Shown here one piece after another: positions 1 through 64,000 of a stretch of 64,000 nt of DNA (position 1 is the first letter of the stretch; each line of letters opens with the position of its first letter). A program made the translations under genes and the position numbers. Origin of the DNA: an uncultured Pseudomonadota bacterium (GTDB taxonomy: Bacteria > Desulfobacterota > Binatia > Binatales > Binataceae); the NCBI GenBank assembly GCA_963759165.1, contig CAVWXK010000001.1:3203725-3267724 (forward strand). The letters are read 5' to 3'. The notes beneath the pieces were generated by a model. It worked only from the letters and a program-made list of their open reading frames with translations, ran no database searches and was not told the DNA's origin.

Positions 1-905
1 TCGCCGACTGAATTCATTACGGCGGCGCCGGGGATCGCCAGGGCCATCCGCGAGCTTTCAAAGCGCGCGTAGCCGGTGACGCCCTTTTTCAGGCGAAGAT
101 CGTGATTGGCAAGTTGGGCGTACGCGCCGAAAGTGCGCGTGGCGTCGTTTACCCGCGAATCGATTTTCGTTATCAGACCGGTGAAATTTACCCCCGGAAA
201 GGCGTCGGTTCCAACCACTCCCCGCATTCCCAGGTAGACCGCGCCAATCTTGTCCTCCGGAACCTGCGCCACCATCAGAACCGGATCGAGCACGCCCAAT
301 TGGATGAGGTCCTGATCGACCTTGGTGATCTCGCCTGGATTGATCACGCGCTCGAGCACGACGGCGGGAACCGGACTCAGGACTCGGGTGTTGGCCAGGT
401 TAATCTCCGCCCGCACTACGGTGTCGCGCGCTTCGGCCTCTTCGGTACGAGCCTTTTCAAGCTCCACGGCTGAAGCAAAGTTTTTCCGCATCAGCGCCTG
501 CATTCGGCGCAGTTGGTTCCGGGCGTGATCGTAATTGACTCGCGCCGCCTCCAGGTTGGTTTTGAACAACCGCTGGTCCATCTCGACCAGAAGATCTCCC
601 GGCTTTACGACGCTTCCCAAGTCAATCGGCACCTTCAAAACGCGGCTCACGACTTTGGCCGTCATCATTACCGGCATGCTGGGCTGAATAGTTCCGCTCG
701 CACCGATCGTTGCGCGCAGTACCTTGACCGCCGCAGGGACCGTCTGCACCGCTACAGGAAGCGCAGGAACCTTGGCCAGGCGAGTGTCCTTCTGGACCTT
801 GTGCGTGAAATAATACCCGGTATAAATGAGGGCGACCGTCACGATCGCGCCCAAAAGCAGGCCGATCGCGAGATCTCTCTGTCTTCGGTTGTTTCCTTCG
901 CTCAT
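1..905 (-). CDS. Efflux RND transporter periplasmic adaptor (membrane fusion protein), 3' end beyond window
   Basis: Not in the ORF track because it is open at the edge. Manual minus-strand translation from ATG 905: MSEGNNRRQRDLAIGLLLGAIVTVALIYTGYYF (TM) ...IGASGTIQP...AKVVSRVLKVPIDLGSVVKPGDLLVEMD (lipoyl-like half motif typical of MFPs). Confidence 0.8.
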   Translation of the reverse strand, partial: MSEGNNRRQRDLAIGLLLGAIVTVALIYTGYYFTHKVQKDTRLAKVPALPVAVQTVPAAVKVLRATIGASGTIQPSMPVMMTAKVVSRVLKVPIDLGSVVKPGDLLVEMDQRLFKTNLEAARVNYDHARNQLRRMQALMRKNFASAVELEKARTEEAEARDTVVRAEINLANTRVLSPVPAVVLERVINPGEITKVDQDLIQLGVLDPVLMVAQVPEDKIGAVYLGMRGVVGTDAFPGVNFTGLITKIDSRVNDATRTFGAYAQLANHDLRLKKGVTGYARFESSRMALAIPGAAVMNSVG

Positions 906-1099
906 CGCCCCCGTCCAGACTTTACGCTTGCGTCCTCAGCCACGCCCTCAGCGAGCAATCACTCCCCCTGGAGCGTACCGCCGCTGTTCTACTCGGAAGA
1001 AGTGTATTTCACGCCGCGCGTGCTGGGAAAGGGGGGCCGGTCTGATCGCCCGAATAATCAAACTTCCGGCAGAATTTAGCGGTAATTAGCAACCGTGGC

Positions 1100-2491
1100 C
1101 TAAACTGCTTCCTCGCCTGGAAGCGGCCTGGACACAACGGCGCCTCCGGAATGGGATACAACCACGACCGGATCGTGTCCATTGTGTCCGTTGTGTCCGT
1201 TGCGTCCATTGGCCGCAAGCGCCGGCCGCGACGATTCCGATTCTCCAAAATTCGCCGCCTGCCGGCTGGTTCCGTTCGAAGGTTCGAGCTCTAACGATTC
1301 CGATTCCGCCGCGGCCAGCGAGCCGTACACATCCTCGATATTCGTGCACAGCTGCCACCAGTCGAAATCTCTCGCCACCGTCTCCTTCGCCGTCGCCGCC
1401 AGTCTCGCCGCGAGCTCGCGGTCACGGAGCAGCGTTACCATCCCTTGGCCCAACGCCTGCCAGTCGTGATCGCGAACCACGTACGCCTCATGCATATGGC
1501 GGACGCCCTTGGCCGCACCCGCGAAACAAACGATCGGTCTGGCTGCCGCCATATAATTGAGCAGCTTGATGGGATGGCCCGGAACGTCGGGACGCGACAT
1601 CGTCGCCACCGACGCCATCGCCAGATAGTCAGGCAGCTCCGCGAGAGTCTGACCCTCCACCCAAACCACGGACCGACCAATCCCGAGCGACTGCGCCAGA
1701 GTGCGGTTCGTCGCCAGGTCGGGGTCCTTCTTGAGCGGGCTTACCACCATAAGGCGCGCCTTCGGTTCCGCTTTGACCACCACCGAAAAGGCCCGCAGCA
1801 GGTAGTCGATTCGCTGAAACGGGCTGTTTATCCCGGTGTACATGACCAACGGCTCTTGCCCGATGCCGTAACGTTCAAGCAGCGGCGCCGGATCGCTTTT
1901 CTGAAACATCTCGGCGTTCACGCCAAGGCTGATGTAAGAAATGCGGCTCGAGGGAATTCCGCGTTTTTCGAACGCATCGCGCAATTCCTTGGTGATCGCG
2001 ATGAAATAGTCCGGAAGCTTGGTGACCAGCCAGTCCAGAAAACGGGCGATGGGCATCGCCATAAACGCGGGCTTGATAAAACCGTAGGTGGGCAGCTCGT
2101 CGGACATCAGGTTGACCGCGTTGTAGATCAGCGGCCGGCCGGTCAAGAGCTTGGCCACGAAGCCGATAAGCACACCTTCGTAGTTCTGCGCGTGGATAAT
2201 CGCGATTCGTTCCGAGCGAATCACCCGACACACTTTGATCAGCAAGAGCAAATCGAGAAGCAGCTTCCTATACGACGGTCCGGAATGCAGGCTTACCTTT
2301 TTGCGCCAGTACCACGGCCGCCAGATCTTCGCGGCCGCAACCGGAATATCCTCCCCGTAGGGGTAGGTTACGATATGAACCTGATGTCCGCGCAACGCCA
2401 GCGTCTCGGACATTTCGCGGATCGCTCCTGGCGTACCGTAATTCGCGGGGAAAGGGCACGGAGCTATCATCGCCACCGAATATCGCTTCAT
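1100..2491 (-). CDS. Glycosyltransferase family 4 (GT-B)
   Basis: MKRYSVAMIAPCPFP...GHQVHIVT, IIHAQNYE, C-terminal HPIKLLNYMAAARPIV (GT4 signature region). ATG 2491 overlaps the upstream stop (TGATG). Confidence 0.85.
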   Translation of the reverse strand: MKRYSVAMIAPCPFPANYGTPGAIREMSETLALRGHQVHIVTYPYGEDIPVAAAKIWRPWYWRKKVSLHSGPSYRKLLLDLLLLIKVCRVIRSERIAIIHAQNYEGVLIGFVAKLLTGRPLIYNAVNLMSDELPTYGFIKPAFMAMPIARFLDWLVTKLPDYFIAITKELRDAFEKRGIPSSRISYISLGVNAEMFQKSDPAPLLERYGIGQEPLVMYTGINSPFQRIDYLLRAFSVVVKAEPKARLMVVSPLKKDPDLATNRTLAQSLGIGRSVVWVEGQTLAELPDYLAMASVATMSRPDVPGHPIKLLNYMAAARPIVCFAGAAKGVRHMHEAYVVRDHDWQALGQGMVTLLRDRELAARLAATAKETVARDFDWWQLCTNIEDVYGSLAAAESESLELEPSNGTSRQAANFGESESSRPALAANGRNGHNGHNGHDPVVVVSHSGGAVVSRPLPGEEAV

Positions 2492-3240
2492 CAGCTCCCG
2501 CCTCCTGCAGCCCCACCCGCACATCGCCCCCCCCACGAAGGCGAACCGAGGATCTCGATACCCGCTTGGCCCGACGCCCGCTGACGATCTTCTTCACCAA
2601 TGCCGCGCGTGCTGGAATTCGCCTCCCGGCGGCGCGCGACCAGAGACGCCGGAACAGGCTGCCGCCTGTCAAGGAACTCAGGAATTCCCGGAGAACCGAA
2701 AAGGAACAGCGCCCCCGCGACCAGCCCGAACGGTATCAGGTCGAAGGCGCTACCGATCCAGTTGTGCGCGGCGAATAAGTCCCGGAACTCCGCGTGATCC
2801 GGACCGATAAACAGCGTCACTGGAGAAGTGAAGCTCAGGCTCGTCAGCGGCGCCAGAAGCGGAACGCCACCCGAGGTATGCAGGCCCAGTTCCGCACCGG
2901 TGAACAAATCGATCAGCGCGTGGGATCCTATAACGATGAAATAGACCTTCCAGCCGCTCCAAAAGCCGCCCGGCTCCTTCCAGGTCAAAGCCACCAAAGC
3001 GGCAGCCGCCGCCGCGAAGAACAGGCTGTGGCTGGCCCCGTGATGGTAGGCGTTGGGATGGCCGGTGGTCAGCCATCCCACAAAAAAATCAAAATCAGGC
3101 AGATTCGCCAGCAGCACATAGCCCGCCATCGCCGCCCAGCGATGGCGAAGCTCCGGCGTGGTCGCCGCAGGCCGGCGCGAATCACGCCGGCGGTAGATTA
3201 GGATACCGGCCAGCCCGTGACCGATCGGCGAAGCCATCAA
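2491..3240 (-). CDS. Membrane-bound metal-dependent hydrolase (YdjM/DUF457-like)
   Basis: Motifs SPIGH, LANLPDFD, HHGASHSL, SHALID, with hydrophobic segments. Confidence 0.8.
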   Translation of the reverse strand: MMASPIGHGLAGILIYRRRDSRRPAATTPELRHRWAAMAGYVLLANLPDFDFFVGWLTTGHPNAYHHGASHSLFFAAAAAALVALTWKEPGGFWSGWKVYFIVIGSHALIDLFTGAELGLHTSGGVPLLAPLTSLSFTSPVTLFIGPDHAEFRDLFAAHNWIGSAFDLIPFGLVAGALFLFGSPGIPEFLDRRQPVPASLVARRREANSSTRGIGEEDRQRASGQAGIEILGSPSWGGRCAGGAAGGGS

Positions 3241-3606
3241 TAATTACCCCGCTGCGGCACTGACATTTACTCCGGAAAGAGCGATCCTGTCTCCATAAGG
3301 CACAGTTACCCAAAGGAAAAGGGACGACCGCCATCGGCGAGCATACCTAATCGCAGCGACTTTATATGAACTATACCCGCTCTACAAGAAACAAAAACCC
3401 CCTAATCAATCCAGAGGTTACGTCGCTACGTTGGGCTTACGAATATTTAAACAGTTGCTGCCGGCGGCCAAGCACCGATTCAAGGGATTTAAGCTCATCT
3501 ACCTCACGGCGGTCGCGATCTGTATGCTGATTCCGTTGGACCGAGCGCAACGGCCTGTGAGATTCCGGCGGTTGCCGGCACGACGATGGTGAGCCCGTAA
3601 ATCCCG

Positions 3607-4131
3607 ATGCGAAACCGGCAAAGATATCTGCGAGATCTGGTCGGAGTGGCGTTGCTGGCGGCGGTCTCGTTCGGGATCGGGATTGGCTTGAATTATGTGC
3701 GCGCCCAGCCGCTTTCGCTGGTCTATCAGTCACCGGAAGAGCGGCTTCAAGGCCAGCTCACCAAGCTCATCAAAGCGCCGCCGTTCCAGGTCAGCGATCT
3801 GCAAACCATGGGACTGGGCGAGTTCCGCCAGTTCCTTCAGGACGAGAAACCGCTGCTCCTCGATGCGCGCGCCGCCTCCCTGTATCGCGAAGGTCACATT
3901 CCAGGCGCCCTGAATCTGCCGCGCGAGGACTTCGCCAAGGATTACGGGCGGCTATCCGCCACGCTGGATGCGCACAAGGACAAGCCGATCGTGGTTTACT
4001 GCTCCGGCGCCGATTGCCACGACAGCAAACTCGTGGCGAGCGCCCTGCTCAGTCTGGGCTTCAGCCAGGTGCGGGTCTTCACCGGAGGATGGCAGGGATG
4101 GACGGAGGCCAATCTTCCGATCGCGCGTTGA
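3607..4131 (+). CDS. Rhodanese-like domain protein with N-terminal membrane anchor
   Basis: LLLDAR...YREGHIPGALNLP, active loop VVYCSGADC, GFSQVRVFTGGWQGW. Confidence 0.9.
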   Translation: MRNRQRYLRDLVGVALLAAVSFGIGIGLNYVRAQPLSLVYQSPEERLQGQLTKLIKAPPFQVSDLQTMGLGEFRQFLQDEKPLLLDARAASLYREGHIPGALNLPREDFAKDYGRLSATLDAHKDKPIVVYCSGADCHDSKLVASALLSLGFSQVRVFTGGWQGWTEANLPIAR

Positions 4132-4138
4132 TGGCGTG

Positions 4139-4576
4139 ATGACGGTGATTCAAATGAACTACAAACGCCCGATCGACATCGCCATCCGGATCGTCCTGGC
4201 TGCAGTGTTCGTCTATGCCGGCGCCCTGAAGGTCGTCGATCCGATGCCGCTGGCTGACAGTATCGCGTCGTTTAAAATCCTGCCGCGGATGGTCGTGAAC
4301 CCGATGGCTTTGGGTTTGCCAGCTTTCGAGATCGCGGCCGGCCTGCTGCTGTTAATCGGATGGACGCGGCGAACGGCGGCGCTTGCGATCGTGATCGTAA
4401 CGGCGGTCTTCGCCGCCGCGATGCTTTCGGCTCTGATACGCGGGATCAATGTTGATTGCGGATGCTTCGGGACGGGCGGCGGCTCTTCGATCCTGACGAT
4501 GCGGCTCCATCTCGCGCGCGACCTGCTGATCCTCGCCGGCGGCGCGATATCGTACCGGCTGGGGTACAAGACTTAA
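4139..4576 (+). CDS. MauE/DoxX family membrane protein
   Basis: RIVLAAVFVYAGALKV, LPAFEIAAGLLLL, RGINVDCGCFG, ARDLLIL; 4 TM segments. Confidence 0.85.
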   Translation: MTVIQMNYKRPIDIAIRIVLAAVFVYAGALKVVDPMPLADSIASFKILPRMVVNPMALGLPAFEIAAGLLLLIGWTRRTAALAIVIVTAVFAAAMLSALIRGINVDCGCFGTGGGSSILTMRLHLARDLLILAGGAISYRLGYKT

Positions 4577-4639
4577 CCGCCTCACGGCGGCAGCTCTTCA
4601 GCGGACCGACGAGGAGCGCATAAAACGCCAGAAACCTCG

Positions 4640-5788
4640 CTAAACGAATTCCGCGAAGATCGAGTCGGCGAGTTCGAGGCCGCGATCGCTAAGCCGGATA
4701 CGGTCGCGCTCGCGGATCAGCAGCCCGCCATCGAACAGGCCCACCGCGCGCGCGCCAAAGACGGTATCGAAGCTCTCGTCGAATCGACGCGCGAAGTCGC
4801 CCAGCGCGAAGCCTTCGCGAAGACGCAGGTTCAGGAACACGAACTCGCCCGCGGCGGTGCGCCCGCCGACGACCTCGCTGCCGGCCTCCGCGATGCCCTC
4901 GGTCTGCGCGCCCGTGATGTAGCCGGCCGGGCTTCGCTCGTTCCACCATCGCCGGCCCCCCGCACCCTCGCGCGCGAAGCTGTGCGCGCCCGCGCCAAGG
5001 CCGAGGTAACTCTTGCCGCGCCAGTATGTCAGGTTGTGCCGCGCCTCGTGGCCGCGCGAAGCGTAGTTGGAAATTTCGTACATCGGATAGCCGAGCGCCG
5101 GAAGTGCCTCGCGCACCGTCGCGTACATCATCGCCTGCTCGTCGCTGCCGTACTGGCGAATCCGCCCGCGCTTCAAGTCGGTGAAGAAGCTCGTGCCCTC
5201 CTCGAACGTCAGGTTGTAGGCCGAGATGTGATCGGGTTCGAGCGCCACGGCGGATTCGATATCGCCGCGCACGTCGGCAAGCGTCTGGCCGGGAACCGCG
5301 AAGATCAGATCGAGGTTGAGGCGCTCGAAGCCGGCGCGATGGGCCGCGCGGGCCGCCTCGCGCGTATCGTCGGGGCCGTGGATGCGGCCGAGAAATTTGA
5401 GGATATCGCTGTTGAAGGATTGCGCGCCGAAACTCAGCCGGTTGACCCCCGCCGATCGCATCCCGGCGAGCTTCGCCGCGTCGACCGTGCCGGGATTCGC
5501 TTCGAGCGTTATCTTGGCGTCCGCATCGATACTGCTCAGGCGCGCGGCTTCGTCGATTATCCGCGCTATCGACGCCGGCGCGAAGAGCGAGGGCGTTCCG
5601 CCGCCGATGAAGAGCGTTTTGATCGATTCGCCGGCCCACGGCGCCTGTTCGACGCGCCGCCTGAGCTCGGCGATCACCGCCTGCGTGTAGTCATCCTCGG
5701 GCCAGCTCGTCGCGGCATGAGAGTTGAAGTCGCAGTACGGGCACTTCGATTGGCAGTAAGGGATATGGATGTAGAGGGAAAAACTCAT
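4640..5788 (-). CDS. hemW: Radical SAM heme chaperone HemW (HemN-like)
   Basis: LYIHIPYCQSKCPYCDF (CxxxCxxC), GGGTPS, TLEANP, YEISNY, HNLTYW. Confidence 0.92.
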   Translation of the reverse strand: MSFSLYIHIPYCQSKCPYCDFNSHAATSWPEDDYTQAVIAELRRRVEQAPWAGESIKTLFIGGGTPSLFAPASIARIIDEAARLSSIDADAKITLEANPGTVDAAKLAGMRSAGVNRLSFGAQSFNSDILKFLGRIHGPDDTREAARAAHRAGFERLNLDLIFAVPGQTLADVRGDIESAVALEPDHISAYNLTFEEGTSFFTDLKRGRIRQYGSDEQAMMYATVREALPALGYPMYEISNYASRGHEARHNLTYWRGKSYLGLGAGAHSFAREGAGGRRWWNERSPAGYITGAQTEGIAEAGSEVVGGRTAAGEFVFLNLRLREGFALGDFARRFDESFDTVFGARAVGLFDGGLLIRERDRIRLSDRGLELADSIFAEFV

Positions 5789-5952
5789 CGAATATTATTT
5801 TACTCTCTTGCCTTTGAACCGCAGAGAGCGTTTGGCGAGAAACGTACTGACGCCTTAGGCCAGATGGTCGCTGGTCGCAACCGATTCGCTCTGGCCGACC
5901 GGCGGGTTTCGGAGATCCACGTATAGATTTTAAGGCCGCCGCTGGGTTTTTA

Positions 5953-7698
5953 CTATCGGCCTTTCTGATCCAGCGCGAGCCTGGTCGAATCGGTTGAAAC
6001 AGCTTTGGTCGGAGTTCTGGAATTGGCCGAAGTGGAACGGGGATTGACCCGAACAATGGCCATCATGCCGTTATCCTCATGCCCCAGGATGTGGCAGTGA
6101 TATACGAAATCGCCGATGTCTCTCCCGCGGAAATCCATTCGGAGCGTAACGCTCGGGTAGGGGCCCGATCCTGTCCAATAAGGAATATTGATCATATCGA
6201 GGAATTGCCGCTGCGGAGGAGGCGCCGGCACGCCGTTCACCGCCAGCAGCAGGAAATGAATCTGATGGATATGGAATTCATGAACTTCCCCGGTCCGGTT
6301 CTGGATGGTCCAGTCTTCCACCGCTCCCTGCATGGTGACGATCGCCGGAGGATTGTCAGGGCTGAAGAGCGCCGGGGTTGCCCCATCGACGGTGATGAAA
6401 AAGTTCGTAGGACTCAGCGGATTGGCGGGATCCGAAAGCACCTCGGAGAAATACAGCGTGCGTCGCGCCGTAACCGCCGCGCTCCCGAGTCCCTCAAAGC
6501 GCTGCGGGCCTAGCGTCCCTGAAACGGCCGGCATCGTTAAGCCCGGCTCTTCGGCGTAGTCCATTGCCTGGTCGTGCCCGCCATTCGATGCCTCGATAGT
6601 CGCCAACGGCCGTTGCGGATCGTTGTCCCCGATGGGGCCGGTGTCGACATTCAGGGTCAGCAGCGTGGCGTTCTTCACGGTTGAGGAAGGCCCGGTCACG
6701 ATGAATTCCGCGCGCGCGGCGGGCGCCAGCAGAATGTCAGTCATCTTAACGATCTGTCCCCGCCTGGTGCCGTCCTGGGATCCGGTCGGGACGCCGTCGA
6801 GACCTACCACCTGCAGGGTCTGCGGTTGGCCATCGAACTGAAGTTGCAGATCGATGATGGTGTCTGCCGAGGCGTTGAGAACCCGCCAGAGCTGACTCTC
6901 TCCGGGCCTCATTCGTATGATTGCCGGCGTATAATCCGGGAAGGCAATCGGCACGTAGTTTAGCGACAAGTCCCACGATGGCACGTTATTCGGCCCGCCG
7001 GGATTCGGGTTGCCGGCCACGTTCTGGTCGCGAATGACCAGGACCCGCTGGCGCAGACCAGCCACTGCCGGTTGCACCTCTGGGAGTCCCTCTACGATAA
7101 TCGCGCCGGAAGCGCCGCCCTGCACCGCTGCCTCGGCCATCCCGTGGATGTGCGGGTGATACCAGTAAAGCCCCGGCGGCTCATCTGCCGGAAATCCAAC
7201 GTCGTACGTGAAGCTCTCGCCCGAATTGATCACGGTGTGGAGCACCTCATCCTGGTGGCAGGTCGGAGAAGTGTTCGTCCCGTGATAATGGATATTGACC
7301 GAAGACGCGTCCATCGTCGCGGCCCCGCATTGCTCTGATGCCGAGGTCGTCATCCGCATTTCGCTCGAGGACGCGGGCGCGGGAAGATTGTTCTTTACGT
7401 GAACAATCAGGTGGTCGCCCGGATGCACATGGAGAGTCGGGGACTCTTGGCCATCCGGGGTCGCGAAACAAAACAGAGTCCTGCCCTCCGAATCCACGCT
7501 GGTGTTGTACGACAGATTCACGGTCAGCGCTCCGTGGCGGCTGAAAAGATTCGGAGGGTCCTGCAAGGTGCCGCCCGCGTCAAAGCGGGGGCAGGGGTTG
7601 TTATTAACAGCAGTCGTCTGAGCGGATACGCATGTCGGCGCGACGACGAAGACAATCGCGGCAAAGAGCAGCCGCCTCGTCATCTTTCCTTTCTTCAT
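5953..7698 (-). CDS. Multicopper oxidase (secreted)
   Basis: All four Cu motifs: IHYHG, WYHPH, HEFHIH, HCHILGHEDNGM; N-terminal signal peptide. Confidence 0.93.
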   Translation of the reverse strand: MKKGKMTRRLLFAAIVFVVAPTCVSAQTTAVNNNPCPRFDAGGTLQDPPNLFSRHGALTVNLSYNTSVDSEGRTLFCFATPDGQESPTLHVHPGDHLIVHVKNNLPAPASSSEMRMTTSASEQCGAATMDASSVNIHYHGTNTSPTCHQDEVLHTVINSGESFTYDVGFPADEPPGLYWYHPHIHGMAEAAVQGGASGAIIVEGLPEVQPAVAGLRQRVLVIRDQNVAGNPNPGGPNNVPSWDLSLNYVPIAFPDYTPAIIRMRPGESQLWRVLNASADTIIDLQLQFDGQPQTLQVVGLDGVPTGSQDGTRRGQIVKMTDILLAPAARAEFIVTGPSSTVKNATLLTLNVDTGPIGDNDPQRPLATIEASNGGHDQAMDYAEEPGLTMPAVSGTLGPQRFEGLGSAAVTARRTLYFSEVLSDPANPLSPTNFFITVDGATPALFSPDNPPAIVTMQGAVEDWTIQNRTGEVHEFHIHQIHFLLLAVNGVPAPPPQRQFLDMINIPYWTGSGPYPSVTLRMDFRGRDIGDFVYHCHILGHEDNGMMAIVRVNPRSTSANSRTPTKAVSTDSTRLALDQKGR

Positions 7699-7713
7699 AT
7701 TTAATATTTCATT

Positions 7714-8577
7714 CTAGAAGAACCAGCCTGAGTCGGACGATGGACCGAAGATTGCGCCGACGAAGCGCTCCATCTCTACGTTGAATTTCATGATCACGCG
7801 GTCGGAGCCGCGCGTCAGGCCGAAGCCGGGCCCGATGTTATATTCGAGCCCATGGGGCAGCTCGCCCCAGATCACGGGAAAGATATAGTGCTGCTGCTGG
7901 CTGAGCGGGTCGGCGTCGTCGATCAGACCGGCGCCGCCATAGAACTCGACGCCGGGCGACAGATAACGCATCCATCGGTAGTAAGCGCCAATTGAGTAGC
8001 CGAATTCGACGCCCTGGTTCTTGCCCGCTCCGGCGAGGACCTTCTCGAAGATCGGATTGGCGTTAAGCTGTAGCCGTCCGAAGTCCTTTTCGATGATTGG
8101 GCGCATCTCAAGCTCGACATCGGCATCGTCGAACTGCGGAGTCTTGTGCCATTCGAGCTCGGCATACCAGCCCAGATCGACCGGCAGCACGCCTGGGTCG
8201 AAGAGCCGGCCGCGCAAGCGATATTCGGAGCCGGCGTACCAGTAGCCGTGCCCATCCGGCTGAGCCATCAGCAGGTACACCGCGAGTTCGACTCGGTCGG
8301 TAAGTCCGTAGGTTAATTCGTACTGGTTGTACCACATACTCTGACTGCGAAAAGTTCCGGCGGCCGTGCCGTTGCCGCCTTGTCTGTGGCCGTCGGCAAC
8401 GACCGCGTTGTCGGTTTCCAGCTCAATTGTGCCGCGGCTCTCCGTGGCGTACGGGTAGACCTCGAATTCCCAGGGATCGAGTTGCGCCGCCGCGCGGCTA
8501 GGACACAGGAACGGAATCGAGAGCAGGAAGCCGATCGCAATCAGTCGCGAATATTTCTTCACAAAAATCCCTTTCAT
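7714..8577 (-). CDS. Putative outer-membrane beta-barrel protein
   Basis: Signal peptide (AAA-QLD), alternating aromatic/hydrophobic beta-strand pattern (ELTYGLTDRVEL, YRWMRYLSPGVEFY, LEYNIGPGFGL), C-terminal Phe. Confidence 0.65.
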   Translation of the reverse strand: MKGIFVKKYSRLIAIGFLLSIPFLCPSRAAAQLDPWEFEVYPYATESRGTIELETDNAVVADGHRQGGNGTAAGTFRSQSMWYNQYELTYGLTDRVELAVYLLMAQPDGHGYWYAGSEYRLRGRLFDPGVLPVDLGWYAELEWHKTPQFDDADVELEMRPIIEKDFGRLQLNANPIFEKVLAGAGKNQGVEFGYSIGAYYRWMRYLSPGVEFYGGAGLIDDADPLSQQQHYIFPVIWGELPHGLEYNIGPGFGLTRGSDRVIMKFNVEMERFVGAIFGPSSDSGWFF

Positions 8578-9038
8578 TGTTTCGATTTCTCAGCCGACGG
8601 AGCGGCCAGCACGGACTCGATCCATTGCTCCAGCGCCGCCTTATCGGCCTCGGTCAATCGGGCGCCCGGATCGACGACTCGATATGACCACGGCGGCATT
8701 GCCTCGTGGCGCAATGCCCTGTCAATCCATTGAAGCTTTCGTTTTCGCGTGGCGAGGTAGTATCCGCCCCAGTCGGAGAAGTTGAGCTCCTTGCGTCCCA
8801 GTTCCACGTCGTGCACGGCCAGCCATGAGATCGGAGCGACGCGGCTGTACCACGGCCATCGGGTTTCGTTCGAGTGGCAGTCGTAGCAGGCGCGTCGCAA
8901 CGTCGCCTTGATTCCGGGCGGAGCGGAAACATCGCCTGTTACCGGCGGGTTGACGCGTTGAACCGGAACCAACTGGGCCAATACAAGAGCACCAGCGATT
9001 CCGAGCACCGCGACGGTTCGGACACTCCCAAGGCTCAT
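8574..9038 (-). CDS. Haem-binding domain protein (mono-haem cytochrome c, Haem_bd type)
   Basis: ACYDCHSNETRWPWYS, ELNFSDW, distal Met in AMPP; N-terminal anchor. Confidence 0.88.
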   Translation of the reverse strand: MSLGSVRTVAVLGIAGALVLAQLVPVQRVNPPVTGDVSAPPGIKATLRRACYDCHSNETRWPWYSRVAPISWLAVHDVELGRKELNFSDWGGYYLATRKRKLQWIDRALRHEAMPPWSYRVVDPGARLTEADKAALEQWIESVLAAPSAEKSKQ

Positions 9039-9068
9039 CGCGGATGCCGCATTCGATCTTCGTCACTG

Positions 9069-9473
9069 TCACTTGGCGACAATGCTTCCCTCGGGGACGT
9101 CCTGATGGAAATCGTCGTAGAAGTCGTAGCTTCCTGGGCTCAGGGCCGGCAGACGAAGCGTGATCGTCTCGCCCGGCGTCATCGCAACCTCGCGGTTGAG
9201 CTTGAAGCTCTCGAACTCGATCGTCTCTTTGCTTGAATTCACGACCTTGATCGTGAATGGCCGGCCGGCGGGCACGGCGAGGGTCTGAGGCGCGAAATGG
9301 TGGTTTTCAAAACGGATCCCGATGACGCTGTCCTGGGCTCTCGCGGCGACGGCCGCGAGAGCGATTGTGGCTATGACGAAAAGAGCGGCGGTCGGTAATT
9401 TGATTGGTCTTCGCCCCCAACCGATGACCTCAGCACGTGTCTTTTCAGGAAGATCATTCTTCGTCCTGTACAT
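9069..9473 (-). CDS. Cupredoxin-domain protein (EfeO/FtrB-like) with Dps-like N-terminal stub
   Basis: FAPQTLAVPAG, IEFESFKLNRE, LSPGSYDFYDDFH (Cys-less FtrB-type); signal-like segment KLPTAALFVIATIALAAVAARA. The first ~18 aa resemble a Dps N-terminus. Confidence 0.82.
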   Translation of the reverse strand: MYRTKNDLPEKTRAEVIGWGRRPIKLPTAALFVIATIALAAVAARAQDSVIGIRFENHHFAPQTLAVPAGRPFTIKVVNSSKETIEFESFKLNREVAMTPGETITLRLPALSPGSYDFYDDFHQDVPEGSIVAK

Positions 9474-9508
9474 CCTCGTTCATCGCTCCCTGCTGTGAAT
9501 TAACCCGG

Positions 9509-9985
9509 TCAGTCAGCCTTGTGGATTTGCTGGGCCAGATAGTTCTGCTCGCCGACCTGCTTGATCAGCTCAAGCTGGCTCTCAAGCCAGTTCAGATGCT
9601 CTTCTTCCGTGGTCAGGATCTTTTCGAGCAACTCGCGGCTGCCGTCATCGCCGACCGCGACCGCCAGCGCGATGCTTTTATTCAGTCGGGCCACCCCTGC
9701 AATCTCGAGGTCGAGATCGAGCTTGAGTTGCTCTTTGACTTTTTCGCCGACGTTCACCTTTTCCAGCCGCTGCAGGTTTGGCACGCCCTCCAGATAAAGG
9801 ATCCGCTCAATCAGCTCCTCGGCATGCTTCATCTCGCTGAACGACTCCTTGCGGGTCTTGCCGGCAAGACGCTCGTAGCCCCAGTTCTCCTGCATCATCG
9901 CGTGGACGAAATACTCATGGACCGCGGTTAATTCCCAAGTCAGTTGCTCGTTTAGAGCCTCGATCAGCTTGGCGTTACCTTTCAT
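9509..9985 (-). CDS. bfr: Bacterioferritin
   Basis: [21 protein letters not shown]; E18, E51-M52-H54 (SEMKHA), [21 protein letters not shown]; 158 aa. Confidence 0.95.
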
Positions 9986-10015
9986 CGTGGACGCTCCTTG
10001 GTTGGTTGCCGGACT

Positions 10016-10228
10016 CTATGCTGAAATTTCGCGATGCCTTTGCGACCGATCAAGACCCAAACTTGAGCCCCGAAGACGAGCAATCATCGAGGCAATCTGG
10101 GCACGGCATGGAGGGCACGAACCGCCCGCGCCACAGCGCGCGGTTACGGCTCTTACGCTCGACGCACCTTGCTTGATGGTTTGCTCGACGGTGGCGTCCG
10201 TTACGCCGGCGCACTGACATAAGATCAT
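10016..10228 (-). CDS. bfd: Bacterioferritin-associated [2Fe-2S] ferredoxin
   Basis: MILCQCAGVTD...CGAGGSCPPC; directly upstream of bfr. Confidence 0.88.
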   Translation of the reverse strand: MILCQCAGVTDATVEQTIKQGASSVRAVTARCGAGGSCPPCRAQIASMIARLRGSSLGLDRSQRHREISA

Positions 10229-10245
10229 AGCGGCACATCCATGAA

Positions 10246-10264
10246 ATTGAAACTTGTTCTCAAT
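10246..10264. promoter_or_regulatory. Fur-box-like operator upstream of bfd-bfr operon
   Basis: 19-bp imperfect palindrome ATTGAAACTTGTTCTCAAT (ATTGA-N9-TCAAT) 17 bp upstream of the bfd ATG, overlapping the predicted -10. Confidence 0.7.
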
Positions 10265-10290
10265 ATCGTTTAATGACGGGGCATTGTCAA
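10262..10290 (-). promoter_or_regulatory. Sigma70-type promoter of bfd operon
   Basis: Minus strand TTGACA (10290-10285), 17 bp, GATATT (10267-10262). Confidence 0.55.
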
Positions 10291-10555
10291 TGGTCTTGCG
10301 GTGGTTTTGAAAGCCTTCTTATTGGGGATTGCAATCCAATGAATTCGATGTGATTGGGCGATGGGGAGAGCGTTTATTGCTAAAACGTTGTTTGCTTGGC
10401 GCGAGATACTTTATGTTTTCCGACACCGCCTATTGCTTCGACCGCCCTACAATCCACGTCCTTCCACCGCTATACTTGGGCGGAATTTCCTGGACCGCAG
10501 CAAACCAGGGAGAGCTTTGCGTCAACCCGGTGCCTTCGCGCACGTTGGTGGAATG

Positions 10556-10591
10556 AGATTCTTCGCTCCGGTGGCCTACGCTCAGAATGAC
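10556..10591 (-). repeat. REP-like element, family A (GTCATTCTGAGCG...GCGAAGAATC)
   Basis: Reverse complement GTCATTCTGAGCGTAGGCCACCGGAGCGAAGAATCT; 3 mismatches to the copy at 39373-39407. Confidence 0.75.
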
Positions 10592-10622
10592 AACAAAAAC
10601 AGGCCTCAAAGCAGGGACTGAT

Positions 10623-12239
10623 TTGCCCGGAGAACCTATCGCTGCCGCCACTGATGCCGCCGTCGAGACGGCCGCCGTCGCGAGGCCGTCGCGGCACGCC
10701 GCGAGCATGGCCAATGTGGTCGCGGCCGGAATCCTGCTCAGCCGAATCTCGGGCCTGATTCGCGAGAGTATCTTCGCGCATTTCTTCGGCAACTCGGACG
10801 CCGCCGACGCCTTCAAGGCCGCCTTCCGAATCCCCAACATCCTGCAGAACCTCTTCGGCGAGGGCGTGCTTTCCGCCTCGTTCATCCCGGTCTACGCCAA
10901 GACACTCGCCGGGGGCGACGAGGAAACCGCGAATCGGCTGGCGTGGGCGGTGGCGACGATTCTGAGCCTGTGCGTATCGATCCTGGTGCTGCTCGGCGTG
11001 ATCGCCACGCCGTATCTTATCGACGCGATCGCGCCGGGATTTCACGGCGGCAAGCGCGAACTCACGATCACGCTGGTGCGCATCCTCTTTCCCGGCAGCG
11101 GATTGCTGGTGATGTCGGCATGGTGCCTCGGCGTGCTCAACAGCCATCATCGGTTCTTCGCCTCGTACACCGCGCCGGTGGCGTGGAATGCCGCGATAAT
11201 CGCGGTGATGGTCGTCTACGGCGGCCATCGCGGGCAGGAGCGGCTGGCGACAATCGTGGCGTGGGGCGCGGTGCTCGGAGCGGGATTGCAGATCGCCGTC
11301 CAGTTGCCTCAGACCCTGGCACTGGTTGGCGGTTTCGGGCTCGCGATCGAACGCACGCGAAGCGCGCTCAGGGCGGTCTTCAACAATTTCCTTCCGGTGG
11401 TGACCGGACGCGGCGTGGTTCAGGTCAGCGGGTACGTCGATAATCTGCTGGCAAGTCTGCTGCCGACCGGCGCGGTCGCGGCGCTGAATTACGCGCAGAT
11501 TCTTTACATGCTGCCGGTGAGCCTGTTCGGGATGGCGGTGGCGGCGGCCGAGTTGCCCGGGATGGCGCGCGCGACCGGCGCCACCAGCGAGGTCGCAGCC
11601 CTGCTGCGCATCCGGCTCAACGCGGGATTGCGGCAGATCGCTTTTCTGGTAATCCCGTCGGCGGCGGCGTTTCTGTTTCTCGGCGACGTGGTCGCGGGGG
11701 GCCTCTTTCAATCCGGCAATTTCAGCCATCGCGACGCCATCTACGTATGGGCGATACTGGCGGGCTCGGCGGTCGGCTTGCTGGCGGCAACGATGGGGCG
11801 GCTTTACTCGTCGGCGTTTTACGCGCTGTGGGATACGCGCACGCCGCTTCGATTCGCCGTTATTCGCGTGATGCTTACCATCGCGCTCGGCTACTTCTGC
11901 GCGATCCCGCTGCCGCCCATGATCGGAATCGCGCCGCGATGGGGTGTGGCCGGACTGACCGCGTCGGCGGGAATCGCGGGATGGATCGAGTTCGCGATGC
12001 TGCGCGCGAGCCTCAACCGGCGCATCGGAGCGACCGGACTCGATCGGCCGTTCGTGCTGCGACTGTGGGGAACAGCGATCGCGGCGGCGGCGGCTGGCTA
12101 TGCGGTGAAGTTTTATCTGGGTGGCGTCGGGCCGCGATTATTGGCGCTCGCGGTGATTCCGGTTTACGGCGCGATTTATTTCGGACTCGCCTACTGGATG
12201 GGATTGCCGGAGTCTCCCGATTCACCGGGCGGTTTGTGA
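10623..12239 (+). CDS. murJ: Lipid II flippase MurJ
   Basis: LLSRISGLIRE, ADAFKAAFRIPNILQNLFGEG, many TMs. Start uncertain (TTG 10623 or ATG 10707; ATG 10587 lies inside a REP). Confidence 0.92.
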   Translation: MPGEPIAAATDAAVETAAVARPSRHAASMANVVAAGILLSRISGLIRESIFAHFFGNSDAADAFKAAFRIPNILQNLFGEGVLSASFIPVYAKTLAGGDEETANRLAWAVATILSLCVSILVLLGVIATPYLIDAIAPGFHGGKRELTITLVRILFPGSGLLVMSAWCLGVLNSHHRFFASYTAPVAWNAAIIAVMVVYGGHRGQERLATIVAWGAVLGAGLQIAVQLPQTLALVGGFGLAIERTRSALRAVFNNFLPVVTGRGVVQVSGYVDNLLASLLPTGAVAALNYAQILYMLPVSLFGMAVAAAELPGMARATGATSEVAALLRIRLNAGLRQIAFLVIPSAAAFLFLGDVVAGGLFQSGNFSHRDAIYVWAILAGSAVGLLAATMGRLYSSAFYALWDTRTPLRFAVIRVMLTIALGYFCAIPLPPMIGIAPRWGVAGLTASAGIAGWIEFAMLRASLNRRIGATGLDRPFVLRLWGTAIAAAAAGYAVKFYLGGVGPRLLALAVIPVYGAIYFGLAYWMGLPESPDSPGGL

Positions 12240-12259
12240 AAATGAAAGGATCGGACCGA

Positions 12260-12298
12260 CCCTCACCCTAACCTCTCTACCTGGTCGGGGAGAGGGGA
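12260..12298 (+). repeat. REP-like element, family B (CCCTCACCC...CTCTCCC...GGGAGAGGG)
   Basis: CCCTCACCCTAACCTCTC...GGGGAGAGGGGA between convergent murJ and hldE. Confidence 0.65.
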
Positions 12299-12334
12299 AA
12301 TTCGAAGGCCGGTAGGAAGTTCGGCAACCGGCGC

Positions 12335-13879
12335 TTACGATTTTCCGCTGTTTGAGGTTGCGGCGCGCAGGCGGTCGATTGTGCGGGTGGTGCCGTGGCC
12401 TTCGAGGATCGGCGCCAGCACCACGCGGCCGCCGTGGCCCTCGACGAAGGCGGCGCCGTCGATCCGCTTGCCGCGCCAATCGTCGCCCTTGACCAGAACG
12501 TCGGGGCGCACCCGACGGATGATTTGCTCGGCGCGTTCCTCGTCAAAGATCACGACGTAACCCACGTCTTCGAGCGCGGCCAGAATCCGGGCGCGGTCGG
12601 CGGCGGGATAAATCGGCCGGCCTTCGCCCTTGATCGCGCGGACGCTGCGATCGCTGTTGAGGCCGACGACGAGAATATCGCCCTGCCCGCGCGAGAAGCC
12701 GAGGCTGTGGATGTGGCCGGCATGGAGCAGGTCGAAGCATCCGTTGGTGAAAACGATCTTGTGGCTGGCGCGGCGATGGTGCTCGAGCGCCGCCTGCAGC
12801 TCTTCCACCGACAGGATCTTGCGCTGGGCGCGTTCGGGCTTCTGCTCCAGGGCACGGGCCAGATCCTCGCGCGAGATAACTTCGGTGCCGTGCTTGCCGA
12901 CCTCCAGGCCGGCGGCGAAATTGGCGAGCGTCGCGGCCGAGGCGAAGCCGAGGCCGGCGATCCGGAACAGGCCGAACACCGCCAGTACCACGTCGCCGGC
13001 GCCGGTTACGTCGTAAACCTCGCGCGGGCTGGTCGAAATGTAGGTGTCGGCGCCGCCGCGCTCGGCCAGATACATCCCGTCACGGTCGAGCGTGATCAGA
13101 CAGGCGTCGAGCCGGAGCTTTCGCACCATCGTCTCGGCCGCCTCGCGCCATGCGTCGCGATCGACGAGATGGAGCCCGGTCGCCACTTCGGTCTCGTAGC
13201 GGTTGGGGGTTAGCGCCGTCGCGCCGCGATAGATCGAGAAATCCTCGGTCAAACGGGGATCGACGATCACCGGAATCTTGCGCCGGCTCGCGCCCTCGAT
13301 AATCGCGGTCACGATCGCGGGCGTCAACAGCCCCTTGTTGATGTCCGAGATCAGCACGCCGTCGACGCGCTTCAGCTCCTGCTTGAGATGTTCCTTGAGC
13401 TCGCGTTCGATCGCCGGCGAGAGCGGGCTCGAATCCTCGTCGTCCACGCGCAGCAACTGCTGGGTGCCGCGATGGGCGGACTGGACCGAGCCGAGCATCC
13501 GCTCCTTGACGATCGTGGGGCGGTCGGGGTCGGTCACGATCGCGCGGGTGTCGACGCCGAGATCGCCGAGAATTTCGACCAGCATCCGGCCGTTGCGATC
13601 GTCGCCGATCACGCTGAGCGCGCTGACTTCGGCGCCGAGCGCGCGCAGATTGGCCATCACGAATCCGGCGTTGCCGGGCTTCTCCTCGCGCCGATTGACC
13701 TTGAGGATCGGGATCGGAGCCTCGGGCGAGATGCGCGAGACGTCGCCCCAGAGATAGCGGTCGAGAATGATTTCGCCAGCGACCAGCACGCGCAGCGGCT
13801 TCAGCGCCGGCAGCTCGACCTTGGCCGGCATCGCCTTCGAAGCCCGCGCCGGCGCCCGTTTTGTTCCGCCTTTAGCCAT
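12335..13879 (-). CDS. hldE: Bifunctional heptose-7-phosphate kinase / heptose-1-phosphate adenylyltransferase
   Basis: RISPEAPIP, DVTGAGDVV (PfkB), FTNGCFDLLHAGH, GLNSDRSV, VLVKGDD. Confidence 0.93.
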   Translation of the reverse strand: MAKGGTKRAPARASKAMPAKVELPALKPLRVLVAGEIILDRYLWGDVSRISPEAPIPILKVNRREEKPGNAGFVMANLRALGAEVSALSVIGDDRNGRMLVEILGDLGVDTRAIVTDPDRPTIVKERMLGSVQSAHRGTQQLLRVDDEDSSPLSPAIERELKEHLKQELKRVDGVLISDINKGLLTPAIVTAIIEGASRRKIPVIVDPRLTEDFSIYRGATALTPNRYETEVATGLHLVDRDAWREAAETMVRKLRLDACLITLDRDGMYLAERGGADTYISTSPREVYDVTGAGDVVLAVFGLFRIAGLGFASAATLANFAAGLEVGKHGTEVISREDLARALEQKPERAQRKILSVEELQAALEHHRRASHKIVFTNGCFDLLHAGHIHSLGFSRGQGDILVVGLNSDRSVRAIKGEGRPIYPAADRARILAALEDVGYVVIFDEERAEQIIRRVRPDVLVKGDDWRGKRIDGAAFVEGHGGRVVLAPILEGHGTTRTIDRLRAATSNSGKS

Positions 13880-14084
13880 CAGTCGCGCCTGTCGTCATCG
13901 AGTCACAAAGCCTTTCACAGTTCGGCATCGTGCCTGATGATACACAGAGCGGCGCGGCGGCGGCAAAGCCGAAAGAGGAGCCCGGCATCGCGGGATGGAC
14001 AGCCAACGCCGGGCGCTTCTATAGTGACGCCTTGGTCAGGCCTTCGCGCGACGGAGGCATCACAATGGGAGTCGGACAATCAAG

Positions 14085-15516
14085 ATGGCACTCAGAACAG
14101 TCGAACAGTACAAGAATTCGTTGCGTGACGGCCGTGCGGTTTATTTTCGCGGCGAGAAAGTGCCCGACGTAAACGCCCATCCGGTGATCGGGCTTGCCAT
14201 CGAGCACGCCAGTATCGACTACCGGATGGCGGAGGAGCCGCGCTTTCGCGACCTCGCGGTGGTGCGCGAAGGAAGCGACGAATACAGCCGCTACTACCAT
14301 CTGCCGCAAACCGGCGCCGACCTGCTCAAGCGCAGCGAGCTGATCGCCGCCTCGACCCGCGAGGCGGCGACTCTGGTGATCCTGATCAAGGAGATCGGCA
14401 CCGACGCGCTGCTCGCCCTGCGCGTGGTGGGCGGCGAGATGGCGGCCAAGGGCAAGCTCGAGTACCCTGGAAAGGATTCAGAAATATCATCGCTACTGCC
14501 GCGACAACGATCTGGCGATGGCGGTGGCGCAGACCGACGTCAAGGGCGACCGTTCGCTCGGTCCCTCCGCGCAGGAGCATCCGGACTACTACGTGCGGAT
14601 CGTCGAGGAGCGCAAGGACGGGATCGTCGTTCGCGGCGCCAAGATCCACACTTCGGTCTCAACCAACAGCAATGAAATCGTAGTGCTGCCGACCCGCGCG
14701 ATGAAGGCCGAGGACAAGGCTTACGCGGTCGCCTTCGCGGTTCCTGCCAATGCGCCCGGGCTTAAGATGATCTCGGCCTCGCACGGCAGCGCGAAGAAAG
14801 ATCCGTTCGAGCATCCGATCAGCGCGCGCCACAAGATGATGGAGACGCTGACCGTGTTCGACGACGTGTTCGTGCCCAGGGAGCGAATCTTCCTGCAGGG
14901 CGAGGTCGAGTTCGCGGGTTTGATGGCGCTGACGTTCGTGCGCTTCCATCGCTTCACGGCGGTATCGTACAAACTGCCGTTGATGGAGGCGCTGGCGGGC
15001 GCCGGCTACGCGGTAGCCGAAGCCAACGGCATCCTTGCCGCCAGCCACGTTCGCGACAAACTTACCCAGCTCGCGGTTTATCACACGATGGTGCGCGGAC
15101 TGATCGAACGCGCCGCCGAAACCTGCACCTACGAGCACGGCGTCGCGGTACCTAATACGCTGCTGACCAACGTCGCCAAGTATCATTTCGCGCATAACTA
15201 CCATCAGGCGGTGCAGATCGTGCAGGACCTGACCGGCGCGCTGCTGGTGACGGCTCCCGCCGCCGAGGATCTGACCAGCGAGGCAACCCGCGAGTACGTT
15301 CTGAAGTACCTCGGCGGACGCAAAGGCTACGACGCCGAGCGGCGCCTGCGCCTGATCAATATGATCGCGGATCTCACCGCCTCGGATTACGGCGCCTACC
15401 AGGAAGTGTTGGCGGTGCACGCCGAGGGCGGCTTCGAGGCGGAGAAGCTGCAGGCGTATCGCGAATATGATTTCAAGAGCGTCGCGGCGTACGCGCGCTC
15501 GCTGGCGGGAATCTAG
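14085..15516 (+). CDS. 4-hydroxyphenylacetate 3-hydroxylase (HpaB)/AbfD family protein, one frameshift in this assembly
   Basis: N-part 14085.. (YKNSLRDGRAVYFRGEKV) and C-part (AQTDVKGDRS, RGAKIH) join by removing one C from CCC at 14465-14467 (EY|LERIQKYHRYCRDNDLAM). AbfD Fe-S Cys ligands not seen. Confidence 0.8.
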
Positions 15517-15575
15517 ATTTCGCCTGTCCGTTCCGAAGCGGGCCTTGCCGTTACGCAAGGCCCGCCTTCATTCTG

Positions 15576-15619
15576 TCCCCTCGCCCGCGCCTTCGCGGGG
15601 GGGAGGGTCGGGGTGGGGG
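15576..15619 (-). repeat. REP-like element, family B
   Basis: TCCCCTCGCCCGCG...CGCGGGGGGGAGGGTCGGGGTGGGGG, reverse-oriented copy between convergent genes. Confidence 0.65.
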
Positions 15620-15673
15620 CGCCGAAAACCTCTGCGCGCCAGCGATTTCCCGCACCTCGCTGAAAATTCCGCA

Positions 15674-15970
15674 TTAATGGCGGTCGCGGTCATGATGCGC
15701 GTACTTTTCGTGCTCTTCCCTGGTCTCGTGCGCAACCCATTCCGGATGATGTTCGTGCGTCCAGTCATGACGGTTGCTCACCCACCAGTCGCGGTTGTGC
15801 CACACGTTGTATTCATCGTAGTCGCCATACACGTAATTGTGGGTGTATCCGTAACCGTATGGCTGGTAGGGTCTCGAATAAAAGCAGGCCGAGAACGTGA
15901 GCATCGCGGCCAACAGCAGTAACGTTTTTAGACTTGTCGAGATTGCGCGTTTCATTTGCGTGTGCCTCAT
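15674..15970 (-). CDS. Small His/Trp/Tyr-rich putative lipoprotein
   Basis: Signal with lipobox-like FSAC, then PYGYGY...WHNRDWWVSNRHDWTHEHHPEW. Confidence 0.7.
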   Translation of the reverse strand: MRHTQMKRAISTSLKTLLLLAAMLTFSACFYSRPYQPYGYGYTHNYVYGDYDEYNVWHNRDWWVSNRHDWTHEHHPEWVAHETREEHEKYAHHDRDRH

Positions 15971-16113
15971 TAAGACGGCTACGCATCAAGTGTGCCAGTC
16001 AAAAATGCGCGATATCTCTTACAAGCATCGGCGACCGGGTCGGCCAGCGATAGTCGCAACTCGGAAATCGATGCTGCAAAAGCTACAGGCCGGATAGCGA
16101 ATAAGGCTTCGTG

Positions 16114-16518
16114 CTACTTCTGCGCGCGGAGCTCGACGGTATTGCCGTCGGGATCGAGCACCCAGAGCTGGCGCCCCGCCATCGTGGACGGCGCTTCGAT
16201 GAACTCGATTCCCATTTCCTTGAGCGCGGCCTTGGCGCCGTCGTAATCCTCGACCTCGATCGCGATATGGGGACCGAGCGGATTGATTCCGCTGGGTGAA
16301 TTTTCGGCCCAGTGGCCGAGAAATTTGGTCGCCTCGCCAGGCTTCGGAGTCGAAATGAGATGGACCTGGTTGTCGCCGACTTCGTACCACGCGCCGCCGA
16401 AAGGAAAGTTGGGGCGATGGAGCGGCTTGAAGCCAAGCGTTTTCTCGTAGAAGTTCTTCGCCCGCTCAACGTCGCTTATCCTGATAGCCGCGTGGCTGAA
16501 GGCTCGTGGCTTGATCAT
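16114..16518 (-). CDS. VOC/glyoxalase family protein
   Basis: HAAIRISDVERAKNFY, HIAIEV, DPDGNTVEL. Confidence 0.9.
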   Translation of the reverse strand: MIKPRAFSHAAIRISDVERAKNFYEKTLGFKPLHRPNFPFGGAWYEVGDNQVHLISTPKPGEATKFLGHWAENSPSGINPLGPHIAIEVEDYDGAKAALKEMGIEFIEAPSTMAGRQLWVLDPDGNTVELRAQK

Positions 16519-16552
16519 CGCGAATCTCCCTCGCGCACAGACTCTTTATGAC

Positions 16553-17371
16553 TCAATGGACTTCGCCGCCGCCGGCGACGTTGAGCGCGACGCCGGTTAC
16601 GTTATCGGCCCGACACAGATAGACGACCGCCTCGCCGATATCCTCGGGGGTCTGCTCGCGGCGCAGATAGGTGCGGCTCGCGACGAAGCGTTGGAGCGGA
16701 TCGGCGTTTTGGTCGCCGCCAAAAGCGCGGCCGATCGCCTTGTTGAGAACGTCGGTCCACATCGCGGTGCGCAGATAGCCGGGGCATATCGCGTTGACCC
16801 GAATGTTGGCCGGACCGCACTCCTCGGCCAACGCCTGGGTGAACGCGATTACGGCGAACTTGCTGGCGCAATAGGCGGCCAGGCCCGCGTGGCCGGTCTT
16901 GCCGGCTACCGAGGCGATATTGACGATCGCGCCTTCGCTGTTGCGCCGGATGTGCGGGAGGCAGGCCTTGGCGCACAGGAACGGCCCCTTGGCATTGACC
17001 GCCATCACCTTGTCCCAGGTCTGCTCGGTGGTCTTCTCGACGGTGCCGACGGCGACGATCCCGGCGTTGTTGCAGAGGATATCGATACCGCCGAGTTGCG
17101 CGGCGGCTTCCTCGGCCATCCGCTGGCAATCGGCCCATCGGCTGACGTTGGCCAGAATCGCGCAGGCCTTGACGCCCGAGGCTTTGGTTTCATCCAGGGT
17201 GCGCAACAAATCGGAATGAGCGGCCAGATTGTAGGTCACTGCGGCATCGGCGGGATTGCCGAGATCGACCAGCGCCAGATTGGCGCCCGCCGCCGCGAGC
17301 TTGAGCGCGATCCCGCGGCCGATTCCGCGGGCGGCGCCGGTTACGATCGCGTTCTTGCCCTTTAGTTCCAT
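16553..17371 (-). CDS. SDR family oxidoreductase
   Basis: TGAARGIG, NNAG, YCASK, RVNAICPG. Confidence 0.92.
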   Translation of the reverse strand: MELKGKNAIVTGAARGIGRGIALKLAAAGANLALVDLGNPADAAVTYNLAAHSDLLRTLDETKASGVKACAILANVSRWADCQRMAEEAAAQLGGIDILCNNAGIVAVGTVEKTTEQTWDKVMAVNAKGPFLCAKACLPHIRRNSEGAIVNIASVAGKTGHAGLAAYCASKFAVIAFTQALAEECGPANIRVNAICPGYLRTAMWTDVLNKAIGRAFGGDQNADPLQRFVASRTYLRREQTPEDIGEAVVYLCRADNVTGVALNVAGGGEVH

Positions 17372-17410
17372 TCTGGTGCCCCTTCCTCAGGCGTTGCAGG
17401 TGAACGCGTC

Positions 17411-18580
17411 CTAATCGAAGGCGGCCTCGCCGGTGATATCGCGACCCAGGATCAGCGTGTGGACATCGAAGGTGCCTTCGTAAGTGTTGACGGTTTCGAG
17501 GTTGAGCATGTGGCGGATAATCGGGTACTCGTTGACGATTCCGTTGGCGCCCAGGATATCGCGCGCGACGCGGGCGATCTTCAGCGCCTCGTTGACGTTG
17601 TTGCGCTTGGCGAAGGAGACGTGCTCGGGACGGAGCTGGCCCGAGTCCTTTAGCTGCGCCAGCCGCAGGCAGACCATCTGCGCCTTGGTGATCTCGGTGA
17701 GCATCCCCACCAGCTTATTCTGGACCAGTTGATAGCCGGCCAGCGGACGCGAGAACTGTTTGCGCGATTTGGCATAGTCGAGCGCGCACTGGTAGCAGGT
17801 TCGCGCCGCGCCGATCGCGCCCCAGGCGATTCCGTAGCGGGCCTGGGTGAGGCACGCCAGCGGCGCCTTGAGCCCGCGCGCCTCGGGCAGGCGGTCGGCA
17901 TCGTCCAGTCTCACGTCCTCGAACACCAGCTCCGACGTGACCGATGCGCGCATCGAGAATTTGCCGTGGATATCGCTGGTGCTGAAACCCTGCTTGCCCT
18001 TGTCGACGAGGAAGCCGGTGAAGCCTTCGTCGATTTTCGCCCATACGATAGCGACGTTGGCGATCGAGCCGTTGGTGATCCATCGCTTGGTGCCATTGAG
18101 CACCCATCCGCGCCCGTCGCGTTTGGCACGGGTTTCCATCCCGCCCGGATCGGAGCCATGATCGGGCTCAGTAAGACCGAAGCATCCGATTAATTTTCCG
18201 CGGGCCATATCGGGCAAGTAGCGCTGCTTCTGTTGCTCTGAGCCGAAGGCATAAATCGCGTACATGGATAAAGAACTCTGTACCGAGGCAAAGGAGCGCA
18301 GGCCGGAGTCACCCGCCTCGAGTTCCTGCATAATCAAACCGTAAGCGACATTGTTCATCCCGGCGCATCCATAGCCCTTGAGATTGGCGCCGAAGAATCC
18401 CAGCTCGGCCATCTGCGGCACCAGTTCCGTCGGGAAGGTCGCATTGGCGAAGTGGCGCTCGACGGTGGGAAGAATCTCACGTTCGACGAAACGCTTGACC
18501 GTCTGTCGCGTCATTTTGTCTTCTGGTGAGAGATATTCGTCGAGGTTGAAGTAATCGAGATCCTTGAGCAAGTCGGCCAT
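17411..18580 (-). CDS. Acyl-CoA dehydrogenase (glutaryl-CoA dehydrogenase-like)
   Basis: DSGLRSFASVQSSL, CFGLTEPDHGSDP, TYEGTFDVH. Confidence 0.9.
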   Translation of the reverse strand: MADLLKDLDYFNLDEYLSPEDKMTRQTVKRFVEREILPTVERHFANATFPTELVPQMAELGFFGANLKGYGCAGMNNVAYGLIMQELEAGDSGLRSFASVQSSLSMYAIYAFGSEQQKQRYLPDMARGKLIGCFGLTEPDHGSDPGGMETRAKRDGRGWVLNGTKRWITNGSIANVAIVWAKIDEGFTGFLVDKGKQGFSTSDIHGKFSMRASVTSELVFEDVRLDDADRLPEARGLKAPLACLTQARYGIAWGAIGAARTCYQCALDYAKSRKQFSRPLAGYQLVQNKLVGMLTEITKAQMVCLRLAQLKDSGQLRPEHVSFAKRNNVNEALKIARVARDILGANGIVNEYPIIRHMLNLETVNTYEGTFDVHTLILGRDITGEAAFD

Positions 18581-18807
18581 CGTGTCGCTCCTTTGGATTT
18601 AAATCCGGCGATTATAACAAAAGGTTGTTTTCGGTTTATTCCGGGAGATTCCCTACTTCAGGCCATCAGGTTCCGGGTTTCAGCTATGACTTCAAAAGCC
18701 CAAGGCGCGCAAGTTACGGTGGAAAAAGATTGGCGCAAAGTTAGGTACGCTACTTCTTGCGCCGGTAAAATTCATCAGATACGCTTATGTGAGAGAAGGT
18801 TTTAAGT

Positions 18808-19782
18808 ATGCACATCGAAACATTGAAAGTTTTCTGCGACATTATCGAAAGCGGCAGTTTTTCTTATGCCGCGTCACAAAACTTCGTCACCCAGTCGGCG
18901 GTTAGTCAACAGGTTCGCAGCCTCGAAGACAAGTACGATTGTCGTCTGATAGAACGTGGACGCGCCGGTGTCAAACCTACCGCGGCGGGGCAAATCGTGT
19001 ACACCGCGGGCAAGGAGATCGTGCGCCGCTTCCTGGAATTCGAGAACCGCCTGCGCGAGATCGGCTCGGTGGTGGCGGGCTCGATCCGCGTGGGAACGGT
19101 GTACAGCGTCGGATTGCACGAATTGCCGCGCTACCTGACGGAGTTTCTGCGCCATTATCCGGCGGTCAATGTTCACCTCGAATATTTGCGCTCCAACAAG
19201 ATTTACGAGGATCTGATCGAGGGCAAGATCGATCTGGGGGTGGTGGCTTATCCCGCCAAACGCAGCCAAATCATGACGATTCCATTTCGTCACGATGAAC
19301 TGGTGCTGATAGTACCGCCCGAGAATCCCTTGGCCAAGAACAGCAAGGTAAGCTTCCATCAGCTCGACGGTCAGAAGTTCGTCGGCTATGAACGCGACAT
19401 GCAGACCCGAAAGGCCACCGACCGCATCCTGCGCGGTCACAGCGTCAAGGTGCAGTATGCGCTGGAGTTCGACAATATCGAGACCATCAAGCGGGCGGTC
19501 GAAATCGGCCTCGGCGTGGCAATCGTTCCGCAGTTGACGGTGGAGCACGAGGTCGAGCGGGGCTCGCTCAAAGTGTTGGAATTTGAAGAGGGCAGCTTCA
19601 TCCGGCCGGTCGCGATCATTCATAAGCGCGGGCGGGAACTTTCGCCGGCGGTACGCAAGTTCATCGAGGTACTGACCAGCAGCCATATGCTGCCCCCACC
19701 CTCCGCGGGCCGGGAGAAGGGCGCGCGCGGCAAAGCCGCAGCCCGTACGGAGCGAATCGAAGAGGCGGAGAAATCCGCCTGA
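18808..19782 (+). CDS. LysR family transcriptional regulator
   Basis: SFSYAASQNFVTQSAVSQQVRSLE HTH; divergent from the acyl-CoA dehydrogenase operon. Confidence 0.92.
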   Translation: MHIETLKVFCDIIESGSFSYAASQNFVTQSAVSQQVRSLEDKYDCRLIERGRAGVKPTAAGQIVYTAGKEIVRRFLEFENRLREIGSVVAGSIRVGTVYSVGLHELPRYLTEFLRHYPAVNVHLEYLRSNKIYEDLIEGKIDLGVVAYPAKRSQIMTIPFRHDELVLIVPPENPLAKNSKVSFHQLDGQKFVGYERDMQTRKATDRILRGHSVKVQYALEFDNIETIKRAVEIGLGVAIVPQLTVEHEVERGSLKVLEFEEGSFIRPVAIIHKRGRELSPAVRKFIEVLTSSHMLPPPSAGREKGARGKAAARTERIEEAEKSA

Positions 19783-19813
19783 GCGCCCGCCTGCAATAAA
19801 TTAGTGGCAATCT

Positions 19814-19858
19814 TGAAGTTCGGCAATCGTCGCGCCTGGCGACGATTGCCGAACTTCA
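19814..19858. terminator. Perfect 20-bp stem hairpin between convergent lysR and rapZ
   Basis: TGAAGTTCGGCAATCGTCGC-GCCTG-GCGACGATTGCCGAACTTCA; overlaps the rapZ stop. Confidence 0.65.
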
Positions 19859-20716
19859 GCGCGCGATGTCGTGATGGCGGACCTGAACCTCGTCGAGCCC
19901 GCCGGCGCGCAATCGAGCCTGTAATTCCTCGGCCAGAACCGGCGAGCGATGCCTTCCGCCGGTGCATCCAAGTCCGATCGACAGATAGCGCTTGCCCTCG
20001 CCTCGATACAACGGCAGCAGAAAGTCGAGCAGGCGGCCAACCTCGTCGACGAAGCGACACGCCTGCGGCTGCGCCATCACGTAGCGGCTGACCTCGGGGT
20101 CGCGGCCGTCGAGCGCCTTGAGTTCGGGGACGAAAAACGGATTGGGCATGAACCGCACATCGAACACCAGATCGAGACCGACCGGCATGCCATATTTGTA
20201 GCCGAAGGAAACCAGCGCGATCGCCATCCGGTCCGCGGTCGCCGAACCCATAACGGCGGCGGTGATCACTTCGCGCAGCTCGTGGACGGTAAGCGTCGTG
20301 GTATCGATGATGCGGTTGGCGCGCTCGCGCATCTCGGCCAGTGCCAGCCGCTCGAGGCGGATACTCTCGGCGACCGTAGCGCCGGTTTCGGCCAAAGGAT
20401 GGGGCCTGCGGGTCTCCGAGTAGCGACGCGCCAGAACGTCGTCGGAAGCGTCGAGGAACAGCACCTCGGGGTTGAATCCGCGTTGCTCGAGCTCCGTGAA
20501 CACCCGCGGCCATTCGGGAAAAAACAAGCGCTCGCGGGCGTCGACACCAAGCGCCACGCCTTTCAATGCGGGGTCGCGTCCGGTGGCGAGCGTCAACACG
20601 CTGGAGGCGAGGGCAACCGGCAGATTATCAACGCAATAGAAGCCCAGATCCTCCAACACCCGCATCGTGGAGGCCCGGCCGGAGCCCGAAACGCCGGTGA
20701 CAATGATCAGACGCAT
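19856..20716 (-). CDS. rapZ: RNase adapter RapZ
   Basis: VTGVSGSGR, YCVDNLP, RRYSETRRPHPL, SFGYKYG, GCTGGRHRS; start could be GTG 20725. Confidence 0.93.
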   Translation of the reverse strand: MRLIIVTGVSGSGRASTMRVLEDLGFYCVDNLPVALASSVLTLATGRDPALKGVALGVDARERLFFPEWPRVFTELEQRGFNPEVLFLDASDDVLARRYSETRRPHPLAETGATVAESIRLERLALAEMRERANRIIDTTTLTVHELREVITAAVMGSATADRMAIALVSFGYKYGMPVGLDLVFDVRFMPNPFFVPELKALDGRDPEVSRYVMAQPQACRFVDEVGRLLDFLLPLYRGEGKRYLSIGLGCTGGRHRSPVLAEELQARLRAGGLDEVQVRHHDIAR

Positions 20717-20789
20717 CTCTTGCACCGTCGAGTTCGATCGCACGCCTCGACCGCCGGACAAAGCAGGAACTTCGGGCCGGGAGGCGAAT

Positions 20790-21251
20790 TCAGTATCGTG
20801 CGTCTTCCTCTTTGATCAGGCGGTAGATTTCGGCGGCGTCGGCGGCCTTGAGCAGGCGGTCGCGAAAACTCTCGTCCTTGAACAGGCGCGATACGCGGGC
20901 CAGCGCCTTGAGGTGCAGGCTGGCCGAGTCCTCGGGCGCCACCAGCACGAAAAACAGCTGGGTCGGCTTGCCGTCGAGCGATTCGAAATCGACGCCGGCC
21001 TGACTTCGCCCAAAGATGCCGATGATCCGCTGCAAGCCTTTGAGCTTGCCGTGCGGGATCGCGATACCGTCGCCGATCGCCGTCGAGCCCATCCGCTCGC
21101 GTTCGCTCAGCACCGCGACCAGCTTGTCCAGCGGGACTTCGCTAACCGTCGCGCAAAGGGTATTGGCCAATTCACGCAGAACCTCGGGCTTGGTCTGCCC
21201 GCTCAACGCCGGCACCACCATTTCGGGAGTCAGGATATCTGTGATCTTCAT
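20790..21251 (-). CDS. ptsN: PTS IIA-Ntr
   Basis: ERERMGSTAIGDGIAIPHGK, HLKALARVS; rpoN cluster. Confidence 0.9.
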   Translation of the reverse strand: MKITDILTPEMVVPALSGQTKPEVLRELANTLCATVSEVPLDKLVAVLSERERMGSTAIGDGIAIPHGKLKGLQRIIGIFGRSQAGVDFESLDGKPTQLFFVLVAPEDSASLHLKALARVSRLFKDESFRDRLLKAADAAEIYRLIKEEDARY

Positions 21252-21427
21252 GCCTCGTAACCGGGATAAACCCTATCGGAAGCGGGCTGCGCGGTAATCG
21301 TCAGCCTTTCTGGTTTAATTCACTCTTTCATTCTTTCGTTTTTCGCTTTGTCACTCGGTCAGGCCGCGTCTTGCGGCATCATCTCCGCGACGCGAGAGGA
21401 ACTTGTCTCCAAGTCGAAGCGCCAGGG

Positions 21428-21856
21428 TCACGCCCTGCGACCCGGAGGCAACTGTTCGGCGGCGGTAAAGACCTCGCCCGCCGAGGCTGCCCGGGTTTTC
21501 CTGGTTGCGACTTTCTCAAGCTCTTTCTTGAGCTGGCGCTCGACCTTGTCGGCCAGCAGATCGATAACCGAGTAGAGGTCCTTGGTTTCAGCCTGCGCGG
21601 CCACGGTGAGCCGGCCCGATTTGACGGTAACCTCGCCGTGCTGGCGGTACTTGTCAACCGCAAGGATGAGATGGGCCTGGGTAGCGCGCTTGAGGAACTT
21701 CGAGATGTGTCCCAGCTTGCGCTCGGCGTACTGCTGCAGGGCCGCGGTCGGCTCGACGTGACGAAAGGTCACGCTTACCTCGGTCGGCGGCGGGCCGGCG
21801 GGACGCGCACTCTTACTGCCCTGCTTCGCTTTACCCTTGATGCTCATCCTGGCCAT
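21428..21856 (-). CDS. hpf: Ribosome hibernation factor (HPF/RaiA)
   Basis: VTFRHVEPTAAL, DLYSVIDLLADKVERQL; directly after rpoN. Confidence 0.88.
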   Translation of the reverse strand: MARMSIKGKAKQGSKSARPAGPPPTEVSVTFRHVEPTAALQQYAERKLGHISKFLKRATQAHLILAVDKYRQHGEVTVKSGRLTVAAQAETKDLYSVIDLLADKVERQLKKELEKVATRKTRAASAGEVFTAAEQLPPGRRA

Positions 21857-21869
21857 GCCTCGCTTTATC

Positions 21870-23426
21870 TCAATCGGGATGCTTGCGGCGGGCAGACGGC
21901 AAAATGCCGAGCGCCTGACGATACTTGGCCACCGTGCGCCGCGCGATATTGACCTGGGAACGCCGCAAGCTCTCGGCGATCGCCTGATCGGAAAGCGGGT
22001 CGCGGCGATCCTCGGCCGCCACCAGATTCCGGATGGTCTCCTTGACGGTCTCGGCGCTCACGTCCTCGCCGCCGGCGCCCTTGACGCTGGAGGTGAAAAA
22101 GAATTTGAGCTCGAAGATGCCCTGCGGTGTATGCGCGTATTTGTTGGCGGTGGCGCGACTGATGGTCGATTCGTGCATGCCGATGTCGTCGGCAACGTCC
22201 TTCAGCACCAGCGGGCGGAGCTGGCTGATGCCGTGGTCGAAGAATCCACGCTGGAACTTGACGATCGAATTGGCGACCTTAAAAATCGTTTGCTGGCGCT
22301 GGTAGATCGATTTGACCAGCCATCGCGCCGAACGCAGGCGCTCCTGGAGGTAATCCTTGGTTGCGGCGCTGGCGTCATTGTCGCGCAAAACGCGCTGGTA
22401 ATAACCGGAGAGCCGAAGCCGGGGCGCCGCGTCTTCATTCAGCGAAACCATGTACTCGTCGCCGAGCTTGTGGATGAAAACATCCGGGACGATGTAAGTG
22501 GCTTCCTGTTCGCCGTAGTCGCGGCCGGGTTTGGGCTCAAGCAGCGCCACCACTTTCACCGCCTGAAGCGCCAGTTCCTGGGAAACCCCGAGCGCCTTGG
22601 CGAGTTCGGCGTAGCGATGGCGTTCGAGCAGGCCCAGGTGATTCTTCACGATCCGGGCGGCCAGCGAGTCTTCCATCCCCATGTTGGCGAGCTGGCGGAA
22701 AAGGCACTCGCTCAGGTCGCGCGCCGCCACTCCCGGCGGATCGAAGCGCTGGACCCGCGCCAGCACGCGCTCGACCTCGCCGACCTGGCCGTCGAGCTGG
22801 GCCGCCAGTTCTTCGAGCGGCGTCTCCAGATAACCGTCCTTGTTTAGGTTGTAGATGATAGTGGCGGCGATTTGCTGGTCGGCCTCGCTCAGGCCCGAGA
22901 GCCTCAGTTGCCACATCAGATGTTCTTCGAGCGAGGTCTTGCGGGTGAGCGTGTTCTCGACCGCCAGCCGACGCTCGTCGTTTTCTTCGCCGCCAGAGCT
23001 GTCCTGCCAGTTGTTGGAATAGTTGTCGAGATATTCGCGCCAGTCGAGCTTATCCAGGGAGCCAAGCTCCTTGAGCTCGGCCGCGGCGTCGCGGGATTCA
23101 AGCGGAGCGGCCTCGCCGGACGACGCGGACTCAGGCGGCAACTCGACATCAGGGGTCGAGAGCGCGGTCAACGGTTCGTTATCCTCGCCCAACGCGTCGG
23201 CTGAGCCGGCGTCTCCGTTATCCGCGCCGCCCGCTTCATCGCCGTTCTGTTCCGCAGCGCGATCGGCCATCTCCAGCATCGGATTCTGGTCGAGTTCCTT
23301 CTGGACCACGACCTCAAGCTCCGGCAGCGCAAGCTGCAGGATCTTGATTGCCTGCTGCAACTGCGGCGTCATCACCAGCTGCTGCCGCAGTCTGAGTTCC
23401 TGTCCTAGTTTAGCCTCAAGTGCCAT
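21870..23426 (-). CDS. rpoN: RNA polymerase sigma-54 factor
   Basis: MTPQLQQAIKILQL, HESTISRA, RpoN box ARRTVAKYR. Confidence 0.97.
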   Translation of the reverse strand: MALEAKLGQELRLRQQLVMTPQLQQAIKILQLALPELEVVVQKELDQNPMLEMADRAAEQNGDEAGGADNGDAGSADALGEDNEPLTALSTPDVELPPESASSGEAAPLESRDAAAELKELGSLDKLDWREYLDNYSNNWQDSSGGEENDERRLAVENTLTRKTSLEEHLMWQLRLSGLSEADQQIAATIIYNLNKDGYLETPLEELAAQLDGQVGEVERVLARVQRFDPPGVAARDLSECLFRQLANMGMEDSLAARIVKNHLGLLERHRYAELAKALGVSQELALQAVKVVALLEPKPGRDYGEQEATYIVPDVFIHKLGDEYMVSLNEDAAPRLRLSGYYQRVLRDNDASAATKDYLQERLRSARWLVKSIYQRQQTIFKVANSIVKFQRGFFDHGISQLRPLVLKDVADDIGMHESTISRATANKYAHTPQGIFELKFFFTSSVKGAGGEDVSAETVKETIRNLVAAEDRRDPLSDQAIAESLRRSQVNIARRTVAKYRQALGILPSARRKHPD

Positions 23427-23441
23427 CGGAACGAACTTTTA

Positions 23442-24215
23442 TCAATCGTCGTCTTTCGAAGTCTTGGCGTCGGAGTCTTCCGAGTGGTGCGGGAAGACTA
23501 CCGCGTGCGCGTTGTCGACCACGCTCTTCTCGGTATCAAGATATATCAGGATTCGGGTTCCGGCCACCTGGTCCTGTCCGTCGTGGATAACAGGAGTCCC
23601 GGTCATCTCGACCGTGCGGTTAACCTGGTTGAGCTTCGCCCAATTGCTGGTGGCCCAACGACCGCCCTGGCTCATGTGGACGTGGCCTGTCGCTATAGCC
23701 TCTCGGAGGTCCGCCATCTTGTCGGTAGTGAGCACCTGCAAAACATCGGAAGTGAGTGTGGCGGTGCCCTGCGTTACGTGCACATGGCCGCGATACCAAA
23801 CGATGTTCGCCTTGTAATCGAGCTCCATTCTGTCGGCGTGGATATGCACCGGGCCCTTGTCGTTGGACAGGCGAAGCGACTGAAACGGGGTGTCCTTACT
23901 CTCGGCTTTCTGAGCCTTGGCAGGAGCCGGCCTCTCGCCGGCCTTGGTCTTTGGGGTTGCCATGGGAGCGACCGTCGGAGTCGCCGCAGGCTGACCTGGC
24001 TTGGCGATGGTAGTCTTCCCGGAGCTCGCCCGCCGCCCGGCCGCCTTTTTGTGGGGCGCGGCGCCGGTGCTTTCAGCGGAGGGAGATGCGGATGGCGACG
24101 GAGTCTCCATCGCGGTTTGCGCTATCGCGGAACCTGCGGTCGCCAGGATCAGGACCAGCGCGAACACCAGCCCCCGTGAGCGGATCGTCAGGTGGTTAGG
24201 ATTTCGATCCGGCAC
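23442..24215 (-). CDS. lptA: LPS transport periplasmic protein LptA/OstA
   Basis: Signal peptide, low-complexity linker, PVHIHADRM, GHVHVTQG, ATGHVHMSQ (OstA jellyroll). Confidence 0.85.
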   Translation of the reverse strand: MPDRNPNHLTIRSRGLVFALVLILATAGSAIAQTAMETPSPSASPSAESTGAAPHKKAAGRRASSGKTTIAKPGQPAATPTVAPMATPKTKAGERPAPAKAQKAESKDTPFQSLRLSNDKGPVHIHADRMELDYKANIVWYRGHVHVTQGTATLTSDVLQVLTTDKMADLREAIATGHVHMSQGGRWATSNWAKLNQVNRTVEMTGTPVIHDGQDQVAGTRILIYLDTEKSVVDNAHAVVFPHHSEDSDAKTSKDDD

Positions 24216-24804
24216 TGGTGGTGGTCCCCTTTCTGAGTTCGGTGCTCACCTGATGTTGCAAGGCGAAACGCCGTGCTTTGGGATGCCCTTCGAGGCCGAC
24301 CCCATTAACGGTGAACCCCGGGCTTTGAATCTCGACCGGGCCTGAGGTCTGGAGCACGTCGCGGTCCGGCATGAACGTGGCCTCGGTCATGCTGATTTCG
24401 ACATCCTCGTACTTTATTTTGAGACCTCCTTTGAGCCAGGCCTCTTCGATATGTTTGCCGTTCATTTTGAGATCGGCGGTCGCCGAGTGCAGTTTCACGA
24501 TCTTGCCGTCATCGAGCTCCATCAGCAGGTCCGGCTCGCGCAATTTCAGCACGGTCTTGTCGTCCGAGTAACTCGCTTCGCGAGCCCACAGCTCCCACTG
24601 CTTGCGATCGCCCTTCATTTGGGTCCAATGAAAATTGCTCGCGTGCAAAAGCGAACCGGGAACCATGTCGAGCGTCTTCCTGAGCGCCGCATTCGGATCG
24701 CCGTGAATCATTTTGGGAATCGCGACCACGGCGATCGCCACCAGGGATGCGGCTCCCACCACCGCCAGCGTTCCGGCAACCATCTTCGGACTAATTTTCA
24801 GCAT
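24196..24804 (-). CDS. lptC: LPS export protein LptC
   Basis: N-terminal TM, QWELWAREASY, TSGPVEI...GVGL; position upstream of lptA. Confidence 0.82.
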   Translation of the reverse strand: MLKISPKMVAGTLAVVGAASLVAIAVVAIPKMIHGDPNAALRKTLDMVPGSLLHASNFHWTQMKGDRKQWELWAREASYSDDKTVLKLREPDLLMELDDGKIVKLHSATADLKMNGKHIEEAWLKGGLKIKYEDVEISMTEATFMPDRDVLQTSGPVEIQSPGFTVNGVGLEGHPKARRFALQHQVSTELRKGTTTSAGSKS

Positions 24805-24864
24805 TGGCGTTTACCGTCCCGGTTTGTCGATCGCGCTGGGGCCTGACTGAGCCTCTTGCCCGAT

Positions 24865-25704
24865 TCACTCGGCTCCGATCATCCGCTCGGAACGGACCAG
24901 ATCGTCGATCTTCCTGAGGGAGTCCAGCAGCGCGGGCAGGTGGTCCAATGGATATGAGTTGGGGCCGTCGCTTAGCGCCCGCTCGGGATCTTCGTGGACT
25001 TCCATGAAGACCGCGTCGATGCCGACCGCGGTCGCCCCGCGCGCCAGCGGCGCGACGAACTCCCGCTGCCCCAGCGAACACTCGCCGCCGGCACCCGGCA
25101 GTTGCACGGAATGAGTGGCGTCGAAGATCACCGGGTAGCCGAAGCTTCGCATGATCACCAGCGAGCGCAGGTCGGAAACCAGATTGTTGTATCCAAAGCG
25201 AGTAGCCGCGCTCGGTCACCAGCAGGCGGCGATTGCCCGCGCTCTCGGCCTTGGATACGACCGCGCGCATGTCCCACGGCGCCAGGAACTGCCCCTTCTT
25301 TAGATTGATCGCGGCGCCGCTCGACGCCGCGGCCATCACCAGGTCGGTCTGGCGCGAGAGCAGCGCCGGGATTTGCAGCACGTCGACCACGGTGGCGGCG
25401 GCGGCGGCCTGGGCGGGTTCGTGGACGTCGGTCAGCAGCGGGATTCCCAACTCGCGCTTCACGCGGGCCAGGATTTCCAATCCGCCTTCGAGCCCGGGAC
25501 CGCGAAACGACTTGTGACTGGTGCGGTTAGCCTTGTCGAATGAGCATTTGAAAACCAGCGGCATCCCGGCCCGCCGCGCGATCGCCGCCAGGCGCTCCGC
25601 GTGGCGCATGCAGGCCTCTTCGTTTTCGATCACGCAGGGGCCGGCGATCAGCACCATCCTGGGGCCGCCGAATACCACCTCGCCGACTTTTACCTGGGTT
25701 ACGC

Positions 25705-25708
<4 letters not shown>
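24865..25708 (-). CDS. kdsA: KDO-8-phosphate synthase, one frameshift in this assembly
   Basis: [26 protein letters not shown], then [18 protein letters not shown]; extra base near 25199 breaks ERGYS|FGYNN. GTG start overlaps the pyrG TGA. Confidence 0.9.
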
Positions 25709-27367
<1,659 letters not shown>

Positions 27368-28132
27368 TCACCTCCCAGCCGTCACGCTCGATTCCGGCCG
27401 CAATCTGGCAGGCGCGGGCCAAGTCCTCGGCAGTATCTACCTCAAGCGAGGGCTTCACGGAAGCGACGACCCGGATGCGGTAGCCGTTTTCGAGCGCGCG
27501 CAACTGTTCAAGCTTTTCGATCATCTCCAGCACTCCCGGCGCGAGCGCGGCAAAGCGTCAGCAGAAAATCGCGGCGATAGGCATAGACCCCGATATGGCG
27601 GCGCGCCTGCGGCCGGGATGCCGCCGTCGCGCGCATAACGGAATCGGGCTGCGCGAGAAATAGAGCGCGTCGCCGCGTACGTCGCATACCACCTTTACCA
27701 CATTCGGGTTGTGCCATTCTTCCGGTCCGGCGATTGGCGTGGCCAGCGTCGCCATCGCTCAGCGCCGGCTCGGCGCGCATCGGCGCCGACCAGCGCGTCG
27801 AGATCGGCGGGATCGACGAACGGCAGATCGCCCTGCACGTTGATATAGATGTCGGCCGCGAACCGCGCGGGCCACCTCGGCGATACGATCGGTGCCGCTG
27901 GGATGCTCGCTCGAGGTCATAATCGCCTCGCCGCCGGCGGCCTGTCACCACGTCGGCGATTCGGCGTCGTCGGTAGCGACGACTACGCGATGGATCGAGC
28001 GCGCCAGGCTCGCCTGGCGCCACACCCGCACCACCATCGGCACGCCCGCGATATCGCTCAGCGCCTTGGCCGGGCAGACTGGCTCGAGCCGTAGCGCGCG
28101 GGAATCACCGCGATTACCGATTCGACGGCCAC
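27368..28132 (-). CDS. kdsB: CMP-KDO synthetase, multiple frameshifts in this assembly
   Basis: Fragments in several frames: [17 protein letters not shown]...[37 protein letters not shown]; boundaries approximate. Confidence 0.85.
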
Positions 28133-29719
28133 TAGCTCACTCCGTCCATGGAAATCGTAATGGCCGGAAGACCGCCGGCAAGATATCCGACCTTAGCGGC
28201 TGGTCTAAACTTGCTCTCGCGAAACAATTGCCGAGTGACGATTGAACCCACAAACCGCCCGGCCGGCGACGCGCCGGCCGCCACTGCGAGTTTTACTACT
28301 ACTGCTGCTATTTCGCCCGCCGGATGCGGCTGCGCCGCATCCGCCGCTTGCGGGACTTGGCCTGGGCCGGATCGGTGCGCCGTTTGCGGGCCAGCCGCCG
28401 GTTGCGTCGGTTGCGTTGGCGTGAAGCTTCTGTCATCGCGTCTACCTGTGATTGGAATTGATACACCAGTACCTCGGATCGCCGCGCTAGTGCGGCAGCC
28501 GCGGTGGTGCCCTGATAGCGCGTTACTACTTGCCGTTTGGCGCCCGATGCACGCTGCTCGGTACTGCCCACCGGTACCGGACATAGCGCGCCGACCTGGT
28601 CCAGAACGCGCGTGCCCTCATGCACGATACCTGGCCCACCGGCGCGCCCACCGGCAGCGGTCCGCTGACCGAAGCCGGAACGTCGTACTCGAGCTTGACG
28701 TTGCCGAATTCTGCTCCTTGGGCAGAACGACTCTGACGGTCGCTCGGCGGCCACCGGCTGGATGAGCGGACCGCCCTGGGCCACCTGGACATGGACCGGA
28801 AGTGGTTCGCCGCGCTTCAGGACTCGACGCGAGTGAAGTTATCGAAGCCCCATCGAGTAGATGCGCCGCCTGGCGGAAGCGCTCGGGATTGGAAGGCGCA
28901 CCCAGCACCACCGCGATCAGACGCATATCGCCGCGCTTGGCGGTCGCGGTAAGATTGAAGCCGGCGTGATAGGTGAATCCGGTCTTGAGCCCGTCGCATC
29001 CCTCGAAATGGCCGATCAGATGGTTGGTGTTGTGAAGCACCGCCTCGCCATCGTCGAACGAGCGCCTGCTCCATGGCTCGACCATCGCAGCAGGTCGGTA
29101 TTATGAATCAGCGCGCGGCCCAAGGTGCGCGAGATCGTAGGCGTTGGTGATATCAACGTCGTGCGCGGGACGCGGCGGGAGGCCGTCAACGGTGTTGTAC
29201 ACGGTATGAGTCAGGCCCAGGCTCTGCGCCCGCTGGTTCATCATACGCACGCAGGCCTCGGTCGAGCCGGCGATTTTTTCCGCCACCGCCACCGCGGCGT
29301 CATTCGCCGACTTGATCAATGCCGCCTTCATCAATTCGCCCAGCGGATAGACCTCGCCCTCGCGCAGGCCCAGGTGCGAGCCGCCAGTGGTGGCGGCGCG
29401 TGCCGAGATCCGCACCGGATCGGTCAGGCGGAAACCGTCCCGCCTTAATCTGGTCCTGGGCGACCAGCAGCAGCATCATTTTGGCCATCGAGGCCGGCGG
29501 CCATGGCATTGCGGCATTCGATTCGTAGAGCACCTTGCCGGTATCGGCGTCTTCGAGCAGCGCGCCCCGGTACGGTGGCGCGTGCCTGGCGGTCCGCTTG
29601 GTGTGAGAATGGCGACGAAGCCGTGACCCGGCCTCCGCCTTAAGTGCGGGCAGCAGGATACAGGCGCACAGCGCCGCCGCCGCAGTGGTTAACCATTTTC
29701 TGTTCCGCCACCCTTCCAA
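28132..29719 (-). CDS. dacA: D-alanyl-D-alanine carboxypeptidase (PBP5/DacA family), multiple frameshifts
   Basis: Fragments PPASMAKMM (SxxK), SANDAA (SxN), GLKTGFT (KTG); TTG 29719 follows AGGAGG; boundaries approximate. Confidence 0.8.
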
Positions 29720-29736
29720 TTGCCACCTCCTCCCTG

Positions 29737-30499
29737 TCACGACTCCAGCCACCGCTCAGGGTGTGTGTACAAATCCGTCGCATCCCGAGCGGATTTGCTA
29801 TCGGCGCGCTCCAGACGCTCCAGAGCGGCGAGATTTGCGCGGGCCGGCTCGATAGGCCGGTTTGGTGCGGACCAACTCCGTCCATTCCTCGCGGGCACGC
29901 GCGTAGTTGCCCTGCTCCGCGTAAATTACCCCCAACGTGTTAAGTGCATCCGCCTGGTTCGGATCGAGGCGCAGGCTCAGGAGCAACTGCTGCTCCGCCC
30001 GCGCCAGCATCCCGCGACGCTCGTACGCGAGGCCAAGATTGAAATGGGTTTCAGGTCGGTCGGGGCCAAGCAGCGTGGCCAACTCCAAAATATCGGTCGC
30101 CGCATCCATCCGCCCATTCTCGAAGTAAAGCAGGCCGAGGTTCAAAAACAGCGCCCAGTCGCTCAGCCCCAGCTCCACCGCCTCACGATATTGCGCCAGC
30201 TCATCCTTATGTTTCCCGATCATGCCGTAGGCGAAGCCCAGATGGTAGTGCGCGAGCGCATTGTCAGGATGCTGTTTGAGGATCTTCAAATGCAGGCGAA
30301 TCGCCTCCTGGTAATCCTCCATGCCGAGAAAGTAGTCGGCCAGAGGATCGCAAATTTCGTCCTGTGCCTCGAGGTCGGCGGCGGCCCGGGCTTCGATCAC
30401 CGGCCATTGCACCAACACTATAGCGAGCGCGAACAACGCGGCCCAGGACAAAAACTTATTACTCAAGATTGATAAGCCTCGAATGCCATATAAGAACAC
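29737..30499 (-). CDS. Tetratricopeptide repeat protein (frameshift near 3' end)
   Basis: Repeated TPR motifs (AHYHLGFAY, FLNLGLLY, HFNLGLAY, LNTLGVIY), signal/TM; frame break near 29840. Confidence 0.8.
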
Positions 30500-30739
30500 A
30501 CCCGAAGCATTTTTATACTAGCAGGAATAACGATCAGGCATAGAGGAAGGCGAACATTTTTAACGATCGCTCGCCTTATTTCGATGGTGTGACGGGAGAT
30601 GGCGAAGAACCCCGCGCACGGGGGATCGCAGAAGGAAAACAGGTTCGTCGCGATTCAAGATCGCGACGAAACCGGGACAACACTACAGGCGCGACGCCGC
30701 GGATGCCGCGGCGCTGCGCCTGCATCAACGGATTCAGTC

Positions 30740-31018
30740 TTACTTGGTGGCAGGCGAAGCAGCAGGAGCCGGGGCCGCAGGCGCAGCCGGAGCTGCTGCT
30801 TCCTTGGCAGCCGCCTTCTTGGCCTTGTGCTTGGCCTTGTGCTTGGCCTTTTTCTCGGCCTTCTTCTCAGCCTTGGTCTCGGCGGCGGCGGGGGCCTTTT
30901 CGGTCGTCGCGGCGGCCGCAGCGGCAGGCGCCGGCTCGGATGCGGTCTGGGCCATTGCCGGAACGGCGAGGGCGCCGGCGAGCAGGGCTGCGGTCAATAC
31001 GGATAGAGTGCGCTTCAT
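30740..31018 (-). CDS. Small secreted Ala/Lys/Pro-rich protein (Asr-like composition)
   Basis: Signal peptide ending AMA, EKKAEKKAKHKAKHKAKK repeats, AGGAG upstream. Confidence 0.75.
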   Translation of the reverse strand: MKRTLSVLTAALLAGALAVPAMAQTASEPAPAAAAAATTEKAPAAAETKAEKKAEKKAKHKAKHKAKKAAAKEAAAPAAPAAPAPAASPATK

Positions 31019-31186
31019 ACCTTTTCGGGTCTCCTTTGGTTAAACCCTTTGGGGGCTCACTGGTTGTTCTATTATCAGCAATAGCGAGCATCGTGCCATC
31101 GCCTTCGGCGAAGAAAACATCTTTGAAAACAAGGAAGATTCCGCGTTCGACTTCCCTCGACCGGCGGCTCGGCTTACGCAAGTAGT

Positions 31187-32000
31187 CTAGGGCGTCACCC
31201 GCTTTGGTATGAGACGACGGAACTCGTCGGAACCGCGCCCATCGGCGGCGCTCATCAATGCCCGCCCTTCGCCGCGGCTCGGCGCTCGGCGCGGAATTCC
31301 CGGAAAGGCGGAACAGTTCGCCAAACGCGCGCAGGATGACCTTAAGATTCGCGCCCGATTGTTCGCCCGTCATGCTGAGGCATATGGCTGACCTCGACCT
31401 CCCCTATCCGCGCTCCGCGCGCCGCGAGCCGGGCCATCAGTTCGGTCGAGATCATCGCTCCGCGAGCGCGCAATTCGAGACCATCCAGCAATTCGCGCTT
31501 GAACAATTTGAATCCGCAATCGATATCGCTGGATCCTGATACTGAACAACAGCCGCACCAGCATCGTCCAGACGTAGCCGTTGATTCGGCGCATCAGCGG
31601 GTCGGCGCGCCGGATCCGGTGTCCGACCACGATGTCGTATTCAGGCGTCTTGGCGGCCAGCAGCGTGATATCGCCGGGGATCGAACTGGCCGTCGCCGTC
31701 GGCATAGCAGACATAGGGCATCCTCGCCGCGCGCACGCCCGAGATCACGGCTCCGCCGTAGCCCCGGTTAACCGGATGGTGAACGACCTTGACGTGAGTG
31801 TCGGCTGCGGCCAGGCGGTCGGCGATTTCGCCGGTGCGGTCGCGGCTGCCGTCGTTGACCACGATAATCTCGTAATCGTCTGCGAGGTCGACGGAATACG
31901 CCGCGAATCCTTGACCACCCGCTCGACGTTGCCTTCTTCGTTATGCAGGGCAGGAACACGCTCAGTCCCGGCATCGGCGCGCGGCTTCTGACGGTCATCG
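31187..32000 (-). CDS. Glycosyltransferase family 2 (DPM-synthase-like), multiple frameshifts
   Basis: Fragments PALHNEEGNV, VNDGSRDRTG, HPVNRGYGGA, YADGDGQFD, GEQSGAN; boundaries approximate. Confidence 0.75.
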
Positions 32001-32026
32001 GTTGGGAGGAGGGGCAATTTCGCGAG

Positions 32027-32501
32027 TCAGCCAGGCTTCGATAGCCGCCGCGGTAAAACAGAAGAGGCTTGGCTTCTCGGGTCTCGGTCTGCTCGATCTC
32101 GCCGACGAAGATCGTGTGGTCGCCGCCCTCATATGCGCCGACGACCTTGCATTCGAGATAGGCCAGCACGCCGTTGAGGATCGGTGCATTGTTGGCGCCC
32201 ATGCCGATAGCCGACCCCTTCAAACTTATTCCGCCCCGGTAATCGCGAAACGGCGGGAGATGTCTTCCTGATCGTCGGCGAGAAAATTGACCGTGTAGCA
32301 TTTGCTTTCTTCAAAGCACTGATAGCTCTCGGCGCGCTTGTCCACGCATACCAGTACCAGCGGAGGCACCAGCGAAACCGAGGTAAAGGAATTGGCGGTC
32401 AGGCCATAGAGCTTTCCGGCCTTGGAGACCGTGGTGACCACGGTGACGCCGGTCGGAAAATGGCCCATCACGCGGCGCAGTTCGGTTTTGTCAATCGGCA
32501 T
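32027..32501 (-). CDS. Flavin reductase family protein, frameshifted
   Basis: LRRVMGHFPTGVTVVT, ANSFTSVSL, then GGDHTIFVGE, PLLFYRGGY in another frame (break near 32230); 3' end approximate. Confidence 0.8.
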
Positions 32502-32594
32502 TTACTGTTTCCTCGAGTGCCGCGAATCGTAACAGACGCTTCGAATGGCGGTCAAATAAGGGAACTTGGAAAGGCTGCCGGCAAGCGAAACCCG

Positions 32595-33107
32595 TCACCA
32601 TCCGGTGCGATCCCTCTTAACGACTTCCTTGCCACCGACATAAACGTAATCCAGTTCGAGCGAGGTGAACGGGTGATCCGGTTCGTTCATCCGCATCCCG
32701 ACCGGCTCAGCGATTAGCAGACTATGGTCGCCGGCTACGAAGGTATCGACGACGCGGGCTTCGATCGAGACGATCGCGAGCTTGAGCCACGGCACCTTGA
32801 GCGTCGGCGAAAGCTCATAATCGAGCCCGCCGAGATTGTCGGGACGCTTTGCCTGAGCGGAGTAGAAGTAATCTTCGAGCGCCTTGCCCCGGCGTCCGAC
32901 GATATTGAGCCCGCAGGCTCCGGTGCGCGCGATCAACTCGCGCGAGAAGTGGCGGTTATCGACCGATGCCATGAACAGGACCGGCACGCCGGAGACTTGC
33001 GTGACCCATGACGATGACATCCCGTGATGGAGGTCGCCGTCGGCCGCCGTCAGAACGTAGATTCCGGTGGTGATACTGGCGAGCGCCGGCGCGAAATTGA
33101 TGGCCAT
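32595..33107 (-). CDS. Flavin reductase family protein
   Basis: ITTGIYVLT, SWVTQVS, AGDHSLLIAE. Confidence 0.85.
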   Translation of the reverse strand: MAINFAPALASITTGIYVLTAADGDLHHGMSSSWVTQVSGVPVLFMASVDNRHFSRELIARTGACGLNIVGRRGKALEDYFYSAQAKRPDNLGGLDYELSPTLKVPWLKLAIVSIEARVVDTFVAGDHSLLIAEPVGMRMNEPDHPFTSLELDYVYVGGKEVVKRDRTGW

Positions 33108-33243
33108 TTTGATTCTCCGACGAGTTTGAATTTCCTCGCCGAGAAGTTAACGGCAATCGCGCGGAGAACCAAGCACTATCCGTTTGCGTGCGAACTATGG
33201 GGCAGAGGTCGCAGACCTTTGCAGAGACGCATCGCTTCGCGGC

Positions 33244-33439
33244 GATCCTTCGCGGAGCCTGCCCTGAGCGTAGCCGAAGGGCTCAGGATGACGAGCCAAG
33301 AAGACCGCGCATTTTTACCGTCATTCTGAGCGCGGGCTTGGCGGAGCGAAGAATCTACGCGGAGCGATTATGTCTGAAAACTCTTGGCAGACAAGCAGAA
33401 AATCGCTTCGCGTAGATTCCTCGCTACGCTCGGAATGAC
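33244..33439. repeat. Cluster of family-A REP-like elements, including a ~120-bp composite hairpin
   Basis: GATCCTTCGC...GCTCAGGATGAC (33244-33292), then GTCATTCTGAGCG...GAAGAATCTACGCGGAGCGATT-loop-AATCGCTTCGCGTAGATTCCTCGC..CGCTCGGAATGAC (33320-33439). Confidence 0.75.
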
Positions 33440-33514
33440 AAGAGAAAGCGCGAGCGAACGGATCAAGTACCGTGAAAATCGACAGGCCCGTAACCAAGGG
33501 CGATTATGCAGGGT

Positions 33515-33543
33515 TTGACAACCATCCTTGCCCCTGACATAAT
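33515..33543 (+). promoter_or_regulatory. Near-consensus sigma70 promoter for the IS passenger gene (-35 in left TIR)
   Basis: TTGACA (33515-33520), 17 bp, CATAAT (33538-33543) preceded by TGn. Confidence 0.75.
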
Positions 33544-33647
33544 CTTCGCCGACGGGAGAGGGTCAATGTCCTATCCTGCTAGCGGCGAGTCTTATGGCTC
33601 CCGCTACGGGCTATGGGCAAATCCATCCCGAAGGCGAGGTAAACGCC

Positions 33648-34253
33648 ATGAACAAACTCGTTGCTGCCTTGAGCGTGACTTCCAGTGTCGTAGGAACATT
33701 TATCAATGGTCTGGCAGCGTACTACGCGGCGGCGACGTATTATGGCTGGAACTCTTCACCTGCGACCTCCACTGGCGAGGCTCCCACAATGATTAGCGGA
33801 CATCCCATAGTCGTCATTCTTGCATTGTTGGTTGCTGGTATTGCCTTAGTGGCGTCTCCTTGGATCGCGATGTACAGGGCACCCCTAAATGAAGGCCGCC
33901 CTAATGACGTACCATCACCGCCCGACATACTAACCAGCGACCACATCCGCGGTGGTTCCTATCGAATCGTGGATTTCGTGCAAGATGGAGCGATTCGCAA
34001 TCGCACATTTGAAGGCGTCACACTTTATGGACCTGCGGTTCTGGCCCAAGGAAGAGACGGGATAATGGTCTTCGTTGGTGATCGTTTTGATAACTCAGCC
34101 GATGAAGTGTTCCTGAGTCTGGCTGAAGCACGCGGCATAGCTGGAATGATTCCCGTGATCAACGGCACCTTTCGCAATTGCCATCTTGTGAATATTTCGA
34201 TTGCCGGTCACCCTGACGCGGTAGCGCGATGGCGTCAGGATTTAGGTGTCTAA
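33648..34253 (+). CDS. IS passenger: hypothetical membrane protein (2 TM + soluble domain)
   Basis: ATG 33648 after GAGGT; hydrophobic segments at the N-terminus and IVVILALLVAGIALVASPWIAM; no family recognised. Confidence 0.7.
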   Translation: MNKLVAALSVTSSVVGTFINGLAAYYAAATYYGWNSSPATSTGEAPTMISGHPIVVILALLVAGIALVASPWIAMYRAPLNEGRPNDVPSPPDILTSDHIRGGSYRIVDFVQDGAIRNRTFEGVTLYGPAVLAQGRDGIMVFVGDRFDNSADEVFLSLAEARGIAGMIPVINGTFRNCHLVNISIAGHPDAVARWRQDLGV

Positions 34254-34397
34254 ATGGCTTCCTTCTTTCGTTCTGCGCCGCTTGGCCGCTCGTCGCTTCA
34301 TTGCCTGATAGTGCGGGTGCGCCTTCAGGTGGTACTCGCCGCACGGACGACAGAAGAAATGAATGATCTTTTTTTTCTGCTTTCCGATTTTAGACAT
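34242..34397 (-). CDS. IS passenger: 51-aa basic Cys/His mini-protein
   Basis: Manual translation MSKIGKQKKKIIHFFCRPCGEYHLKAHPHYQAMKRRAAKRRRTKEGSHLDT; GAGG upstream; below the ORF-track cutoff. Confidence 0.45.
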   Translation of the reverse strand: MSKIGKQKKKIIHFFCRPCGEYHLKAHPHYQAMKRRAAKRRRTKEGSHLDT

Positions 34398-34478
34398 AGC
34401 GCCTCGCCCTCGGAAAATTCAGGTGCAGTTGCACCGGCCTGGAACTGCGATGCAGAAGCATCCGCCAGTTCGGACGCT

Positions 34479-35405
34479 TCAGCATCCTGCTATCGCGCTC
34501 CCGAAAATGTCGGGATTCTTGCGGTTGTTATGGCGGAACTGAAACTCGTTCAAGTACAGGGGCAGGTATTTCTTGCTGACGTTGTGATAGGTGCCGATCA
34601 CGCCGCGCTTCAGCAGGCTCCAGAAGTTCTCCATGTTGTTCGTGTGAACGACGCCGCGCACGTACTCGCCATGCCGATGGCCGACCGTTTCATGCGGCAG
34701 GCTTTGCCAGCGCTTCAAATACTGGTAGCCGCTGTGCTCGTCGGTTGCGACCAAATCAACCTTGTCGCTGACAGTTTCCGCCACAAAGCGATGCATCGTC
34801 GGCACGTCGGCCCGTTCGATCATCTTGCAGACCAAATTCCCCTTGCGGCTGATGGCTCCGATGACGGGCGTTTTGTCCCAGCCGCCTTTCACGTGCTTCT
34901 TCTTGTCCCAATGGCGGTTTGTGTCTTTGCCGCCGATGTAAGTTTCATCGACTTCGACGACGCCCATCAGCTTGCGGAAGTCAGGATCGGCCAAACCAGC
35001 GCGGAGCCGGTGGCATATGAACCACGCCGTCCGATAAGAGCCGGAACCGATCATCCGATGAATCTGGAGTGCGCTGATGCCCTTCTTGCTGGTCAGCATC
35101 AAGTACAGAACTTTGAACCACGTCAGCAGGGGGTAATTGGTGTTTTCGAAGACCGTCCCGACCAGCACGGAGAAGCGATAGGGCTGGCGCGGATTAGGCG
35201 CACATTTCTTGCAGACCCAGTGCCACGGCTTGAACTTCAGTTCGTAAACCTTTTCGTTGCCGCAACGAGGGCAATGCGGTCCAGCAGGCCAGCGCTGCAA
35301 CGTCAGATATTTCTTACAGGAGTCCTCGTCCGGGAAGATCCGGGCGAACTCCGCAAGCGTCATTTGCTTTACAAACTTGGGTTCATGTCCGTCATTTGTT
35401 GCCAT
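34479..35405 (-). CDS. IS1595 family DDE transposase
   Basis: Zn ribbon CPRC..CKKC, SKKGISALQ, VEVDETY, TDEHSGY, HTNNMENFWS, YLNEFQFRHN. Confidence 0.95.
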   Translation of the reverse strand: MATNDGHEPKFVKQMTLAEFARIFPDEDSCKKYLTLQRWPAGPHCPRCGNEKVYELKFKPWHWVCKKCAPNPRQPYRFSVLVGTVFENTNYPLLTWFKVLYLMLTSKKGISALQIHRMIGSGSYRTAWFICHRLRAGLADPDFRKLMGVVEVDETYIGGKDTNRHWDKKKHVKGGWDKTPVIGAISRKGNLVCKMIERADVPTMHRFVAETVSDKVDLVATDEHSGYQYLKRWQSLPHETVGHRHGEYVRGVVHTNNMENFWSLLKRGVIGTYHNVSKKYLPLYLNEFQFRHNNRKNPDIFGSAIAGC

Positions 35406-35411
35406 GGTTCG

Positions 35412-35440
35412 AACATAGCGCAAGATACGATGGTTGTCAA
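35412..35440 (-). promoter_or_regulatory. Transposase promoter (-35 in right TIR)
   Basis: Minus strand TTGACA (35440-35435), 17 bp, TATGTT (35417-35412), 6 nt before ATG 35405. Confidence 0.65.
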
Positions 35441-35526
35441 GAGATGCATAATCGCCTAACCAAGCGGGCGAGAAAATCGGAAATTTCAGTCAGGAATCAG
35501 TCAGGAAGAGGGTACTGGAAATTTAG

Positions 35527-35976
35527 CTACCGCGACGATCTGCCCCAGGCTTCGATCAAACTTTCGAACGCGCGCTTCAATTCCGGATCCTTGAGCTCGG
35601 GCAGCGCGATCGCCTTGCGCGGATCGCGACGCACCAGGCGCGGCCGGGGCGCGCTCGTGCGCCGGCCGAGCGAGCCAATCACGAAGCGAATGTCGCGCAC
35701 AGAATCGTCGCCCAGACGGGTGACGAGGCGCGCCAGGATCTCGCGCTTCATCAGGTTAAGTTCCTGAATCCACATCGCGCGCGAGACCTTGATCAGGGCG
35801 GTGTGAAACTTGAGCTGGCTGACCATCGTGTGGCGCGCGATAGTCTCGCCGACCACCTCGGGCCATACCTTGGTGAGCCGGACGATCTCGAAATGGCCTT
35901 CGGGGTCGAGGCGATTGAGAACTGCTTGCAGCGCATTGCCGACCGGCTCGGGACTTTTTCGGCGCCTGAAAGCCAT
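35527..35976 (-). CDS. dciA: DUF721/DciA family protein (helicase operator)
   Basis: WPEVVGETIARHT, LIKVSRAMWIQELNLMKREIL, VRDIRF. Confidence 0.8.
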   Translation of the reverse strand: MAFRRRKSPEPVGNALQAVLNRLDPEGHFEIVRLTKVWPEVVGETIARHTMVSQLKFHTALIKVSRAMWIQELNLMKREILARLVTRLGDDSVRDIRFVIGSLGRRTSAPRPRLVRRDPRKAIALPELKDPELKRAFESLIEAWGRSSR

Positions 35977-36142
35977 CGTCCAGCCACTATAGCCCAGCCC
36001 CATGAGCGCACAAACAGAATCGCTACCCGGCCGGCGCGTCGCGCGGTGGATGGTAACCGATTACCCCCGCTCCAAAGAACCCTCTATTGCTCCAAAGGGA
36101 AGAAACGGCGAAAATGTATCAACAGAGTTAATAACAGTTCAT

Positions 36143-36189
36143 ACCCAAGCTGTTGATTGAAGTTTCCGCCCGTACACAACAGATTGTGG
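36143..36189 (+). promoter_or_regulatory. Tandem NrdR boxes
   Basis: ACACAACAGATTGTGG (36174-36189) fits acaCwAtATaTwGtg; degenerate ACCCAAGCTGTTGATT lies 31 bp upstream (36143-36158); both precede an RNR gene. Confidence 0.75.
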
Positions 36190-36280
36190 TTCTGTGTTTG
36201 ACAATTTCGTTAAAACGAAACAAAGTGAGCATCCGAATTACTTGGGGTGGCAGGATGGGCGGTTGGAAGGAGCGGGGTCA

Positions 36281-39076
<2,796 letters not shown>

Positions 39077-39319
39077 GCAAGCGGGAGCGAGTTTGAAAAC
39101 GGTTTGGTTATGGCCCCGGGGGAATGGTGAGCAGGGAGGCTAAGAGCCCGAAGCTTTACGCGGGAGCTGACGGCGAGGCGGACGAGGCGGGGTGGAGTGG
39201 CAAAAAGATTTGACGGCGGGTGGCGGATTCCTCCGGGGCCCGCGTCAATCAGGAACTAGGGGGCGGATGATCGATTCCGTCTGAAAGTGTGGGGCGGCGG
39301 TTGCGGATGTGGTGGCGGC

Positions 39320-39355
39320 GGAGGGCCGGGAGCAATCCCGGCCCTCCTTATTTTT
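39320..39355 (+). terminator. Rho-independent terminator after nrdJ
   Basis: GGAGGGCCGGGA-GCAA-TCCCGGCCCTCC-TTATTTTT. Confidence 0.88.
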
Positions 39356-39372
39356 GGAAGACGCCCTTTTGG

Positions 39373-39407
39373 GTCATTCTGAGCGCAGGCTGCCGGAGCG
39401 AAGAATC
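39373..39407 (+). repeat. REP-like element, family A
   Basis: GTCATTCTGAGCGCAGGCTGCCGGAGCGAAGAATC. Confidence 0.75.
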
Positions 39408-39466
39408 GCCGCGCGGCGATTCGTTTCTGTTACCGTGGCAAACAGTTCTATGCTTCCGCACTCCTC

Positions 39467-40579
39467 CTACTCCGTGACGCTCTCCATCGTCTTGCGGGTG
39501 GCGGAGTCGGCGAGATCGAGTTCCACCGCGCCATCGACCTTGTATTGGGTCTTGGCCTTTGCGATTCCGATCTTGATGTCGGTGAGGAATTTTTTCTTCG
39601 CGAACGGCGGCATCTGGTCCATCGGAAATTCTTCCAGCAGGACTATCACCTTGAGTTTCGACGGCCATTCAATCGATTTGACCTTGGGTCCGACGTTGCG
39701 CAGCCCCCGCACCATCTGTTCGATCTCGCCCTCGAAGGTAGTCGCGGCCGCGCTGCCGCCGGTGCTATCGGCGCCGGCCACGCCCGGTTCGCCGGTCGCC
39801 GGAGCGGCCTCGGCGTTGATTCTGGCGATCACCTCTTTGACGCGATCGCGCTCCTTGTCGCTGGGGGCGAGCTTGAGCGCGCGGTCCAGGGAGGCGCGAG
39901 ACCTGGGACGATCATTCAGCCGGGCGTAAGCCACGCCGAGATTGAAATACGCTTCGAAAAGATCGGGTTTCTCCGCCAGCGCCTTGTTGTACTGGACGAC
40001 CGCCTGATCGGCACTGCCGGTGTAAAGGTACATCGTGCCGAGATCGACGAGTACTTCGGGATCTTTGGGCCTTTTCTTCAGATAGTGCTCGTAGGCGGCG
40101 ATCGCCTGATCGTAAGTGCCCCGGTCGTAATTGATATTGCCGATTCCGCGCAGGGCGTCGGGGTTTTCCGGATCGAGCTTGAGCACGTGCCCGTACGCTT
40201 CGGTAGCCTTGCCGAGAAATTCCGGATCGAACATCGAGGCGCGAAAGGTCGCCTCGCCCAGGCGGTTCCAGACATCGAGGTCGTTGGGCTTGGCCTCGGC
40301 CTCGCGACGCAGATCGTCGAGCAGCTTGCGCGCTTCGGCCGGTAATTCAACCTGCGGATGGCCGGGCGGCAGGTTCGGTTGCGGGCGGCCGCGATTAAGC
40401 AGGTATGCTGCGGCAAGACCGATCAACAGGATACCCGCGAATACCACGGCGAACGCGGGCCCGATCCGCACGCGGCTCGGCGCCGCCGAAGGTTCGGCCT
40501 GCCCCAGCGCCTGGCCGCATTCCACGCAGAATTTGGCCTGAGTCACGACCTCTGCACCGCATTCAGGGCAATATCGCAT
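39467..40579 (-). CDS. Zinc-ribbon + TM + TPR protein
   Basis: CPECG..CVECG, TM, LPPGHP, several TPRs. Confidence 0.82.
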   Translation of the reverse strand: MRYCPECGAEVVTQAKFCVECGQALGQAEPSAAPSRVRIGPAFAVVFAGILLIGLAAAYLLNRGRPQPNLPPGHPQVELPAEARKLLDDLRREAEAKPNDLDVWNRLGEATFRASMFDPEFLGKATEAYGHVLKLDPENPDALRGIGNINYDRGTYDQAIAAYEHYLKKRPKDPEVLVDLGTMYLYTGSADQAVVQYNKALAEKPDLFEAYFNLGVAYARLNDRPRSRASLDRALKLAPSDKERDRVKEVIARINAEAAPATGEPGVAGADSTGGSAAATTFEGEIEQMVRGLRNVGPKVKSIEWPSKLKVIVLLEEFPMDQMPPFAKKKFLTDIKIGIAKAKTQYKVDGAVELDLADSATRKTMESVTE

Positions 40580-40725
40580 AATGACAATTTATGTATCGCA
40601 GCGGTTGATACCTGCGCAACTTATTCCCGGCGATTCGCGGGTAACCGCGGTTCGGCTTCCGCTCCCCCTCTGGGGCCGCTTGTTGTATAGTCGGGCGCCT
40701 AAAACTATCGGCGAGGTGTTAAACG

Positions 40726-41376
40726 ATGTTGTTTTATAACTCACTGGGACCCAACCCGCGCGCGATGCGGATGTATCTTTCCGAAAAGGGAATCACGATT
40801 CCGACCCGCGAGCTGGATATCCTCGGGGCCGAGAATCGCAAGCCGCCCTATATCGAGCGCAACCCCGGAGGGCAGATCCCGGCGCTCGATCTGGACAACG
40901 GCAAGTGTATCGGCGAGACGGTCGCGATCTTCGAATACCTTGAAGAGAAGCATCCCAACCCGCCGCTGGTCGGCTCGACAGCCGAGGAGCGCGCCGAAAC
41001 CCGGCAATGGCTGAGGCGGGTCGAGATCAACATCACCGAAAATCTTTACAACGGGTTCCGTTACGCGGAAGGGTTCGATCTCTTCAAGACCCGGGTTCAC
41101 GTGCTGCCGGAAGCCGCGCCGGGGCTCAAGCAGATCGTGCAGGAACGGCTCAAGTGGCTCGACGGCTTGATGGGAAACAACCAGTTTGTCGTCGACAACC
41201 GCTTGACGATCGTGGACATCATCCTCTATTGCGCGCTCGACTTCGGCACCAGCGTGGGGCAACCGCTGGATCGTTCCAACATCCGGATCGCGGCCTGGTT
41301 CGATCGCATGAACGCGCGCCCGAGCGCCAAGTCCAGCCTGCATCCCGGAGCCACCAAGATCGGCATGAAGGGATAA
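40726..41376 (+). CDS. Glutathione S-transferase family protein
   Basis: GPNPRAMR, NPGGQIPAL, ETVAIFEYLE, LTIVDI. Confidence 0.9.
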   Translation: MLFYNSLGPNPRAMRMYLSEKGITIPTRELDILGAENRKPPYIERNPGGQIPALDLDNGKCIGETVAIFEYLEEKHPNPPLVGSTAEERAETRQWLRRVEINITENLYNGFRYAEGFDLFKTRVHVLPEAAPGLKQIVQERLKWLDGLMGNNQFVVDNRLTIVDIILYCALDFGTSVGQPLDRSNIRIAAWFDRMNARPSAKSSLHPGATKIGMKG

Positions 41377-41410
41377 CGGCCAGACGGGCGGCATTGGAGG
41401 CAAGCGGCGC

Positions 41411-42433
41411 TTGGAAGGAATCGCGACCGACGTCGGCGACGTAATCCGGCAATTGACCGCGCTGTGCCGCGCGAAGACCGGCGATCCGCGCGCCGGCGTC
41501 GCCGAAATCAAGGGACTGCCGGGTCACGCCGGCTTCAGTTACAGCTTCGTTCTCGAATCGGAAACGGCGGGCGTATCGAAGAGGGAAAAACTCGTGCTTC
41601 GGTTGGCGCCCGCCGGCGTACGGGTCTCGGGCACCGCCGACGTTGTCCGCCAGGCGCGCGTGATGGCTTCGCTGGAGGGCACCGACATCCCGGTTCCTCC
41701 GGTGAAATGGTACGACAACGACATCGTCTGGTTCGGACGGCCCTTCAGCGTGGTCGGATTTATCGAGGGGAGTACCCTGATGCCCGGGCAGCCCCAGCTC
41801 GACGAAAAGCGAATCCGGCGGCTCGCCCGTGAAGGGATACGCGCGCTGGCCGCGCTGCATCAGGTCGATTGGCGCACGCGCCAGGACGCATGGGGCGCGC
41901 CGTTCTCCCTGACCGAGGAGTTCAAGCGTCTCGATTATCTGCTCGATCGGCCGACGCTCGACCCGGAAATCATCCGGCTCACGCCTAAGCTTCGCGAACG
42001 GCTGCTTGAAACGATGCCGGCCGAGCCGCGCATCGGATGCGTCCACGGCGATTTCCAGTGGTCGAACCTGCTGATGACGGATGGCCATCTGCTCGCGGTT
42101 ATCGATTGGGAGCTGTCGCTGATCGGCGCGACGATGATCGATATGGGATGGTTTTGTCTGTTCTGCGACAAGGAGAGCTGGATCGGGCCGGCGCTGATGC
42201 CGGACCATTGCCCGCCTCCGGAGGAGATCGCGGCGTTGTACAGCGCGGCCGCAAAGCGATCGGTCGCCGGCGAGCTTCCCTGGTTCCGCGCGTTGGCGGG
42301 CTATCGTTTCGGCGTGATCACCGCCTTCAACCTGATGTTGCATCGGCGCGGCAAGCGCGTCGATCCGTTGTGGGAAGAGATCGGGCGCTCCGGCTCGCGA
42401 TTGTTCGAGCGCGCTCTGGAGCTGCTCGGATAA
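41411..42433 (+). CDS. Phosphotransferase (APH/ACAD10 N-terminal-like) family protein
   Basis: LVLRLAP, VHGDFQWSNLL, VIDWELS. Confidence 0.87.
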   Translation: MEGIATDVGDVIRQLTALCRAKTGDPRAGVAEIKGLPGHAGFSYSFVLESETAGVSKREKLVLRLAPAGVRVSGTADVVRQARVMASLEGTDIPVPPVKWYDNDIVWFGRPFSVVGFIEGSTLMPGQPQLDEKRIRRLAREGIRALAALHQVDWRTRQDAWGAPFSLTEEFKRLDYLLDRPTLDPEIIRLTPKLRERLLETMPAEPRIGCVHGDFQWSNLLMTDGHLLAVIDWELSLIGATMIDMGWFCLFCDKESWIGPALMPDHCPPPEEIAALYSAAAKRSVAGELPWFRALAGYRFGVITAFNLMLHRRGKRVDPLWEEIGRSGSRLFERALELLG

Positions 42434-42690
42434 CGGATCGATCGGGAAACGTCGGTCACTATCCGCGCGACTGATTAAATATTGTAACCAAATCGAACCA
42501 CGATTTGCCGCACTCGACACACTATTACGCGTAAGTCGGGCAGTGAGCCCGCCGCAAACACGGTAAAAAACGACCGCCTAAGAGGCACGCTTCGTGCGCG
42601 CCAAAGCCGCAGGCGATTTTGGCGTGACCAGCCCGCCGCAAGCTGCTAGGCTGAACCGCCGCGTTAATCATGTTCCGGAAGGAGGCTTCG

Positions 42691-43677
42691 ATGAAGTTTA
42701 ATTTTTTAGGCGTGCTCTCCGCCTTCCTGATCGGACTGCTCCTGGTATCGGCGGCGCAAGCGGCAACCATACGGGAAGGCAGCGATTTGGTGCCGACTGG
42801 CAAGGGCTGGGGAGTTGAGCAGCCAAATCCGCCTTCCGAGGTAATGCCAGACGATGGCATATCGAGTTCGCCGTCTGCGGTGGTCACAGGCAACCGCATC
42901 GCGTATCACGGGGGACCGATCATGCCGGGGACGGTCAATATCTATTTCATCTGGTACGGAAACTGGACCAACGGGCCCAGAGCGTCCGATAGGCCGAGCA
43001 CCGTCAGTCTGATCGAGAATCTGTTTGGAACCGGAGGTATCGGCGGCTCGGGCTATGAGCTAATCAACACTACCTATGGCGATAGCAATTCCAACGTCAC
43101 AGGAGATTTGACGCTGGCCGGCGAGTATTACGATTCCGGCTCTCTGGGCAAGAAACTCGGCGATTTCAAGGTTAAGGAGATTGTATTTAACGCGATTAGC
43201 AATGGCGACTTGCCCAAGGACGATAACGGTATCTACTTCGTACTGACCTCTTCAGACATCTCCGAGAAGTCGGGTTTCTGCACCAAATACTGCGGCTGGC
43301 ACACCCACGCGAGTCTGAGCGGCACCGATATCAAGTACGCATTCGTCGGCAATCCGGACCGATGCCCTTACTTGGCCTGCGAAATGCAGACCTTGAGTCC
43401 AAACGGCAACAGCGGAGCGGACGGGATGGCTTCGATCATGGCTCACGAGGCCGAGGAATCTCTGACCGATCCGGATCTCAACGCCTGGTATTCGGGCGGC
43501 ATGGAGATTGCCGACAAGTGCGCATGGAAGTTTGGCCCTACCCAACTAACCGCCACCGGGGCGCGCTATAATCAAACATTTGACAACGGTTACAGCTGGC
43601 TGATCCAGATGAACTGGGAGAACTCCCGCCACGGCGGATGCGATCAGACGCTCGGCGGCACGTTTTACTTACAGTAA
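42691..43677 (+). CDS. Secreted PHI-1/EXORDIUM-like protein
   Basis: YHGGPIM, IYFIWYGNW, IYFVLTS, FCTKYCGWH, YAFVGNP..C, PNG..GADGMAS..AHE..E..TDP...AWY, EIADKC, LIQMNW; signal peptide; ATG 42691 after AGGAGG. Confidence 0.82.
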   Translation: MKFNFLGVLSAFLIGLLLVSAAQAATIREGSDLVPTGKGWGVEQPNPPSEVMPDDGISSSPSAVVTGNRIAYHGGPIMPGTVNIYFIWYGNWTNGPRASDRPSTVSLIENLFGTGGIGGSGYELINTTYGDSNSNVTGDLTLAGEYYDSGSLGKKLGDFKVKEIVFNAISNGDLPKDDNGIYFVLTSSDISEKSGFCTKYCGWHTHASLSGTDIKYAFVGNPDRCPYLACEMQTLSPNGNSGADGMASIMAHEAEESLTDPDLNAWYSGGMEIADKCAWKFGPTQLTATGARYNQTFDNGYSWLIQMNWENSRHGGCDQTLGGTFYLQ

Positions 43678-43850
43678 CAGTGACGCGGATGAAATTCCGT
43701 TTTTCACGGCTGTTGTTCGCTTCGGTAGAAGAGGCGCCCGGGTAATCCCGGCGTCCTCCTCTGTGTAAAACGATCAGCATTTGAACTTCGTCCGCGCAAA
43801 GGCATGGGGCATCGCCTCATGGCGCGGCAACGCATCTCTGGGAAACAGCT

Positions 43851-44369
43851 ATGAGAAAGACGGCAATATCCATTGCTTTGTTTGTGGGCCTTCTTCAGAT
43901 TCCATCTTTCGCCGCGGGCCAGACCCCCGAAGTTGGTGGGCATCGTATCGTCACCACTACCCGTCTCGTCGCCCGATTTTCCGACCTCGAACAACAATTG
44001 CTTAACGCGGCGCGGCACAAGGATAAAGCCGCGCTGAGCAAGTTGCTGTCCGAGGACTTCGAGCAATGGACCCCGCTCCCACCGGGCGATCCTCTGCCGC
44101 GCGAGGAGTGGATGCATAACGCGCTGACCGCCTTCACCATCCAATCGTTCCAGCTCCGGCAAATGGCGGTTCGGATGGTGGGCGATACGGCGGTGGTCAG
44201 CTTCGTGCTGAGCCTGAAGGCCGTTTGCGACGGACGGAACTGCGGCGGCGACTCCTTTATCGTGGACTTGTGGCAAGAGCGGAAGAACGCTTCTCAACTG
44301 CTGGTGCGCTACGCTTCGAGCATCAGGCGGCTTCCGCGGTTGCCACAGAAGCCGACCGGTAAAGAGTGA
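43851..44369 (+). CDS. Secreted NTF2-like (DUF4440) protein
   Basis: Signal peptide, DKAALSKLLSEDF, VRMVGDTAVV, IVDLW. Confidence 0.75.
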   Translation: MRKTAISIALFVGLLQIPSFAAGQTPEVGGHRIVTTTRLVARFSDLEQQLLNAARHKDKAALSKLLSEDFEQWTPLPPGDPLPREEWMHNALTAFTIQSFQLRQMAVRMVGDTAVVSFVLSLKAVCDGRNCGGDSFIVDLWQERKNASQLLVRYASSIRRLPRLPQKPTGKE

Positions 44370-44439
44370 GCGGAGCACCGATCGGGACAAAGCAGGAATG
44401 ATCGGCGAGCGCGGATAGCCGGGCGTCGGGAGTCGAAGC

Positions 44440-45060
44440 TTATCGTTTCGAATCGGGGCCGGACGGTTGCGAAGGACGGTCCGACAGCAGACGAATCTGG
44501 GCATCAATCGCGGAGAACAGCGGCTGCGCCGACGACGCTGAGTAGTCGCCAATCGCGATCGCCTGAACCCTGGAATCCGGCCCGACCAGAAGCACCGCCG
44601 CATGATCGATCGGGGCGCCGATTTTCTTGCCGAGATCGCCCCGCCAATCGAGCAGCACTTCATCTCCGCCGCCCATCAGCCTGACCATCTTCGCCACCAG
44701 AGTTTCCGGCACCAGGAGCGGCTTCCTGCTTAAATCGAGCACCGGCACGATCAGAATCGGTTCGCCTTTTTCCTCATCCCATCGCGCGACATTGTCGCCG
44801 TAGCGATCGCTGATCGCGTCGCCCCATCGGCGGGTTTGATCCGCATTTTGGCGACTGCTGCTGAAGATGAGCAGCGCGCGACGAATCGGGGTCCTGAATT
44901 CGCGCCCGGCGACGTCGTGCATCCCGGAGAGCTCGAGATGGCCGCCTTTCGTAAGCGCGGGGCCGGCGACAGCGGCGCCGATGATCGCGAATATCGCGAC
45001 CAGAACCAGCAGCGCGAAGCGACGCGAACGTTTGGTCATCAAGCGCGAAATGGCCGCCAC
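44440..45060 (-). CDS. Hypothetical exported protein, thioredoxin-like fold suspected
   Basis: Signal/TM; VLLDWRGDL..AAVLLVGPDSRV resembles the end of a redoxin fold; no Cys. Confidence 0.55.
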   Translation of the reverse strand: MAAISRLMTKRSRRFALLVLVAIFAIIGAAVAGPALTKGGHLELSGMHDVAGREFRTPIRRALLIFSSSRQNADQTRRWGDAISDRYGDNVARWDEEKGEPILIVPVLDLSRKPLLVPETLVAKMVRLMGGGDEVLLDWRGDLGKKIGAPIDHAAVLLVGPDSRVQAIAIGDYSASSAQPLFSAIDAQIRLLSDRPSQPSGPDSKR

Positions 45061-45591
45061 CTAATCCGGCAGCGCCCCAAGGGCCCGCTCGAATTCATCG
45101 AGCGCCGCCTTGTCGAACAGCACTATCTCGACCTTATGCAGCGAAGTCCGGCTTTTGAGATGGTCGCGGATTTCGTCCAGCATCACCTCGGCGCATCGCC
45201 GCATCGGGAAGCCCGCGACGCCGGTCCCGATCGCCGGAAAGGCGAGCGACTTGAGTTTGTTTTCGATAGCGCGCTTGAGCGCGTTGCGCGTGGCCCGGCG
45301 CAGCATCGCCTCCGACGTGAGGCCGCCGAGCTGCATGCTCGCCGCGTGGATCACGAATCGCGCCTTGAGCTTGCCGCCGCCGGTAATCGCGGCTTCGCCC
45401 AGCGGAATCGGCCCGACACGGTCGCATTCGATCTGGATTTGAGGGCCGCCTTTCTTGCGAATCGCGCCGGCGACGCCGGCTCCCAGTTTCAGTTCGCTGT
45501 TGGCGGCGTTGACGATCGCGTCGGTGGCGGCGTCGGTCAGATCGCCCTGACGCAGCAAAATTCTGGAACGCCATCCCATGCTCATAAGCAT
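45061..45591 (-). CDS. Macro domain protein (O-acetyl-ADP-ribose deacetylase/YmdB-like)
   Basis: GDLT..DAIVNAAN, GAGVAGAI, VIHA, AFPAIGTGVAG. Confidence 0.9.
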   Translation of the reverse strand: MLMSMGWRSRILLRQGDLTDAATDAIVNAANSELKLGAGVAGAIRKKGGPQIQIECDRVGPIPLGEAAITGGGKLKARFVIHAASMQLGGLTSEAMLRRATRNALKRAIENKLKSLAFPAIGTGVAGFPMRRCAEVMLDEIRDHLKSRTSLHKVEIVLFDKAALDEFERALGALPD

Positions 45592-45729
45592 TTCTCTCCT
45601 GCCTGCCCCCCAATCTTACCTTATAGATCCGCTATTATCGCAGCCCTCGGATGAACCCAAGGGCGGGAAGCTGGAAGAGCACCGGGGGATCGAGGACGGC
45701 TCCGGCACAGTGGCCGACGTAAATCGGTG

Positions 45730-45771
45730 CCCTCATCCTGACCCTCTCCCGCGAAAACGCGGGCGAGGGGA
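45730..45771 (+). repeat. REP-like element, family B
   Basis: CCCTCATCCTGACCCTCTCCCGCG-AAAA-CGCGGGCGAGGGGA downstream of recA. Confidence 0.65.
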
Positions 45772-45809
45772 ACAGGAAAAGGCGGCCTTCGGATTATGGA
45801 ATGCCGCGG

Positions 45810-46904
<1,095 letters not shown>

Positions 46905-47192
46905 GGTTTGATATCCCCCCGATACTCCTTGCCGTTCGCTTCTTCGAACCGTCCGCCGCAAACGCCGGCTAGAGTTGTATCAAACTCCGGCGCCACGGGC
47001 ATCCCCGCGGCATTCCATGCCGGCGGGGCAATCGCTGGCGCTCCTCGCAGTGCACAAGCCGCGGCTGTCGGTCTCGCTGCGCCATATAGAGAGCTTTTCC
47101 CGTGCCTCTCCCGGATCAGGGAGCGGCGGCCGAGCGCTGCAGCGCGAGGCGGAGAGGGTTGTAAAGCCTGAGTTGCCCCAACACGGCCCCGT

Positions 47193-47224
47193 CCCTCACC
47201 CTCTCCCGGGTCAGGGAGAGGGGA
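47193..47224 (+). repeat. REP-like element, family B
   Basis: CCCTCACCCTCTCCC-GGGTCA-GGGAGAGGGGA downstream of thpR. Confidence 0.6.
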
Positions 47225-47251
47225 CAGATAGTAACGCCTCCTATGTGCACG

Positions 47252-47830
47252 CTACCCTAACCTAAACTCCGCCAGCGCCTGGTAAATCGACCCTTCGGGC
47301 GCGAGGATGCTGCGATAGAGCATCATCGAGTCGATTCGCGAAGTCCCGAAATCATGCTCCGCCCACTCCGCGAGCGCGCGGGCGGTCTGGCGCCATCCAT
47401 AGAATCCGCGCACCCGGCCCACAGTAAGATGAGGCGCAAAGGGGCGGCGCTCGGGCGCGAAGCCGGTGCTAACCGCGGCAGCCTCGACCCGCCCCGCGAG
47501 AGTGATTAGCTCCGGGCTTTCAAGCCCGACCCATACCACACGCGCGTTGTGCAAATCGGGAAAGGCGCCGATTCCACGGACCGCGATCGCAAAGGGGACG
47601 GTTTCAGCGGCGACCTTGATCAGCTCGCTCTTGAGCGTTTCGACCTTCCCGATATCGACCTGGTCGCCGAGGAAGCGCAGCGTCAGATGGAAGTTGGCGG
47701 GCTTGACCCAGCTCACGCGCGCGCCGAGCGCGCCGATCTTGCCGACGAACTCAGCCAGCGCCTCGATTACTTCGGGGCTGAGGCGCAACGCGACGAAGGC
47801 GCGAATCTTCGCGGGGAGTTCTTCAGGCAC
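47252..47830 (-). CDS. thpR: RNA 2',3'-cyclic phosphodiesterase (2H family)
   Basis: Two HLT motifs (FHLTLRFLG, PHLTVGR); upstream of recA. Confidence 0.92.
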   Translation of the reverse strand: MPEELPAKIRAFVALRLSPEVIEALAEFVGKIGALGARVSWVKPANFHLTLRFLGDQVDIGKVETLKSELIKVAAETVPFAIAVRGIGAFPDLHNARVVWVGLESPELITLAGRVEAAAVSTGFAPERRPFAPHLTVGRVRGFYGWRQTARALAEWAEHDFGTSRIDSMMLYRSILAPEGSIYQALAEFRLG

Positions 47831-47838
47831 AGCCCATC

Positions 47839-48444
47839 CTACGGTGCCGCTGAAAGCGCGTGCTCAACCAGGATCAGCCGGTCGTTGCCGAAGAACATCG
47901 AGCCGTCGACGAACATCGTCGGCGAGCCGAAGCCGCCGCGCGCGATCAGATCCTCGGTATTGGCTCGGAGCTTCTGCTTGTATTCTTCCCGCCCGATCTT
48001 GTCGAAAAATTCGGCCTCGTCGAGACCAACCGCCCGGACGATATCGCGCATCACCGCATCCTGGCCGATATCGCGATCCTCGCCCCAATAGCTCTCGAAC
48101 ACTCGGCGTGAGTAAGGAGAAATCCTGCCATGCTCTTCGGCGACGAAAGCTCCGCGCATCGCCTTGACCGAATTGACCGGGAATACCGAGGGATTGCCGA
48201 TCTTGAGGCCGTAGAACGCGGCCCAATCCTGAAGATCCTTTGCGGCGTACTGCTGCTTGGCTTTCACCGGATGGGCGCGGTTTTCATACACCGAGGGATT
48301 GACCGCGTTGAAAACTCCGCCTACCAGAATCGGCTTCCAGATGAGATCGGCGCGGCATCGCCGCGCCAGCTCCTCGATTCTGGTGAACGCGAGGTAGGTC
48401 CACGGACTTGAGCAGTCGTAAAAAAACTCGAGCTTTTTCGCCAT
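47839..48444 (-). CDS. 2-hydroxychromene-2-carboxylate isomerase / DsbA family protein
   Basis: FFYDCSSPWTYL, FGSPTMFV, FFGNDRL. Confidence 0.9.
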   Translation of the reverse strand: MAKKLEFFYDCSSPWTYLAFTRIEELARRCRADLIWKPILVGGVFNAVNPSVYENRAHPVKAKQQYAAKDLQDWAAFYGLKIGNPSVFPVNSVKAMRGAFVAEEHGRISPYSRRVFESYWGEDRDIGQDAVMRDIVRAVGLDEAEFFDKIGREEYKQKLRANTEDLIARGGFGSPTMFVDGSMFFGNDRLILVEHALSAAP

Positions 48445-48479
48445 CGATTATTCTCCTCGTACCGGCACGGGGTACTGCC

Positions 48480-49388
48480 TCACGGCCGGTCGTTGGCCAG
48501 ACTCTCCGTTGGTTTCGGATGCGCCAAATCGGGAGGGGTGGCCGGGGTGCTATCGTCCACCTGAATCAGGTCCGCGGTGATATAGCCGACAAATACCGCC
48601 GTTTGCACGCGCAGCGGCAAATGGCGCGCGTCGGCGGAGACCCAGAGCGTCGCCTCGCGCACCTTGCCGCGGACCTCGGCGTCGCTGACATAAAGGATGG
48701 TCGGCGTTATCCGCAGCGCGTCGAAATCGCCGAGGGCGACGCGGACCCGCTCGCGCCGGTCGACCTTCAGAGCGACCACGTAGCGATTGTGCCCGCCAAA
48801 AACGTCGAAGACGAGCGTCTGGCCGACCTCGAGCGGCTGCGATAGCGCCATCAGAGAGCCCGAGATCGGCCCCATCGGATGGAGCGAACGGAACTCGACC
48901 GTTTCGCTCTTTTGCTTGTGCCGCTTGACCATCCTGACCATGCCGCTTGCGGAATCAAAGTTGATTAAATATTCGTGAAGACGCTGGTTCTCGGACTGCT
49001 TGATATATATGTCGCGAGGGACAAGCGAGCGGTGGGCGAAGTTCTCGCGCATGTAATCGCGCGTCTTGAACAGCAGATCGACCAGCTCATTGGTGGAAAT
49101 TCGCGCCTCGCCGGTCCAAAGCTCCGGATTGGCGGGATTTCCATGCATGTCGATGGTGGCTCCCGCAGCGGGGATTCCCGCCCAGGAGATCTGATAGGTA
49201 AGGCTCTGGCCCGGATGAAAAGGGACCTTAACCGGCGTGTAGCCAGGTATCTTGAGGTCGGCGGGCGCTTGTCCGAACAGCTCGGCGGATGCCGTCGCGC
49301 CCGCTAACAGGATAAAAGCGGTAAAGATTAACCGTTTGAAAAACGCGGCCGGTTGCCGTACGGGTGTCGGCTGATCTTGCAATCGCAT
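48480..49388 (-). CDS. DUF3108-like exported protein
   Basis: LTYQISWAGIPAA, LGDFDALRI, LWVSADARHLPLRV. Start set at ATG 49388 because the ORF-track extension overlaps the divergent gene. Confidence 0.75.
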   Translation of the reverse strand: MRLQDQPTPVRQPAAFFKRLIFTAFILLAGATASAELFGQAPADLKIPGYTPVKVPFHPGQSLTYQISWAGIPAAGATIDMHGNPANPELWTGEARISTNELVDLLFKTRDYMRENFAHRSLVPRDIYIKQSENQRLHEYLINFDSASGMVRMVKRHKQKSETVEFRSLHPMGPISGSLMALSQPLEVGQTLVFDVFGGHNRYVVALKVDRRERVRVALGDFDALRITPTILYVSDAEVRGKVREATLWVSADARHLPLRVQTAVFVGYITADLIQVDDSTPATPPDLAHPKPTESLANDRP

Positions 49389-49431
49389 CGTATATGACCG
49401 ATCATTTTGACTGATTGCGGAGGTACGCGAA

Positions 49432-50190
49432 ATGAGAGGCAGGGCCATCCTTGCATTCGCGGCGGCTGGGGTGTTCGGCCTGCTGATGGCGCCGGGTTTT
49501 GCCCGTGCCCAGATGGGCTCTTCGGTTATGAACAACCCGATGCTGCACACCAATGACCAGTTGGACGACAGCGGGCGGCGGGCCGGCAAGGAAACCGCCG
49601 AAAACATTATCCGGGACGCTACCAAGGGCATCGAGGACGCCTCGCCCAAGGTTCGCGTCGACACTCTGGTCAAACTGCGCTTCCTACAGCATCCCCAGGT
49701 CAACGACTTCCTGATGAGAGGGCTGAGCGACCCCGACGTTCGGGTGAAGGTCAAGGCGATCGACATCCTGGGCGCGCGCCAGACCACGATTGCCGTCCCG
49801 ACCATGAGCCAATACCTGTTTCTGCGCTCCACCGAGCCGGTGGTTAAGCTGCATATCGCGGCGGCGCTGGGCCGGATCGGCGATGCGCGCGGGACGCTGC
49901 CGGTGATGCAGTTTCTTGACGAGTCGACCGACGAGCGCAGCCGCGGCACTGCGGTCTATGCCCTGGGTGAGCTGGGCGACGCGCAGGCGAACGACCTTCT
50001 GACCAGAACCGCTACTGAAGATCCCAGCTCGATGGTGCGGCAGTTGGCCAAGGAAGCGCTGGAAAAAATCCAGGGCGAGCTGCCGACCCAGATGTCGATC
50101 CAAAAAGCCAAGGCCGACAAAAGCCGCCTGCCCACCGACGAGCGGCTGTCCAAGCTTCGCCAGATGGACGCCGAGATGCACAAGCCCTAG
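49432..50190 (+). CDS. Exported HEAT-repeat protein
   Basis: Signal peptide; DPDVRVKVKAIDILG, AAALGRIGD, AVYALGELGD, DPSSMVRQLAKEAL. Confidence 0.8.
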   Translation: MRGRAILAFAAAGVFGLLMAPGFARAQMGSSVMNNPMLHTNDQLDDSGRRAGKETAENIIRDATKGIEDASPKVRVDTLVKLRFLQHPQVNDFLMRGLSDPDVRVKVKAIDILGARQTTIAVPTMSQYLFLRSTEPVVKLHIAAALGRIGDARGTLPVMQFLDESTDERSRGTAVYALGELGDAQANDLLTRTATEDPSSMVRQLAKEALEKIQGELPTQMSIQKAKADKSRLPTDERLSKLRQMDAEMHKP

Positions 50191-50195
50191 TTGCC

Positions 50196-50990
50196 ATGCC
50201 GGTCGGGCCAAGTCTGCGTAGCGCACTTGTCGCGTTGGCCGTGATGGTTTCGGTTGCCGGCGTACGGGCCGGTGAAGCCGGGCCCTTGGTGTCGCGCCCG
50301 GCCGACGGCACAACAGCGGATTCATCGTCCAGCCACAACACACCGGGTCTCGACGGCGCCGCGTCGTCTTCCGCTCTGCGCGCCAACGACGGCACCGCGA
50401 CTCTGGGCGCGGCCGAGATGGACGGCAAAAGGCCCGCCGCTACGGCGGCTTCGCAACTGCTGGACTGGCTTGGGCCGCTGAAAGAGCTGACTCCGGGCGA
50501 GCGCGAGCTGCGCCTCACCACCGACGACTCGTTTTTGAACCCACTAAAGTGGAATGTAACGGTCTACAAGTCCCGCCATCAATTGGTGGTTTACTACAAG
50601 GGACGGATGTTCAAGACCTATCATGCGGTGTTCGGCCGCAATCCGGACGGCGCCAAGCGATGGGAGGGAGACCTGCGCACGCCAGAGGGCGTGTATATCA
50701 TCGTCGGCAAGTACAAGCATCCCCGATGGAAGTGGTTTCTGCGACTCAACTATCCAAATTTCGTCGATCGCGAGCGGTACGACACGATGCTGCATGACGG
50801 GATGGTGCCGGCGGTGCACGGCCAGCGCCGTCAGGTCGGCAGCGCGATCGGAATCCACGGCACCGACCGGCCGCGCTTCAATCGGACCGAGATCAACTGG
50901 ACCGCGGGCTGCATCTCGGTGGATAACGACGCGATCGTCGAGATCGATCACCTGTTGCCGATCGACACCCTGGTTATAATCAAGCCCTAG
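50196..50990 (+). CDS. L,D-transpeptidase (YkuD family)
   Basis: GDLRTPEGVY, LNYPN, IGIHGT...WTAGCISV. Confidence 0.88.
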   Translation: MPVGPSLRSALVALAVMVSVAGVRAGEAGPLVSRPADGTTADSSSSHNTPGLDGAASSSALRANDGTATLGAAEMDGKRPAATAASQLLDWLGPLKELTPGERELRLTTDDSFLNPLKWNVTVYKSRHQLVVYYKGRMFKTYHAVFGRNPDGAKRWEGDLRTPEGVYIIVGKYKHPRWKWFLRLNYPNFVDRERYDTMLHDGMVPAVHGQRRQVGSAIGIHGTDRPRFNRTEINWTAGCISVDNDAIVEIDHLLPIDTLVIIKP

Positions 50991-51033
50991 GCGCGATGGC
51001 AGCGGACGGCATTTGTGCCGATACAATCGATAA

Positions 51034-51077
51034 CGCGTGCAATCGCGATTCGAAATTTCGAATCGCGATTGCACGCG
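51034..51077. repeat. Perfect 44-bp palindrome between convergent genes
   Basis: CGCGTGCAATCGCGATTCGAAA|TTTCGAATCGCGATTGCACGCG, no spacer. Confidence 0.9.
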
Positions 51078-51083
51078 GTCGCT

Positions 51084-51887
51084 TCAGGCAGGTTTGGCGG
51101 CAGCCGCAACTTTGCGCCGGCGATACTTCTCCACCATGTACGCGCCCGCGGCGACCGAGCCACCGTCCACCACCAGCACTGCGCCGTTTATAAATTCCGA
51201 TTCCGGCGAGGCGAGGAACAGCGCGGCATGGGCGATCTCTTCAACCTTGCCGAGACGGGTGATCGGCAGGTGCTGCGCGCGCTCGCGAAGCGTCTCCTCC
51301 GGCCATGCGAGCAGCAGTTCGGTCGCGACCGGCCCCGGCGCGATAGCGTTGATCGTGATTCCATAGTCTGCCAATTCCAGCGCCCCCGCCCGGGTCATCC
51401 CCATGATCCCGGCCTTGGCCGCGCCGTAGGGAACCAGATCGATCGGCCCCATCAATCCGGCCACCGAGGCGATATTGACGATGCGCCCGTATTTGCGTTT
51501 CGCCATCTCGCGCCCTGCCGCCTGGGCGCAATAAAAAGATCCGAACAGATGGACGTGAAGATGATTCTCCCAGTTCTCGCGCGTGACCTCCAAAAAAGGC
51601 TGGGCCTTCGCGATCCCGGCGTTGTTCACCAGGATGTCGAGCTTGCCGAGAGCGGCGACCGTCTCGCGGACCATCGTCTGCACCTGGTCGTAGTTGCTGA
51701 CGTCGGTGTGATGGACGATCGCGCGGCGGCCGAGCTTCTTGATCTCCTCTGCCGCGGTTTGCGCCCACTCGCGGTTTACATCCACGATCGCGATATCGGC
51801 GCCCTCCCTGGCGAATCGCAAGGCGATCGCCTTGCCGATTCCACGACCGCTGCCGGTGACGAGCGCAACCTGACCCTGTAGCTGCAT
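51084..51887 (-). CDS. SDR family oxidoreductase (FabG-like)
   Basis: TGSGRGIG, NNAG, YGAAK, INAIAPG. Confidence 0.92.
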   Translation of the reverse strand: MQLQGQVALVTGSGRGIGKAIALRFAREGADIAIVDVNREWAQTAAEEIKKLGRRAIVHHTDVSNYDQVQTMVRETVAALGKLDILVNNAGIAKAQPFLEVTRENWENHLHVHLFGSFYCAQAAGREMAKRKYGRIVNIASVAGLMGPIDLVPYGAAKAGIMGMTRAGALELADYGITINAIAPGPVATELLLAWPEETLRERAQHLPITRLGKVEEIAHAALFLASPESEFINGAVLVVDGGSVAAGAYMVEKYRRRKVAAAAKPA

Positions 51888-52164
51888 GGTCCACCTCTTC
51901 TGGGGCAGTTCCCCAGGTTGTTTTATTGGAGCTTGAGTACCTCGGTTGCGCCGCTCCGGTAAAGCGACGCTTGGCCGGAAAGCGATGCGAAATAAGTCGG
52001 CCCGGCGATCGCGATTTCATTGACGCCGGATCGAAATTAGAACTGTTTACAAAAATGCAAAAATTTATTAGTTGGGTTAATGTTTCGGCGGTTTGAGAAT
52101 TCGATCGCCGGCTTACGGCGCCCTGAACGCAAACGCGACTTTCGGGAATCGGAGGTACGAGACC

Positions 52165-53394
52165 ATGGAATTCGTCGAATACGATCTGACGCTGACCGAT
52201 GAGCAGCGCGAGATTCGCAACACCGCCCGCAAATTCGCGCGCGAAGTGCTGCGGCCGGTCGGTATCGCGCTCGACAAGATGGCGCCTGAAGCCGTGATCG
52301 CTTCCGGCTCCCCCTTCTACAGCGTGCTGCGCCAGGCGCACGAGTTGGGTTTCGACCGGATGTCCGGTTTGCCCGAACAAGGCGGCTTGGGAGCGTCGCC
52401 GCTGACCCAGCAGATCGTGCTCGAGGAACTGTCATGGGGAAACGCGGGACTGGCGGGATCGATCCTGCTCTCGGCCTTCCCGCCCGAAGCCGCGATGGCG
52501 ACCATGAATCCCGAACTCATCGAAGAGTTCGCCGCGCCGCATTACGCAGGGTCGGGTCCGCTAAGGATCGGCGCCTGGGCGATCACGGAACCCGATCACG
52601 GATCGGACCAACTCGGTCTTTCGCGCCCGGAACTGCGAGTGAAGGGGCCGGGCCAGCTCGTCGCGCGGCGCGACGGAGATTCGTGGGTGCTCAACGGCCA
52701 GAAATCGGCGTGGGTATCCAACGGCCCGATCGCCACTCACGCGGTGTTGTTCCTCAATCTTGAGCCGAACAACGGGCTGGAGCGCGGCGGCGTATCTATC
52801 CTGCCGCTGAATCTGCCCGGCATTTCCCGGGGCAAGCCGCTCGACAAGCACGGGCTGCGCGCGCTGCCTCAGGGCGAGATCTACTTCGACGACGTGCGCC
52901 TGCCGCGCCGCTATATGACTATCGAAGCCGACGCATACTCGATGTACCTCGACGCGACGCTGACCGCTTTCAACGCCGGCGTCAGCGCGATGGGGGCCGG
53001 GATGGCGCGCGCCGCGTTCGACTGTGCGCTCGCCTACACCAAGGAGCGCGTTCAGGGCGGGCGGCCGATTTTCGACCATCAGTCGGTGCGCGCGCGGCTG
53101 TTCCGGATGTTCTCGCTCGTGCAGGCCTGCGAAGCGTTGTCGCGCAGCGTCTACGTTTACAACCTCACGCAGCTGCACAACGGCCAGCCCGGACTGCTCC
53201 ATCATTCGATCGCGGCCAAAGTGTTCTGCACCGACGCGGCGCTCGAAGTCGCCACACTCGCGGTGCAGCTCCACGGCGGCAACGGGATGACCAAGGAGTA
53301 TCCGGTCGAGATGCTGCTGCGAGACGCGACCGCCTGCACGATCGCCGACGGCGAGAACGCGTTCCTGAGTCAGGTCGGCGCCTCGATGCTCTGA
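52165..53394 (+). CDS. Acyl-CoA dehydrogenase family protein
   Basis: WAITEPDHGSD, LNGQKSAWVSNG, ERVQGG, QLHGGNG; ATG 52165 after GGAGG. Confidence 0.9.
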   Translation: MEFVEYDLTLTDEQREIRNTARKFAREVLRPVGIALDKMAPEAVIASGSPFYSVLRQAHELGFDRMSGLPEQGGLGASPLTQQIVLEELSWGNAGLAGSILLSAFPPEAAMATMNPELIEEFAAPHYAGSGPLRIGAWAITEPDHGSDQLGLSRPELRVKGPGQLVARRDGDSWVLNGQKSAWVSNGPIATHAVLFLNLEPNNGLERGGVSILPLNLPGISRGKPLDKHGLRALPQGEIYFDDVRLPRRYMTIEADAYSMYLDATLTAFNAGVSAMGAGMARAAFDCALAYTKERVQGGRPIFDHQSVRARLFRMFSLVQACEALSRSVYVYNLTQLHNGQPGLLHHSIAAKVFCTDAALEVATLAVQLHGGNGMTKEYPVEMLLRDATACTIADGENAFLSQVGASML

Positions 53395-53703
53395 TCGGGT
53401 GCGTGTCCGACATATTCTTCGTGGGCTGGGGCGACGGGGCTACCTAGTATTGGGTCTTACGCTGGATCTAATGCTAGGGCGTTGGTTCGAATTCTGCAGG
53501 AGGCGCCAACAAAATCAAGAGTTTTTTGTTCGGCTGAAGGCCGCACGGCCTGCGCTCTGCGCTAACTGATGACCCTTGTCCGGGCCCTGGGTGCCGGAGC
53601 TGTTGGTTGGGGGAGGTGGGAGAATTAGCGGGTTTGGAACCACCTACCTTCTTGTTGGAGGTGGAAGGCGGCGGCTAGATTATGTGACAGGGGAGAATAC
53701 TCG

Positions 53704-54303
53704 ATGCCAAACGACATTGACTCGGACGTGCCGCAGGACGAATTCGGGGTTCTCGCCCAGGTATTGGATGCGCTCAAGAAACTAAACGCCGAGGATAGGG
53801 AGCGCATTCTCCGGACGGTCGCGACGTTCTTCGGATTATCTGTCGGAGTATTCTCGCAGCCCTCTGCCGGCCGCGCCGAGTCGGCCTCCTCGGCCGAGTC
53901 CTCGTTTTCTGAGGATCGCTCCATCTCTCCGAAGCAGTTCCTACTCGAGAAATCACCGCGTACTGATGTCGAACGAGTCGCGTGTTTGGGTTTTTATCTG
54001 GCCCACTATCGCGACACACCCCACTTCAAGACCCTTGATATAAGCAAGCTCAACACAGAGGCTGCACAGGTCAAGTTCGCTAACGCAGCGTACGCGGTAG
54101 CCAATGCAACCAAGATGAGGTATCTTGCGCCAGCGGCAAAAGGAACTAAGCAGCTGAGTGCCTTAGGTGAGAATTTTGTTCTCGCCCTGCCGGATCGCGA
54201 AAAGGCAAAGGCTGCTATGGCGCAGATGCGACTGCGACGGCGTTCCCGTAGAACGAGCCAACCGAACCCTAAACAGTCTGACGACAGCACGTCCAACAGC
54301 TAA
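53704..54303 (+). CDS. Hypothetical protein, putative C-terminal winged-helix domain
   Basis: GGAG RBS; helical N-domain, Ser-rich linker, SPKQFL..K..TDVERVACLGFYL...QLSALGENFV; stop overlaps the next ATG (TAATG). Confidence 0.7.
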   Translation: MPNDIDSDVPQDEFGVLAQVLDALKKLNAEDRERILRTVATFFGLSVGVFSQPSAGRAESASSAESSFSEDRSISPKQFLLEKSPRTDVERVACLGFYLAHYRDTPHFKTLDISKLNTEAAQVKFANAAYAVANATKMRYLAPAAKGTKQLSALGENFVLALPDREKAKAAMAQMRLRRRSRRTSQPNPKQSDDSTSNS

Positions 54304-55319
54304 TGTCCGCCCATCCAGGTATGCAGGAGAAACGCAACTCGGTCCGGCTTGCGATCTTCAACCACAAAGGCGGCGTGGGCAAAACCACTCTTACGGTCAA
54401 CATCGCTGCAGCGCTCGCTTCCCTTGGGAAAAGAGTGCTTCTCGTCGATTCAGATCCGCAATGTAGCTTAAGCGCTTATTCAGTTGAGGAAGAGGTTCTC
54501 GACGACTTGCTCGACAACTCCGACAAGCCGTCCGGTCGTACTTTGTGGTCAGCAATTAGACCGGTTGTCGAGGCGACGGGGGATGTTCGACTTATCAAAC
54601 CTCTTGAGCGGACCGAAAACATTTTCCTTTTCCCCGGTGACATCCGCTTATCTGATTTCGAGGAACAGCTCTCTATGCTGTGGAGCGATTGCCTCCAAAG
54701 GAAATCTCGTGGATTTACGGGAACGAGCGCGCTAAGCTTTCTCATTGATGACGCCGAACGGCGACATAAAATCAACTTCACCTTCTATGATGCGGGGCCC
54801 AACATAGGCCCTCTCAATCGAATTATTCTGCTCGACTGCGACTACTTTATTGTCCCCGCCGCTTGCGATCTTTTTTCGGTCCGAGCTTTCAAGACCTTGG
54901 GGCATACCCTTGCTACTTGGATTCAGCACTGGAGTACTATCCTTGAGCTAGCGCCGTCGAATGCCCGTCTACTCCCAGGATCTCCGCGTTTTCTCGGATA
55001 CATTCCGCAACGATTCAAGACCTACCGCGGGCAGGTTAGCAAAGGCTACGCTGCCTATCTCCCTCGAATTGAAAAAAGCATTCGCAGTGATCTCGTCTCC
55101 GTCCTGCGTAATGTCGATAAGCGACTCGTCTCGTCAAACCTGGGCCAACACAAACTTGGAGAAGTGAAGGAGTTCGGCAGTATTGCCAATGCGTCGCAGG
55201 CGACAGGCGTTCCAATGAAGGATGTCTCAGCCGGCACAGCACAGCAAAGAGCGGACGCAGCTAAGACGTTCCTCGCGATTGCGCAGAACATCATAAGCCG
55301 CGCCGCCGGGCGGGTCTAG
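54303..55319 (+). CDS. ParA/MinD-family (AAA_31) ATPase
   Basis: Deviant Walker A NHKGGVGKTT, DSDPQCS, YDAGPNIGPLN. Confidence 0.9.
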   Translation: MSAHPGMQEKRNSVRLAIFNHKGGVGKTTLTVNIAAALASLGKRVLLVDSDPQCSLSAYSVEEEVLDDLLDNSDKPSGRTLWSAIRPVVEATGDVRLIKPLERTENIFLFPGDIRLSDFEEQLSMLWSDCLQRKSRGFTGTSALSFLIDDAERRHKINFTFYDAGPNIGPLNRIILLDCDYFIVPAACDLFSVRAFKTLGHTLATWIQHWSTILELAPSNARLLPGSPRFLGYIPQRFKTYRGQVSKGYAAYLPRIEKSIRSDLVSVLRNVDKRLVSSNLGQHKLGEVKEFGSIANASQATGVPMKDVSAGTAQQRADAAKTFLAIAQNIISRAAGRV

Positions 55320-55320
55320 G

Positions 55321-56089
55321 ATGGCGCGCCCGATTCTTGCCCGCTCCGACCAGACGCTAATCGATAGAATAGTGGACTCCTATCTCGATCCGCACACCTA
55401 CGATGCAATCGAGCGATTTCGCGACCATGTGCTCACAGAGCCTCTTTGGAGCTATGAAGCAGCGACAACCCCTGCACGGGCTCATCCATTCTCTCAAGCA
55501 CAGGATGAAAGATCCCGAGCACCTGCGGGACAAGTTGGCTCGCAAGCTCTGCGAATGCCGTAACGCCAACAAAAGGTTTACCGTAACTCCCGACAACCTC
55601 CTAACACGCATAACGGACCTGGCTGGGTGTAGAATTTTGCACCTTCACACGCGTCAAATGGAACGTATTCACCCAGTCCTTTTGGATCTGATTCGAGCTG
55701 CGCAGTGGGTGCTTTTCGAAAAGCCATTCGTTTACGTTTGGGATGAGGAATGGAAGACCTATTTCCAGAGCATAGGAATTCGAACCCGCCCCAGTCCGAG
55801 ACTTTATTCCAGTGTCCACTACGTAGTTAGGGCTAATTTCAAGAGTAAAATTACGTGTGAGATACAGGTTCGAACTCTGGCAGACGAGATTTGGGGAGAG
55901 ATCGATCATCGACTAAATTATCCGAAGCCCCATGCCAGCCTTGCTTGTCGCGAGCAGTTGGCGGCTTTGGCTAGATTGGCTTCAAGCTGCGGGCGACTCG
56001 TCGATTCTATAATCGTTTCAAATGACGAGTGGGAAAGTAATCGCCACATAGTGCGACGGAAAACGCAATCGGCAGCTGGGCGAGGTTAG
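55321..56089 (+). CDS. Stand-alone RelA/SpoT synthetase domain protein (SAS), one frameshift near 55435
   Basis: RMKDPEHLRDKL, DLAGCR, YSSVH, EIQVRT..EIWGEIDH. The frame from ATG 55321 joins the synthetase frame if one base near 55435 is removed. Confidence 0.85.
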
Positions 56090-56207
56090 ACGAGTAACCG
56101 ACAAGCTGGTCGCCGTGAAGGCGCTCTATATTATTTTTTCGGGCGCATGGACGCCTGTGGCTACTGAGCCGCCGACGATCGGCAGAATGGTGCCGGTGGC
56201 GCGGCCG

Positions 56208-57797
56208 CTATGGGCCAGCGAAACTGTTGCGCACCTGGATGTGATCGCTGAGCGATATCGCGCCGCTGATTGAGAACGCCATGGTCTCGACCATCAGGCG
56301 GTCGGCTTCGCTCGGCACGGTGCCCCAGAGTTCGATGTTCTGGCCGCCTAGGCGGAAATGGACTTGCCGATAGCCCTGCATGTCGAGCGTCCTGCGCAAC
56401 ATTATCGATCGCGGCGAGGTATGTTGCGGCTCGGCGCTTTCCGGTGGCACCAGGCCGGGGCGGGACGGCGGCTCTTCGGCCTCCGGTTCCGTCGAATATC
56501 CCGGCGGCGCGATTATCCCTTCGGGTCGCACCGACGCGCGATAACCGCTCACGCCCAGCGTTACGAGGGTGAAGGCGAAGGCCGCGATGAAGATCGCGAG
56601 TATCGCGAAGAGCGGAAAACGGGATCGCCGGCGGCGCTCGGGGCCGCGACGGACATGCGCGCCGTCGGAGGGCACGGCGGCAGGGTCGTCGGGTTCGGGC
56701 AGGATGAAGGTTTCCGCTTCCGAAACATTTACTACATCCCCTGCCTGCAGCACCTGCCTCAGGTCGGCGGCGCAATAGGAACAGAAGCGCGAATTCGCCG
56801 GAATCTTCCTGCCGCAGTCGGGGCAGACGAAGCCGACGCTCGCAGCCATCCTGGTCGGAGCCGACGGCGACGCGCCGGCGCGCGGACTTCCCAACGGCAG
56901 ATTAAGCTGCGGCTTGCCCTGGGTTTTTTGCTGCTGGACGACGGCATTGGTGGCGGACTGGGACGCATCGGACGGCGGCGCCGTCGCGGTCGATGAACCA
57001 AGCTTGATCGCAAGCAGACGGCGCTTGAATTCGCTCGCGCTGGAAATCCGGTTCTCAACGTCGTAAGCGAGCGCGTGATCGACGACTTCCGCCAGCGCTG
57101 GATTGACGTCGGGGATTACCTTCCTGAGCGGAGGAAAGCTGAAAGGCGGCTCCGACGTGGGATCGCGTCCTGTCAACGCGTGATGGATAGTCGCGCCGAG
57201 CGCGTAGAGATCGGAGCGAATTTCGACCTTGCCGCGATATTGTTCGGGCGGCGCGTAGCCCTGCGTGCCGATCATCGTCGCGTTGCTGAGCGGCTGAAAG
57301 TGGCGCGCGATCCCGAAGTCGATAAGCTTGACCAGACCGCCCGGCGTCAGCATCACGTTGGAAGGCTTCAAGTCGCGGTAAACGACGGGAGGAACCAGGT
57401 TGTGCAGATAGTCGAGGGTATCGAGGATTTGCAGCGCGATTTCGAGCAGGCGATCCTGTTCGAGCTTGCCGCCCGCGGCCCTGAGCGCCTGTTCGAGCGT
57501 CACGCCGTCGATAAATTCCATCACCAGATAGTGACGGTTCTGTTCGTTGAAGCGGTCGTAGATTCGCGGAATATGTTCGTTGTTAAGCTCGGCCAGCATG
57601 TCGGCTTCGCGCTGGAAGGACGCTACCGCCTGGCTTTGCATCTGGGGGTTGGTGATGCTGTCGACCATCTCCGCCAGGGCGCACGGACGCGCCGCCAGGC
57701 GCAGATCCTCGGCCAGGTAGACCAGCTTCATGCCGCCGCCGCCGAGCGCTTTGACGACCCGGTAGCGGCTTCCCACGATGGTGTTGGCGCTGATCAT
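56208..57797 (-). CDS. Hanks-type Ser/Thr protein kinase with Zn ribbon, TM and C-terminal BON-like domain
   Basis: LGGGGMK, YRDLKPSN, LIDFG, GTQGYAPPE, CPDC..CSYC, TM. Confidence 0.9.
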   Translation of the reverse strand: MISANTIVGSRYRVVKALGGGGMKLVYLAEDLRLAARPCALAEMVDSITNPQMQSQAVASFQREADMLAELNNEHIPRIYDRFNEQNRHYLVMEFIDGVTLEQALRAAGGKLEQDRLLEIALQILDTLDYLHNLVPPVVYRDLKPSNVMLTPGGLVKLIDFGIARHFQPLSNATMIGTQGYAPPEQYRGKVEIRSDLYALGATIHHALTGRDPTSEPPFSFPPLRKVIPDVNPALAEVVDHALAYDVENRISSASEFKRRLLAIKLGSSTATAPPSDASQSATNAVVQQQKTQGKPQLNLPLGSPRAGASPSAPTRMAASVGFVCPDCGRKIPANSRFCSYCAADLRQVLQAGDVVNVSEAETFILPEPDDPAAVPSDGAHVRRGPERRRRSRFPLFAILAIFIAAFAFTLVTLGVSGYRASVRPEGIIAPPGYSTEPEAEEPPSRPGLVPPESAEPQHTSPRSIMLRRTLDMQGYRQVHFRLGGQNIELWGTVPSEADRLMVETMAFSISGAISLSDHIQVRNSFAGP

Positions 57798-57816
57798 AAG
57801 TGGCCGGTGATCCGGG

Positions 57817-58170
57817 TCATCCTTCGAACTGCTTATGCGGTAACCGATTGCGTCGCCTGTGCTCGAACGCGCCGCCCAGCGCCGCGTTGACCGCACATAT
57901 GATGTGCAGCAAGAATCCCAGCGGCGTCGCGAAATACCCGAACGTCACCAGAAAAAACCATCCCACCGCTCGCCCCAAACGGCTCTTATAAAGATGTCCC
58001 AGCCCCGGCACGATGCTCAGGGCAAAAGCGATCCATGGATTCCAGCCAAGCCCGTCTTTCAGCCCAGGGCCGGTCATCAGGGCCGCGCCGCATTCCTTGC
58101 AGAAACTGGCGTCCGTTACCATCACCGACCCGCCGCAGCTCGAACAAAAGCGCGGCGTCGCGCCCCACAT
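57817..58170 (-). CDS. Small Zn-ribbon membrane protein
   Basis: CSSCG..CKECG, IAFALSIVPGLGHLY, TMs; ATG 1 nt after the upstream stop. Confidence 0.75.
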   Translation of the reverse strand: MWGATPRFCSSCGGSVMVTDASFCKECGAALMTGPGLKDGLGWNPWIAFALSIVPGLGHLYKSRLGRAVGWFFLVTFGYFATPLGFLLHIICAVNAALGGAFEHRRRNRLPHKQFEG

Positions 58171-58171
58171 T

Positions 58172-59470
58172 TCAGATGCGGAAGGTGATCTGGGCATCGC
58201 CAAGCCTGATCGCGTCGCCGTCAGCCAAGAGCGCTTCGGCCACGCGCTGTCCACGAACATAGGTGCCGTTATGGCTGCCGAGGTCTTTGATATGGAAGCT
58301 TCCGTTCGAGGCGGTAATGACGGCGTGATGGCGCGAGACCGAGACGTCTTCCAACACGAAGTCGTTGTCCAGAGCGCGTCCCAAACGAATCGTCGCGCCC
58401 GCGGTTATCATCAAGCGTCGGCCGGCACCGTCTATCAGATGAGGCCCTTGAGCCGCCGCCGCGACGGACGGCGTAACGCCCAGCGGAGCCGCCTGACGAT
58501 CGCTTGCGCCCGCGGCGGCCCCCGCAAAAGCCGTGCGAGGAATCAGGCTGCCCGCGCCCTTGCGCACATGAAAGCTTAGTTCGTAGTTCGAGATTTTTAT
58601 TCGATCGCCGTCGCGGAGTTCGGCGCTCTCGATTCGCTCGCCGTTTAGAAGCGTGCCTTCCTGGATGCTCAGATCCTTGATGATGAAGGCCTGGCCCCGG
58701 CGCTCGATTCGGGCGTGGCGCGCGAGCACGCCGGGATCGCCGAACAGACCGACTTCGTTTTCCTCGGCGCGGCCGAGCGATGCGACGGCCCGTTCGAGGC
58801 GGTATTCGCGGCCGCGCAGGCGTCCGGCCTCGACCTTGAGCCAAGCCTGCTTGGTCAACTCGTGCACCAGTCCGATCAGGAGTCCGATCGCAAGGCCGAT
58901 CATCGCGACGCCAAAAAGACGCGAGAGCGCGCCGCCGGTGAAGGTGCCGATCAAGTCGAAGAGCAGACCGCCGACAAATCCGCCGACCCATCCGCCCGCC
59001 GCGCCCTTTAAGACATTGCTCAGCGAGAACGTCGCCGCTCCGACTCCGGCGCCGAGCATCACGCCCATCAGGGTCCATCCGACCAGTCGACCCGCAATCA
59101 GGAAGGCGATCGAACCGGGCTGATTAATGCCCCATCCGCCCGCCGCCAGGATGTAGCTGAAGGCCAGATTCGAATAGTAGGTGGCCGGAAACGACAGGAC
59201 GAAGCAGATAGCCGCGCCCCTCAGGAAACGGCGCGTGGTGAGCGGCGTCAGAGCGAGAGTCTGCTCTTCGCTGGCGACGATCATTCCGCCGATGAGCGCC
59301 GACAGCAGCGCCATCGAGACGAAGCTCCATAGCTGGTCCCAGGAAGTTTGAGCCTGCGTGAGAGAATGACCGTAGCTCGCGAGTTCGACCGGCAGCCATC
59401 CGACCGCGCCGCCGCCGAGGCCGGCCAGCGCCTTAAAGCTCAGTTCGCGCCGGTTGATTCCGCCGTTCAT
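58172..59470 (-). CDS. Multi-TM protein with two FHA domains
   Basis: LGRA..ARHARI..DLSIQEGTLLNG and LGRA..VSRHHA..DLGSHNGTYV; Gly-rich TM N-terminus. Confidence 0.88.
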   Translation of the reverse strand: MNGGINRRELSFKALAGLGGGAVGWLPVELASYGHSLTQAQTSWDQLWSFVSMALLSALIGGMIVASEEQTLALTPLTTRRFLRGAAICFVLSFPATYYSNLAFSYILAAGGWGINQPGSIAFLIAGRLVGWTLMGVMLGAGVGAATFSLSNVLKGAAGGWVGGFVGGLLFDLIGTFTGGALSRLFGVAMIGLAIGLLIGLVHELTKQAWLKVEAGRLRGREYRLERAVASLGRAEENEVGLFGDPGVLARHARIERRGQAFIIKDLSIQEGTLLNGERIESAELRDGDRIKISNYELSFHVRKGAGSLIPRTAFAGAAAGASDRQAAPLGVTPSVAAAAQGPHLIDGAGRRLMITAGATIRLGRALDNDFVLEDVSVSRHHAVITASNGSFHIKDLGSHNGTYVRGQRVAEALLADGDAIRLGDAQITFRI

Positions 59471-59686
59471 TGCTGTGGTTACGAGGCAACTGCCGATCTG
59501 CTTGCGGCCAACATCCCTGATAAGCGTGACGCGGGCCGGCGAGAGCGAATCCGCTTCCACCGGCGCGACACCTCAACCATAATAGCCTGCCTCATACCGT
59601 CGGAAAACCGTGCGACGCGAACGGCTGGTTTTTCACGTCGCGGTTCGAGATCGGCGGTTGAGTGAATCCTGAAACACGGAGCGTCT

Positions 59687-60928
59687 ATGGCCGATAAGAC
59701 TTTGATGCCTGAGCGGTTCGGACCGCTACAGGGAGTACGAATCGTTTCGAGCGGTACCCTGATCGCGCAGCCATTTGCCGCCACGCTGGCCGCCGAGATG
59801 GGGGCCGAGGTGATTCAGATCGAACGCCCCGGCATCGGCGACGTCGGATGGCGGCAGACCGGCGCCAAACTCAAGACTCGCTACGGCGGCACGGAGATAT
59901 CGGCCAACTGGATTCAGGATCGCCGCAACATGTTCTGCGTCACGCTGGATTTGTCCAAACCCAAGGGCCGGGAAATTTTCCTGCGGCTCCTCGATCGGGC
60001 GGAAATCTGGATGGAAAGCTCCAAGCCCGGAAGCTATTCCGGATGGAATCTCGACGACGCGACGATCCTCGCGCGCAATCCAAAGCTCGTCATCACCCAT
60101 GTCTCGGGCTACGGCCAGAACGGAGATCCCGGCTATATAGCGCGCACATCCTACGATGTCGTCGGACAGGCGTTCGGCGGAACGATGTATCAGACCGGAT
60201 TTCCCGATCCGATGCCGCCGACGCGCGCCGCGCCATGGACCGGCGACTATATGACCGGACTGTTCACGCTCTGTTCGTCGCTTGCCGGATTGACCCATGC
60301 TCGAGCCATCGGGCGGGGCCAGGCGATAGACCTCGCGCAATACGAAGCGATCCATCGCACGCTCGGGGGCACGATGATCGAGTACTTCCATCAGGGGCTC
60401 GTGCGGGAGCGCTCAGGCAACAGGGCCACCGCGTTTCAGCCGCTCGATACGTTCCAGGCCTCCGACGGATGGGTGGTGGTGGGAGCGTTGTCCGCGGTCT
60501 ACGATCGCCTGTGCGTGGTGATCGGGCTGGATCCCGCGGAGCCGAAATGGCAAAGCGCGCGGGTCAATCTCGAATCGGTCGAGGGAATCGAGTTCGACGC
60601 CATCCTGCGCGGCTGGATCGCGGAACGCACGATCTCCGAGGTGGTGCGCATCCTGAATGAGGCGCAGGTCGCCTGCTCGCCGATCATGTCGAGCAGGGAC
60701 ATGGCCGAGAACCCGCAATACAAGGCTCGCGCGATGCACGTCGAATGGACCGACGAGATGGTGGGGCCGGTCAAAGGCATCGGCATCGTGCCGAAGTTTA
60801 CGGCGACGCCCGGCAAAGTCTGGCGCGGCTCCGTCGGCATCGGCCACGACAATCAGCGCGTGTACGGCGGATTGCTCGGCCTGAGCGAGAACGAGATGGA
60901 CAGTCTCAAGCGCGACGGCGTCATCTGA
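59687..60928 (+). CDS. Class III CoA-transferase (CaiB/BaiF)
   Basis: FGPLQGVRI, GAEVIQIERP, SGYGQ, TGDYMTG (catalytic Asp). Confidence 0.92.
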   Translation: MADKTLMPERFGPLQGVRIVSSGTLIAQPFAATLAAEMGAEVIQIERPGIGDVGWRQTGAKLKTRYGGTEISANWIQDRRNMFCVTLDLSKPKGREIFLRLLDRAEIWMESSKPGSYSGWNLDDATILARNPKLVITHVSGYGQNGDPGYIARTSYDVVGQAFGGTMYQTGFPDPMPPTRAAPWTGDYMTGLFTLCSSLAGLTHARAIGRGQAIDLAQYEAIHRTLGGTMIEYFHQGLVRERSGNRATAFQPLDTFQASDGWVVVGALSAVYDRLCVVIGLDPAEPKWQSARVNLESVEGIEFDAILRGWIAERTISEVVRILNEAQVACSPIMSSRDMAENPQYKARAMHVEWTDEMVGPVKGIGIVPKFTATPGKVWRGSVGIGHDNQRVYGGLLGLSENEMDSLKRDGVI

Positions 60929-61038
60929 CCGGGCTCAACCGCACGTCGCCGACTCTGGCGCAGAGCCGGAATCGATCCGCGGCTTGTTGCCCCGATCGTC
61001 TCACTGTACGATTCTTCGCGCGGCGAGGAGCGCATCGG

Positions 61039-62268
61039 ATGGAAAAGGCCAAATTTTACCAGGAGGCTCGGACCGACCTGTCCGGACCGCTTGCGGGAAT
61101 CAAGGTCGTGGAGACCACGACCACATGGGCCGGCCCGATGTGCGGCTGCATGCTGGCGGATCTCGGCGCCAACGTCATCAAGATCGAGCTTCCCGGCGGC
61201 GAGGTGTCGCGCCATGTCGTCCCCTTTCTTCCCGGAACCAATCCGCCGGTTTCGTTCATGCACGCCTCGGTCAATCGCAACAAGCGCAGCATGACGCTCG
61301 ACCTGCGACGGCCCGAGGGCCGCGACCTGTTTCTGCGGCTGGCCGCGAGCGCGGACGTGATCGTCGAGAACTTCCGTCCCGGCGTGATGCATCGATGGGG
61401 CCTCGGCTTTGACGAAGTGCGCAAGGTCAAGTCCGACATCGTCTACGTCTCGATCAGCGGCTACGGCCACTTCGGCCCGGACCGATCGCGCGCCGGCTAC
61501 AACGTCCTGTCGCAGGCGCGCAGCGGATTTCTCTCGCTCAACGGCGAGCGTGACGGCTCTCCGGTCAGGGCGGCGACCTATTTGGGCGACGACCTGGGCG
61601 GACTTCACGGGGCGATCGCCGCGCTCGCGGCACTGCGCCATCGCGACCGCACCGGCGAGGGTCAGCACGTCGATATTGCCCTGCTCGACTCGATGCTGTT
61701 CCAATCCAACGGTTTCCTGACGCTGGCGGCGATGGGTGTTAAGCTCGAGCGGCTCGGCAACGAGTTTCCGTTCGCGGTGCCGGCGAATGCTTACCGATGT
61801 AGCGACGGCTACGTGATGATCGTGATTTTGGTAGACGCGCATTGGCGGGCGGCGGCGCGGCTTATCGGCCGACCTGAACTCGCCCACCATCCGGACTACG
61901 AAACCGTTGCCGCTCGCGTCGCGCATCGCGCGGATCTGAACGAAATGATGGGGCAATGGTTCGCGCAGCATACGGTCGATGAGGCGATCAAACGCTTTGC
62001 CGCCGAAGGCCTGTCGATCGCGCCGGTTCAGACCTACGCTGACTCGGCGCGCGATCCGCAGGTTCTGGCGCGCGACATGCTCCAACCCACGCCGCAGGCA
62101 GACGGAACGATCGCGCCGATCACCGGCCCCGCGGCCAAGTTCTCGCGCACGCCGACCAAGGTGCGAACCGGCGCGCCCGCGCTCGGCGCGCACACCGAGG
62201 AGATTCTGCGCGAACTCGGCATCGACGACAGCGAGCTGCCGCGTCTGCGCGAAGCGAAAATCGTTTAA
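61039..62268 (+). CDS. Class III CoA-transferase (CaiB/BaiF)
   Basis: GPLAGIKV, NRNKRS, ENFRPG, LGDDLGG, PALGAHT. Confidence 0.92.
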   Translation: MEKAKFYQEARTDLSGPLAGIKVVETTTTWAGPMCGCMLADLGANVIKIELPGGEVSRHVVPFLPGTNPPVSFMHASVNRNKRSMTLDLRRPEGRDLFLRLAASADVIVENFRPGVMHRWGLGFDEVRKVKSDIVYVSISGYGHFGPDRSRAGYNVLSQARSGFLSLNGERDGSPVRAATYLGDDLGGLHGAIAALAALRHRDRTGEGQHVDIALLDSMLFQSNGFLTLAAMGVKLERLGNEFPFAVPANAYRCSDGYVMIVILVDAHWRAAARLIGRPELAHHPDYETVAARVAHRADLNEMMGQWFAQHTVDEAIKRFAAEGLSIAPVQTYADSARDPQVLARDMLQPTPQADGTIAPITGPAAKFSRTPTKVRTGAPALGAHTEEILRELGIDDSELPRLREAKIV

Positions 62269-62308
62269 CGGACTAGGCGGGCTTGCCGGCTCACGGGAAA
62301 TAAGCCGA

Positions 62309-62668
62309 TCAACTCAAACCTTCGGCCCTTGCTGCGATGAGAATCCTTGTGGCTTCAGCCAAACGGCGACATTTCTCCCTGTCATTAGCACCTTCGATAA
62401 GAGAATGAGCCGGGTTTTCAGGTAAGGGATCATGCCGAACAGTAAAACCCAAAGATCTCGGGACTCGGGCTACAATGATGCCCAAGGCAAAATTCGGCCG
62501 TGAAGCCAAGCTTGCTTCCGGAGTGGTAAGCCTTGCAAGGTCCACTGAAATTTGCGGATCCGGTTTACCGCACAGCTTGAATGCGGCTGACGCGACGGAA
62601 CCGTCGGGCTTTATGAAGTTTGGAGAAAGTCGGCGATAAAGTTCATCGCTGTCGTCAATCGGTTCCAA
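62309..62668 (-). CDS. Hypothetical 119-aa protein, putative ADP-ribosyltransferase-fold toxin
   Basis: ELYRR ... AAFK ... ISVD ... HDP..NPAHSLI pattern; TTG start 4 nt after the upstream stop. Function is inferred. Confidence 0.55.
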   Translation of the reverse strand: MEPIDDSDELYRRLSPNFIKPDGSVASAAFKLCGKPDPQISVDLARLTTPEASLASRPNFALGIIVARVPRSLGFTVRHDPLPENPAHSLIEGANDREKCRRLAEATRILIAARAEGLS

Positions 62669-62672
62669 GGCT

Positions 62673-63356
62673 TCAGGCGTTGAGTCTAGGTGCTATCGCA
62701 CGACCCACTGTTTCGAAGATCTTTGTCAGCGAGACACGTTCTCTCTCCTCGAACTTTCTCTCTCCCGCGCGGCGTTCTACAAGCAGATAGCTGAGGCTTC
62801 CGTCTGGTCCAATCTCGACCTCAAGTTCGGCTTCCGGTCCTGCCCATTCAATTTGCACGCCACCGCCAGCAATTGGAACTACTGCATAGGGTCTAGCTAG
62901 CTCGCCTGAGAGACCACCGAATTTTTCAGCCACCTCGATTACCAACCGTCGGGCTGCCGAGATCGCTTGCGAAGACGGCGGCGCGCCACCATACGAGTCC
63001 CAGTCCTGAGCGAGACCGGAAAGCTGAACTAACCGCTGCAAAGCGGGTTGCAGTGAGACCCCTGTCTTCGGCGTGGCCCGTGTATCTGCAGCAGGCTCAT
63101 CGGAAAACACCTGCAGCAGAGCTGCTATCAACCGGATATATGTGGCACCCGGACGGACATCAGCGCTAAAAGTCCGCAGAGGTAGCGCCAACATATGACT
63201 TGAGAGTATTTCTCCATAGAAGATGCGGCGTATTTGTTCGAGATTTGGAGTGTAGGAGGCCGCAGAACCACGTACCATCTCAGGAGGAAGCGCACCTGTT
63301 GCTGATGTTTTAGACGGTTCGGCTGTTCTTGAAACTATCAGCGTGGACGTTCTCAC
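62673..63356 (-). CDS. Hypothetical protein (putative antitoxin)
   Basis: Low-complexity N-half; C-domain LQRLVQL..L..DWDSYGG.PP...VP..GGGVQIEW...LEVEI.PDG. Confidence 0.6.
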   Translation of the reverse strand: MRTSTLIVSRTAEPSKTSATGALPPEMVRGSAASYTPNLEQIRRIFYGEILSSHMLALPLRTFSADVRPGATYIRLIAALLQVFSDEPAADTRATPKTGVSLQPALQRLVQLSGLAQDWDSYGGAPPSSQAISAARRLVIEVAEKFGGLSGELARPYAVVPIAGGGVQIEWAGPEAELEVEIGPDGSLSYLLVERRAGERKFEERERVSLTKIFETVGRAIAPRLNA

Positions 63357-63390
63357 GTGTAGCGGAGGTGTTGGTTTCTGGCACCGGCAA

Positions 63391-64000
63391 TTAAGCTCCC
63401 GAAGAATTCCGTATGGGGAAGTACAAATCGACTATCTTGTTGAGTTCGTCAGCGGCGCGCTCAAACATTGAAGCCATCTCAGATTTATCGAAACGGCGCT
63501 GCTCCCGTTCTTCTGCCAAAGTGTTCATGTCCTGTTCCACTAGGACGTTCTGATATGGCTGGCCAGCCGTCTTTATACGTATCCAGCTATTGACACGCAG
63601 ATTCGGAAGTAACGAGAAGACCTTATGTGCGTGAAGCTCGAAACCCTCAGGGCGGTTTAGGGGGCCGCGCAACCACTCATCGCGGCAGAACTTTTCAGCA
63701 AGCAGACGCCCCGGTTGCGGGATAGCAGCGAGCCGAGTAACAAGCGCCGCCAAGCGGCCTGGGCTGGCTCCATTCTTTTTAAAGATCCAAGCCATTCGCT
63801 CAGCAAAGCCCGCGTAAATTTCCGCTAGATCAGCTTGGGCACCGGCCTGTTGATGCCAGAAGAGGTTTAGTCGCTCTCTCGCTACTTGTAGGCTTAGTGT
63901 TTTGTCCTTACTTGATAGCACAACTGCGGGGATTTCTCCCGGAACATCGGGCGGTAGCGGAAGCGACAAAGGCTCTCCGTCGTATACGTCTCCCCATTCC
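63391..64000 (-). CDS. Hypothetical protein, TIGR04255-like/possible SecB-fold chaperone, 5' end beyond window
   Basis: Frame is open to the window edge (EWGDVYDGEPLSLPLPPDVPGEIP...); GRLAALV and VEQDMNT motifs. Confidence 0.6.
   Translation of the reverse strand, partial: EWGDVYDGEPLSLPLPPDVPGEIPAVVLSSKDKTLSLQVARERLNLFWHQQAGAQADLAEIYAGFAERMAWIFKKNGASPGRLAALVTRLAAIPQPGRLLAEKFCRDEWLRGPLNRPEGFELHAHKVFSLLPNLRVNSWIRIKTAGQPYQNVLVEQDMNTLAEEREQRRFDKSEMASMFERAADELNKIVDLYFPIRNSSGA

Follow-up and report, generated by a model that had tools for sequence, protein, structure and literature searches.

A three-gene cassette in a lower-GC island

The window, i.e. the whole 64-kb stretch of DNA analysed here, contains three co-oriented genes on the plus strand that form a lower-GC island at 53704..56089 (GC 0.535 vs 0.611 for the window). 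Gene 1 (53704..54303, 199 aa, GC 0.56) encodes a winged-helix protein, gene 2 (54303..55319, 338 aa, GC 0.534) a ParA/MinD-type deviant Walker-A ATPase, and gene 3 (GC 0.516) a RelA_SpoT synthetase. The stop codon of gene 1 and the start codon of gene 2 overlap in the sequence TAATG at 54301-54305, and the stop codon of gene 2 (55317-55319) is followed by one base and then by the ATG of gene 3 at 55321. A preliminary description of this DNA had reported three tightly coupled, co-oriented genes lower in GC than their surroundings, and the ORF coordinates, the overlap, the 1-nt gap and the base composition all agree with it. The cassette is flanked upstream by an acyl-CoA dehydrogenase gene (52093-53394) and downstream by a Ser/Thr kinase gene on the minus strand (56208-57896).

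Apart from P-loop matches of ~55 nt, the cassette had no DNA match in four genomes of the same family, and insertion boundaries could not be drawn from these genomes because both flanks lie there on separate contigs. No direct or inverted repeats convincingly bounding the island were found, and promoter-like and terminator-like sites were no more frequent than in shuffled sequences. In addition, no repeat indicating an operator was common to the 38 regions upstream of gene 1 (37 loci plus the window), and the 64-kb window contains no tRNA gene.

Gene 3 encodes a RelA_SpoT-only synthetase

In the window, gene 3 is split into a frame-1 ORF (55321-55563, 80 aa) and a frame-2 ORF (55403-56089, 228 aa), which together make up one gene encoding ~255 aa. 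Three-frame translation and alignment to homologues place the +1 shift at the T-run at 55445..55447 on the plus strand. The 5' part in frame 1 (55321..55447, plus strand), aligned to full-length homologues, encodes the N-terminal helix of the synthetase and matches homologue N-termini as far as ...HVLTEPL, and the rest in frame 2 (55448..56089, plus strand) encodes the RelA_SpoT synthetase domain (PF04607) and the C-terminal helix. When one T is skipped at 55445-55447, gene 3 becomes as long as its homologues P0002 and P0003; the extra T is probably an assembly error. The alternative that the frameshift is genuine and the window copy a real pseudogene is weakened by two other genes of the same window that are likewise frameshifted, namely pyrG (CTP synthase), the genome's sole copy, which is split at one place, and a carboxypeptidase gene that runs out of frame and back within ~60 nt. 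It is further weakened by the retention of every invariant residue in the window copy, which keeps 47 of the 47 invariant columns of a 37-sequence family alignment. A programmed +1 frameshift at CUU-U was rejected, since gene 3 is unbroken in 51 loci and the frameshift is therefore not conserved; on inspection, no SD-like sequence was seen upstream of CUU-U, and the next codon is UGG. Among public reads, a single run contained part of the stretch (share 0.06), and none of its three 151-nt contigs extends across 55445; no RNA run with the stretch was listed. Other candidate split genes in the window, LptA/LptC, LigT/DsbA and an unassigned ORF adjoining a haem-binding-domain ORF, were also rejected as pieces of one gene.

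RelA_SpoT (PF04607) was the sole Pfam match of gene 3 (55.1 bits, cut-off 27, E 1.1e-14), and the HD hydrolase domain and the regulatory domains of long RSH proteins are absent. Gene 3 has ~255 codons and its homologues are ~240-260 aa long. The positions of the catalytic motifs, which we take to be R-x-K...K, D-x-x-G-x-R, Y-x-S-x-H and E-x-Q-x-R-T, are invariant in 37 and in 30 aligned synthetase sequences. All three features used to recognize a small alarmone synthetase (RelA_SpoT-only RSH) were found in gene 3, and the earlier reading of four synthetase motifs without an HD domain holds.

An AF2 model of a gene 3 homologue (pLDDT 93.6) was nearest to RelQ and RelP, with a Z of 17.5 and an rmsd of 2.4 Å over 185 residues for 5dec_B, Z of 15.4-16.2 for RelP structures and Foldseek E-values of ~1e-8 for RelQ/RelP. 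It was further from CapRel (Z 11.6), Tas1 (8.8) and FaRel2 (7.3). Similarly, a PDB profile search with the synthetase returned only RelP and RelQ at E <= 0.01, with E-values of ~1e-7. The modelled structure thus does not support the preliminary proposal that the synthetase is a toxin in need of restraint. Because the model is nearest to RelQ/RelP and not to toxSAS enzymes, the partners may activate rather than inhibit the synthetase.

An orphan ParA/MinD-type ATPase and a winged-helix protein

Gene 2 matched the Pfam families AAA_31 (85.5 bits, cut-off 27, E 5.5e-24) and CbiA (62.9 bits, 3.7e-17) and the PHROG family phrog_164, 'ParA-like partition protein' (3.5e-36). Its score against NCBIfam RepA was 51 vs a cut-off of 348. 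The deviant Walker A motif H-K-G-G-V-G-K-T with its signature lysine, the DxD motif D48/D50 (Walker A') and the Walker B residue D162 are invariant in 31 sequences. These data indicate that gene 2 encodes a ParA/MinD deviant Walker-A ATPase.

Gene 1 had no match in Pfam, PADLOC, NCBIfam or PHROG, and a search of the ESM Atlas returned unnamed clusters only; 407 gene-1 clusters were counted at E <= 1e-30. Its AF2 model (pLDDT 85.5, with blocks across residues 71-170 at 89-98) starts with an N-terminal helical hairpin, continues through a disordered linker into a C-terminal winged-helix domain and ends in a basic tail. Residues 82-167 of the model resemble the wHTH domains of HrcA, PadR and MarR (Z 7-9.4, rmsd ~3 Å over 72-82 residues); the Foldseek search alone was weak (best E 0.12). 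By its modelled structure, the C-terminal domain is a winged-helix fold with putative DNA binding, and the suspected small wHTH-like protein is thereby confirmed as a predicted fold. Because no Pfam family matches gene 1, it has no ParB-type domain, and gene 2 is indeed an orphan ParA-type ATPase without a ParB.

The phrog_164 and ParA_partition matches of gene 2 would fit a locus for the partition (segregation) of a mobile element, with the synthetase as its cargo and gene 1 as a possible small centromere-binding protein. Nevertheless, we regard this explanation as very improbable. The ParA_partition score (60.5 bits) is far under the cut-off of 180 and covers only residues 16-60, gene 1 lacks a ParB domain and has no match among 72,556 plasmid records (PLSDB), and the cassette stands alone in chromosomes with no other common mobile gene. 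Moreover, the synthetase is always there (62 of 62 loci), and the usual parA-parB order differs from the small-protein-first order of the cassette. The locus is accordingly not assigned to ParABS or plasmid partition.

The trio is a conserved, horizontally spread unit

A gene-neighbourhood search, as had been proposed in the preliminary description, found the trio conserved elsewhere. When one genome per species was scanned for the pattern, 72 loci emerged, and all three genes were single ORFs at 51 of them. At each of the 62 loci where the gene 3 relative was nearly full length, a gene 2 homologue lay directly upstream, and a gene 1 homologue was present upstream at every one of the 58 loci whose upstream DNA was long enough for the test. 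Gene junctions were typically -4, -1 or +3 nt, and broken copies of the cassette occur in several genomes. Dozens of unrelated genomes carry the three genes in an identical order, which places the arrangement far beyond chance. The flanks differ everywhere and no fourth common gene was found, the next most frequent flank family being present in 4 loci only. The three proteins have correlated identity matrices (Mantel r 0.52-0.65, p <= 0.003), and well-supported clades in the trees mix phyla, one of them comprising Pseudomonadota, Myxococcota, Acidobacteriota and Bacteroidota (SH-aLRT 100). Cultured carriers named in the records are Corallococcus, Pinirhizobacter, Pollutibacter and Cognatiluteimonas. 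The trio is therefore a conserved, co-inherited and horizontally spread unit.

Its occurrence is sparse. Among 401 genomes of its phylum, the genome of the window alone had a strong gene 1 match. In the class to which G401 belongs (the genome with locus L016, a Gammaproteobacterium according to its record title), a related synthetase was found in 4 of 401 genomes, with the ATPase upstream in 3 of those 4. The ORFs nearest to the trio (n=109) are mostly housekeeping genes; Phage_integrase was found at 3 of the 109 and PADLOC families at 1-2 each. This uncontrolled count gave a weak and unclear defence-island signal at most.

Housekeeping neighbours would suit a role in physiological signalling, in which the ParA-type positioning ATPase, with gene 1 as its adaptor, would put the RelQ-like synthetase in place on the nucleoid, or regulate it there, as part of everyday (p)ppGpp stress control. 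Many cargoes are positioned by ParA-type ATPases together with small partner proteins, and RelQ and RelP, the nearest structures, also favour this explanation. We consider it quite unlikely, however, in view of the very patchy distribution of the trio (a strong gene 1 match in a single genome among 401 of the phylum, and the related synthetase in 4 among 401 of the gammaproteobacterial sample), the GC content of the cassette below that of its host genome, the clades that mix phyla and the position of relatives at a prophage hotspot.

Two-gene relatives occur in a prophage hotspot

A diverged pair of ATPase and synthetase genes without gene 1 occurs in Proteobacteria. At 10 loci with relatives in viral contigs, the full trio was present once and a diverged ATPase lay directly upstream of the synthetase, with gene 1 absent, at 7. 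The proteins of these pairs share 26-30% (ATPase) and 41-47% (synthetase) identity with those of the trio. In a P2-like prophage (L097), the pair lies with genes for a terminase, a portal protein and an Ogr-like regulator on one side and the gene for the P2-family replication endonuclease (gpA) on the other, and at L100 its neighbours are a CI-like repressor and a primase. Rousset et al. 2022 (PMC9122126) report that P2-like phages have an anti-phage hotspot in the region from gpA to gpQ. This hotspot evidence belongs to the diverged two-gene relatives and not to the trio; at L095, the viral contig with the full trio, no phage gene was found among the 3 neighbours tested, and the trio's synthetase had just 2 weak matches in phage records. 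The P2-type ATPase had no match among phage records at E <= 1e-20, and a megablast search did not find the P2-type pair in complete E. coli genomes. At E <= 1e-20, 3215 proteins belonged to the two-gene type of synthetase. Gene 1 is dispensable in these two-gene relatives.

The same relatives bear on whether the cassette is a plain toxin-antitoxin or addiction module, self-stabilising and without a phage role, in which the synthetase would be a toxSAS-type toxin and its antitoxin the ATPase, the winged-helix protein or both. Several observations speak for such a module, including the tight coupling with stop/start overlaps, the broken copies in several genomes and the distant gene-1-like proteins that pair with another candidate effector beside a MazF gene. 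A first-encoded wHTH protein is typical of autoregulating antitoxins. Furthermore, Jimmy et al. 2020 (PMC7229694) recognized toxSAS toxin-antitoxin systems by their conserved multi-gene SAS operons. Against it stand the presence of the two-gene relatives in a prophage defence hotspot, the predicted structure of the synthetase, nearest to RelQ/RelP and far from FaRel2 and Tas1, and the ATPase itself, since a 338-aa protein with conserved catalytic residues would be an unusual antitoxin. On balance this explanation appears unlikely, and toxin-antitoxin and defence roles are not mutually exclusive.

Predicted complex and proposed function

Complex prediction for the trio of L001 with the synthetase as partner gave 'weak support', with a median score of 0.57 (runs 0.54, 0.63 and 0.57), which lies in a range that the tool calls oftener wrong than right unless the guess is already likely. 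When the tool was calibrated, 58 of 80 solved complexes and 2 of 110 mismatches attained the mark, and scores <= 0.60 were obtained by only 7 of those 80 solved complexes and by both mismatches. The partner had a pLDDT of >= 82, at least 71% of the contacts agreed between runs, and both the best of 3 controls and the prediction with the ATPase chain replaced scored 0.00. The prediction weakly suggests a contact between the synthetase and the ATPase. The preliminary description had cast the ATPase and gene 1 as a joint sensor/antitoxin gating the synthetase. The predicted contact and the wHTH fold are in line with parts of this proposal, and the pairs that lack gene 1 go against an obligatory share of the winged-helix protein in it.

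We regard the cassette as probably an undescribed, putative phage-defence module because the trio has spread between many phyla and the two-gene version lies in a known anti-phage hotspot of prophages. We put at about even the chance that it is a conflict-type module, horizontally mobile and of the sensor-effector kind, that serves phage defence or abortive infection. The best reading is that of a new sensor-effector variant of alarmone-synthetase defence or toxin-antitoxin systems, with a putative function. Its conserved core would pair a RelQ-like small alarmone synthetase with a ParA/MinD-type ATPase that binds it and governs its activity. In the form found in soil bacteria the winged-helix protein has been added, probably in the role of a DNA-binding adaptor or of a regulator of its own operon. 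The ATPase may act as an ATP-dependent, and probably DNA-dependent, dimer switch, and a change caused by infection would alter its hold on the synthetase, which would then use ATP to synthesize nucleotides of the (p)ppGpp or (pp)pApp type, bringing growth to a stop. For this module we infer the binding, the direction of control, the trigger, the product and the phage protection. In a more specific form, which we hold to be possible though doubtful, the ATPase would be a sensor of nucleoid state or cellular ATP, normally bound to chromosomal DNA as an ATP dimer and tethered or tuned by the winged-helix protein. Degradation or remodelling of the chromosome by a phage would release it and switch on the RelQ-like synthetase, and the resulting flood of alarmone would abort the infection.

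Stand-alone alarmone synthetases are emerging as immune effectors, for example in CapRel and PANGU. To our knowledge, the mechanism of switching on is known for very few immune alarmone synthetases, and ParA/MinD switches are known for cargo positioning on DNA and not for immunity. Here, a synthetase family is strictly tied to a ParA/MinD ATPase, and the trio occurs in at least 62 species-level genomes. If defence is its true role, the cassette would offer a new sensing principle in a compact and easily tested system. If the ATPase is indeed a nucleoid sensor, the cassette would add to PANGU a further immune pathway leading from DNA integrity to alarmone, the second of its kind and of independent evolutionary origin, and it would contain the first immune ParA/MinD switch, found from soil Acidobacteriota to the P2-like prophages of Proteobacteria. 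If its task is instead to regulate normal growth, it would represent the first case of a SAS that is positioned, or gated by an ATPase.

Comparison with known systems

The preliminary description knew of no named system with this architecture, and our searches agree. PADLOC-DB v2.0.0 gave no full-length match, its hits being PDC-M28B on the P-loop (residues 9-51, E 3.3e-8) and a weak PDC-S33 (1.7e-4 to 6e-6), and no system combining ParA and a SAS was found in the literature searched; the supplementary gene-neighbourhood datasets of Jimmy et al. 2020 and the hotspot tables of Rousset et al. 2022 may list one. RelQ and RelP (SAS1/SAS2 of Firmicutes; PDB 5dec, 5ded, 6fgk and 6ex0) resemble gene 3 in having a single RelA_SpoT domain and a similar size. 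They share only 17-20% identity with it, however, and NCBIfam YjbM scores 33 bits vs a cut-off of 320. RelQ and RelP are encoded by stand-alone housekeeping genes, whereas gene 3 is tied to an ATPase and a wHTH protein. Jimmy et al. 2020 (PMC7229694) report that both are non-toxic. The toxSAS systems (FaRel, FaRel2, PhRel, PhRel2 and CapRel; PMC7229694) and the fused defence protein CapRel(SJ46) resemble the cassette in the idea of a SAS controlled by a partner, and in having a stand-alone SAS in conserved, tightly coupled two- or three-gene operons on mobile DNA. The partners in the cassette, in contrast, are a ParA-type ATPase and a wHTH protein, which do not appear as partners in the main text of PMC7229694 ('ATPase' 0 occurrences, 'ParA' as a word start 1).

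ParABS and McdAB share with gene 2 the deviant Walker A motif, the Walker A' and B aspartates and a small partner encoded beside the ATPase. They differ from the cassette in that gene 1 has no ParB-type domain and a synthetase is always linked. At ~335 aa, proteins of the gene 2 family are also longer than minimal ParAs and carry family-specific conserved motifs.

In PANGU type I, as described in the preprint (bioRxiv 10.64898/2026.04.06.716658), a YejK-like nucleoid protein (Pag1A) is paired with a GRel toxSAS (Pag1B), and the DNA-bound protein switches on the non-toxic toxSAS to make pppGpp. ParA is absent from the top ten operon clusters listed in its section 11. The PANGU sensor is YejK-like, whereas Pfam showed no such protein in the cassette, gene 1 having no Pfam family and gene 2 only P-loop NTPase families, and the partner of the synthetase is here an ATPase. 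Pag1B carries a C-terminal DNA-mimic domain according to the preprint, and the ~250-aa synthetase model has no separate C-terminal domain. PANGU is nonetheless like the cassette in encoding a DNA-associated partner beside a SAS effector, and by analogy it may be the closest model for how the cassette works.

Organization and identity of the three-gene cassette

Three co-oriented genes occupy 53704-56089 of the window, namely gene 1 (53704-54303, +, 199 aa), gene 2 (54303-55319, +, 338 aa) and gene 3 (+, starting at 55321 and read in two frames). As the preliminary description had proposed, they form a tightly coupled, lower-GC island: the gene 2 ATG and the gene 1 stop share TAATG (54301-54305), one base separates the gene 2 stop from the gene 3 start, and GC is 0.535 in the island vs 0.611 in the window. 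An acyl-CoA dehydrogenase gene (52093-53394) lies on one flank and a Ser/Thr kinase gene (56208-57896, -), followed by that of an FHA protein, on the other. Two further lower-GC stretches occur in the window. The one at 33-35 kb carries an IS1595-family transposase (34479-35423, -; DDE_Tnp_IS1595 2.9e-34 plus its zinc ribbon) adjoining a 219-aa ORF without Pfam match, and the one at the window end (62309-63969, -) comprises three consecutive ORFs (119, 227 and 192 aa) without Pfam match, which may be another acquired island.

Pfam searches agreed with the earlier assignments of genes 2 and 3. Judged by its sequence, gene 2 encodes a ParA/MinD-type P-loop ATPase (AAA_31, 85.5 bits; CbiA, 62.9 bits), and the deviant Walker A with its signature lysine, the DxD motif and the Walker B Asp are present in 31/31 aligned sequences, together with family-specific motifs. 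The RelA_SpoT synthetase domain (55.1 bits) is the sole domain of gene 3, as expected of a stand-alone alarmone synthetase (SAS) without an HD domain. Modelling of the gene 3 homologue of locus L001 (pLDDT 93.6) and comparison with solved structures placed RelQ first (Z 17.5; rmsd 2.4 Å over 185 residues), followed by RelP (Z 15.4-16.2), an exported SAS (Z 12.5), CapRel (Z 11.6), Tas1 (Z 8.8) and FaRel2 (Z 7.3), and the gene 3 sequence profile matched only RelP and RelQ (E about 1e-7). Gene 1 had no match in Pfam, PADLOC or PHROGs, and its only NCBIfam row was below threshold (E 0.16; 11.7 bits vs a cut-off of 30). Its AF2 model (40 sequences, pLDDT 85.5) begins with two helices at the N-terminus, continues through a linker that is disordered and variable, and ends in a C-terminal domain modelled with confidence and a basic tail. 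The C-terminal domain aligned to winged-helix regulators at Z 7-9.4, in line with the wHTH-like character suggested beforehand, while Foldseek alone gave weak matches.

The frame break in gene 3

Gene 3 is split into a frame-1 ORF (55321-55563, +, 80 aa) and a frame-2 ORF (55403-56089, +, 228 aa), and its full-length homologues have ~240-260 aa. Because homologues align to the frame-1 product as far as '...HVLTEPL' and resume in the frame-2 product at 'GAMKQ...', the frame switch was located at the T-run 55445-55447, where removal of one T gives a length equal to that of the closest homologues. A programmed frameshift was rejected, since gene 3 is a single ORF in 51 other loci and the break is thus not conserved. 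The window copy keeps 47/47 of the positions invariant in a 37-sequence alignment. Public reads do not extend over the T-run, and the gene may, less probably, be a recent real pseudogene. The break is probably an assembly error, given the state of the assembly (3.85 Mb, 2 contigs, marker completeness only 82.6%) and two further damaged genes. The CTP synthase gene pyrG (25705-27364, -) lies in two frames with a junction near 26870-26880; as it is the only CTP_synth_N match of the genome, its split (profile positions 1-162 and 151-265) points to indel errors. A D-Ala-D-Ala carboxypeptidase-like gene (28618-29415, -) leaves its frame and regains it within ~60 nt, which implies two indels close together.

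Conservation and horizontal movement of the cassette

A pattern scan built from the gene 3 alignment, with one genome per species, matched 88 stretches in 72 loci, with which the three window proteins were compared by tblastn. The trio is kept elsewhere: a gene 2 homologue (35-67% identity) lies directly upstream on the same strand in 62/62 loci whose gene 3 relative is nearly full length, and gene 1 (26-67% identity) is found in 58/58 of those with enough upstream DNA, a contig end cutting the upstream DNA in the other four. The remaining 10/72 loci include three with the match at a contig start, four with gene 3 fragments only and without partners (L054, L065, L066 and L069) and three distant synthetases (E 3e-9 to 2e-4). 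In ORF clustering, the three trio families alone were common to the loci (69, 62 and 57 loci), the next commonest flank family occurring in 4. All three genes are single ORFs in 51/72 loci, where most junctions measure -4, -1 or +2 to +3 nt. Genes are split or decayed in seven loci (L006, L033, L055, L061, L064, L068 and L045), and some of these breaks may be assembly errors, as five of the seven loci come from one series of long-contig MAGs. L064 (4442-6428), in which ~1.4 kb separates the N- and C-terminal parts of the gene 3 homologue and gene 2 is split, looks like a decayed cassette copy.

By record title, carriers belong to Acidobacteriota, Nitrospirota, Myxococcota, Planctomycetota, Verrucomicrobiota, Chloroflexota, Gemmatimonadota, Bacteroidota, Pseudomonadota, Armatimonadota, Bacillota and other phyla. 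In 30 loci with an intact cassette, pairwise identity values for one protein correlate with those for the other two (Mantel r 0.53, 0.65 and 0.52; p ≤ 0.003), and the concatenated-protein tree contains well-supported clades mixing phyla. Gene 1 is matched strongly (E 2.6e-81) in the window's own genome alone among 401 genomes from its phylum, with distant matches in 8 others. The island is absent from four same-family genomes, where the flank homologues lie on different contigs. These correlated identities, phylum-mixing clades and patchy presence indicate that the cassette is a self-contained, horizontally moving unit. Its 109 nearest-neighbour ORFs (55 loci) belong mostly to unrelated housekeeping families in Pfam, with Phage_integrase in 3/109; each PADLOC family matched is hit by 1-2 of the ORFs, raw counts that speak neither for enrichment nor for its absence.

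Two-gene relatives and the wider gene 1 family

A scan of viral contigs yielded 10 loci, one with the full trio (L095). In 7/10 (L096, L097, L098, L099, L100, L101 and L103) a diverged ParA-like gene (366-382 aa, 26-30% identity to gene 2) lies directly upstream of the synthetase (41-47% identity) and gene 1 is absent; L102 and L104 had no ATPase match. In L096 and L097 the pair comes after the genes for the large terminase subunit and a P2-type portal; L097 also has an Ogr-like regulator, and the next gene downstream of its pair encodes a P2-family replication endonuclease. In L097 the pair thus sits in exactly the cos-proximal gpA-gpQ region described in the text of Rousset et al. 2022 (PMC9122126) as a hotspot of anti-phage systems, housing old and tin; neither RelA nor ParA appears in the main text of that paper or of its 2026 follow-up (PMC13586616). 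In L100 the pair adjoins a CI-like repressor and a primase, and a Caballeronia replicon carries the same pair at 50% identity for both genes. A related synthetase occurs in 4/401 genomes of the class of the genome holding L016, a Gammaproteobacterium by record title (one two-gene pair, two trios and one without an upstream ATPase). Of 3330 database candidates, 3215 are related to the two-gene-type synthetase at E ≤ 1e-20, with source names including Edwardsiella, Enterobacter, Vibrio and Shewanella. Plasmids of Geobacillus and the Bacillus cereus group (L108 3869-4900; L109 3920-5002) encode stand-alone RelA/SpoT proteins of greater length (343-360 aa; 31-36% identical to the P2-type synthetase), adjoining integrase/recombinase genes and without a ParA gene; Bacillus accounts for 95/97 plasmid records matched.

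The gene 1 family is wider than the trio, as its profile found 1865 cluster representatives at E ≤ 1e-3 (863 at ≤ 1e-10 and 407 at ≤ 1e-30). In L077 (1492-2953, +) and L075 (654-2073, -), wHTH proteins distantly resembling gene 1 (profile E 1e-15 to 1e-16) are followed, in place of the trio partners, by a conserved 274-313-aa protein without Pfam match (39% identity between the two loci), whose Atlas look-alikes, a lead only, are labelled DUF4145 or AbiJ-type. A MazF/PemK gene adjoins the pair in L075. This pair may represent a conflict module in its own right, made of two genes, and the arrangement fits gene 1 as a type of regulator or adaptor serving different effectors.

Predicted contact between synthetase and ATPase

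The preliminary description had suggested that the partners gate the synthetase. In three-chain complex predictions of the L001 trio scored on the synthetase, the median was 0.57 (runs 0.54, 0.63 and 0.57) and the best of 3 controls 0.00, a verdict of 'weak support'. The score was lost when the ATPase chain was replaced; the synthetase had pLDDT of at least 82 and contacts agreed by at least 71% between runs. In calibration, 58/80 solved complexes and 2/110 mismatches reached the mark, scores ≤ 0.60 comprising only 7 of the 80 solved complexes and both mismatches. The models thus give a hint, and no more, that the synthetase touches the ATPase.

Comparison with known systems

PADLOC-DB v2 gave only PDC-M28B matches confined to the P-loop and weak PDC-S33 matches, and full-text literature searches found no ParA-plus-SAS system, though supplementary tables of toxSAS and hotspot papers may list the arrangement; no named system was therefore matched. 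The earlier view that the cassette is a candidate for a new conflict system has partial support. Its core is the ATPase and the synthetase, gene 1 being an add-on. Conceptually nearest is PANGU (bioRxiv 10.64898/2026.04.06.716658), where the DNA-bound YejK-like nucleoid protein Pag1A activates the non-toxic GRel synthetase Pag1B to produce pppGpp.
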